Source of the DNA: Bacteroidota bacterium
GTDB taxonomy: Bacteria; Bacteroidota; Bacteroidia; Chitinophagales; Chitinophagaceae
DNA length: 24,000 nucleotides
Direction of reading: 5' to 3'
NCBI GenBank assembly: GCA_005883765.1
Contig: VBAQ01000155.1
Span: forward strand, 2,512 to 26,511
Shown here: positions 1 to 24,000 of the stretch, in pieces
How positions within the stretch are numbered: the stretch's first letter is position 1
Layout of the letters: each line of letters starts with the position of its first letter
Translations under genes and position numbers: made by a program
The notes under the pieces: model-generated
Seen by the model: the letters and a program-made list of their open reading frames with translations, nothing else
Databases searched by the model: none
Told to the model about the DNA's origin: nothing

Positions 1-657
1 GTTTAGCAAAACAGCTATTAAATTATTTTGCTCGTCATCAAATTTTACAACGTCCAATTCATGATCACACGGGCCATCCAGGTTTCGACCAAGCCAGACG
101 CCGCCATCGGCAAATACGGCACGACGATTAATATTGAGTTTACAAACTCCTTTCCCGATCCCCATGCGAAATGGCACAGGATCCTTCATCGCATTTGTTG
201 CAAGCGTGACAAATTTTTCTTCGAGATTCTTAATATAATCTTCATTGGCCTGCGGCAATTTATCTTCATAGGTATGGATGGCAGGACCACCATGGTTGTG
301 CACCGCAACAATCATGATATTGTCAGAGGAAATTCCTGTTTTTAGTGAGATCATTTTTTTTATGCTATCAGCAAATGAAGTCCGGAAGCCAATCAGGTCC
401 GCTGATATGAGCAGCGCTTTATTTTGATCATCAGAAAAAAACAGAGCGGATGCAAAAAGCGAATCATGAACACCGGTTGAGGGCGTTTTCCTTGCGTCAT
501 ATCCACTCATCAGTACGGGTTGGTCAGGTGTGATATTGATTTGGCTGGCGCCCATCTTGACTAAATCTTTATTATTTGTGAGACTTTGCCCTATCGATGA
601 CCCGGATACGAAGCACAAAAGGATCAACATCAGGTTGAAGAATACTTTATCTTTCAT
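1..657 (-). CDS. Neutral/alkaline ceramidase-like hydrolase, N-terminal part (partial; continues past the left edge)
   Basis: Missing from the ORF track because it runs off the edge. Reverse-strand ATG at 655-657 opens 219 codons with no stop down to position 1. Translation begins MKDKVFFNLMLILLCFVSGSSIGQS (signal peptide). It continues INITPDQPVLMSGYDARKTPSTGVHDSLFASALFF..ISADLIG..IVAVHNHGGP, matching my memory of the ceramidase N-terminal domain pattern (DITP..GY..R..G.HD.L.ARA..D..THTHSGP). Confidence 0.6.
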   Translation of the reverse strand, partial: MKDKVFFNLMLILLCFVSGSSIGQSLTNNKDLVKMGASQINITPDQPVLMSGYDARKTPSTGVHDSLFASALFFSDDQNKALLISADLIGFRTSFADSIKKMISLKTGISSDNIMIVAVHNHGGPAIHTYEDKLPQANEDYIKNLEEKFVTLATNAMKDPVPFRMGIGKGVCKLNINRRAVFADGGVWLGRNLDGPCDHELDVVKFDDEQNNLIAVLLN

Positions 658-705
658 TGTTTGGTTCTTATTTTTTTTCCTATAGATAAATCATTAAGAC
701 AATCG

Positions 706-2226
706 TTAACGGTCATTGAGCGACCCGTTCCATCTCAGTGTAGTTATCGAATGCGCTTGCAGGGGTTGAATTATCATTTTATTGCCCCAGGTTATTTTAC
801 AGTTCATTTCATCACCGTTGTTGATGATATTAAGCACTACACTCTTATCCGGATTTTTAAACCCCACAAAATTTATTTGAGCTGAACCGCCCCGCGTTTC
901 AATCCTGCTTGCCCCAGGCCTTACGAATCGACTAAAGTGAGTAAGGTAATAATATAAGCCTGTATAGGAAATTTTTTTGATAGTCCTGTTAATGATCAAC
1001 ACCGGGTGTTGCTTGTTATTGTCAGGGTCTCCATGCTCCGGCGAAACCAGCCAGGGGCCACCCTTTTCATCCAGTATCATATTCCAATAAATCCACGCAG
1101 ATGCCCAGTTCTTCAGATCATTTATGATCATGTTTCCCCAAAATTCACCATCACTAAATTCATACACCGGAAGTTTGCCTGGGCCATTAGGAGGAACATT
1201 ATTTGGCATGGCGTAACATACTTCAGTTTGCCAGATTGGTAGACCGGGATATCTGCTGTGCAGATCCGTAAGAGTTGAAAATTTATCCCAATCATATCCG
1301 TGAATAGTCAGTGAGTGAATGTCTTTTATCAATTCAGCATCATCCAGCACAGCTGGAAATTTTTGAATTGCTTCAGGACGATCTGCAGTTTCACCAAACT
1401 GAATTTTTACAGATGAACCGTCTGCTTTTAGTTGAGGCACGACAAAGTTTTTTATCATCTCCCCGATTTCTTTGTAGCTGACATTTGAGTACCACGTGTT
1501 GTCGGCTTCATTAAACAAGTTGAGATAATCAATGCGCACACCGTTTTCTAAGTACGATCGAAGGTAGTGGGAATAATACCTGGCCAAAGCCAAATAGTAT
1601 TTTGGCTTGACATGTTTTTCGCCTGGTTTCAGACTATAGTACATCCAATCGGGTGCAAAGTCCATCGGGGATTCGATCTTAAATTTTCCAAACTGTGAAG
1701 CTTTTTTAATATAGGTTATAAGTCCATTGGGACCTAAGTCTCTTTTGATATTGAAATGCATCATTAAAGTGTCATCAGCCGTTTCATTGTAAGAATACCA
1801 CGGGCCCGCCGAGGCAAAATCGCATGCAGCAATCGGAGATTTCATTAATGTAAATCCTGCTCCTGCGATAGAGTCAAATAAGGATCTCAAGGCTTTGTTT
1901 AGATCCTTAGGTGGCAGAGAATTTAGGCAAATCATTCCTGCTTCGTTAAAGGTTGCCCCAAATCCTTCTATTGTTTGATAAGATTTTTTGCCATCCACTT
2001 CTATCACTGGATCTGATGACCTCGTGCCTGAAATAAATTTCACATTCTTCTTTCTTGTTAGTCGGTCACCGGATCGTGATGAAACATAGACCTCGGTTTC
2101 CACCTTGTCTTTTTTATTGCTGGAGTAGTTCTGTTGCGCGGAAATAAAACCGTTATCTAAAATACAGACCAGTTCAAAAAAAATTATTTTACAGTAGATA
2201 CTTTTATATGCCACGCTACATGTCAT
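706..2226 (-). CDS. Glycoside hydrolase family 30 (glucosylceramidase-like), secreted
   Basis: 506-aa ORF with ATG start. GH30-type motifs are present: EGFGATFNEAG, SPIAACDFAS, LFNEADN (acid/base Glu context) and LPIWQTEVC (nucleophile Glu context). The N-terminus is hydrophobic. Confidence 0.8.
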   Translation of the reverse strand: MTCSVAYKSIYCKIIFFELVCILDNGFISAQQNYSSNKKDKVETEVYVSSRSGDRLTRKKNVKFISGTRSSDPVIEVDGKKSYQTIEGFGATFNEAGMICLNSLPPKDLNKALRSLFDSIAGAGFTLMKSPIAACDFASAGPWYSYNETADDTLMMHFNIKRDLGPNGLITYIKKASQFGKFKIESPMDFAPDWMYYSLKPGEKHVKPKYYLALARYYSHYLRSYLENGVRIDYLNLFNEADNTWYSNVSYKEIGEMIKNFVVPQLKADGSSVKIQFGETADRPEAIQKFPAVLDDAELIKDIHSLTIHGYDWDKFSTLTDLHSRYPGLPIWQTEVCYAMPNNVPPNGPGKLPVYEFSDGEFWGNMIINDLKNWASAWIYWNMILDEKGGPWLVSPEHGDPDNNKQHPVLIINRTIKKISYTGLYYYLTHFSRFVRPGASRIETRGGSAQINFVGFKNPDKSVVLNIINNGDEMNCKITWGNKMIIQPLQAHSITTLRWNGSLNDR

Positions 2227-2277
2227 GATCTTTATTAGCGGTGAAAAATATTTTGATAGGAAACCTGGTCACGTTAG

Positions 2278-3462
2278 CTATCTGCAAGCCTCAATAAATT
2301 GATCTGCTGCTGACTCAATCTCGCTGTCACTTGAATTAATGTTGATGCCCCAACCAGCTCCCAGCCCTCCGTCTACTACGCCAATGCTGATGTTCATGGC
2401 GCGACTAAGAATGTTATCCGTTTTAGGATAAGCTCCTTTTTTATGAGGTCTCCCGATCTTTTTTAAATATTCTAACACATGCTCCATGTTAGCGTAGACA
2501 TGCCAGCCGCTTTCGTCAAGCGTTTTTGATCCAAGGATTTTTGAAACTTTCAGGGCCTGCTCACGGTTGTCAAAGGTAACCGTACAAATTGTCGCACAAT
2601 CTCCATCCGGATCATTCAATGTCCTCAACTTAAAACCTTTTGCGTCAGCTATCAGGTTTTTAAATTTTTTTCTCTTCTCGCGGAGCGTTGTTACGATCAT
2701 ATCAAGCTTGCCTAACTGGACAAGTCCTACTGCAGCAGTGAGCTCATTCATACGAAAGTTCAAACCCAGCAAATTACGGGAACCAACTTCTACACCAAGC
2801 CTGCTGGGTTTATGCCCCTGGTCATGCATGGCAAAAGCAGTCTCATAAAGATTTTGATCATTAGTAACCACCAGGCCACCGTCTCCACTATTTATCGTTT
2901 TGAATACATTTAGTGAGAAGGCACCCATGTCTCCAATAGTGCCCACTTTTTTCATTTTATACGAGGCCCCGGCAGCCTGGCAACAGTCCTCCAGCACAAG
3001 TAGTTTATGTTTTTTCGCAACCGCCATTATTCTGTCCATGTCACAAGGATTACCTAACATGTGTACAGGCATGATTGCTCTTGTATGCGACGTAATATGC
3101 CTTTCAATGTCATCCGGATCGAGTGTAAGGCTTTCATCTATTTCCGAAAGCACGGGAATGATTCCGAGAAAAATACACGACGTATAACTGGCAACAAATG
3201 TGTACGCAGGAACAATTATCTCATCGCCCGGTTGTAAGCCCAATGCTGCCAGGGATGCAACCAATGAAGCCGTTCCTGACGACGTGGCCAAGGCAAACTT
3301 TGCTCCGCAGTATTTGGCGAACTCGTTTTCTAAACTTGCCACAGTGTGCAAAAATTTCGGATCGGTCTCACTGCCATACCTAAAAAGATGACCGCTTTGC
3401 ATAACCCTGTTAACTGCATCTGCTTCCTCCTTTCCGAACCAGTAGGCTCCGGGGCCTGCCAT
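2278..3462 (-). CDS. DegT/DnrJ/EryC1/StrS-family PLP-dependent aminotransferase
   Basis: 394-aa ORF with ATG start. Family pattern: ATSSGTASL, GDEIIVPAYTF, PVHMLGNPCDMD, and the PLP-lysine context AFSLNVFKTINSGDGG. Confidence 0.85.
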   Translation of the reverse strand: MAGPGAYWFGKEEADAVNRVMQSGHLFRYGSETDPKFLHTVASLENEFAKYCGAKFALATSSGTASLVASLAALGLQPGDEIIVPAYTFVASYTSCIFLGIIPVLSEIDESLTLDPDDIERHITSHTRAIMPVHMLGNPCDMDRIMAVAKKHKLLVLEDCCQAAGASYKMKKVGTIGDMGAFSLNVFKTINSGDGGLVVTNDQNLYETAFAMHDQGHKPSRLGVEVGSRNLLGLNFRMNELTAAVGLVQLGKLDMIVTTLREKRKKFKNLIADAKGFKLRTLNDPDGDCATICTVTFDNREQALKVSKILGSKTLDESGWHVYANMEHVLEYLKKIGRPHKKGAYPKTDNILSRAMNISIGVVDGGLGAGWGININSSDSEIESAADQFIEACR

Positions 3463-3542
3463 AAAATGTTTTTTTTAAAAGGTAAGTCGAGTCATGTGGA
3501 TTTTCAAGGTATAAGTTAGAAACAAATCCTCATTCCAGGATT

Positions 3543-4928
3543 CTAGGGCAAACTAATAACAGGAATTTGCTTCTGAAATCCTTTCGTTCGTATGGCGAGA
3601 TAAATAATTCCTGCAGCCATCCAGCCTCCACCGATTATAAAGGTCTTTGCGGGCAAATTGAGCCAGATGATAAGACAAGTAAGAAAACCAAGTGCGCCTG
3701 GCAAAAAATTTATCAAAAAACTCTTAATCGTCTTTTTTCCTATCATGAAATAATATTCCCGGATGGACGCAATGTTGACCGCCATGAATGCAAAGAAAGC
3801 TCCAAAATTTATCAGGCGTGCGCACTCTTCGTAATTGAAAAAAAGAGCGCTCACTAAAGTCAAAATCCCGATGATCATCACATTGTAATCAGGGCTAGAA
3901 TGTTTTTTATCCAAATGTCCAAAAATTGCCCGCGGGATAACGCCATCTCTTCCCATTCCATAAAGAAGGCGAGAAGCGCCAATCTGGGCGGTTATGCCGG
4001 AACCGACGCTTGCAAGTAGTAGCACAACCGTCAAAGCAATGTCGAGTAAAGAGCCACCAACGCGACGAGCTACTGTCATGATCGCAGTGTCAAGAGCATT
4101 GTTTCGTGCAGCCTCAGTGTCGAGCCCGCTCGTAAAAGAAGACCAATCGGGCCAGGATAATTGCGCCAAATAAATTTGTGCGCCGCTCCAAATGCCAGTG
4201 ATCACACAAGTGAGTACAGCGGCCAGCAATACATTTCTTTTTGGGTTTTCCACTTCTTCGGACAAAGTTGTTATTCCGTCGAATCCTATATAGGTCAGCG
4301 CTGCTAATGCCGTGGCTGATGCAATCGGCCTCAAAGAAAAAGTTGTTTTATCATAAAATGGACGTAAAGAAAATAAACCTTTAAAGCCGTTATGGATAGA
4401 AATATACCGAATGGCAGCGCCCATAAAATAAAAAACGACTATGCTCATAGTGATCATTAAAACCACGTTGGTGATAGCCGCCATTTTCAATCCTTTCAAA
4501 TTAACCAGCGTAAATAGTGCCGCAAAAATAAATAACCAGATGGCATAAGGAATGAACGAGACCAGGTAGTTTGCAGTAATGCCGGCATAGATTACACAAA
4601 TAATTGGTACAAACATGTAGTCCATGAACATGGACCATCCGGCAATGAACCCCGCGTAACTATGTATGCCTTTACTAACATAAGTGTAGGCAGAACCTGC
4701 GACGGGATACATGTTTGCCATTCTTCCATAACTAATGGCGGTAAGGATCATTCCAATCATTGCTATCAGGATCGAAGTGACTGCATGACCGCGCGAAATA
4801 GCGTTGGCGTGACCAAACAGAGGTAGTGCAGCTACGGGCTGGATCAATATTATACCGTAGATGATAAGATCGTTGAGGGACAAAACCCGATGCAACTTTT
4901 TTTCTGACTGCGCTTGGTGATTATTCAT
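3543..4928 (-). CDS. APC-superfamily amino acid/polyamine permease (PuuP/PlaP-like)
   Basis: Polytopic membrane ORF with about 12 hydrophobic segments. The ORF-track start at 4988 is TTG. The first ATG at 4926-4928 gives MNNHQAQSEKKLHRVLSLNDLIIYGI, which fits the usual permease N-terminus, so I prefer 4928. Confidence 0.8.
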   Translation of the reverse strand: MNNHQAQSEKKLHRVLSLNDLIIYGIILIQPVAALPLFGHANAISRGHAVTSILIAMIGMILTAISYGRMANMYPVAGSAYTYVSKGIHSYAGFIAGWSMFMDYMFVPIICVIYAGITANYLVSFIPYAIWLFIFAALFTLVNLKGLKMAAITNVVLMITMSIVVFYFMGAAIRYISIHNGFKGLFSLRPFYDKTTFSLRPIASATALAALTYIGFDGITTLSEEVENPKRNVLLAAVLTCVITGIWSGAQIYLAQLSWPDWSSFTSGLDTEAARNNALDTAIMTVARRVGGSLLDIALTVVLLLASVGSGITAQIGASRLLYGMGRDGVIPRAIFGHLDKKHSSPDYNVMIIGILTLVSALFFNYEECARLINFGAFFAFMAVNIASIREYYFMIGKKTIKSFLINFLPGALGFLTCLIIWLNLPAKTFIIGGGWMAAGIIYLAIRTKGFQKQIPVISLP

Positions 4929-4984
4929 CCCAAAAATTCTTTCGTTAGAATACTCTGCCTGATGAAAACAGGTAGCCTGGTTAC

Positions 4985-5638
4985 TCAAACATTTCTTATC
5001 AATGCAGCATTTAATTCTTCAAACGATTTGACCACTACATCAGCCCTGCTTAAATCCTGAACGCCGGAATTGGGATTCAAAAATCCAATTGATTTCATCC
5101 CCGCAACCCTGGCAGCAGTTACTCCATTTTCTGAATCCTCTATGACAACACATTCCCCGGGGTCGCAATTGGCAAGCGCGGCTGATCTTAAAAAAATTTC
5201 CGGATGCGGTTTGGAATGTATGAGCTCTGTTCCACTCACCTGTGCTATAAAATAATCTGAAAGATTAAATTTCTTAAGGACCATATCGATGACTTCGCCG
5301 TGTGACGAGGAAGCGACGATTATTTTAAGATTATCTTGATGAAGTTCCTTTATTAACTCTACTACACCAGGAATAGGATGGAGATCTTTTGCTGCAATGA
5401 GATGCTTCATATACATTGCATAGTCCTTTTTTATTAACTCCTCAAGGTCATTGGCAATCTCATGTTTTTTTATAATCATCTCCCACATATTTCGGGATGA
5501 GGTGCCAACATAAGAGCAGTGTTCTTCGAAGGATATCGCAATTTTCAATTCTTCAAAGATCTGTTTTTCGATATTGAAATGGATGGGTTCACTGTCTATA
5601 ATGACTCCGTCCATATCAAAAATTACCGTTTGGATCAT
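4985..5638 (-). CDS. HAD-IA family hydrolase (beta-phosphoglucomutase / sugar-phosphatase-like)
   Basis: 217 aa with ATG start. HAD motif I is FDMDGVIIDSE, motif II is VASSS, and motifs III/IV are K..(x)..EDSENG. Confidence 0.85.
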   Translation of the reverse strand: MIQTVIFDMDGVIIDSEPIHFNIEKQIFEELKIAISFEEHCSYVGTSSRNMWEMIIKKHEIANDLEELIKKDYAMYMKHLIAAKDLHPIPGVVELIKELHQDNLKIIVASSSHGEVIDMVLKKFNLSDYFIAQVSGTELIHSKPHPEIFLRSAALANCDPGECVVIEDSENGVTAARVAGMKSIGFLNPNSGVQDLSRADVVVKSFEELNAALIRNV

Positions 5639-5711
5639 AGCGGATATAAAAATAGTGACAATAGTTTGTCAATAGTCGCTTTAAGACTTCAGGGAGGCAA
5701 AGACAGAGATC

Positions 5712-7628
5712 TCACTTGCGAATGACAAGTCTCTTGATTACATTGTTAATTTGTAACTCATACACGCCGGACTCGAACGAAGACAGGTCAACAGCGGTGC
5801 TTCCGTTACTGTTTACTATTTTTTTATGCCACCTTATGGTGCCGGATAAGTCAAACAATTTTATTTCAGTAAGAGAGGAGAAGTTACCCGTTATAAAGAC
5901 CTGCTCAGAAGCTGGATTCGGATAGAGAACAAACCGATCATTTTTTTGATTGCCATTTACCTGGCGTACTGGCGAATAAAAAAAGACATTATTTTTTTCA
6001 ATGACCCTCAGCCGGTACAAATTGATTCCTTGTTCAGGATGATCATCGGTATAGGAATAATTATTTTTCAGGCTGTCGGCCAGAGCTGAATAAAGTGGGG
6101 ACCAACTATTCGCCATGTTTTTTTCCAGTACGAATTCTTGTGCTATTTCGGGATTTGACACGGCCCATCGCAATTGAATGTTTGATTCATTGCGTGCAGC
6201 TTTAAAATAAATCAACTTCACCGCTAAAGGAATCGAAAGACAGTACGTGGCGGAATCGGTTGATTGCCGAATGACATAAGAAGAAATCGTAGTGCCATTG
6301 GAACCAGCGGCTGCCGGTATCGTGGCATTACATCCAGGATCGCGACTGTACTCCAGGCCGGCAGGTCCACCAGTGACAGAGATCGTGACGGCCGGTGCCG
6401 ACCCCGTAAAATAGATCACGCCACCGCTGCCCCCACCTCCTGCACCATAACATCTCTGCGTAGTGCCGGCATCATCTTCGTCACCTCCTTTACCACCATT
6501 TGCTTGTAGGGTCACCGAACCTGAATAACTGGTTATGTCCATGACAACCGAACCGGCCGCACCACCACCAGATGCTCCATCAGAAACGGCGGTGCCACCT
6601 GCGCCGCCATTGGCCGATATTTTATATCCGTTGCCAATTAGAGTTTCGGCCTCAATAAAAATGAGGCCTCCTCCATTGCCTCCGCCGTTCGAAATCGTGA
6701 GTGTTCCATTTGAGTGTCCAGCGCCTCCTGCACCACCAAAAAATAATTTTGTGCCGTTCCAGTTTTTTAATGCTTTGCCCCCGTCGGCGTGCAGGTCAGT
6801 CGTGCAGCCTGCACTGCTTGAATTGCCACCACCTTTTCCTCCAGCAGCTAAATTGGCACCACCTGCGCCTCCATTATTATGATTGTTGCCTCCACCCCCT
6901 CCATTCGCCGGCGCACCACGACCACCACTTTGCGCCAGGGGAAAATCATAAACGCTCTCACCTTTATACGAACCATTTTGTGGTGCGGTCGAAGAAGCAT
7001 TATAAAAATAATTCGTTGCAGCAAACGGAACATTAAAGCATGTTCCATTACTCAATAAATAACCGCCTCCCCTGAAGCCCGAAGAGTCTGCGTAGACAGG
7101 CGCATTGAGTGTCAAGTCTTGGGATACACTGATGGCGATTACACCACCGGTGCCGTTTGTGTTATTCCAGGGTGAAGCTTTTATTGTATCAATAACATTA
7201 GCCGAATAATATTCCGCGAACTTTACCAGCTGCACCTTGTCAGTAACTGTGTAACTGTTCAAAAAATTATGGAACATAAAAACTGAATCACCATTGATAG
7301 AACATATGATAGCCCGCTCATAGTTGCCGGCATTGTTAAGAGAAGTTGTATCCCCAAAACTGCTGTTATTGGTGGTGATGACTGAGGCGCCCTTCATTTG
7401 TATGAGTAACGTTTTTTGCAGTCGAGCCAGACCCGCGACGGTGTTTAATCTTACACACGCTTTTGCAGGAATAACTTCAACCACTTTGTAGTAGCTGTTT
7501 ACAACACCACTAATATTAGTTTGGGCAGAAGCGAAGAAAAAGCCAAAGACCATTACCTGTAATAAAAAAAGGTAGCAGACTTTCTGGAATAGAAAAGGCA
7601 GGACAGTGGCTGGTCTCACAGGAATCAT
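5712..7628 (-). CDS. Secreted glycine-rich protein with T9SS (Por) C-terminal sorting domain; function unknown
   Basis: 638 aa. Signal peptide ..FGFFFASAQT. The central ~200 aa is Gly/Asn/Ala-rich (GGGGGNNHNNGGAGGANLAAGGKGGG..). The C-terminal ~80 aa (LYPNPASEQVFI..LFDLSGT..GVYELQI..) matches the T9SS type-A CTD pattern. Confidence 0.75.
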   Translation of the reverse strand: MIPVRPATVLPFLFQKVCYLFLLQVMVFGFFFASAQTNISGVVNSYYKVVEVIPAKACVRLNTVAGLARLQKTLLIQMKGASVITTNNSSFGDTTSLNNAGNYERAIICSINGDSVFMFHNFLNSYTVTDKVQLVKFAEYYSANVIDTIKASPWNNTNGTGGVIAISVSQDLTLNAPVYADSSGFRGGGYLLSNGTCFNVPFAATNYFYNASSTAPQNGSYKGESVYDFPLAQSGGRGAPANGGGGGNNHNNGGAGGANLAAGGKGGGNSSSAGCTTDLHADGGKALKNWNGTKLFFGGAGGAGHSNGTLTISNGGGNGGGLIFIEAETLIGNGYKISANGGAGGTAVSDGASGGGAAGSVVMDITSYSGSVTLQANGGKGGDEDDAGTTQRCYGAGGGGSGGVIYFTGSAPAVTISVTGGPAGLEYSRDPGCNATIPAAAGSNGTTISSYVIRQSTDSATYCLSIPLAVKLIYFKAARNESNIQLRWAVSNPEIAQEFVLEKNMANSWSPLYSALADSLKNNYSYTDDHPEQGINLYRLRVIEKNNVFFYSPVRQVNGNQKNDRFVLYPNPASEQVFITGNFSSLTEIKLFDLSGTIRWHKKIVNSNGSTAVDLSSFESGVYELQINNVIKRLVIRK

Positions 7629-7791
7629 GGCCTTCTAAAATTAATAATTGTTTTCTGTAAGGGAAACCAATTAGTGTCTGGGAATAATACATAGTAGATC
7701 AACGATGTGTCCGTGCGGTTAATCCCATAATCAGTCTTGCGATCGTTTGCCAGCTTTCAAATAAAATGCATTCTATTTTTTATCGAGCTTT

Positions 7792-8157
7792 TCAAACGCA
7801 TACCTGAGCATGGTGTGTGGCATCGTTGTCAACAAACCATTTGTGGTTCGCCTGGTTTTGCTTTTGTAGTAAAATGGGTTTGATATTGAATCCTTTTTGA
7901 TAATCGACCAAATAGTCAACCACCTGCTGGCGACTCGGGTAACGCGGTACGTTGCTATCAAATTTTTTATAGGGCAAATTTGACAAACCCTTGTTGGTAT
8001 GCAAATGAAGGCGGTCGTAATGATTACGCCAGGGCGTAGCTACCTGGTCTTCTTTGTCAATGATAAGATATTCGATGTTCTTTTTTTGCAAAGTCGAAGC
8101 ACAAGCCAGGCCCGAGACGCTTGCTCCGATAATGAGAGTATTTGTTTCTTTCATCAT
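7792..8157 (-). pseudogene. Truncated N-terminal fragment of an FAD/NAD(P)-binding flavin monooxygenase-like oxidoreductase
   Basis: The 121-aa ORF starts with a dinucleotide-binding fold (LIIGASVSGLACA..IIDKE) followed by WRNHYDRLHLHT. That is typical of the first third of ~350-450-aa FMO/CzcO-like enzymes. It stops after ..HKWFVDNDATHHAQVCV, and no second nucleotide-binding motif follows. Confidence 0.45.
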
Positions 8158-8166
8158 GAAGCACGA

Positions 8167-10275
8167 TCAAGTTTTCAAATGATATCCCTTTGGTTTTGTA
8201 AAGGCACGCAGACCTGCATGTGAAAGTGTAACACCAAAACCAGAATGTTTTCTTCCGCTCCACGGCAAAGCTGCGCTCACACGATCGCAGCAATTCCAGT
8301 AACCCGTTCCGACGTCTATTCGGTTTAAAATATTTTCTGCCTTTGTTTTATCTGCACTATAAACCGAAGCAGTTAAACCATATTCGGTATCCTTCATTAA
8401 CTCTATTGCTTGCTCTTCATCTCTCACTTTCATAATGCCGATAACCGGACCGAATGATTCATCTTTCATCACACTCATTTCGTGGTTCACATCGACCAGG
8501 ACGGTGGGCTCAAAAAAATATCCCTGCCCGACCGCGTCATTCAGGCGGGCTTTGCTTTTTATTTTTTTTCCACCAGTCAAGATCTTTGCTCCTTTGCTCA
8601 GTGCATCTGCAACCTGGCTCTCTAAAACCCTAAGTTGTTCCTTTCTGCTCAAGGGTCCGATATAAACTCCATTTTCGGTTGGCGGCCCGATCTTCCATGA
8701 CTTCACTTCTTTTACAAATTCATTCAGGTATCGATCGTAAACTTTTTCATGCACATAGATCCTTTCGACGGCACAGCAACTCTGACCGTTGTTGTAAAAA
8801 GCTCCATCCGCAGTAGCAGCAGCAACTGCTTTTATATCCTCTATGTCATCGGCTATATACAAAGGATCTTTCCCACCTAACTCGCATTGGCAAGGGATCA
8901 TCTTTGATGCAAGTTTTTCATAAATATGTTTCCCCGTTTTGTAAGAGCCGGTAAAAAAATACCCGTCGAAGGGAATTTCTAGTAACAACTCGCCAACCCT
9001 TCCCGGCCCGACTGCAATCTGGAAAACATTATTGGGAACACCCGCCTCCTTTAAGAATTTTTCTATTTGTAATCCAGTGAGTGCAGAATGCTCGGAAGCC
9101 TTGTACATCACGGCGTTTCCAGCAAGCAAGGCTGGCACAAAAACGTTTATACCGACGAGATAAGGATAATTCCAGGCAGAGATATTGCAGACCACACCCA
9201 GCGGTTCGTAAGAGATTTTTTCTTCCATGCCATCCCCACTGCTCATGGTCTCATCGCGCAAATATTTTTCTGCGTTATCGGTCAGCCATTTTATCCTTGA
9301 CCTGCCACCTTTTATTTCATTGCGTGATTGTTGCAACGGTTTTCCTACTTCTGAGGTTAGAACCGAAGCAAGTTGTTCAATATGTGTTTCCAAAAGGTCG
9401 GAGAATTTTTTGAGCACTTGCACTCTTTCCGCAAGCGATGATTGATACCAGTCGCGCCGCGCCGATCGCAACAAGTCAAATTTTCTTTGCAGACTGTCCG
9501 CAGTGTCTTCATTTAGCTCCGCAATTACTTGTTCAGTTGCAGGGTTGGTAATCAGAAGTTTTTTCATAGTTGTTTCCCTTACAGCCGCTAGAAATTGTTT
9601 TTTTATATTTTCCGAAAACGGATTTTCTTCTTTGTCTTTCATTCTTTCAGGGTGCCATTGAATACAAAGCATGAAAGCCTTACCGGTTTTGTTTTTGAAC
9701 TCAAGACCCTCAATGATGGTTTCATCGTCATCGTCATAGGCGTTTACCAGCAGATTGTCGCCAATTGCATTGGGATCAATTGCCTGGTGATGTGCGCTGT
9801 TTACATTGCCGGAAACAGAACCTGCGATTTGATGAAGTAACGTATTTCTCCCGGTAGCAATTGAGTGTTCTTTGTCTGACTCTTCTTTCCTGTGTCTTGC
9901 ATTGCCATTGTCAAGGTCTTGTATGAGCTTTCCTCCTTCCAATACATTTATCAATTGCATTCCGCGACAAATTCCCAGGACGGGTAATTTATTTAACTGC
10001 GAATAGCGATAGATCTTTTCTTCAAAATGATCACGTTCCGGCTGCAGAGACGAGGGTTTGTTATTATAAATAGTTTTTCCGTTGTAAAAAGAGGGATGAA
10101 CATCGACACCGCCTGTAAGTACAAAGCCGCCACATTGATAGATATCCTCGATATTATTTTTTTCAAAATTGAGTTCAACCAGTTCTATATCTTTTTGCAG
10201 ATCTTCTGCAGTGAACCAGTTCCAATAATTCTGAAATGAGGTTTTTGTAAAGCTGATACCAATTCTTTTCTTCAT
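8167..10275 (-). CDS. Fusion protein: peptidase C26 gamma-glutamyl hydrolase (PuuD-like class-I amidotransferase) + NAD(P) aldehyde dehydrogenase (PuuC-like)
   Basis: Single 702-aa ORF with no internal stop. Residues 1-236 (nt 9568-10275) carry LPVLGICRGMQLIN (nucleophile Cys) and IQWHPE (His/Glu). Residues 237-702 (nt 8167-9567) carry the ALDH motifs FTGSYKTGK, CELGGKDP (catalytic Glu) and NNGQSCCAVERIYV (catalytic Cys). It starts 3 nt after the stop of the upstream alcohol dehydrogenase. Confidence 0.85.
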   Translation of the reverse strand: MKKRIGISFTKTSFQNYWNWFTAEDLQKDIELVELNFEKNNIEDIYQCGGFVLTGGVDVHPSFYNGKTIYNNKPSSLQPERDHFEEKIYRYSQLNKLPVLGICRGMQLINVLEGGKLIQDLDNGNARHRKEESDKEHSIATGRNTLLHQIAGSVSGNVNSAHHQAIDPNAIGDNLLVNAYDDDDETIIEGLEFKNKTGKAFMLCIQWHPERMKDKEENPFSENIKKQFLAAVRETTMKKLLITNPATEQVIAELNEDTADSLQRKFDLLRSARRDWYQSSLAERVQVLKKFSDLLETHIEQLASVLTSEVGKPLQQSRNEIKGGRSRIKWLTDNAEKYLRDETMSSGDGMEEKISYEPLGVVCNISAWNYPYLVGINVFVPALLAGNAVMYKASEHSALTGLQIEKFLKEAGVPNNVFQIAVGPGRVGELLLEIPFDGYFFTGSYKTGKHIYEKLASKMIPCQCELGGKDPLYIADDIEDIKAVAAATADGAFYNNGQSCCAVERIYVHEKVYDRYLNEFVKEVKSWKIGPPTENGVYIGPLSRKEQLRVLESQVADALSKGAKILTGGKKIKSKARLNDAVGQGYFFEPTVLVDVNHEMSVMKDESFGPVIGIMKVRDEEQAIELMKDTEYGLTASVYSADKTKAENILNRIDVGTGYWNCCDRVSAALPWSGRKHSGFGVTLSHAGLRAFTKPKGYHLKT

Positions 10276-10278
10276 GCG

Positions 10279-11427
10279 CTAAAGTGCTTTGCTATACAAA
10301 TTTCTGAAATCTTCGCGGCTCACTGGTTTTGGATTATTTGGATGGGCAAAATCAGCAATGGCAAGATCGGCCAGCGTTTCGATATGCTCCTGTTTTACGC
10401 CAATGTCCCGAAGTTTATGCGGTATGTTAATTTTTGAATTCAAATCAAATAGATATTTGACTACTGCTTGACCAGTCTCCTCATTCAATTCCAGCGTTCG
10501 TGCGATCCGTTTGAATTTGTCTTCGCATCCGTTGATATTAAATTCCATTCCGTACGGGATATTCACCGCATTCGCCAGTCCATGATGTGTATCCAGCAGC
10601 GATGATAAAGGATGTGCCAGTGAATGCACCACGCCCAGGCCTTTTTGAAAGGCAACCGCACCCATCAAAGATGCGATCAGCATTTTACTCCTTGACTCGA
10701 GATTGGGTTTGTTCACTGCTTTTACCAGTGATTCATTGATCAGTGAAATTCCCTCGAGGGCAATTCCTTCACATAATGGGTGAGGCATCTTTGCCAGGAA
10801 TGCTTCCATGTTATGTGTCAGAGCATCCATGCCTGTGGCTGCGGTTATAAATGCGGGAAGTTCCATTGTCAGTAACGGATCGGCAAAAACGATTTTAGCT
10901 AGCAGTTTGGGCGAAAAAAGAATTCTTTTCTGGTGTGTCCCATCGTCAGCAATAATGGCGCTGCGTCCCACTTCACTGCCGGTTCCTGCCGTAGTGGGTA
11001 TGGTAATGAAATGGGGCACGTCATTGGTCACATACACATCGCCCCCAATCAGATCATCATATTTGAAAAGGTCTTCCCTGTGATTTATTCGCAACGCGAT
11101 CGCTCTTGCGACATCCAGGGCAGCACCGCCACCAATTCCAATGATCGAGTCTCTTTGATTATTGTCGTACACATCGGTACCCTTGTACACGTCTGACTTA
11201 ACCGGGTTTTTATGGAGGTCAAAAAATATTTCTGCCGAAATGTTTTTCTTTTTCAGATCGTTGACGATGTACTTAAAAAAGTCGAGTTGGGCAATATTTG
11301 CATCGGTAACTAATAGAGGCCTTGATAAATTATTTTTTGCCAGGTAATCGCCTAATTCATTACTTGATCCGGCACCAAAGCGAATTGTCGTTGGAAAATT
11401 GTATTGATAGATCTTGTCGAATTTCAT
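10279..11427 (-). CDS. Iron-containing (group III) alcohol dehydrogenase
   Basis: 382 aa with ATG start. Fe-ADH pattern: GIGGGAALDVARA, PTTAGTGSEV, and metal-binding His contexts (MDALTHNMEA, VVHSLAHPLS..HHGLANA). Confidence 0.85.
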   Translation of the reverse strand: MKFDKIYQYNFPTTIRFGAGSSNELGDYLAKNNLSRPLLVTDANIAQLDFFKYIVNDLKKKNISAEIFFDLHKNPVKSDVYKGTDVYDNNQRDSIIGIGGGAALDVARAIALRINHREDLFKYDDLIGGDVYVTNDVPHFITIPTTAGTGSEVGRSAIIADDGTHQKRILFSPKLLAKIVFADPLLTMELPAFITAATGMDALTHNMEAFLAKMPHPLCEGIALEGISLINESLVKAVNKPNLESRSKMLIASLMGAVAFQKGLGVVHSLAHPLSSLLDTHHGLANAVNIPYGMEFNINGCEDKFKRIARTLELNEETGQAVVKYLFDLNSKINIPHKLRDIGVKQEHIETLADLAIADFAHPNNPKPVSREDFRNLYSKAL

Positions 11428-11471
11428 GATTTACGGACTGTATTATGAACCTTATTTTTCCCAGTCGCCCT

Positions 11472-12029
11472 AACCTTAGTAGAAAAATGGATACTTAGCG
11501 TCATTAGCTTATTACCTTATTTTGACCGTTTTTGGGCGGTGTAACGTATTTTGATAAAATCTCAAAAACTCCTCATACTCTTCTGCGAAACTTATTTTAC
11601 GATGATGTTCCGGCTGATTAAGTATGTATTTACAGACCCGATCAACATCTGATTTTGATACAGAAAAGGCAGATGCAGTTTCTTGCCAGGCAAATCGACT
11701 GTTGCACAGCTTATTTTGATTTATGAATTTTTGAGAACTTTCTGCAACTGTGGAGGCAAGATTTTCTTCTGATATTTTGGGAGAGCGGGATACGAGGAAG
11801 TGGACATGCTCAGGATTTGCATAAATGGCATATAATTTAGAATCATTATTATTCACTACGCCAGTAATATATTTTTCAATTCTTTCGCGATGGTTCTCTA
11901 AAATAAGAGGTAAGCGATGCAGTGTTGTAAATATAAAATGAGTATATAAATTGTTGTATTCTATTTTCATTACAAATGAGAATAAGGTAATAAGGTTGAA
12001 TCAAGGTACAATTTTTTTCTACTAAGGTT
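11472..12029 (-). mobile_element. 558-bp unit: Y1 transposase-like gene bracketed by perfect inverted repeats (REPtron/IS-like)
   Basis: The outer 16-bp perfect IR is aaccttagtagaaaaa (11472-11487) against tttttctactaaggtt (12014-12029). The inner 14-bp perfect IR is cttattaccttatt (11508-11521) against aataaggtaataag (11981-11994). Extra aaggt/acctt copies occur on both sides. No target-site duplication was seen. Confidence 0.6.
11512..11970 (-). CDS. IS200/IS605-type Y1 (HUH) transposase-like protein, RAYT-like
   Basis: 152 aa. Y1_Tnp pattern: YTHFIFTT..R.P.I, HUH motif PEHVHFLV, FAWQE..SAFSVS, and catalytic Tyr context CKYILNQPEHHRK. Confidence 0.8.
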   Translation of the reverse strand: MKIEYNNLYTHFIFTTLHRLPLILENHRERIEKYITGVVNNNDSKLYAIYANPEHVHFLVSRSPKISEENLASTVAESSQKFINQNKLCNSRFAWQETASAFSVSKSDVDRVCKYILNQPEHHRKISFAEEYEEFLRFYQNTLHRPKTVKIR

Positions 12030-12094
12030 GACCAAAAAAAATTTTAACAAAATCTCTTTTTCTAAATTAATATTGCTTGACCTAGTCGTGATCT

Positions 12095-13453
12095 CTAAAT
12101 AATCTCGAAATACCTTTTGTACTCCCAATCGGTTACAGCTTTCAGGTGCTGTCTCCATTCCCATTCTCTTGTTTGTGTGAAATGTTCAACAAATTTTTCT
12201 CCGAAAAGTTCTTTCGCAATTTTTGAAGTTTTCATTTGTCGGGTTGCTTCAATGAGTGTGGAGGGAAGAACACCATTGGAATCATCTTGGTAGCCATTTC
12301 CCGAGGTGGGCGGTTGTTTTAGCTTCAATTTATTTTTAATTCCGTACAAGCCTGAGGCCAGGCAACCTGCCATGGCGAGATAAGGATTTACATCGGAACC
12401 GATCACCCGTGTTTCGAGTCGACAAGATTTGCTGCTATTTGCGAGCACCCTCAATGCAACTGTCCTGTTATCCATTCCCCAGGTGAGTGTAGTAGGCGCC
12501 CATGCACCCTGGACCAATCTTTTATAGCTATTTATATTTGGAGCAAACAGGGGCAGTATTTCAGGCAAGCAATATAACTGGCCGGCGAGATAATTTTTTG
12601 TCAGCTCGCTCATTCTGAATTTATCCTTTTCATTATAAAAAAGATTTTTTTTTCCTGCTTTGTCCCATAAGCTTTGATGAACGTGGCCACCACAACCCGG
12701 GAGACCTTCATTGATCTTGGCCATAAAGGTTGCGATGATTCCATGCCTGTACGCAATTTCTTTCACGGCTGTTTTGAAAAGTACAGCTCTATCGGCGGCT
12801 TCTAACACATCTGAATAAGTGATGGCGGCCTCATATGTGCCGGGACCCGTTTCAGTGTGTAATCCCTCTAATGGCACATTGAATTTTTTCAGCCAGTCAA
12901 AGAGGTTGGTGAAGTAAGGATTCTCGGAAGAGCTGCGGAGAATTGAGTATCCAAACATCCCCGGAGTAAGCGGTGTAAGATTTTTGAACTGCTTATCATT
13001 AGCCGTTTGTGGAGTTTCTGCAAAATTGTACCATTCAAACTCCTGCGAGAAAAAAGGAGAGAAGCCTTGCCTGGTTGCTTCATTCATTATTTTTTTCAGC
13101 AATTGTCTTGGACAAACCTGGGAAGGATCACCTTTTTCATCTGTGAGCTCACCAAGGAAGAACGGCACATCATTTTCCCAGGGAATTTTTCTGAAAGTAT
13201 TTATATCTAACACGCCCGGGCTATCAGGATAACCGGTATGCCATCCTGTGAATTGGACATTATCATATACCACGTCGCCTGTATCCCACCCAAAAATCAC
13301 ATTGCAAAAACCTAAGCCATTTTCAATGGCGGAAGAAAATTTCTCAGCAGAAATATATTTGCCTCTCAATATCCCGTCAATATCGCTGAACGCGATCTTG
13401 ACTTTTCCGGAAGGATGGTCTTTCACATATTGGATAATTTCTTTTGTTGTCAT
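12095..13453 (-). CDS. Glutamine synthetase-family gamma-glutamyl ligase (PuuA / GlnA4 / IpuC-like)
   Basis: 452 aa with ATG start. GS catalytic-domain motifs: HTETGPGTYEA, GCGGHVHQS, NSYKRL, DNRTVALRV, CRLETRVIGSDVNPYL. Its size and divergent motifs fit the GS-like amine ligases rather than housekeeping GlnA. Confidence 0.8.
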   Translation of the reverse strand: MTTKEIIQYVKDHPSGKVKIAFSDIDGILRGKYISAEKFSSAIENGLGFCNVIFGWDTGDVVYDNVQFTGWHTGYPDSPGVLDINTFRKIPWENDVPFFLGELTDEKGDPSQVCPRQLLKKIMNEATRQGFSPFFSQEFEWYNFAETPQTANDKQFKNLTPLTPGMFGYSILRSSSENPYFTNLFDWLKKFNVPLEGLHTETGPGTYEAAITYSDVLEAADRAVLFKTAVKEIAYRHGIIATFMAKINEGLPGCGGHVHQSLWDKAGKKNLFYNEKDKFRMSELTKNYLAGQLYCLPEILPLFAPNINSYKRLVQGAWAPTTLTWGMDNRTVALRVLANSSKSCRLETRVIGSDVNPYLAMAGCLASGLYGIKNKLKLKQPPTSGNGYQDDSNGVLPSTLIEATRQMKTSKIAKELFGEKFVEHFTQTREWEWRQHLKAVTDWEYKRYFEII

Positions 13454-13533
13454 CTTGATGTTTAAAAATAAAAAGTACTAATTATTTAGATTCTTTTCCC
13501 GCAAATTTTTGATTGAACGCTGGACTCGTGATT

Positions 13534-14192
13534 AAGTCCGAAGGACTTTAACCTGCCTGCCGGGAAGCAAGTATCATTGACGGTGAGCGTAGCGCACGGG
13601 AAGTAAAGCGAAGAATGCCACAACCCCGAAGGGGTTGAATATCGGTAACCGTGAGTGTAAACTCACGCGAGGAGAAATAACGAATGGCACAATCCCGAAG
13701 GGGTTGAATATCGGTAACCGTGAGTGTAAACTCACACGAGGAGAAATAACGAATGGCACAACCCCGAGGGGGTTGAATATCGGTAACCGTGAGTGTAAAC
13801 TCACACGAGGAAAAATAACGAATGGCACAGTCCCGAAGGGGTTGAATATCGGTAACCGTGAGTGTAAACTCACAGAAGGGAAGTGAAGAATGGCACAACC
13901 CCAAAGGGGTTGAATATCGTTAACCGTGAGTGTAAACTCACGCGAGGAGAAATAACGAATGGCACAATCCCGAAGGGGTTGAATATTGGTAACCATGAGT
14001 GTAAACTCACGGAAGGGAAGTGAGGAAGGCCACAACCCCGAAGGGGTTGAATATCGTTAACCGTGAGTGTAAACTCACGCGAGGAGAAATAACGAATGGC
14101 ACAACCCCGAAGGGGTTGAATATCGGTAACCGTGAGTGTAAACTCACGGAAGGGAAGTGAGGAAGGCCACAACCCCGAAGGGGTTGAATATT
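13534..14192. repeat. Tandem array of ~10 units of a 68/69-bp double-hairpin module
   Basis: Hairpin A (aacccc-gaa-ggggtt and variants) starts at 13622, 13691, 13760, 13829, 13897, 13966, 14034, 14103 and 14171, with spacing 69,69,69,68,69,68,69,68. Hairpin B (ccgtgagt-gtaa-actcacgg) lies between successive A copies (8 copies). The linker has two forms: cgaggagaaataacgaatggcac, and ggaagggaagtgaggaaggccac. A degenerate unit at 13534-13621 has A-like aagtcc-gaa-ggactt and B-like ggtgagc-gta-gcgcac. Confidence 0.9.
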
Positions 14193-14224
14193 GCTACAAC
14201 ACAATGAACCGTTCGGGTCATGCC

Positions 14225-14278
14225 TGATTAGCCTCTGATAAGATCAGAGGCTAATCACAGTAAAGCCCTTGGGGCTTT
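14225..14278 (-). terminator. Two stem-loops just downstream of the permease stop (possible terminator / 3-prime stabiliser)
   Basis: A perfect 15-bp stem, tgattagcctctgat (14225-14239) against atcagaggctaatca (14243-14257), has a 3-nt loop. A 7-bp stem, aaagccc/gggcttt (14262-14278), sits next to it. No clear U-tract follows on the minus strand, so intrinsic-terminator function is uncertain. Confidence 0.35.
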
Positions 14279-14301
14279 CACCTCCATTCAGCTTCAAACT
14301 A

Positions 14302-15609
14302 TTATTTCGCAAATAATTTAAAAGCAATGAAGCCAATGCCAAGAATTAAAAAATAAATCACTGCCAATTTAAAATTATAAACCGTCATTGCAACAAACGA
14401 AAAAGCAGCAATGAACAATGCAGCCACCGGAAATAAAGGATACATCGGCACTTTGAAAGGACGTTCCAATTGTGGTTCTTTTTTTCTGAGCCGCAACAAG
14501 GCGATCATCGACACAATATATAACGTAAGTGCTCCAAATACCGAGATGGTAATGATCTCTGCTGTTTTACCTGTCAGCAGGGCGATGATGCCGATCACCA
14601 TATTTACCAGCAGTGCATTGGATGGTGTTTGAAATCTCGGATGAATAGTTGCTAAAAAAGGCGGGGCAAATCTTACTCTTCCAAATTCAAAAGTTGCTCT
14701 CCCTGCCGCGAGTATGATGCCATGAAAAGAAGCGATCAAGCCGAACAGCCCTATGGTTATGAGCAAATGATACATCATGTTGTCGCTACCAACGACATGA
14801 CTCAGCGCCAAAGGCAGCGGAGAATCGGAAGTACTGCCGTCAGTTTTATAAACGATGGCTTCCCATCCCGCCACGCCGACCGAGCTAATGAAAACAAGTA
14901 TGCACAAAACCACCAGTGTTGCAATGGCCGAACCGAAACCAAGCAGCATCGTTCGCTGAGGGTGAATAGCCTCTTCGGCTACATTCGCGACTCCTTCAAT
15001 GGCCAGGAAAAACCAGATAGCAAATGGAGTTGCAGCGAAGGCGCCGGCCCATCCGTGAGGAAAAGCGTTGTGTTGTAAATTTTTTAATTCAAAATGAGGA
15101 ATCGTGATGCCAGTAAACAATAGCAACTCCCCCACAGCCAGCATAGTGATGACCAATTCAAACACGGCGGCCGCTTTTACACCGTAAATATTCAACGCCG
15201 TAAAAACGACATAACTGAAAATGGCGATGGCCAATATCGGTATTTGCGGAAAAAATAAATTGAAGTAGGCGCCGATAGCAAAGGCGATGGCGGGCGGTGC
15301 AAAAATGAATTCTATATTTTGTGCCATGCCGGCAATGAATCCCCAATCTTTCCCAAGTGCCCGGTTCGCATAATCAAAACCTCCGCCGGCTTTGGGTATA
15401 GCGCAGGCCAGTTCTGTGTAGCTGAATGTGAAAGTGACGTAGAGAATAATGATAAAAAATGTGGCGATGGCGAGGCCCAATGTTCCTCCTTGTTCCAGTC
15501 CAAGATTCCAGCCGAAGTACATTCCGGAGATCACATAACCCACACCAAGGCCCCAAAGCATCAGCGGAGTGAGTGTTCTTTTTAATTCATTTGTGGGAGT
15601 TACTGACAA
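14302..15609 (-). CDS. eat: Ethanolamine permease (Eat family, APC superfamily)
   Basis: 435 aa. The N-terminus LKRTLTPLMLWGLGVGYVISGMYFGWNLGLEQGG and IPKAGGGFDYANRALG match my memory of the Eat/TIGR00908 signature. The start codon at 15607-15609 is TTG. No in-frame ATG lies upstream, and the next Met would delete the conserved N-terminus. Confidence 0.75.
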   Translation of the reverse strand: MSVTPTNELKRTLTPLMLWGLGVGYVISGMYFGWNLGLEQGGTLGLAIATFFIIILYVTFTFSYTELACAIPKAGGGFDYANRALGKDWGFIAGMAQNIEFIFAPPAIAFAIGAYFNLFFPQIPILAIAIFSYVVFTALNIYGVKAAAVFELVITMLAVGELLLFTGITIPHFELKNLQHNAFPHGWAGAFAATPFAIWFFLAIEGVANVAEEAIHPQRTMLLGFGSAIATLVVLCILVFISSVGVAGWEAIVYKTDGSTSDSPLPLALSHVVGSDNMMYHLLITIGLFGLIASFHGIILAAGRATFEFGRVRFAPPFLATIHPRFQTPSNALLVNMVIGIIALLTGKTAEIITISVFGALTLYIVSMIALLRLRKKEPQLERPFKVPMYPLFPVAALFIAAFSFVAMTVYNFKLAVIYFLILGIGFIAFKLFAK

Positions 15610-15673
15610 GTGAAGATGTTGGTTGTTTTTAAATTGTTATTATTATGTGCCGAGCCGCACTGCTACTATTAGT

Positions 15674-15694
15674 CTTTCGTTGCGTCGCACTCTT
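15674..15694. repeat. Left arm of a 21-bp perfect inverted repeat bracketing the histidine kinase gene
   Basis: ctttcgttgcgtcgcactctt is the exact reverse complement of 16954-16974. The similarity extends imperfectly to about 31 nt (..taatagta..). Confidence 0.85.
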
Positions 15695-15816
15695 GTACGT
15701 TCTTAAGCCTGGTCAACACCCGGTCTGGATTGGCATTTTACGTCGTCGGTGCTTAAATAATTTGGTTGCTGGTGAGGCCCGCACGCAGGCTTCGGCGCAA
15801 CACCAACAACTGCACC

Positions 15817-16866
15817 CTACTCCTTCTTCCTCTCCAAAGTAAAACCAATTGTCGTCCCTACATGCTCAGTACTTCGCACATGAATAGACTGTCCATGTGC
15901 TTCAATAATATGTTTGCAAATGGCTAAACCTAAACCCGAGCCTGTGATATCCAGGCTGCGTCCTTCCTCCGTTCTGTAAAATCGTTCAAATATTCTTGAC
16001 AAATGCCTTTCAGCCATCCCAATTCCGTCATCACTGATCTCAACCAAAACATGTTTCTCATCGGTAATATACATGCTGGCTGTAATATTGCCTCCAAACT
16101 TGCCATACTTAATCGAGTTTTCAACGAGATTCAGAATCACCTGCCTGATCTTTTCCTTATCGGCAAAAACTGTCAGCGGGGATTCGCAACCTTTTTTAAT
16201 GCTGCAACGAATATTCTTTTGCTCCGCTTTTATTGAAAGGCTTTCAAAAACTTCTTTGACCAAATCCTGGATAATAAAATTCTCTTTGTAGACGACCTGT
16301 TCGCCTCGCTCCAGCTTTGAAATTTCATCAAGATCATTCATAAGGTTTACCAGCCTGTCTATATTACGGGACGTTTTTTCTAAGAAAGGACGGTTGACTT
16401 CAGGATTTTCCAATGCACCTTGCAATAATGTATCTACATAGCCTTGTATGGCGAACACAGGGGTTTTGAACTCATGAGCCAGGTTTTGCAAAAATTCTTT
16501 CCGGAATTGCTCATTTCTTTTTAGTAACTCAATTTCTTCTACTTGTTTTTCCGCCCATTCTTCCACATCTTCTCTTACTTCATCAATACTTTTCTGTGGC
16601 AACAGGTATTGATAATATGTTTCTTCCTTTTTACTTGCTTTCGTCTGATAAATGAATTTATAGATGAGTTTGATCTTTCGATAAATAAAGCGCTCAAGAG
16701 TAAATGCGATCAGTGCATAGCTCCCAATAAAAATGATAATAAAGGATACCACGAGCACCTGCCAGCCCTCATGCAGAATATAAATTCCGATGCTGATGGG
16801 CACGGATAGCAGCAAAGCTGTAAACGCAGAAAGCTTGCGTGGAGAAATGTTCTTCGTGTTAAGCAT
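15817..16866 (-). CDS. Sensor histidine kinase (two TM helices, minimal external loop; HisKA + HATPase_c)
   Basis: H-box LAHEFKTPV, N-box NLVENSIKY, and G-boxes DDGIGM and GSGLGLAI. The ORF-track start (16968) lies inside a repeat arm. The ATG at 16864-16866 gives MLNTKNISPRKLSAFTALLLSVPISIG.., with TM helices directly at the N-terminus, so I prefer it. Confidence 0.8.
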   Translation of the reverse strand: MLNTKNISPRKLSAFTALLLSVPISIGIYILHEGWQVLVVSFIIIFIGSYALIAFTLERFIYRKIKLIYKFIYQTKASKKEETYYQYLLPQKSIDEVREDVEEWAEKQVEEIELLKRNEQFRKEFLQNLAHEFKTPVFAIQGYVDTLLQGALENPEVNRPFLEKTSRNIDRLVNLMNDLDEISKLERGEQVVYKENFIIQDLVKEVFESLSIKAEQKNIRCSIKKGCESPLTVFADKEKIRQVILNLVENSIKYGKFGGNITASMYITDEKHVLVEISDDGIGMAERHLSRIFERFYRTEEGRSLDITGSGLGLAICKHIIEAHGQSIHVRSTEHVGTTIGFTLERKKE

Positions 16867-16953
16867 GAACCCCCAAACCCCCTGAAGGGGGCTTTTGTAA
16901 ACTCCGATAAACGGAGTTGTTTTTAATAATGTTGATTGGTGAACTGGATGTTG

Positions 16954-16974
16954 AAGAGTGCGACGCAACGAAAG
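16954..16974. repeat. Right arm of the 21-bp perfect inverted repeat (partner of 15674-15694)
   Basis: aagagtgcgacgcaacgaaag. It lies in the 219-bp spacer between the response regulator stop and the kinase start. Confidence 0.85.
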
Positions 16975-17085
16975 TTTAATAGTAATACTATAGCTGGTTA
17001 CACAAACATCAACTTCAAAATTAAAGTAACTATAATTTTTTTAAAGTCTAATCGATTTGCGTCCCCCCTTTATGGGGACAGGGGG

Positions 17086-17763
17086 TCACAACTCAAATTT
17101 ATACCCCACGCCTTTCACCGTGGTAATGCAATCAACACCCAGTTTTTGCCGGATCTTTCGGATGTGAACATCTATGGTGCGATCGCCGACGATGACATCG
17201 TTGCCCCAAACCTGGCTGAGAATTTCATTGCGCAAAAAAACACGCCCCGGTCGTGAAGCAAGTAAATGAAGAAGCTCAAATTCTTTTTTTGCAAGGAGAA
17301 TATCCTTTCCCTCCAGTTGAACTATGAATTTCTCGGGATCGATAACGAGGCCATCCACTTCGACAATTTTACTTTCTTTTGTTGGCACTCTGCGGAAAAG
17401 AGCATTTACACGACTTATAAAGACCTTCGGACTGATGGGCTTGCTCACGTAATCATCAGCACCGGTTTCAAGACCTCGTATTTGAGTGCTCTCGTCGTTT
17501 AAAGCAGTTAAAAAAATAATGAGTGTGTTTCTGAATGCAGACTGGCTTCTCAATATTTCACAAACCTGAACACCACTTTTCTTCGGCATCATGATGTCCA
17601 ACACGACCAGATCAGGCTGAAAAATTTTAGCTTTCTCAATGGCTTCGTCACCGTCTTTGGCAGTTATGACCTGGTAGCCTTCATTGAGGAGATTGTATTT
17701 CAGAATTTCAAGAATATCGGGTTCATCATCGGCAATTAAAACCTTCCTTGCCTTCGCTTCCAT
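17086..17763 (-). CDS. OmpR/PhoB-family response regulator
   Basis: 225 aa. The receiver domain has VLIADDEPDI, DLVVLDIMMPKKSG and the conserved Lys context (YVSKP). The C-terminal winged helix has KKEFELLHLL..RTIDVHIRKIRQKL..GVGYKF. Confidence 0.9.
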   Translation of the reverse strand: MEAKARKVLIADDEPDILEILKYNLLNEGYQVITAKDGDEAIEKAKIFQPDLVVLDIMMPKKSGVQVCEILRSQSAFRNTLIIFLTALNDESTQIRGLETGADDYVSKPISPKVFISRVNALFRRVPTKESKIVEVDGLVIDPEKFIVQLEGKDILLAKKEFELLHLLASRPGRVFLRNEILSQVWGNDVIVGDRTIDVHIRKIRQKLGVDCITTVKGVGYKFEL

Positions 17764-17781
17764 GGTTGTTTTTTATTTGCG

Positions 17782-17789
17782 CAAACCTA
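17782..17789 (-). promoter_or_regulatory. Candidate Bacteroidota -7 promoter box (TAGGTTTG) for the response regulator
   Basis: The minus strand reads TAGGTTTG, which fits TAnnTTTG, 18 nt upstream of the ATG at 17763. The upstream -33 element is only TTTC-like. Confidence 0.3.
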
Positions 17790-18029
17790 CATGAAGATTA
17801 TTTCTAAAGGAAATTGACAATTTTGCATAACACAGACTTAATAAAAACTTAACCTGTCCCTGCGAAGCTGGGTGGCTGACGCTCTTTTTTGGATCAGCTA
17901 AATTATATGAGGATCTTCTTCTTCGGTCATACCAATTGCATCGATTTGGCCTTTTGTCGCGTCAAATCATAATAAATAGTACTAATGCTCATTTAGAGAA
18001 CGAGGGCATTGTATTTGACAGAGGGATGC

Positions 18030-18037
18030 TAACTTTG
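18030..18037 (+). promoter_or_regulatory. Candidate Bacteroidota -7 promoter box (TAACTTTG) for the 739-aa protein
   Basis: TAACTTTG fits TAnnTTTG and lies 12 nt upstream of the ATG at 18050. It sits inside the N-terminal extension proposed by the ORF track, which argues for the 18050 start. Confidence 0.35.
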
Positions 18038-18049
18038 CGAACGATCCTT

Positions 18050-20269
18050 ATGATTTCAACACCCAGATACCTTGTTCTTCTCGTTTACCTGCTTGCTTTT
18101 AAACCTTTAATGGCCCAGGCGGTTGACCCTGACCCTGTCAGGGACCTGAAGCCTCCAAAGAACCGTGAGCTATTTCATGATTTTGTAGATAAGCAACAAA
18201 AAGAGATCTTAAGATCAGATGGTAAGGCCGATAATGAATTCCGGCCTTCGTCGGACGAAGAAATAAATTTTATTCTAACAAAAGCAGTCACCACGAACGT
18301 TGATTGGGTTCAGTATCGTATAGAAAAAGATACCAGTTTAAACTCGCAGGCCAAGATAAAATATCTTCGAGGCCTCGAAAACGTTCTGAAATATTTCAAC
18401 AATAACTGGCGGCGGGGAAATGTTGGTACGGCTCAACTGCCTGCGATCATTGATGAATACGAAAATTGCATGAGGGCCGATATCGCGAATGCCAGTATCG
18501 AAACCATCATCGATCACCAGCCTTATGATGTGGGAATGAATCTTATTAGCGCTGGGATCTTTGATAAAAATGCAGGATACAGGAACTCTCAATATATTTT
18601 ACTAAAAAAATATTGTGCCAGGTATCCCGATCAAACTTTCTTAAAACTCAGAAGCAACACAGATGTTTCGTTTCTTGATAGTCTTATAAAGGTGGCTGGC
18701 TACCGCGACCCGGGCCAGTTGTACAACTATGCCGCTGCCAACGACAGACTGGGAGCCGCGATCCGTAGAATTGACGATCCTCTTATCAGTGCCGTTTCAA
18801 AAATGGCAACCAGCAACAGTGGGCGCTGGTATTTTCCTTTTTTGGATAACATCATGAAAGGCAAGATGAGCATCAGTGAGATTGACGCTGTGAAGGATGA
18901 TTCACTAAAATATTACCGGCTGCTGGTGAGGACACATCTTGATTATCTGGAAAGGGCACAGAATAAAGACACCGCCTACGGCTATAAAGAACTGGAAAAA
19001 CGGATTGAAACCAAGGCGAGAGACATTTTTGTAAACACGATCAATGCCCTGCATGAGGTGGATAATCTCGCGGTACGATTTAAGATCATTCAGCCTTTAA
19101 CCGCCGAGGAACTCTACTACCTTGCCGTAACAACAGATGGCATCATATACACTTCCAGTTTCGTAAAAGGTGTTTATCCATTGATGATGACAAGGGCCAA
19201 TCAGCATGGTGATTCATTACTAATGAATGTAAAGTTTGACAGGTACCGCAAGTTCATCAAAATGTGTGCGGGCTATAATACGCTGAGCAATTTTCTGAAC
19301 ACTTTTCAGGCGAAGAAAAATAATGACACGGAAAGCGACGCGGAAAAGCTGATGAGAGCATTTGTCGGAAAGCTTGAAGAATCGGGCGGCCTTGAGGATG
19401 GCGTGGATGTGGCAGATTCTTATGCAAGTATTGCTGAAACAATCAAGCCTCTGGCAGAGAAGATGCTTTTGAATGTAAAAGCAAATTACGAAAGGAACCT
19501 TACGAGCAACAATAAACGGGGCGTGGTCATGTACAATTTGTTGTACAAGCTTTTTTTATCGGCCGACACGAATAATCATATCGATCTTTCAAAGGAATTT
19601 GGAATACCTCCTGTGTACAATGTTCCTTTTAAAGCATTATCAAATGATACCGGTCGCGTAGTGATGCAGGTTTTTTTCTATGGGGATAAGGATGGAAAAA
19701 CAATTTTCCAGGGATTTAAGAGAATGTTTGATCCCAGGCTCTGGAGGATAACCAGCACCCAAAATTGGATCGCGATAAATTCCACGAAAGGCAGACCCGT
19801 TTCTATTTACGCAAACTTGCCTTTACCCGAGGAAGATGACCAGGATAAAAATGCGCAGGATGCATTAGACACGTTTTTATTACGAAACAATCTTTACCCA
19901 ACTGTAGTGATACACAGAGGTCATAGCTATAATGCTCCGTACACGATTGCACAGATTCTTCCCTCGGCAAAAATTGTTTTTATGGGTTCATGTGGCGGCT
20001 ATTATTTGATCCATGACATATTAAAACACTCGCCCGATGCACACATCATCACTTCCAAGCAAATTGGGAAGACGACGGTGAACCAGCCATTTTTCAATCT
20101 GTTAATGGAAAAAGTACGAACCGGGAATAATATTGACTGGATTCCTTTTTGGGAAGAATTGGAGAAAAAAGTGAAAGTAGAAGGGTTTGAGGATTATATA
20201 CCTCCATACAAAAACCTCGGCGCGATTTTCATCAAGGCCTATAAAAGAGCAATGGGGGATGAGGACTAG
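18050..20269 (+). CDS. Secreted protein of unknown function (~739 aa) with possible C-terminal His/Cys dyad
   Basis: A long ORF with no family I can recognise. The start is chosen at the ATG at 18050 because it gives the signal peptide MISTPRYLVLLVYLLAFKPLMAQA. The ORF-track start at 17936 adds 38 non-hydrophobic residues. The C-terminal ~200 aa alternates predicted strand-like segments and contains TVVIHRGHSY..(~20 aa)..KIVFMGSCGGY. Confidence 0.6.
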   Translation: MISTPRYLVLLVYLLAFKPLMAQAVDPDPVRDLKPPKNRELFHDFVDKQQKEILRSDGKADNEFRPSSDEEINFILTKAVTTNVDWVQYRIEKDTSLNSQAKIKYLRGLENVLKYFNNNWRRGNVGTAQLPAIIDEYENCMRADIANASIETIIDHQPYDVGMNLISAGIFDKNAGYRNSQYILLKKYCARYPDQTFLKLRSNTDVSFLDSLIKVAGYRDPGQLYNYAAANDRLGAAIRRIDDPLISAVSKMATSNSGRWYFPFLDNIMKGKMSISEIDAVKDDSLKYYRLLVRTHLDYLERAQNKDTAYGYKELEKRIETKARDIFVNTINALHEVDNLAVRFKIIQPLTAEELYYLAVTTDGIIYTSSFVKGVYPLMMTRANQHGDSLLMNVKFDRYRKFIKMCAGYNTLSNFLNTFQAKKNNDTESDAEKLMRAFVGKLEESGGLEDGVDVADSYASIAETIKPLAEKMLLNVKANYERNLTSNNKRGVVMYNLLYKLFLSADTNNHIDLSKEFGIPPVYNVPFKALSNDTGRVVMQVFFYGDKDGKTIFQGFKRMFDPRLWRITSTQNWIAINSTKGRPVSIYANLPLPEEDDQDKNAQDALDTFLLRNNLYPTVVIHRGHSYNAPYTIAQILPSAKIVFMGSCGGYYLIHDILKHSPDAHIITSKQIGKTTVNQPFFNLLMEKVRTGNNIDWIPFWEELEKKVKVEGFEDYIPPYKNLGAIFIKAYKRAMGDED

Positions 20270-20336
20270 TCGGGAGTCCGGAGTCAAAAGTCGGGAGTCG
20301 GGAGTCCGGAGTCAAAAGTCAAAGTCGGGAGTCGGG
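20268..20336. repeat. Heptanucleotide tandem repeat AGTCNNN x10
   Basis: Units run agtcggg agtccgg agtcaaa agtcggg agtcggg agtccgg agtcaaa agtcaa agtcggg agtcggg. The array begins within the stop codon of the upstream gene. Confidence 0.85.
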
Positions 20337-20379
20337 AGCTAAGAGTTATGAGTGGTTTCTTTCAATTTTTGGCCTTTAG

Positions 20380-20387
20380 TAAATTTG
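20380..20387 (+). promoter_or_regulatory. Candidate -7 promoter box (TAAATTTG) upstream of the ABC exporter
   Basis: It fits TAnnTTTG and lies 108 nt upstream of the ATG at 20496. The nearest TTTG (20368-20371) is too close to serve as a -33 element. If used, the 5-prime UTR would contain the repeat at 20431-20495. Confidence 0.25.
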
Positions 20388-20430
20388 TAGTTCCTATTAA
20401 CAGCAACCGGTCCCGAAGGGATGCCTTTGG

Positions 20431-20495
20431 CACAACTAGTCCCGAAGGATGCCCTCCAGGAGTCCTTTGGACCTTCGGCATAACCAACAACCAGG
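20431..20495. repeat. ~60-nt structured intergenic repeat, copy L (inverted partner at 22291-22352)
   Basis: cacaactagtcccgaaggatgccctccaggagtcctttggaccttcggcataaccaacaaccagg. The reverse complement of 22291-22352 aligns to it over about 55 nt with a few mismatches and indels. A partial direct duplicate of its 5-prime part (ggtcccgaagggatgcc) lies at 20409-20425. Confidence 0.7.
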
Positions 20496-22280
20496 ATGGC
20501 CAACCAGGCATTAAAAAAAATATTTGATTTTGAAAATCTGCGCAGAGTTTTTCATTTTGCCGCTCCTTATAAAAGAAGATTTTATATTTCTATCGGGCTG
20601 GCTGTCTTTCTTGCGATCATTACTCCTGTTCGTCCGTACCTGATAAAAATTACGGTAGATAAATTTATTGCCGATAAAATGCTTGACTGGATAATTTGGA
20701 TAACTGTGATCCAAATCGGTCTTTTGCTTATCGAGAGCGGTCTTCGATTCTATTTCTCTTATGTCACCGCGTGGCTGGGTCAAACGGTGGTGAGAGATAT
20801 GCGGGTAAAGGTTTATGAAAAGGTGGTCGATTTAAACCTCAGACAATTTGATCAAACCCCTATCGGCACTCTTACCACTAGAACCATCAACGATATTGAA
20901 GCCATTAATGATATTTTTTCAGACGGCCTTGTGCCCATCATAGCCGATTTTCTTTCTATCATTTCTATTTTAGGGTTTATGTTTTTTGTGGACTGGAGAC
21001 TGACATTGGTTTGCCTGGCGCCTTTTTCCATTTTGCTGATAGCTACTTATTATTTTAAAGAAAGCGTAAACAAATCGTTTATCAAAGTTCGGAATGCAGT
21101 GGCGCATCTTAATGCATTTGTGCAGGAGCACATAACAGGCATGCAGGTGGTGCAAGCATTCGCTGCAGAGGACCGTGAATTTGAAAAATTTAAAAAGATC
21201 AATAGGGATCATCGCAATGCAAACATCAACGCCATTTTTGCCTATTCAGTTTTTTTTCCCATTGTTGAAATTGTACTGGCCCTCTCGACGGGTTTGCTGG
21301 TGTGGTGGATCGCAGGGAGGGCGGGAATGTCACCCGCTGAAGCAAGACAGCTTGGCGGAAAGATGGTGATGTTTTACATGAGCCTCAATTTGCTTTTTCG
21401 TCCCCTGCGCGTAATTGCCGATAAATTCAACGTGCTGCAAATGGGAGTCATTGCGAGCGAACGAGTGTTCAAAGTGCTGGACAATGATGATTATTTGCCC
21501 GCGTCGCCGATAACGGCTTATCAGCCGGCCGTTGTAAGGGGGAAAATAGAATTTCGTAATGGTTCATTTGGATACAATCCAGATCAACATGTGCTTAAAG
21601 ATGTTTCATTCAGGGTTGATCCGGGTGAGACTGTCGCCATTGTTGGTCACACTGGCAGTGGAAAAACAACGATCATCAGTTTACTGAACCGGTTATACCA
21701 GATCCAAAAAGGGATCATCGCTGTCGATGATGTAAGAATTGAAGATTTTAATCTGGAGACTTTGCGAAAAGCCATTGGTGTGGTTTTGCAGGATGTATTT
21801 CTCTTCTCCGGATCAGTCTTTGATAATATCACTCTTCGCAATCCTGATATTCCAAAAGAAAAAGTTATTGAAGCGGCAAAGATGATCGATGTTCATGATT
21901 TTATTATGCGCCTGCCGGGCGATTACGATTATAATGTGATGGAGAGAGGTGCCACACTTTCATTGGGTCAGCGGCAATTGTTATCATTTATCAGGGCCAT
22001 TTTATATAACCCTGCGATTTTGATCCTGGATGAAGCCACTTCATCTGTTGACACAGAAAGTGAGATGCTGATCCAGAAGGCTATCGATAAATTAATTACG
22101 GCGAGAACATCCATCGTGATCGCACACAGACTTTCCACGATTCGCAAAGCTGACAAAATCATTGTGCTTGACAAAGGAGAGATCAAAGAAATGGGAACCC
22201 ACGAAGAACTGCTTTCATTAGAAGGGTATTATTATAAATTATACCAGCTTCAATTTGATAAAAAAATTAAAGTGGCGTAA
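20496..22280 (+). CDS. ABC transporter, fused permease/ATP-binding exporter (MsbA / multidrug type)
   Basis: 594 aa. N-terminal six-helix exporter domain. The nucleotide-binding domain has Walker A GHTGSGKTT, signature LSLGQRQ, Walker B ILILDEATS and H-loop IAHRL. Confidence 0.9.
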   Translation: MANQALKKIFDFENLRRVFHFAAPYKRRFYISIGLAVFLAIITPVRPYLIKITVDKFIADKMLDWIIWITVIQIGLLLIESGLRFYFSYVTAWLGQTVVRDMRVKVYEKVVDLNLRQFDQTPIGTLTTRTINDIEAINDIFSDGLVPIIADFLSIISILGFMFFVDWRLTLVCLAPFSILLIATYYFKESVNKSFIKVRNAVAHLNAFVQEHITGMQVVQAFAAEDREFEKFKKINRDHRNANINAIFAYSVFFPIVEIVLALSTGLLVWWIAGRAGMSPAEARQLGGKMVMFYMSLNLLFRPLRVIADKFNVLQMGVIASERVFKVLDNDDYLPASPITAYQPAVVRGKIEFRNGSFGYNPDQHVLKDVSFRVDPGETVAIVGHTGSGKTTIISLLNRLYQIQKGIIAVDDVRIEDFNLETLRKAIGVVLQDVFLFSGSVFDNITLRNPDIPKEKVIEAAKMIDVHDFIMRLPGDYDYNVMERGATLSLGQRQLLSFIRAILYNPAILILDEATSSVDTESEMLIQKAIDKLITARTSIVIAHRLSTIRKADKIIVLDKGEIKEMGTHEELLSLEGYYYKLYQLQFDKKIKVA

Positions 22281-22290
22281 GGCTGATTGC

Positions 22291-22352
22291 TGGTTGTGCC
22301 GAAGGTTCAAAGGACTCCGTTGGAGTATCCCTTCGGGACTAGTGACTAGTTG
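22291..22352. repeat. ~60-nt structured intergenic repeat, copy R (inverted relative to 20431-20495)
   Basis: tggttgtgccgaaggttcaaaggactccgttggagtatcccttcgggactagtgactagttg. It starts 11 nt after the ABC stop codon. Confidence 0.7.
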
Positions 22353-22512
22353 CTTGCCGCGAGTTCTTGGTCATTGGACCTTATGTAGTGCGTTATTGTA
22401 GCGCAAGTATTGCCGTAGAGTTTTCAACCAAATAACGAGCAACAAGCGACCAAAAACCAGTAACAGCAACCAGAAACCAGTAGCGGAAACAAGCAACTTT
22501 TCCCCTCAAACT

Positions 22513-22546
22513 TTTGCGGTTTTTCACCCTCCGCCCCCTATCTTTG
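22513..22546 (+). promoter_or_regulatory. Candidate Bacteroidota promoter of the atp operon (-33 TTTG / -7 TATCTTTG)
   Basis: TTTG lies at 22513-22516 and TATCTTTG at 22539-22546. The 22-nt gap is slightly longer than typical. The -7 box ends 19 nt before the atpB ATG. Both boxes sit in a direct repeat, cttttgcgg / tctttgcgg. Confidence 0.4.
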
Positions 22547-22565
22547 CGGCAAATTTTAGAAGGGT

Positions 22566-23992
<1,427 letters not shown>

Positions 23993-24000
23993 GAGCGAAG

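Follow-up and report, generated by a model that had tools for sequence, protein, structure and literature searches.

A conserved Bacteroidota gene cassette as a candidate gamma-glutamylation route for ethanolamine catabolism

Four co-directional genes on the minus strand of the window (the whole 24,000-nucleotide stretch of Bacteroidota DNA analysed here) probably constitute an operon that catabolizes ethanolamine via gamma-glutamyl intermediates, for which a B12-dependent lyase would not be needed. Their open reading frames (ORFs) are intact and encode an ethanolamine permease (Eat), a ligase resembling glutamine synthetase (GS-like), an iron-containing alcohol dehydrogenase (Fe-ADH), and a fusion of a C26-type hydrolase to an aldehyde dehydrogenase (C26::ALDH). 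By analogy with the Chromohalobacter/Phaeobacter, Streptomyces GlnA4, and E. coli Puu systems, ethanolamine would be imported by Eat and converted by the GS-like ligase, with ATP and glutamate, to gamma-glutamylethanolamide; the Fe-ADH would then oxidize the free hydroxyl group to give gamma-glutamylaminoacetaldehyde, which the ALDH domain would turn into gamma-glutamylglycine, and the C26 domain would finally hydrolyze this compound to glycine and glutamate, the latter being recycled. The assignment of ethanolamine is based on the permease being Eat and on the logic of the ADH/ALDH steps, and not on orthology of the ligase; the reading as a whole is plausible. The Bacteroidota cluster is most likely an uncharacterized variant of a pathway type already known from other phyla.

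Conservation of the cassette

The four genes lie where the original prediction had placed them, and the 3-nt spacing between the ADH stop codon and the start codon of the fusion gene is exact (...TAG CGC ATG...). The order eat, GS, Fe-ADH, C26, ALDH was found in 46 of 80 related loci, which span at least four Bacteroidota orders; the cassette-bearing taxa belong to Chitinophagales, Cytophagales, and Sphingobacteriales, together with one Flavobacteriales MAG. Many of the Bacteroidota sharing the cluster come from soil and freshwater. Given this recurrent order and the short median spacers within the conserved cassette (46, 43, and 20 nt), chance is rejected as the cause of the arrangement. The synteny comparison revealed no conserved neighbour across the related loci besides the cassette genes themselves. 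As had also been claimed, neither eutB nor eutC is present among the window ORFs of at least 100 aa.

Permease, alcohol dehydrogenase, and fusion protein

The eat gene (14302..15609, minus strand), which starts with TTG and heads the conserved cassette in the 46 loci, encodes a 435-aa APC-family protein. This protein belongs to the ethanolamine permease family, scoring 440.9 bits against the TIGR00908 'ethanolamine permease' equivalog (cut-off 381.75) and sharing 46–48% identity with the Eat proteins encoded beside eutBC in Thioclava, Klebsiella, Azospirillum, and C. butyricum. Five Eat homologues at this level of identity were inspected, of which four adjoin eutBC and one adjoins a primary-amine oxidase gene. 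In Thermomicrobium, the Eat gene adjoins a dehydrogenase gene and a GS-like gene encoding an ethanolamine-clade ligase.

The Fe-ADH (10279..11427, minus strand; 382 aa; Fe-ADH and ADH_Fe_C matches), a predicted gamma-glutamylethanolamide dehydrogenase, is 38% identical to the Fe-ADHs of ethanolamine clusters of the Chromohalobacter and Brucellaceae types; its identity to the ADH of a Legionella cassette is 41%. Its NCBIfam matches rank as do those of the ethanolamine-cluster Fe-ADHs, with NF058672 as the best (about 330 bits).

The fusion protein (8167..10275, minus strand; 702 aa) matches Peptidase_C26 at residues 46–210 and Aldedh at residues 238–696. Its N-terminal domain (residues 1–236; 9568..10275), which has a PuuD-like class-I amidotransferase fold (Peptidase_C26, 1.3e-38), is a predicted gamma-glutamylglycine hydrolase; Cys103, His208, and Glu210 line up with the PuuD-family triad, and the domain is closer to the C26 protein encoded in the pKVP1 cluster of Streptomyces (36% identity) than to E. 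coli PuuD (25%). The ALDH domain (residues 237–702; 8167..9567; Aldedh, 1.4e-127), a predicted gamma-glutamylaminoacetaldehyde dehydrogenase, retains the catalytic Glu465 (ELGGKD) and Cys500 (GQSCCA) and shares 36–37% identity with the ALDHs of known ethanolamine clusters and 32% with PuuC. No equivalog cut-off is passed by the Fe-ADH or the ALDH, and the family-score profile of both is the same as in the known ethanolamine clusters. Comparison of the junction with unfused relatives showed that the ALDH domain begins at a retained ancestral Met237; C26 and ALDH are fused in 19 of the 80 loci and are separate adjacent genes, with C26 directly upstream, in 48. The fusion is a local event in which adjacent C26 and ALDH genes merged in this lineage through stop-codon loss, and it does not typify the system.

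The ligase and the identity of the substrate

The GS-like protein (12095..13453, minus strand; 452 aa; Gln-synt_C, 4e-98), publicly annotated as 'glutamine synthetase', is a predicted gamma-glutamyl-amine ligase, specifically a gamma-glutamylethanolamide synthetase. It scores under all NCBIfam equivalog cut-offs (GlnA, 229 of 429; PuuA-type, 215 of 650). In the alignment, E129, E131, E212, E220, H269, H271, R321, R339, R344, E357, and R359 are retained, which leaves every ligand for metal, ATP, and glutamate in place. Those residues that form the ammonium site in true GS are replaced (Y179 to F, E327 to W, N264 to P, and S53 to Q), as is common to PuuA, an IpuC-annotated homologue, and the ethanolamine-linked ligases.

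In a neighbour-joining tree, the ligase falls together with a proteobacterial clade whose gene contexts are mixed (bootstrap 100), and the two then join the IpuC-annotated homologue with bootstrap 92. A separate clade (bootstrap 100), which never includes the window ligase, is formed by the Chromohalobacter, 11zs, Streptomyces, and Thermomicrobium ligases. Identities run in the same direction, from 43–46% for the uncharacterized proteobacterial clade and 45% for the Burkholderia and Rhizobium plasmid homologues through 40% for the IpuC-annotated homologue to 33–36% for the Chromohalobacter-type and 11zs ligases and 30% for PuuA. The best two PDB matches, 5dm3 and 11zs, come from RpiR|FGase-TRAP-GS-ALDH-FeADH clusters. 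The core of the original prediction, namely a gamma-glutamylation route for ethanolamine or an amino alcohol in which an alcohol dehydrogenase replaces PuuB, is well supported on comparative grounds by the conserved cassette, the ligase residues, the catalytic centres, and Eat. However, the phylogeny that it had proposed puts the ligase outside the ethanolamine-linked clade, nearer to the IpuC-annotated and uncharacterized proteobacterial homologues, and for this reason ethanolamine is a substrate that we infer and not an established one.

The gene contexts of the sister clade also vary, including a GMC oxidoreductase, an aminotransferase, or an Fe-ADH; in Rhodobacteraceae M382, the ligase gene lies in a diamine-type context, with an aminotransferase and a spermidine/putrescine ABC transporter. 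Such diamine-type contexts suggest that specificity is labile in this part of the family. The tree position, the varied contexts, and the failure of the Fe-ADH and ALDH to pass any equivalog cut-off would all fit a system of the same chemistry acting on other or broader primary amino alcohols or amines (for instance, 3-aminopropanol to beta-alanine, 4-aminobutanol to GABA, or alaninol to alanine), with ethanolamine at most one of several substrates. We regard this as somewhat unlikely, because the permease is an equivalog of Eat, with its closest annotated relatives encoded in eutBC operons, Eat occurs with an ethanolamine-clade ligase in Thermomicrobium, and ethanolamine, the head group of phosphatidylethanolamine, is an abundant natural amino alcohol. 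Ethanolamine is the substrate that we prefer.

Insertions and flanking genes

Two strain-specific insertions, neither of them part of the pathway, interrupt the operon. The eat–GS spacer is 848 bp here versus a median of 46 bp, and contains a tandem array of about 580 bp (13613..14191, minus strand), comprising 8.4 copies of a 69-bp unit (TRF score 899, 87% matches). Each unit carries two short hairpins, CAACCCCTTCGGGGTTG and CGTGAGTTTACACTCACG, and eight near-exact copies were counted versus 0 in shuffles. The array has no counterpart in 91 related loci and no match in Rfam. The GS–ADH gap is 667 bp versus a median of 43 and holds a Y1 (HUH) transposase element of about 560 bp (11472..12029, minus strand), bounded by perfect inverted repeats of 16 and 14 nt (11472-11487/12014-12029 and 11508-11521/11981-11994). 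Its Y1/IS200-like transposase gene (11970..11512, minus strand; 152 aa) is co-directional with the cassette; the product scores 61.5 bits against Pfam Y1_Tnp and 52.1 against IS200 NF033573, slightly below the cut-off of 55, and has the motifs HVH at residue 55 and YxxxQ at residue 115.

The repeat-filled spacer and the transposase element may affect expression in the source strain. Both are absent from the closest relatives (L001 and L003), and the neighbouring gene is truncated, which could indicate a decaying operon in which eat and GS are uncoupled from the downstream genes and expression is poor or lost. We consider such decay improbable, since neither insertion breaks any cassette ORF, all four being full length with intact catalytic residues, and the inserted transposase gene runs in the direction of the cassette. 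Moreover, the array is also present in two independent JGI contigs, L093 and, in a shorter form, L094, and the Y1 element in L093, the same arrangement recurring in independent metagenome contigs at 98–99.6% identity. Even if the operon of this strain were decaying, the ethanolamine explanation could still hold for the whole family.

The truncated neighbour (7792..8157, minus strand; 121 aa), adjacent to but outside the pathway, is what remains of an ArsO-like flavin monooxygenase, its N-terminal third, aligning solely to positions 2–115 of the 346-position NF040505, and has no counterpart beside the cassette in related loci. This truncated ORF had set the start coordinate of the original prediction, 7792, in which the remnant at the 3' end, the tandem array, and the Y1-transposase element were overlooked. 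On the other side lies a two-component system (15817..17763, minus strand) recognized by domain matches, consisting of an OmpR/PhoB-type response regulator (17763..17086) and a histidine kinase (16968..15817), both under every NCBIfam equivalog cut-off. It had been put forward as a candidate regulator, a role to which synteny lends no support, because it stands upstream of the cassette in only one of the 46 complete loci (L003).

Polyamine catabolism and unrelated genes as alternatives

The E. coli putrescine pathway consists of PuuP, PuuA, PuuB, PuuC, and PuuD, and the GS-like, ALDH, and C26 proteins belong to the PuuA, PuuC, and PuuD families. A Puu-type polyamine cluster is nevertheless very unlikely here: an alcohol dehydrogenase stands in place of a PuuB-type oxidase or an aminotransferase, the scores are far under the PuuA (215 of 650) and PuuC (248 of 850) cut-offs, and identities are low not only to PuuA, PuuC, and PuuD but also to PuuP (22%, over a fragment only). 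The absent PuuB and the low Puu scores and identities largely refute this candidate.

That the genes are functionally unrelated neighbours, with an ordinary ammonium-assimilating glutamine synthetase, as publicly annotated, beside general redox and amidase enzymes, is hardly credible in view of the gene order kept across orders, the spacers of tens of nucleotides, the replacement of all four ammonium-site residues, and a ligase score under the GlnA cut-off.

Comparison with known systems

The pathway itself is not new, the same route and enzyme families having been published for other phyla; within the literature searched, no paper on Bacteroidota members of the cluster was found. A route with the same enzyme families is described for C. 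salexigens and A. tumefaciens by Vetting et al. (2015, Biochemistry 54:909), as cited in PMC10132767 and PMC6529630, and ethanolamine gamma-glutamylation in Phaeobacter sp. MED193 is reported from proteomics (PMC10132767). The RpiR|FGase-TRAP-GS-ALDH-FeADH cluster type, the reported ethanolamine pathway (PMC10132767), was recovered directly in the present analysis. This type shares with the Bacteroidota cluster the proposed route, the GS-like ligase, Fe-ADH, and ALDH families, and the placement of enzymes and ethanolamine transporter within one operon. In contrast, its transporter is TRAP (EtoVWX) rather than APC Eat, its hydrolase is of the FGase family rather than C26, its regulator is RpiR where the Bacteroidota have no conserved one, and its ligases, at 33–36% identity, form a different clade.

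The ethanolamine utilization cluster of Streptomyces coelicolor GlnA4 (SCO1613) is SCO1610-1615 (PMC6529630). As described there, the GS-like ligase is accompanied by an APC permease, two oxidizing enzymes (a dehydrogenase and an ALDH), and a class-I amidotransferase; the last provides a precedent for the C26-type hydrolase. This cluster is likewise B12-independent, with glycine and glutamate as the proposed products, and an APC-family permease accompanies it in most Streptomyces. It differs in using a short-chain dehydrogenase instead of Fe-ADH for alcohol oxidation and in having the EpuRI repressor, which is absent from the Bacteroidota cluster. On the Streptomyces plasmid pKVP1, whose cluster matches in make-up but is of unconfirmed GlnA4 orthology, the permease is not a TIGR00908 Eat and the ligase is 35% identical and in the other clade.

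The E. coli Puu pathway resembles the Bacteroidota cluster in gamma-glutamyl protection of the amine, oxidation to the acid, and C26 hydrolysis, with the GS-like, ALDH, and C26 families in common at 25–32% identity. However, its PuuB oxidase is replaced by Fe-ADH, the permease subfamily differs, and, unlike in E. coli, the window genes form a single co-directional operon in which C26 is fused to ALDH.

The Ipu pathway for isopropylamine, reportedly first described in Pseudomonas sp. KIE171, is approached through the ligase, which lies nearer the IpuC branch. The IpuC-annotated homologue is that of Paenarthrobacter aurescens TC1 (PMC1713258), whose Ipu locus also holds a class-I amidotransferase and an ALDH; its P450, ferredoxin, and reductase for alkyl-chain hydroxylation have no equivalents in the Bacteroidota cluster, whose permease is Eat.

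On the Legionella lytica plasmid pLlyPCM2298_1, an uncharacterized, unfused GS-ALDH-FeADH-amidotransferase operon encodes the same four enzyme functions (ligase 43% and Fe-ADH 41% identical to the window proteins), and its ligase falls within the proteobacterial clade sister to the Bacteroidota ligases. Here, the gene order is different, no Eat gene is adjacent, and the separate amidotransferase matches another model (PRK05665-like). Overall, every part of the Bacteroidota cluster has a precedent in the Chromohalobacter/Agrobacterium, Streptomyces, or Phaeobacter clusters.

Gene content of the cassette

The cassette lies on the minus strand and comprises genes for an Eat permease (15609..14302), a glutamine synthetase (GS)-like ligase with a Gln-synt_C domain (13453..12095), an iron-containing alcohol dehydrogenase (Fe-ADH; 11427..10279) and a C26::ALDH fusion (10275..8167), the last being a single ORF of 702 aa in which Peptidase_C26 spans residues 46-210 and Aldedh spans residues 238-696. 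The original prediction of a run of co-directional genes holds, as all of these are minus-strand ORFs with the expected domains, and its 3-nt gap between the ADH and fusion genes is exact, with CGC alone separating the ADH stop from the fusion start. However, three features within the predicted interval had been missed: a Y1 transposase gene, a 69-bp tandem array and a truncated monooxygenase gene. The latter is a 121-aa minus-strand ORF (8157..7792) that lies directly downstream of the fusion gene, sets the start of the predicted interval and aligns with ArsO-like flavin monooxygenases over no more than their N-terminal third. This ORF is apparently what remains of a truncated gene, and no counterpart adjoins the cassette in the related loci.

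The Eat protein matches the equivalog model TIGR00908 ('ethanolamine permease') over residues 7-433 of 435 with 440.9 bits, above the curated cut-off of 381.75, in agreement with the permease type proposed initially, and it provides the dedicated ethanolamine transporter that the pathway requires. It shows 46-48% identity to the products of eat genes immediately adjoining eutB and eutC in Thioclava, Klebsiella, Azospirillum, and Clostridium butyricum; the gene of a fifth homologue (Paraburkholderia) adjoins a primary-amine oxidase gene. Because eat homologues stand beside either eutBC or an amine oxidase gene, Eat is a marker of ethanolamine uptake irrespective of the chemistry that follows. 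As predicted, no eutB or eutC domains were detected in ORFs of at least 100 aa across the window.

An eat gene was also found in a three-gene operon on the Thermomicrobium roseum megaplasmid (locus L089, 7653-11404), which encodes a GS-like protein, a short-chain dehydrogenase (SDR, annotated as 'glucose 1-dehydrogenase') and an Eat permease that is itself a TIGR00908 equivalog (436 bits). No ALDH or hydrolase gene adjoins this operon.

Among the flanking genes, those for a beta-phosphoglucomutase-family HAD hydrolase, a second APC permease, a DegT aminotransferase and a GH30 glycosidase showed no link to ethanolamine or phosphonates. A 777-aa ORF (17936-20269, plus strand), divergent from the two-component system, gave zero Pfam or NCBIfam matches. 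On the minus strand, the gene at 5712-7628 encodes a 638-aa glycine/asparagine-rich protein with a T9SS C-terminal sorting domain and coincides with a local GC peak (0.51 versus about 0.42 elsewhere in the window). A scan for sigma-70 promoters and terminators, with a model not built for Bacteroidota promoters, gave counts no higher than those of shuffled sequence.

Conservation of the cassette in Bacteroidota

Using the fusion protein as the query, we scanned one genome per GTDB species and obtained at least 600 matches, including at least 592 confirmed relatives; this query also recovers ALDH-only paralogues, and there are more relatives than the matches listed. The best 80 loci of these relatives all belong to Bacteroidota, except for one MAG labelled Cyanobium. 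In 46 of these 80 loci, a tblastn search with the window proteins recovered eat, GS, Fe-ADH and C26/ALDH with unchanged order and orientation; the alcohol and aldehyde dehydrogenases are encoded in the same operon as the ligase. These full-cassette loci include Chitinophagaceae, Terrimonas, Sediminibacterium, Aquirufa, Cyclobacteriaceae, Ohtaekwangia, Chryseolinea, Pedobacter, and a Flavobacteriales MAG, with median spacers of 46, 43 and 20 nt.

When the ORFs in the 4 kb flanking the cassette on each side were all clustered, no further gene family proved common to more than six loci, which indicates that the conserved unit is the cassette, without a conserved regulator. The upstream two-component system, put forward initially as a candidate regulator, does not fit this role: among the cassette loci, its response regulator and histidine kinase recur upstream only in L003, both score below every equivalog cut-off, and the closest relative, L001, carries different genes upstream of the cassette. 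The two-component system was therefore rejected as a conserved partner.

Dehydrogenases, hydrolase and gene fusion

The Fe-ADH and the ALDH domain are 38% and 36-37% identical, respectively, to the enzymes of Chromohalobacter/Brucellaceae-type clusters. The window and the known clusters also share their NCBIfam ranking, in which NF058672 is best for the ADHs and PRK09407 is best for the ALDHs, all below cut-off. Neither the window cassette nor the related loci contain a PuuB oxidase or aminotransferase, and in both the Fe-ADH occupies the PuuB step, as had been proposed. The C26 half of the fusion keeps Cys103, His208 and Glu210 and provides the predicted gamma-glutamyl-amide hydrolase of the cluster (Streptomyces/Puu type, not FGase); the ALDH half keeps Glu465 and Cys500.

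C26 and ALDH form one ORF in 19 of the best 80 loci, all of them closer relatives, are adjacent separate genes in 48, and are unlinked or without a C26 match in the remaining 13. At about a dozen of these 48 loci (L012, L014, L016, L020-L022, L026-L029, L040, L059), a single stop separates C26 and ALDH genes lying in the same frame. These in-frame junctions are the state expected immediately before the fusion in the window. The fused junction reads ...AVRETTMKKL... in translation, and unfused ones read ...SR*IMQV... or ...AF*VSNMKIV..., which indicates that the fusion is a simple stop-loss keeping the ALDH initiator (Met237 in the window). A search of 1.84 billion 50%-identity representatives yielded one full-length fused representative (the cluster representative P0361) among the top 150 matches considered. 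Another representative among the matches listed, P0393 (792 aa), is a second, more distant class-I amidotransferase::ALDH fusion, suggesting that this type of fusion arose more than once. The C26::ALDH fusion is a local, derived feature that does not define the system.

Phylogeny and active site of the ligase

The ligase shows 43-46% identity to homologues encoded on plasmids of Burkholderia, Rhizobium, Legionella, and a Rhodobacteraceae strain, 40% to an IpuC-annotated homologue of Paenarthrobacter, 33-36% to Chromohalobacter-type ligases, the PDB entry 11zs and a homologue on the Streptomyces plasmid pKVP1, and 30% to PuuA. Its best two PDB matches are 11zs and 5dm3. The latter is 94% identical to a Chromohalobacter cluster representative, whose gene context is HTH_6/SIS and FGase-DctQ-DctM-DctP-GS-ALDH-FeADH, and we infer that 5dm3 comes from Chromohalobacter. 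The identification of 11zs as GlnA4 was rejected: this protein originates from Brucellaceae and belongs to a TRAP-type cluster whose arrangement is identical to that of Chromohalobacter. A homologue search with the window ligase returned as close relatives only Bacteroidota proteins named 'glutamine synthetase', which is uninformative on function.

A neighbour-joining tree was built with 100 bootstrap replicates, supports being counted as bipartitions and the pKVP1 homologue standing in for SCO1613. In this tree, the Bacteroidota ligases group together (bootstrap 100), their sister being the proteobacterial plasmid clade (100), and the next branch to join is the IpuC-annotated homologue (92). 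The Chromohalobacter-type, 11zs, Streptomyces pKVP1 and Thermomicrobium (L089) ligases make up a separate, ethanolamine-linked clade (100), and a bipartition uniting it with the Bacteroidota ligases occurred in 0 of 100 replicates. The window ligase is thus not orthologous to the characterised ethanolamine ligases (Csal_0679/GlnA4 clade), a result less convenient for the ethanolamine reading of the original prediction.

Gene contexts in the sister clade are mixed: Burkholderia has GS-ALDH-amidotransferase, Rhizobium adds a GMC oxidoreductase, and the Rhodobacteraceae locus contains an aminotransferase, an FGase and a polyamine ABC transporter. The Legionella lytica plasmid pLlyPCM2298_1 (locus L087, 6977-11624), whose ligase also falls in this clade, carries an unfused operon of GS-like, ALDH, Fe-ADH and amidotransferase genes with no adjoining eat gene. 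Given these mixed contexts and the position in the tree, the substrate is not fixed by ligase homology.

No NCBIfam equivalog threshold is passed by the ligase, its scores being 229.3 for GlnA (TIGR00653; cut-off 429.15), 221 for type III GS (470) and 214.8 for the PuuA-type model NF045547 (650). In an alignment numbered after E. coli GlnA, all 11 metal, ATP and glutamate ligands are kept (E129, E131, E212, E220, H269, H271, R321, R339, R344, E357, and R359), whereas F, W, P and Q stand in place of Y179, E327, N264 and S53, respectively, the positions assigned to the ammonium site and flap in established GS structural work. PuuA, the ethanolamine-linked ligases and the IpuC-annotated homologue likewise depart from the GS residues at positions 327 and 179. 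At 327, the window ligase shares its W with the homologues of the sister clade, the IpuC-annotated one and that of Thermomicrobium, with F in the other ethanolamine-linked ligases and Y in PuuA. With its equivalog score below the cut-off and its ammonium-site residues replaced, the protein falls outside GlnA type I. The kept ligands together with the replaced ammonium-site residues argue for an amine-accepting gamma-glutamyl ligase rather than a glutamine synthetase.

Insertions between the cassette genes

Two spacers in the window are unusually long. The eat-GS spacer, at 848 bp (median 46 bp), is taken up by a tandem array (13613-14191) in which a 69-bp unit recurs 8.4 times. Its eight near-identical units each contain two short hairpins rich in GC, of which one has a UUCG loop; the fold of a two-unit RNA gave z = -2.2. 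No copy of the array was found elsewhere in the window or in 91 other related loci, and Rfam gave no credible match for the array or the rest of the window.

The GS-ADH spacer (667 bp versus a median of 43 bp) holds an element of about 560 bp (11472-12029), bracketed by perfect inverted repeats of 16 and 14 nt, with a co-directional gene for a 152-aa Y1 (HUH) transposase containing the HVH and YxxxQ motifs. This protein passes Pfam Y1_Tnp (61.5 versus 23). The layout of the element resembles that of a REP-associated tyrosine transposase, at scores below the NCBIfam cut-offs for both RAYT (NF047646, 21.1 versus 80) and IS200 (NF033573, 52.1 versus 55).

Neither insertion disrupts a pathway ORF. 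Both are present at 98-99.6% identity in the JGI soil-metagenome contigs L093 (whole) and L094 (1-326), and their occurrence in two independent contigs shows that they are real. The array is visibly shorter in L094; its copy number may vary or may have been collapsed in assembly.

Probable function and its significance

Ethanolamine is released wherever membranes are degraded, and its canonical eut route requires cobalamin and often a microcompartment. Our analysis points to B12-independent ethanolamine catabolism via gamma-glutamyl intermediates as the most likely function of the cassette. Ethanolamine specifically is the probable substrate, a call that derives from Eat and from the terminal primary alcohol implied by an ADH plus an ALDH; that the substrate is a primary amino alcohol can be stated with greater confidence.

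A more elaborate scheme, which we regard as doubtful, is that the Bacteroidota cassette would represent an independent assembly of the gamma-glutamyl amino-alcohol pathway around an uncharacterised GS-like clade, whose substrate range may differ from ethanolamine, and that in one sub-lineage the final two steps would be united in a bifunctional C26::ALDH, with gamma-glutamylglycine handed directly from its dehydrogenase site to its hydrolase site.

If ethanolamine catabolism is indeed its function, the cassette would give many soil and freshwater Bacteroidota compact, B12-independent access to ethanolamine nitrogen and glycine carbon, a pathway documented in Proteobacteria and Actinobacteria would extend to a third major phylum, and the widespread 'glutamine synthetase' annotation of the ligase genes would be corrected. 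The position of the ligase outside the known ethanolamine clade also makes it a useful test case for the evolution of amine specificity in GS-like enzymes. None of these findings overturns current understanding, and our literature search found no paper on a Bacteroidota version of the pathway.

Comparison with known systems

The route from ethanolamine through gamma-glutamylethanolamide, gamma-glutamylaminoacetaldehyde and gamma-glutamylglycine to glycine and glutamate has been published (PMC6529630, PMC10132767). In Streptomyces coelicolor, genetic and in vitro evidence shows that GlnA4 makes gamma-glutamylethanolamide; the later steps in Streptomyces were assigned to neighbouring genes for a short-chain dehydrogenase, an ALDH and a glutamine amidotransferase, and most Streptomyces clusters include an APC permease (PMC6529630). 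A Phaeobacter operon that is induced on phosphoethanolamine carries genes for RpiR, gamma-glutamylglycine amidohydrolase, the TRAP transporter EtoVWX, ethanolamine gamma-glutamylase and two dehydrogenases (PMC10132767). According to Vetting 2015, as cited in PMC10132767, related genes of C. salexigens and A. tumefaciens were shown to serve as an ethanolamine pathway.

Compared with the canonical eut system, the cassette has no eutB or eutC near the transporter or among the ORFs of at least 100 aa in the window. Compared with the E. coli Puu pathway, it lacks a PuuA-type ligase (30% identity, below the NF045547 cut-off). The Pfam families of PuuD and PuuC are present, but identity to these two proteins is 25% and 32%, respectively, and the PuuC model NF007352 scores 247.9, below its cut-off of 850. 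The TRAP-type clusters of Chromohalobacter and Phaeobacter have an FGase-family hydrolase and a TRAP transporter, in place of which the window has a C26 hydrolase, the type also found in Streptomyces and Puu, and an Eat permease. The cassette differs from the published pathway in ligase orthology, and from the TRAP-type clusters in a swapped transporter and a swapped hydrolase; in sharing enzyme families with the Chromohalobacter/Phaeobacter and Streptomyces systems, it would be expected to work in the same way as they do.

Follow-up and report, generated by a model that had tools for sequence, protein, structure and literature searches.

In Streptomyces coelicolor, the SCO1610-1615 cluster serves the use of ethanolamine through gamma-glutamylation, and the role of GlnA4 as its gamma-glutamylethanolamide synthetase has been tested both genetically and biochemically (PMC6529630). 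The gamma-glutamyl amidohydrolase of that organism is called a 'glutamine amidotransferase' in the legend to Fig. 2 of the same paper. The same pathway has been proposed for Chromohalobacter salexigens and Phaeobacter sp. MED193, and the proteins of the Phaeobacter ethanolamine cluster are induced on phosphatidylethanolamine (PMC10132767). The E. coli Puu pathway (PuuA, PuuB, PuuC, PuuD) works by steps of the same kind as those proposed here: a glutamine synthetase-like (GS-like) ligase adds the gamma-glutamyl tag, an aldehyde dehydrogenase (ALDH) oxidizes the aldehyde, and a Peptidase C26 hydrolase removes the tag.

The window, the whole 24,000-nucleotide stretch of Chitinophagaceae DNA analyzed here, contains an operon that shares five functions with the S. 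coelicolor and Phaeobacter clusters (transporter, GS-like ligase, alcohol dehydrogenase, ALDH and amidohydrolase), a likeness that lies in the described functions. The predicted chemistry is also the same, with glycine and glutamate as end products. However, all enzymes are separate in S. coelicolor, C. salexigens and Phaeobacter, whereas in the window the hydrolase and the ALDH lie on one chain. The Phaeobacter transporter is a TRAP system, while that of the window is an APC permease. These three organisms belong to other phyla than the window. The E. coli Puu enzymes are likewise separate proteins, in contrast to the fused C26 and ALDH; they act on a diamine, and the flavin oxidase PuuB takes the oxidation step that falls to an iron-containing alcohol dehydrogenase (Fe-ADH) in the window. 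We propose to place this widespread, uncharacterized Bacteroidota operon in the gamma-glutamylation route for ethanolamine, for which Actinobacteria and Proteobacteria are the only carriers described so far. A literature search on a Bacteroidetes ethanolamine operon, a C26-ALDH fusion or RB-TnSeq evidence found nothing relevant.

The fused gene and its operon

The last gene of the operon is a single uninterrupted, ATG-started frame of 702 aa on the minus strand (8167..10275), with the hydrolase at the N-terminus as the first-pass annotation had described. The domain search proposed in that annotation places both expected families above their Pfam cut-offs: Peptidase_C26 (PF07722) at aa 46-210 (E 1.3e-38, 133.4 bits against a gathering score of 20.5) and Aldedh (PF00171) at aa 238-696 (E 1.4e-127, 426.5 bits against 23), the latter covering the near-full domain (model positions 7-459 of 461). 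The class-I glutamine-amidotransferase-like C26 domain (aa 1-236; 9568..10275, minus strand) carries Cys103 in a GICRG motif and both His208 and Glu210 in WHPE. The ALDH domain (aa 237-702; 8167..9567, minus strand) has the oxyanion residue Asn369, the general base Glu465 (ELGGK) and the catalytic Cys500 (GQSCC), and the last two align to the ELGGK and GQICS motifs of the aminoaldehyde dehydrogenase 4i8p (E 3e-72). Neither catalytic set varies among 121 fused homologues, so that the degenerate site which the first-pass annotation had named as grounds against its reading is not seen; the C26 triad is kept in stand-alone homologues too. Motifs and domain matches support a fusion of two domains, one a C26 gamma-glutamyl hydrolase and the other an ALDH, with both catalytic sites intact. 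An AlphaFold2 model of the 702-aa protein, with 46 sequences of close homologues in its alignment, has a mean pLDDT of 64.4, a pTM of 0.71 and many catalytic-core segments below 50, a quality too low for any reading of domain packing or of a tunnel.

The Bacteroidota operon that ends with this gene is composed of an ethanolamine permease, a GS-like ligase, an Fe-ADH, C26 and ALDH. The first gene (14302..15609, minus strand), whose position is conserved across operon loci, encodes an APC-family permease that passes the 'ethanolamine permease' equivalog TIGR00908 of NCBIfam (440.9 bits, cut-off 381.75). The functions of GS-like ligase, alcohol dehydrogenase, ALDH and gamma-glutamyl amidohydrolase all lie on one strand within 8167..13453. 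The GS-like gene (12095..13453, minus strand; Pfam Gln-synt_C) is conserved in the operon and is the proposed gamma-glutamylethanolamide synthetase. In the PDB it matches 11zs (1e-82) and 5dm3 (1e-70) best, and the remaining glutamine synthetase entries listed come behind these two. We take 5dm3 to be the C. salexigens Csal_0679 enzyme, on which a literature search found nothing of relevance. The Fe-ADH gene (10279..11427, minus strand; Pfam Fe-ADH and ADH_Fe_C), a proposed gamma-glutamylethanolamide dehydrogenase, stops 3 nt ahead of the fused ORF. It adjoins C26 on the upstream side, and its product is 60-89% identical in the loci that carry it.

The order permease, GS-like ligase, Fe-ADH, C26, ALDH is found in 56 of 81 loci among the matches listed, short contigs being counted among the 56 if at least Fe-ADH, C26 and ALDH were present. 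Carriers include Chitinophagaceae, Cytophagales, Saprospiraceae, Sphingobacteriales, Pedobacter and others. An Rfam scan of positions 7000-16000 at the gathering threshold gave zero matches.

Junction and origin of the fusion

The ancestral state of the two domains is split. Among the matches listed, C26 and ALDH are separate, abutting genes in 54 of the 56 operon loci and fused in two, a ratio that describes a sample of species representatives and is no census. The split pairs of Segetibacter koreensis DSM 18137, Chitinophaga arvensicola, Flavihumibacter profundi and Pedobacter nutrimenti lie in orthologous operons with the gene order of the window, and their products are 53-62% (C26) and 58-71% (ALDH) identical to its domains. 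The paired genes are set apart by a stop codon plus about 0-15 nt, or they overlap; the window has neither stop nor spacer. Stand-alone C26 homologues such as P0170 (238 aa) and P0253 (233 aa) stop exactly at the junction. The P0170 cluster includes Pedobacter schmidteae.

The junction peptide ..AVRETT|MKKLLITNP.. is present as first annotated, without a linker, and falls at an in-frame ATG (9567..9565, minus strand) that encodes Met237. Aligned to split loci, this codon falls on the start Met of their separate ALDH genes, which makes Met237 the relic of the ancestral ALDH start. The closest split relative, S. koreensis, reads '...AVKNSI* TTI MQIINP' in the same frame, and its DNA (GTA AAA AAC AGT ATT TAA ACA ACT ATT ATG) compares with GTA AGG GAA ACA ACT ATG in the window. 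These sequences fit a fusion that arose when abutting C26 and ALDH genes lost the stop codon and the spacer of 9 nt between them, and the split loci bear out the earlier proposal of a gene fusion through a lost stop or spacer.

The description of this fusion as recent holds only in relative terms, as it is fixed in a whole Chitinophagaceae sub-clade (at least 120 clusters) whose members are 73-81% identical to the window protein among the matches listed. In a neighbor-joining tree of ALDH domains (gap-trimmed columns, 50 bootstraps, P0037 left out), 35 of 50 bootstraps recover the fused clade as monophyletic, and it stands beside split Segetibacter. Judged from these sequences, the fusion is confined to one Chitinophagaceae sub-lineage and defines that sub-clade. 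A second fused lineage, P0121/P0272 (691 aa), has C26 and Aldedh arranged as in the window and a near-linkerless junction (...RKYQAPTMDIHNP), but shares only 56% identity with the window protein. A fragment in its 90% cluster bears the annotation Prosthecobacter sp. The ALDH domain of this lineage joins the fused clade of Chitinophagaceae in 0 of 50 bootstraps and is placed among split genes, so this is probably an independent second fusion.

Two readings would deny the long frame its plain meaning. With only 0-60 nt between the two genes in most relatives, a sequencing or assembly error that deleted the stop or made a frameshift could produce such an ORF, and the first-pass annotation had asked for a stop or frameshift at about 9560-9580 to be looked for. 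The same uninterrupted architecture (690-715 aa) however recurs in assemblies from ENA, JGI, NCBI and Logan, in no fewer than 120 independent clusters at 90% identity, some of them on contigs of up to 4.6 Mb and another on one of 0.85 Mb. Because of this recurrence, and because both catalytic sets are invariant and the junction peptide is conserved across the 121 fused homologues, we reject an artefact, whose probability is negligible. The long ORF could also be mainly a transcript-level fusion, with the ALDH still made separately from Met237, alongside or instead of the 702-aa chain. Of the 121 fused homologues, 93 keep Met237; A-rich sequence precedes it, and initiation there is possible since Bacteroidota do not rely on Shine-Dalgarno sites. 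On the other hand, the remaining 28 have Ser, Ile, Val, Gly or another residue in its place while both domains are intact, so internal initiation is dispensable. Its neighbors K239 (114/121) and L240 (110/121) are conserved equally well or better, which argues against any special constraint on the Met. Separate ALDH synthesis is therefore improbable, and the independent translation suggested earlier cannot be essential.

Proposed pathway and substrate

We think it likely that the fused protein is a bifunctional enzyme for the last two steps of ethanolamine catabolism by gamma-glutamylation, and that it goes back to the single Chitinophagaceae fusion through loss of stop and spacer. We infer the substrates and the enzyme activities as follows. 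The permease would import ethanolamine. At the expense of ATP, the GS-like ligase would form gamma-glutamylethanolamide by joining ethanolamine to the glutamate gamma-carboxyl. The Fe-ADH would oxidize the alcohol to gamma-glutamyl-aminoacetaldehyde, and the C-terminal ALDH domain (Cys500/Glu465) would convert this aldehyde to gamma-glutamylglycine. The N-terminal C26 domain (Cys103/His208/Glu210) would then hydrolyze the gamma-glutamyl amide, so that glycine is set free and glutamate is recovered. The protein itself would have arisen when the stop and short spacer between abutting C26 and ALDH genes were lost in one Chitinophagaceae sub-lineage, leaving a linker-less junction in which Met237 survives. 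An alcohol dehydrogenase followed by an ALDH points to a primary amino alcohol as substrate, and the presence of the Fe-ADH together with the ethanolamine permease points to ethanolamine, not putrescine. The GS-like ligase, Fe-ADH and ALDH all score under every NCBIfam equivalog cut-off, so their specificities are read from context; NCBIfam has no model for GlnA4-type specificity.

The first-pass annotation read the fusion as part of the Puu pathway. A joining of PuuD-like and PuuC-like putrescine activities would oxidize gamma-glutamyl-gamma-aminobutyraldehyde and hydrolyze gamma-glutamyl-GABA, and it would share both the gamma-glutamylation logic and the GS-like gene of this operon. Homologues carry the JGI name 'ALDH / gamma-glutamyl-gamma-aminobutyrate hydrolase'; the five PDB matches of the C26 domain include PuuD (6vtv) and the P. 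aeruginosa homologue 7d4r; and 4lih, a PuuC-like gamma-Glu-aminobutyraldehyde dehydrogenase, matches the ALDH domain at 1e-60. PuuD, however, matches at only E 2.7e-4, and the scores of the ALDH against the PuuC equivalog NF007352 (247.9 bits, cut-off 850) and of the GS-like ligase against the gamma-glutamylputrescine synthetase model NF045547 (214.8 bits, cut-off 650) fall far short. The operon (8167..15609) has no oxidase of the PuuB type, no aminotransferase and no putrescine importer of the PuuP/PotE type. In the place of PuuB and PuuP are an Fe-alcohol dehydrogenase, which would have no part to play with a diamine, and the ethanolamine-permease equivalog. From the NCBIfam scores and the identity of the permease we judge the Puu assignment very unlikely. 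Slightly more room is left for a pathway of unchanged logic that takes another primary amino alcohol, or many of them, such as 3-amino-1-propanol (to beta-alanine) or 4-amino-1-butanol (to GABA). All three soluble enzymes lie under equivalog cut-offs, and their best names below cut-off, 4-hydroxybutyrate dehydrogenase (327 bits) and succinic semialdehyde dehydrogenase (SSADH; 375 bits), are a hint of other, C4 substrates. Some GS-like gamma-glutamylating enzymes also have broad amine ranges, an example being the 1-naphthylamine enzyme (PMC11335346). Against such a range stand the permease, which scores above its ethanolamine cut-off, and the published clusters of this gene set, which are tied to ethanolamine. 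We regard it as unlikely and retain ethanolamine as the probable substrate.

Significance and the state of this operon copy

Ethanolamine is the head-group of phosphatidylethanolamine, and the proposed operon would therefore matter to how Bacteroidota of soil and water recycle nitrogen and carbon. The fusion is a clean natural case of two consecutive pathway enzymes made into one chain through loss of a stop and a spacer. It brings no new enzyme class or mechanism, and database annotations already show it; it is a modest evolutionary variant and not a new kind of system. The fusion may bring a kinetic benefit, through fixed 1:1 stoichiometry, co-localization or the channeling that the first-pass annotation had read from it. 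Close split orthologues and the probable second occurrence make this protein a convenient test case for such a benefit. A bolder and rather doubtful idea goes beyond neutral read-through to an obligate bifunctional machine, in which an ALDH oligomer with its C26 domains would pass gamma-glutamylglycine directly to the hydrolase site. Selection would then have favored this advantage on two or more separate occasions, once in Chitinophagaceae and once in the Prosthecobacter-like lineage. If such a direct hand-over is true, the natural split orthologues are a ready control for the evolution of channeling from operon neighbors.

Two insertions outside the pathway, an IS200-like gene and a 586-bp repeat array, interrupt the operon in the window, and for this reason its expression in this genome is uncertain. 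The IS200-like Y1 transposase gene (11512..11970, minus strand; Pfam Y1_Tnp) lies between the GS-like and Fe-ADH genes and is missing from this site in syntenic loci; in L001, for example, the two genes lie 86 nt apart. The array lies between the permease and GS-like genes (13606..14191) and consists of 8.4 tandem copies of a 69-nt unit, as determined by TRF; the corresponding gap in L001 is 44 nt when measured between tblastn hits and 23 nt between called genes. The 69-nt motif was found in 0 of 81 related loci. The array contains the palindrome AACCCCTTCGGGGTT in nine copies, against 0.02 expected.

Integrity and spread of the fused protein

The hydrolase-ALDH fusion is encoded by a 702-aa ORF (8167..10275, minus strand) that starts with ATG and is uninterrupted in the ORF listing. 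Pfam places a Peptidase_C26 domain (PF07722) at aa 46-210 (E 1.3e-38) and an Aldedh domain (PF00171) at aa 238-696 (E 1.4e-127), each scoring well over its gathering threshold, and the in-frame ATG at 9567..9565 (minus strand) encodes Met237. The first-pass annotation had named the single ORF, the domains and this ATG, and these observations all hold in full.

Full-length fused homologues, 690-715 aa long, 73-81% identical to the window protein and all with PF07722 and PF00171, make up at least 120 distinct clusters at 90% identity among the 5.8 billion clustered proteins searched. The source assemblies, in ENA, JGI, NCBI and Logan, bear the labels Chitinophagaceae, Parafilimonas, Chitinophagales or Bacteroidota, and some members lie on contigs of 0.5-4.6 Mb. 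The C26 triad Cys103/His208/Glu210 and the ALDH residues Asn369/Glu465/Cys500 are invariant across 121 aligned fused proteins; Cys500 falls on the GQICS motif of plant aminoaldehyde dehydrogenase 4i8p and Glu465 on its ELGGK motif. Because the ORF is uninterrupted in all of these clusters and both residue sets are invariant, neither a stop codon or frameshift at the junction nor a degenerate catalytic site is present. The fusion is real, not an artefact, and both halves are intact. An AF2 model of the protein was too poor in quality for use. Around aa 571-585 of the ALDH domain, the window protein has about 9 additional residues (GGKKIKSKARLNDAVGQGYFFEPT; consensus, GGKKIxxKGYFFEPT). Most of the fused homologues have 693 aa; P0012, like the window protein, has 702.

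Many fused homologues carry the JGI name 'ALDH / gamma-glutamyl-gamma-aminobutyrate hydrolase'; the fused architecture is already visible in automated annotations. A literature search found no paper on a C26-ALDH fusion or on the Bacteroidota operon. P0121 (691 aa, 56% identity) is the one other full-length fusion among 1.84 billion representatives clustered at 50% identity, which also include stand-alone ALDH and C26 relatives at 48-57% identity. P0123, a fragment that spans the junction, is 62% identical to the window protein. The 792-aa protein P0153 (cluster of 11 members) has a different architecture, in which a long spacer separates GATase (aa 46-180) from Aldedh (aa 329-782). Since its ALDH domain falls outside the operon ALDHs as an outgroup, P0153 may be a third, unrelated amidotransferase-ALDH fusion.

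Conservation of the operon and origin of the fusion

In the window, all on the minus strand, the fusion follows genes for an APC permease (14302..15609), a glutamine-synthetase-like (GS-like) protein (12095..13453) and an iron-containing alcohol dehydrogenase (Fe-ADH, 10279..11427), whose stop codon lies 3 nt ahead of the fusion ORF start. Related loci (at least 80) were sampled by scanning one genome per GTDB species with a C26-domain alignment, and the window proteins served as tblastn queries to read gene order. At least 56 loci, from Chitinophagaceae, Cytophagales, Saprospiraceae, Sphingobacteriales, Pedobacter and others, show the order permease, GS-like, Fe-ADH, C26, ALDH, or on short contigs at least its last three genes. 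In 54 of these 56 a stop codon separates the C26 gene from the ALDH gene, and the two usually abut or overlap; only L001 and L002 (80% identity) are fused. L001, on a 4.6-Mb contig, has permease, GS-like, Fe-ADH and fusion genes separated by gaps of 4-83 nt between called genes, with no transposase or repeat. In this sample the operon is conserved and the fusion is not.

Stand-alone C26 proteins stop exactly at the junction position, as in P0170, whose cluster includes Pedobacter schmidteae. Met237 is the ancestral ALDH start codon, as the start Met of all split ALDHs lines up with it. The first-pass annotation raised the possibility that the ALDH is still translated independently. Met237 is kept in 93 of 121 fused proteins; in the other 28, however, it is replaced by Ser, Ile, Val, Gly or others, so separate initiation is not required, although it may still occur in this genome.

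The same annotation proposed loss of a stop or spacer. In the window, the junction reads GTA AGG GAA ACA ACT ATG (V R E T T M); in Segetibacter koreensis, a split neighbor of the fused Chitinophagaceae clade in a neighbor-joining tree of ALDH domains, it reads GTA AAA AAC AGT ATT TAA ACA ACT ATT ATG (V K N S I * T T I M) in the same frame. A 12-nt in-frame deletion could have removed stop and spacer, or TAA could have become GAA, with read-through of the spacer and small deletions; either reading matches the proposal. Its description of the fusion as recent holds only relative to the age of the operon: the fused clade is itself diverged, at 73-81% identity to the window protein, with P0123 at 62%. 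In the same tree, 35 of 50 bootstraps group the Chitinophagaceae fused proteins as a single clade. P0121 joins them in 0 of 50 and falls among split genes, and its 90% cluster includes a fragment annotated Prosthecobacter sp.; at least two independent C26-ALDH fusions are therefore likely. In the window protein, the products of two neighboring operon genes are joined without a linker, and this fusion is restricted to its clade.

Several other features of the sampled loci were observed. Split loci among L003-L081 are 35-62% identical to the window in C26 (9568-10275), 53-71% in ALDH, 60-88% in Fe-ADH and 61-80% in GS-like, so the hydrolase diverges far faster than its neighbors; possible causes are relaxed constraint and gene replacement. 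The C26 identities fall into two classes, about 46-62% and 35-45%. A contig labelled Beijerinckiaceae bacterium (L057) holds a complete Bacteroidota-type operon, whose permease, GS-like, Fe-ADH and ALDH are 67-80% identical, and is either mis-binned or a case of horizontal transfer. Two loci (L013 and L028) have permease, GS-like, Fe-ADH and C26 but lack an ALDH in the next 600 nt downstream, although their contigs extend far enough to reveal it; their ALDH may be encoded elsewhere in the genome.

The proposed pathway

The permease passes the NCBIfam equivalog TIGR00908, 'ethanolamine permease' (440.9 bits, curated cut-off 381.75), and GS-like, Fe-ADH and ALDH each fall under every NCBIfam equivalog cut-off. 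The best PDB matches of the GS-like protein are 11zs (1e-82) and 5dm3 (1e-70), the latter of which we take to be the C. salexigens enzyme of the gamma-glutamylation ethanolamine pathway; other glutamine synthetase entries reach at best 4.6e-56. The first-pass annotation compared the fusion with the putrescine Puu pathway of E. coli. This is unlikely, since the operon encodes no oxidase and no putrescine importer, the PuuC and gamma-glutamylputrescine synthetase equivalogs score far under their cut-offs (248 vs 850 and 215 vs 650), and an alcohol dehydrogenase would have no role with a diamine substrate; an ethanolamine permease and Fe-ADH are present instead.

The full set of Fe-ADH, ALDH, GS-like ligase, gamma-glutamyl hydrolase and ethanolamine permease fits, and probably constitutes, an ethanolamine gamma-glutamylation pathway, though the substrate may be another primary amino alcohol. 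Ethanolamine would be converted to gamma-glutamylethanolamide, gamma-glutamyl-aldehyde, gamma-glutamylglycine and finally glycine and glutamate. The last two steps would fall to the fusion protein, ALDH domain first and C26 domain second, so that gene order would be the reverse of reaction order. The substrates, the enzyme activities and any channelling by the fusion are inferred. The first step is established in S. coelicolor for GlnA4, and later steps were proposed from its cluster SCO1610-1615, which likewise has a dehydrogenase, an ALDH and a 'glutamine amidotransferase', with a transporter in other streptomycetes (PMC6529630). The same route has been proposed for C. salexigens (PMC9397018), and proteomics supports it in Phaeobacter MED193 (PMC10132767).

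Insertions and other features of the window

Two elements interrupt the window operon. Between the GS-like and Fe-ADH genes lies a 152-aa IS200-like Y1 transposase (11512..11970, minus strand; Pfam Y1_Tnp 61.5 bits, NCBIfam IS200 52.1 bits vs cut-off 55) that weakly matches REP-associated tyrosine transposase. The second element, a tandem array (13606..14191) that separates the permease gene from the GS-like gene, has 8.4 copies of a 69-nt unit (87% match), also readable as a 137-nt double unit (93% match). Each unit holds two palindromes able to form hairpins, AACCCCTTCGGGGTT and GTGAGTTTACACTCAC. The array occupies an 848-nt gap that in L001 measures 44 nt by tblastn hits or 23 nt between called genes. 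It has no match in Rfam, and its motif is missing from all 81 related loci examined. Because the transposase gene is about 1.6 kb from this hairpin-rich array, the two suggest a possible REP/RAYT-like pair. In L001, a 38%-identical Y1_Tnp lies about 3 kb upstream of the permease.

The same two junctions hold different inserted genes in other genomes (L002, L011, L012, L021, L049, L052, L054, L055) and appear to be recurrent insertion points. The inserts include a 275-aa transposase-like ORF (L002), a 127-aa ORF common to L049 and L054, membrane proteins of 243-252 aa (L012 and L052) and a 2.3-kb insert (L011).

Downstream, the fusion gene adjoins a 121-aa ORF (7792-8157, minus strand) covering only positions 2-115 of the 346-position ArsO-family flavin monooxygenase model. 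It is probably a truncated gene remnant, as the remainder is absent ahead of the next gene at 7628. On the plus strand, a 777-aa ORF with a TTG start (17936-20269) adjoins a two-component system (15817-17763) and has no match in Pfam or NCBIfam. The gene at 5712-7628 (minus strand) encodes a Gly/Ala/Asn-rich protein of 638 aa that carries a T9SS C-terminal sorting domain. GC content peaks locally at 0.51 over this gene; the window as a whole is at about 0.42.

Follow-up and report, generated by a model that had tools for sequence, protein, structure and literature searches.

Between the genes for an ethanolamine permease and a glutamine-synthetase-like ligase, a 660-bp stretch consists of a genuine tandem array, variable between strains, of a 68/69-bp two-hairpin DNA module. 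It lies in a stretch of 24,000 nucleotides of contig VBAQ01000155.1 from a Bacteroidota bacterium, referred to here as the window. On balance, the array probably represents a REP/BIME-like cluster from a repeat family that appears to be undescribed. The existence of related arrays in other bacteria suggests a selfish repeat of this kind, which inserted into an operon for amine catabolism, at a gap prone to insertions.

The array occupies positions 13534-14196 (Table 1). A tandem arrangement of about ten 68/69-bp units had been noticed by a first-pass annotation; the arrangement stands, with the count now resolved into eight full units, one partial unit carrying hairpin 1 only and one degenerate unit. 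Tandem Repeats Finder described the stretch 13613-14191 both with a period of 69 (8.4 copies, 87% matches) and with a period of 137 (4.3 copies, 93% matches), and the unit-to-unit spacings obtained by direct-repeat search were 69, 69, 69, 68, 69 and 68. Hairpin 1 with its flank occurs nine times in the window and hairpin 2 eight times, at a chance expectation of ~0.01 copies, and every one of these copies falls within the array.

Read on the minus strand, a full unit consists of the linker GTTACCGATATT, hairpin 1 (CAACCCC-TTC-GGGGTTG), a pyrimidine-rich variable linker of 21–22 nt in form A or B, and hairpin 2 (CGTGAGT-TTAC-ACTCACG). The two linker forms seen earlier were recovered, in the plus-strand order AAABABAB followed by the partial unit. 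Likewise, the proposed 137-bp higher-order duplicate was confirmed, with 133/137 identical positions between 13897-14033 and 14034-14170. Folding of a single unit resulted in two hairpins, namely one with a GAA loop on a 7-bp stem and one with a GTAA loop on a 7–8-bp stem. The folding energy as DNA was -14 to -16 kcal/mol (z about -5 to -6), in agreement with the earlier claim of two strong stem-loops per unit, apart from the GAA-loop stem, for which 6 bp had been given.

According to a covariance model of the module core, all units of the array are arranged head to tail on one strand, and the sole inverted copy is a diverged module at 14232-14282 (+). The latter is composed of a hairpin with a 15-bp stem (14225-14257), the linker CTAATCACAGTA and the hairpin AAAGCCC-TTG-GGGCTTT (14262-14278). 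In the partial unit, the minus-strand sequence ahead of hairpin 1 is TTGTAGCAATATT (14199-14187), in which the conserved linker takes a GTAG-containing form. The degenerate unit contains ~22 nt of extra sequence and is the counterpart of a single-copy module found in the related locus L005.

Table 1 Features of the array and of its surroundings in the window.
Feature	Position	Strand	Basis or details
Full units (n = 8)	13613..14161	-	Covariance-model matches, E 5e-14 to 7e-11
Partial unit, permease-proximal end	14162..14199	-	Hairpin 1 only (14170-14186); model match 14170-14196, E = 8.8e-6
Degenerate unit, ligase-proximal end	13534..13612	-	Hairpin AAGTCC-GAA-GGACTT (13534-13548) and decayed hairpin 2 (13581-13599)
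Imperfect hairpin ATGAACCG-TTC-GGGTCAT	14204..14221		Between inverted module and array
Diverged inverted module, directly past permease stop codon	14225..14282	+	Inverted repeat; model match 14232-14282, E = 1.4e-5
Ethanolamine permease, 435 aa, upstream flank	14302..15609	-	Pfam AA_permease_2; NCBIfam TIGR00908
AT-rich ligase leader, ~42 bp, AAATAATTAGTACTTTTTATTTTTAAAC	13454..13495	-	Comparison with L006, L009, L013 and L016
Glutamine-synthetase-like ligase, gamma-glutamyl-amine type, 452 aa, downstream flank	12095..13453	-	Pfam Gln-synt_C
Y1 (IS200-like) gene, divergent, inside nested inverted repeats	11472..12029	-	Gene 11512-11970; Y1_Tnp domain

The same array is present at the same locus in five other assemblies (L001-L004 and L085), some of which carry private SNPs inside it. 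Where both array ends were assembled, these contain about 3, 7 or 8 units; since all six assemblies of the locus are short-read, the exact copy numbers are not secure. Short reads throughout, together with a 137-bp repeat period near an assembler k-mer of 141, would be the grounds for an assembly artefact, but the array recurs in six assemblies of different samples, with the private variants mentioned above. A CRISPR array, which had already been dismissed at first reading, is contradicted by the repetition of the whole 68/69-bp unit, the two linker forms and the lack of unique spacers; moreover, no cas genes or Cas domains were found in the window. Integron attC sites are long imperfect palindromes of 57–141 bp with R''/L''-L'/R' boxes (RYYYAAC ... 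GTTRRRY), accompanied by an IntI integrase. The AAC...GTT flanking hairpin 1 does resemble an attC core, but the unit forms two separate hairpins instead of one long imperfect palindrome with L boxes, and the window encodes no integrase. Open frames reaching 153 aa could point to a repetitive protein-coding gene. This reading was rejected, as stop codons occur and the alternating 68/69-bp period breaks the frame once per 137 bp. The earlier statement that every reading frame is open accordingly holds for part of the phases only: two of the three plus-strand and one of the three minus-strand phases carry stops, and the others are open. Taken jointly, artefact, CRISPR, attC array and coding gene are extremely unlikely.

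Regarding the genomic context, the permease scored 440.9 bits against NCBIfam TIGR00908, over the cut-off of 381.75, and its gene is adjoined by genes for a histidine kinase and an OmpR-type response regulator. The ligase matched NCBIfam GlnA and GGputSyn, in both cases under the cut-off. Most of 80 related loci retain the permease-ligase pair, and the usual gap in Chitinophagaceae is ~42 bp. An ancestral leader of this length before the ligase start codon is kept in insertion-free relatives; every insertion in the gap, the array included, sits upstream of it. In other lineages, the gap contains many independent and unrelated insertions, among them unrelated tandem repeats of 75 bp (five copies, L058) and 97 bp (two copies, L023). 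The gap is an insertion hotspot in many relatives, which makes the size of the array within an operon less odd than the first-pass annotation had assumed. The closest relative, L005 (90% amino acid identity), carries one module at the same place (CGTGAGT-TGC-ACTCACG, CTATTATATA, AAGTCCTTCGGCC), with a hairpin-2 stem identical to that of the window.

Beyond this locus, the two-hairpin architecture recurs as 66–69-bp tandem arrays on unrelated contigs. The array in L088 has a 68-bp period and 11.4 copies, those in L086, L089, L091, L109 and L110 have periods of 65–67 bp, and L087 also carries an array of this architecture. In the orientation of the window's minus strand, the family layout starts with a 7–8-bp hairpin with a T(G/T)C-type loop, followed by an AT-rich linker, a CCCC-TTC/TAC-GGGG hairpin and ~20 free nt. 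The conserved linker reads (G)G-[CT]TA[CTG][CT]-N-ATATT, also rendered as NTANC-R-ATATT or [GTC]TA[GCT]C-R-ATATT; examples are GGTTACCRATATT, GGCTAGCAATATT and GGCTATTCATATT. Similarity across lineages is short, comprising 22 identical bases between the window and L086 as well as the common architecture. L086, L089, L091, L109 and L110 belong to a different, XisH/XisI-bearing lineage. Their neighbour genes have a cyanobacterial or Beggiatoa-like look, but HIP1 is absent; a 26-nt insert in L086 and L089 may correspond to an SDR (small dispersed repeat) element. As a side observation, gene callers render such arrays as "hypothetical proteins", which was the route by which the related arrays were found.

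The covariance model gave 97 matches (E<1) in 906 kb and 36 further matches (E<0.001) in L109 and L110. Matches were rare in ~800 kb of Chitinophagaceae DNA and appeared at several loci per 16–20 kb in L086, L089, L091 and L110. Away from the window locus, the model matched L065, L010 and L061, among other sites, and more weakly L057 and L054. In the alignment, which was fitted to the model, both sides change in 12 of the 15 base pairs, and 88.7% of the cells are paired, versus 76% in shuffles and 32–55% in slid controls. The variants of hairpin 1 across the family comprise CAACCCC/GGGGTTG, GCCCC/GGGGC, ACCCC/GGGGT, GTCCC/GGGAC and AATCCC/GGGATT.

The unit sequence itself is confined to this locus in all collections searched. 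Searched as an exact or degenerate DNA pattern, the unit had no match in one GTDB representative genome per species (185,579 species), and two unit patterns had none in viral contigs. Among JGI metagenomes, the pattern matched two contigs, both of which represent this locus, with no other site. An nhmmer profile of the unit detected no further copies in 84 loci. Because the exact unit was found solely at one locus, nothing points to high-copy dispersal within the host. Rfam at the gathering score gave no match in the window, L086, L005 or L065, and at E up to 10 it returned chance matches alone (13–17 bits). Hairpin and linker sequences sought as text strings in the literature were not found.

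One rival explanation for the array is a purely local minisatellite (VNTR). Here, a pre-existing hairpin pair, for example a stabilizer or terminator at the permease 3' end, would have been amplified by slippage or unequal crossing-over with neither mobility nor a sequence-specific protein, and the likeness to other arrays would be convergence on stable GC hairpins. The single-locus occurrence of the exact unit, the single-copy homologue in L005, the 137-bp higher-order repeat with strain-dependent copy number and the unrelated tandem repeats filling the same gap in L058 and L023 are all in line with such an origin. However, convergence cannot explain the common non-hairpin linker (GGTTACCRATATT, GGCTAGCAATATT, GGCTATTCATATT), the common order of the two hairpins, the 66–69-bp units in unrelated contexts or the 22-nt identity with L086. 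In addition, hairpin 1 of the units is unlike the ancestral local AAGTCC..GGACTT. We therefore consider a local origin unlikely.

Alternatively, the array might be selected as a transcript, either as an operon element or as a stand-alone RNA. It could stabilize or insulate the intercistronic region, serve as a platform for processing, titrate an RNA-binding protein as a sponge (via the GGA-rich plus-strand linkers) or be an array of sRNA genes like NsiR1 of Anabaena. The array is sense-oriented between two co-directional genes, and on either strand the whole permease-ligase spacer forms a much more stable fold than shuffled sequences do (z = -10 and -11). Both stems covary, and the plus strand of the array offers a GNRA-type GUAA loop and purine-rich linkers containing GGA. 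Several observations speak against an RNA function. The lack of Rfam matches extends to E = 10, and the family shows no strand preference, since 22 G-U stand against 32 A-C pairs. Within the array, variants of hairpin 1 favour the plus strand and those of hairpin 2 the minus strand. Family arrays occur in either orientation relative to their flanking genes, no promoter- or terminator-like signal recurs per unit, and most relatives have the ~42 bp alone at the gap and no such element. Altogether, we regard selection at the RNA level as quite unlikely. A per-unit sigma-70-like promoter, TTGAAT-17-TAAACT, was also considered, by scan and by eye, and rejected; it matches at 8/12 positions, which is under the scan threshold, and is absent from the L088 units, and Bacteroidota promoters differ from the sigma-70-like type.

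The absent strand bias would suit a role at the DNA level, such as an array of double-stranded binding sites upstream of the ligase for the adjacent OmpR-type regulator, for a nucleoid protein or for gyrase as at BIME-2. Palindromes at a regular 68/69-bp spacing, including the quasi-palindrome CGGTAACCG, are located just upstream of the ligase leader, and the histidine kinase/response regulator pair is encoded beside the permease. Yet the stem sequences are wholly different between arrays with pairing kept, and since the sequence changes while the pairing stays, hairpins rather than a fixed operator appear to be conserved. A loop of 3 nt in L005 versus 4 nt in the window would furthermore shift the half-site spacing, and relatives with the same regulators have no array. 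Such binding sites are thus very improbable. Separately, an IHF site in the linker was rejected on account of two mismatches to WATCAANNNNTTR, judged by eye.

The window's sole Y1 gene lies ~1.56 kb from the array, between an outer repeat, AACCTTAGTAGAAAAA (12029-12014 and 11487-11472), and an inner repeat, AACCTTATTACCTTATT. A RAYT-like gene about 1.6 kb away with different flanking inverted repeats had been pointed out before, and this description is correct; the repeats are unlike the array, nothing links the gene to it, and L009 holds a decayed copy of the Y1 element at the same site. Probably, this neighbouring gene is not the partner of the array. In L087, ~40 bp separate the array from the start of a gene, which reads MSTYTQIIYQIVFSTKD; 17 aa of it are on the contig, at its end. 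This sequence matches the N-termini of a RayT-like Y1 family (7518 homologues, of which JGI names some RayT). With a chimeric query of the L087 N-terminus and Y1 residues of L054, the L087 protein was not among the 120 matches listed. RayT-like genes of Bacteroidota, in L016, L054, L092, L098, L102 and L103, are flanked by hairpin repeats of their own, which carry TTGTAG tags in L092, L098, L102 and L103 and form short tandem arrays in L098 and L102; a GTAG also stands at the edge of the window array (TTGTAGCAATATT). The covariance model had no match with E < 0.2 at 17 RayT-like loci, whose flanks contain other repeat types, and no Y1 gene was found within 7–10 kb of the arrays in L086, L089, L091, L109 and L110.

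A bolder possibility is that the module is a discrete unit-length mobile element that spreads horizontally and is shared by Bacteroidota with a filamentous, XisH/XisI-bearing lineage far removed from them. A RayT-type Y1 protein would insert copies head to tail, and arrays would arise from transposition and recombination; new copies would land beside existing ones, as the conserved linker of every unit would restore the target. PATE-type elements derived from IS200/IS605 have subterminal hairpins at the left and right ends with adjacent cleavage sites and are mobilized as single strands by TnpA. The module is compatible with this layout in that its hairpins and linker are conserved, its interior is free and the linker contains TTAC. 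We hold the horizontally spreading, unit-length element to be improbable; if true, the module would be among the smallest tandem-forming transposable units known.

Other interspersed repeats share single traits with the module. In the NIMEs of Neisseria, dRS3 repeats flank RS modules, and the pneumococcal BOX element is built as boxA-boxB(n)-boxC. Similarly, interchangeable modules are set apart by a short inverted repeat that stays constant (here hairpin 1), internal modules are tandemly amplified and the location is intergenic; however, there is no sequence relation, the phyla differ, and neither a phage-integration role nor terminal modules of the boxA/boxC type were seen here. Mycobacterial MIRU-type VNTRs are tandem repeats of 40–100 bp between operon genes, where small overlapping frames couple translation. 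The array resembles them as a tandem repeat of tens of bp between co-directional operon genes with strain-variable copy number (here from short-read assemblies), but MIRUs lack a construction from two strong hairpins, and the window array keeps no frame, so that frame coupling is excluded by the 68/69-bp alternation and the stop codons. TAACTGA heptamer repeats, proposed to act in translation control, are common to Beggiatoaceae, Cyanobacteria and a few Bacteroidetes (PMC4679880). These are also non-coding, intergenic and patchy across Bacteroidetes and filamentous XisH/XisI-carrying bacteria, and the shared distribution suggests horizontal spread; in contrast to the module, they are 7-nt direct, hairpin-free repeats (PMC4679880) of unrelated sequence.

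REP/BIME clusters, for example E. coli BIME-2, are the best architectural analogue, as the first-pass annotation had proposed; the module now also belongs to a wider family of tandem arrays. Shared with REP/BIME clusters are short extragenic hairpin-forming palindromes, possibly with a conserved short tag at the hairpin foot, ordered tandem clusters (here with two alternating hairpin types and two linker forms), positions in operon gaps and variable copy number. Tandem arrays of two different REP types (GI-GIII REP) have been described in P. fluorescens SBW25 (PMC3116915). As in REP-RAYT systems, one member of the module family (L087) adjoins a RayT-like gene start. Unlike REPINs, which are inverted REP pairs forming one long hairpin, the two hairpins of the module are unrelated in sequence and in direct order. 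Unlike in REPs, the tag is mostly TTAC, CTAT or CTAG, with GTAG in the window array solely at its edge (TTGTAGCAATATT), and the unit length is fixed at 66–69 bp across distant hosts. A REP proper, with high-copy dispersal and a cognate RAYT, would go beyond the present evidence. The REP of N. punctiforme, gttgggtttcgttcctcaacccaac (PMC3116915 supplement), was compared and is unrelated to the module.

For a REP/BIME-like cluster, the following history is proposed. Homology with L005 shows that a single module was present in the permease-ligase gap of the common ancestor; it would have been amplified into an array in the window's lineage. Its size may then have drifted via unequal recombination or slippage, as suggested by the 137-bp higher-order repeat and by the 3, 7 or 8 units in different strains. 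The presence of the family at unrelated loci and taxa would reflect mobility, and the hairpins with the adjacent conserved tag are most plausibly what a RayT-type Y1 HUH transposase, encoded at another site in the genome, would recognize and cleave. At the locus itself, the effect is probably passive. Read-through of the operon would produce ~20 stable sense-strand hairpins without U-tracts, which may act as 3'-exonuclease barriers or processing sites and partly uncouple the permease and ligase messages, with the ligase retaining its ancestral 42-bp leader.

REP/BIME repeats and their domesticated transposases have been much studied in Proteobacteria and hardly in Bacteroidota. This locus offers a defined two-hairpin module of fixed length, along with a covariance model able to detect its relatives in widely differing bacteria. 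The RayT-like gene of the L087 type and the module represent a candidate repeat-transposase pair, and the natural alleles of about 3, 7 and 8 units within one operon would permit a direct test of how such arrays affect the expression of neighbouring genes.

The repeat forms a regular tandem array at positions 13534-14196 of the window. Tandem Repeats Finder resolved 13613-14191 into 8.4 copies of period 69 (87% matches) or, alternatively, 4.3 copies of period 137 (93% matches), and a gap-free repeat search gave unit spacings of 69, 69, 69, 68, 69 and 68 in order, which bears out the regularity described in the first-pass annotation. Within the window, CCCCGAAGGGGTTGAATAT occurs nine times and CGTGAGTGTAAACTCACG eight times, every copy within the array, with approximately 0.01 expected by chance. 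Folding of single units likewise confirmed the two strong stem-loops reported per unit, one with a 7-bp stem and a GAA loop and one with a 7-8-bp stem and a GTAA loop; the folding energy as DNA is -14 to -16 kcal/mol (z approximately -5 to -6) on either strand. The array starts in the window with TTGTAGCAATATT. The two linker forms (A and B) and the 137-bp higher-order duplicate proposed previously also held, since the units follow the order AAABABAB, then one unit with the first hairpin only, and 13897-14033 and 14034-14170 are identical at 133 of 137 positions. The statement that every reading frame is open was wrong: stop codons occur in two of the three plus-strand phases and one of the three minus-strand phases.

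The same ligase protein is encoded on two ENA contigs, L001 and L002, the first of which aligns with the window without gaps across 12.8 kb, and three JGI soil contigs (L003, L004, L085) cover the same locus. The array is polymorphic: that of L002 has one unit fewer than the window, with private substitutions in the last units, and that of L004 only three full units, these counts being indicative only, with all assemblies of the locus short-read. Its presence in ENA and JGI contigs from different samples, some with private substitutions, shows that the array did not arise by accident of assembly. It is extremely unlikely that we are dealing with an artefact, a CRISPR, an attC array or a coding gene.

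The ligase is followed downstream by a Y1_Tnp gene, an iron alcohol dehydrogenase gene and a peptidase C26-aldehyde dehydrogenase fusion; taken together, the permease, ligase and downstream enzyme genes resemble a pathway of amine catabolism by gamma-glutamylation. Among 80 ligase-bearing loci taken from reference genomes of Chitinophagaceae and other Bacteroidota (best protein identity 90%), most keep the permease-ligase pair, usually with a gap of approximately 42 bp consisting of an AT-rich leader that is present in the window at 13454-13495. Insertions in many lineages fall between the permease stop and this leader, which is retained beside the ligase start in every case, inserts notwithstanding. 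Because the inserts differ across many lineages, the gap is an insertion hotspot and the 848-bp spacer of the window is one more occupant. In the closest relative (L005), a 271-bp spacer holds a single module, CGTGAGT-TGC-ACTCACG followed by CTATTATATA and AAGTCCTTCGGCC. The first stem of this module has the same sequence as the hairpin 2 stem of the window units, and the second hairpin corresponds to the decayed unit on the ligase side; the array thus grew out of a local module that the common ancestor already carried.

Features of the window and of fetched comparison loci and contigs (L handles)
Feature	Location	Strand	Description
Ethanolamine permease	window 14302-15609	minus	TIGR00908, over cut-off
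Glutamine-synthetase-like ligase	window 12095-13453	minus	
Y1 gene	window 11512-11970	minus	
Permease-ligase gap region	window 13454-14301; L010, L018, L023, L036, L039, L040, L047, L053, L058, L063		just upstream of ligase
Gap occupant	some lineages		PD-(D/E)XK (GxxExxY-type) small genes, flanked by CACAAAG/CTTTGTG heptamer inverted-repeat blocks
Gap occupant	L018		~990-bp insert with long antisense open reading frame
Gap occupant	L058 4974-5347		75-bp x5 tandem repeat
Gap occupant	L023 1333-1537		97-bp x2 repeat
Linker form A			CGAGGAGAAATAAC; 69-bp unit
Linker form B			GAAGGGAAGTGAG; 68-bp unit
Decayed unit	window 13534-13612		array side opposite the unit with first hairpin only
Related array	L088		68 bp, 11.4 copies; directly after gene of unknown function
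Related array	L087		upstream of sugar dehydrogenase gene
Related arrays	L086, L089, L091, L109, L110		65-67 bp; near XisH/XisI, CHAT, caspase-like, COR/Roc and type III CRISPR-Cas genes
RayT-like Y1 loci examined	L016 1440-2300; L054 5070-6060; L092, L098, L102, L103		

Elsewhere in the window, the heptamer AGTCGGG is repeated ten times (alternatively with a 28-bp period) at 20268-20338, at the end of a 777-aa gene without Pfam match, and a 20-bp repeat occurs in 2.8 copies at 22425-22482, upstream of the ATP synthase A gene. A 121-aa ORF at 7792-8157, called likewise in L001 and L002, covers no more of a pyridine nucleotide-disulphide oxidoreductase than its N-terminal NAD-binding part and may be a truncated gene.

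Exact copies of the unit are rare: the linker and hairpin 2 pattern had no match in one genome from each of 185,579 species, a similar unit pattern matched this locus only in JGI metagenomes, and the unit profile found no further copies in 84 loci. The array also gave no match in Rfam, in line with the earlier remark that the repeat could be placed in no described family. The finding of the exact unit at this locus only is consistent with a purely local minisatellite, a reading that we consider rather unlikely. As gene callers sometimes translate such arrays, protein databases were searched with the open frames of the array; the "hypothetical proteins" retrieved are translations of arrays built in the same way on unrelated contigs. 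In the orientation of the window minus strand, all share a common grammar of hairpin, linker, hairpin and approximately 20 variable bases. The first hairpin has 8 bp and a 3-nt loop (CCAGGCAC-TGC-GTGCCTGG, CCCCAGGT-TKC-ACCTGGGG or CCGCGGAT-TGC-ATCCGCGG), the conserved linker reads GGTTACCGATATT in the window, GGTTACCAATATT and GGCTAGCAATATT in L088 and GGCTATTCATATT in L086/L089, and the second hairpin is CCCC-TTC/TAC-GGGG. Units of L088 contain CTAGCAATATT, and 22 identical bases (ATATTCAACCCCTTCGGGGTTG) are common to the window and L086. A covariance model of the module core gave 97 matches (E<1) in 906 kb. It recovered every window unit, a diverged inverted module immediately following the permease stop (14232-14282, plus strand), isolated modules in L065, L010 and L061, weaker matches in L057 and L054, and dozens of matches at several loci of the L086/L089/L091/L109/L110 group; on L109 and L110 it gave 36 further matches at E<0.001.

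In some units of L086 (9850-10400) and L089 (10040-10440), the conserved linker is interrupted by a hairpin insert of approximately 26 nt, TATCTCGCGTAGCGAGTTACTGCGTT, and such units measure 92/93 bp; the insert resembles the "small dispersed repeats" reported for Nostoc. One array of L110 (9784-11243) lies inside a type III CRISPR-Cas cluster, with Cas10 and RAMP genes on either side. The XisH/XisI, CHAT, caspase-like and COR/Roc genes and the many heptamer tandem repeats of L086, L089, L090, L091, L109 and L110 recall filamentous cyanobacteria or Beggiatoaceae. The cyanobacterial HIP1 octamer (GCGATCGC) is absent from the approximately 88 kb of these contigs, and their hosts may not be typical cyanobacteria. 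A patchy spread over Beggiatoaceae, Cyanobacteria and a few Bacteroidetes has been described for another repeat type (PMC4679880).

In the family alignment, 12 of the 15 stem pairs are changed on both sides, in 135 cells, and 88.7% of cells are paired, compared with 76% after shuffling and 32-55% with partners slid; this alignment was fitted to the model, the differing stem sequences being nonetheless plain in the raw units. Both stems are kept by compensatory change, and the arrays form a family of two-hairpin modules with conserved architecture and covarying stems. Stems kept in this way could belong to a functional RNA, which we regard as unlikely. The non-Watson-Crick cells (22 G-U versus 32 A-C, the latter being G-U on the opposite strand) show no strand preference, and in the window array the hairpin-1 variants favour the plus strand and the hairpin-2 variants the minus strand. 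Related arrays point either way with respect to the flanking genes: in L086, the main array runs antisense to the genes on both sides and the second cluster sense, and L109 (2466-3322) carries two oppositely oriented arrays, head to head. A promoter- or terminator-like signal repeated in each unit was not found. These results argue against one functional RNA strand and agree with an element acting at the level of DNA or with hairpins of single-stranded DNA. An array bound by protein in its double-stranded form would also act as DNA, and to this reading we assign a very low probability.

The divergent, IS200-like Y1 gene of the window, which scores under the NCBIfam IS200 cut-off, lies inside nested inverted repeats AACCTTAGTAGAAAAA and AACCTTATTACCTTATT (11472-12029). 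As already noted in the first-pass annotation, these flanks differ from the array repeat; they are unrelated to it, and this gene is therefore probably not the partner of the array. At the same ligase-alcohol dehydrogenase site, L009 (7460-7660) keeps both ends of the Y1 element, with the gene deleted internally; L005 is without the element. Other observations do point to Y1 genes, among them the TTGTAGCAATATT with which the window array opens and the CTAGCAATATT of L088 units. In L087, approximately 40 bp separate the array start from a divergent gene, the initial 17 residues of which (MSTYTQIIYQIVFSTKD) match the N-termini (MPNTYTQIYIQIVFAVKGR...) of a very large Bacteroidota Y1 family. This RayT-like "TYTQ" family comprises 7518 homologues, some of which JGI names RayT, with members at fixed chromosomal sites, e.g. 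upstream of a topoisomerase IV (DNA_topoisoIV-domain) gene. Its genes are flanked by their own lineage-specific hairpins, e.g. CCGTTCC-GTCA-GGAACGG or TTGCTCC-TTA-GGAGCAA, with TTGTAG tags on the flanking repeats of L092, L098, L102 and L103. In L098 these hairpins form short tandem arrays (45-49 bp x3.4-3.5), and a similar array is visible in L102. The module covariance model had no match at E < 0.2 in 17 fetched RayT-like loci, a result to be expected if every RayT is paired with a separate repeat type.

On balance, we lean towards reading the array as a REP/BIME-like cluster whose two-hairpin module belongs to a wider family, of which we found no description; the likeness lies in array architecture. 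Among described systems, the array comes nearest to enterobacterial BIMEs and to the tandem GI-GIII REP arrays of P. fluorescens SBW25 (PMC3116915). Whereas these consist of inverted REP pairs, the window module combines two unrelated hairpins in direct order, its tag is mostly non-GTAG, and, unlike in those systems, the unit length is fixed at 66-69 bp across distant hosts. A RayT-type Y1 enzyme may act on such modules, and unequal recombination would change array size. In this operon, the approximately 20 sense-strand hairpins could block exonucleases or provide processing sites between the messages for permease and ligase.
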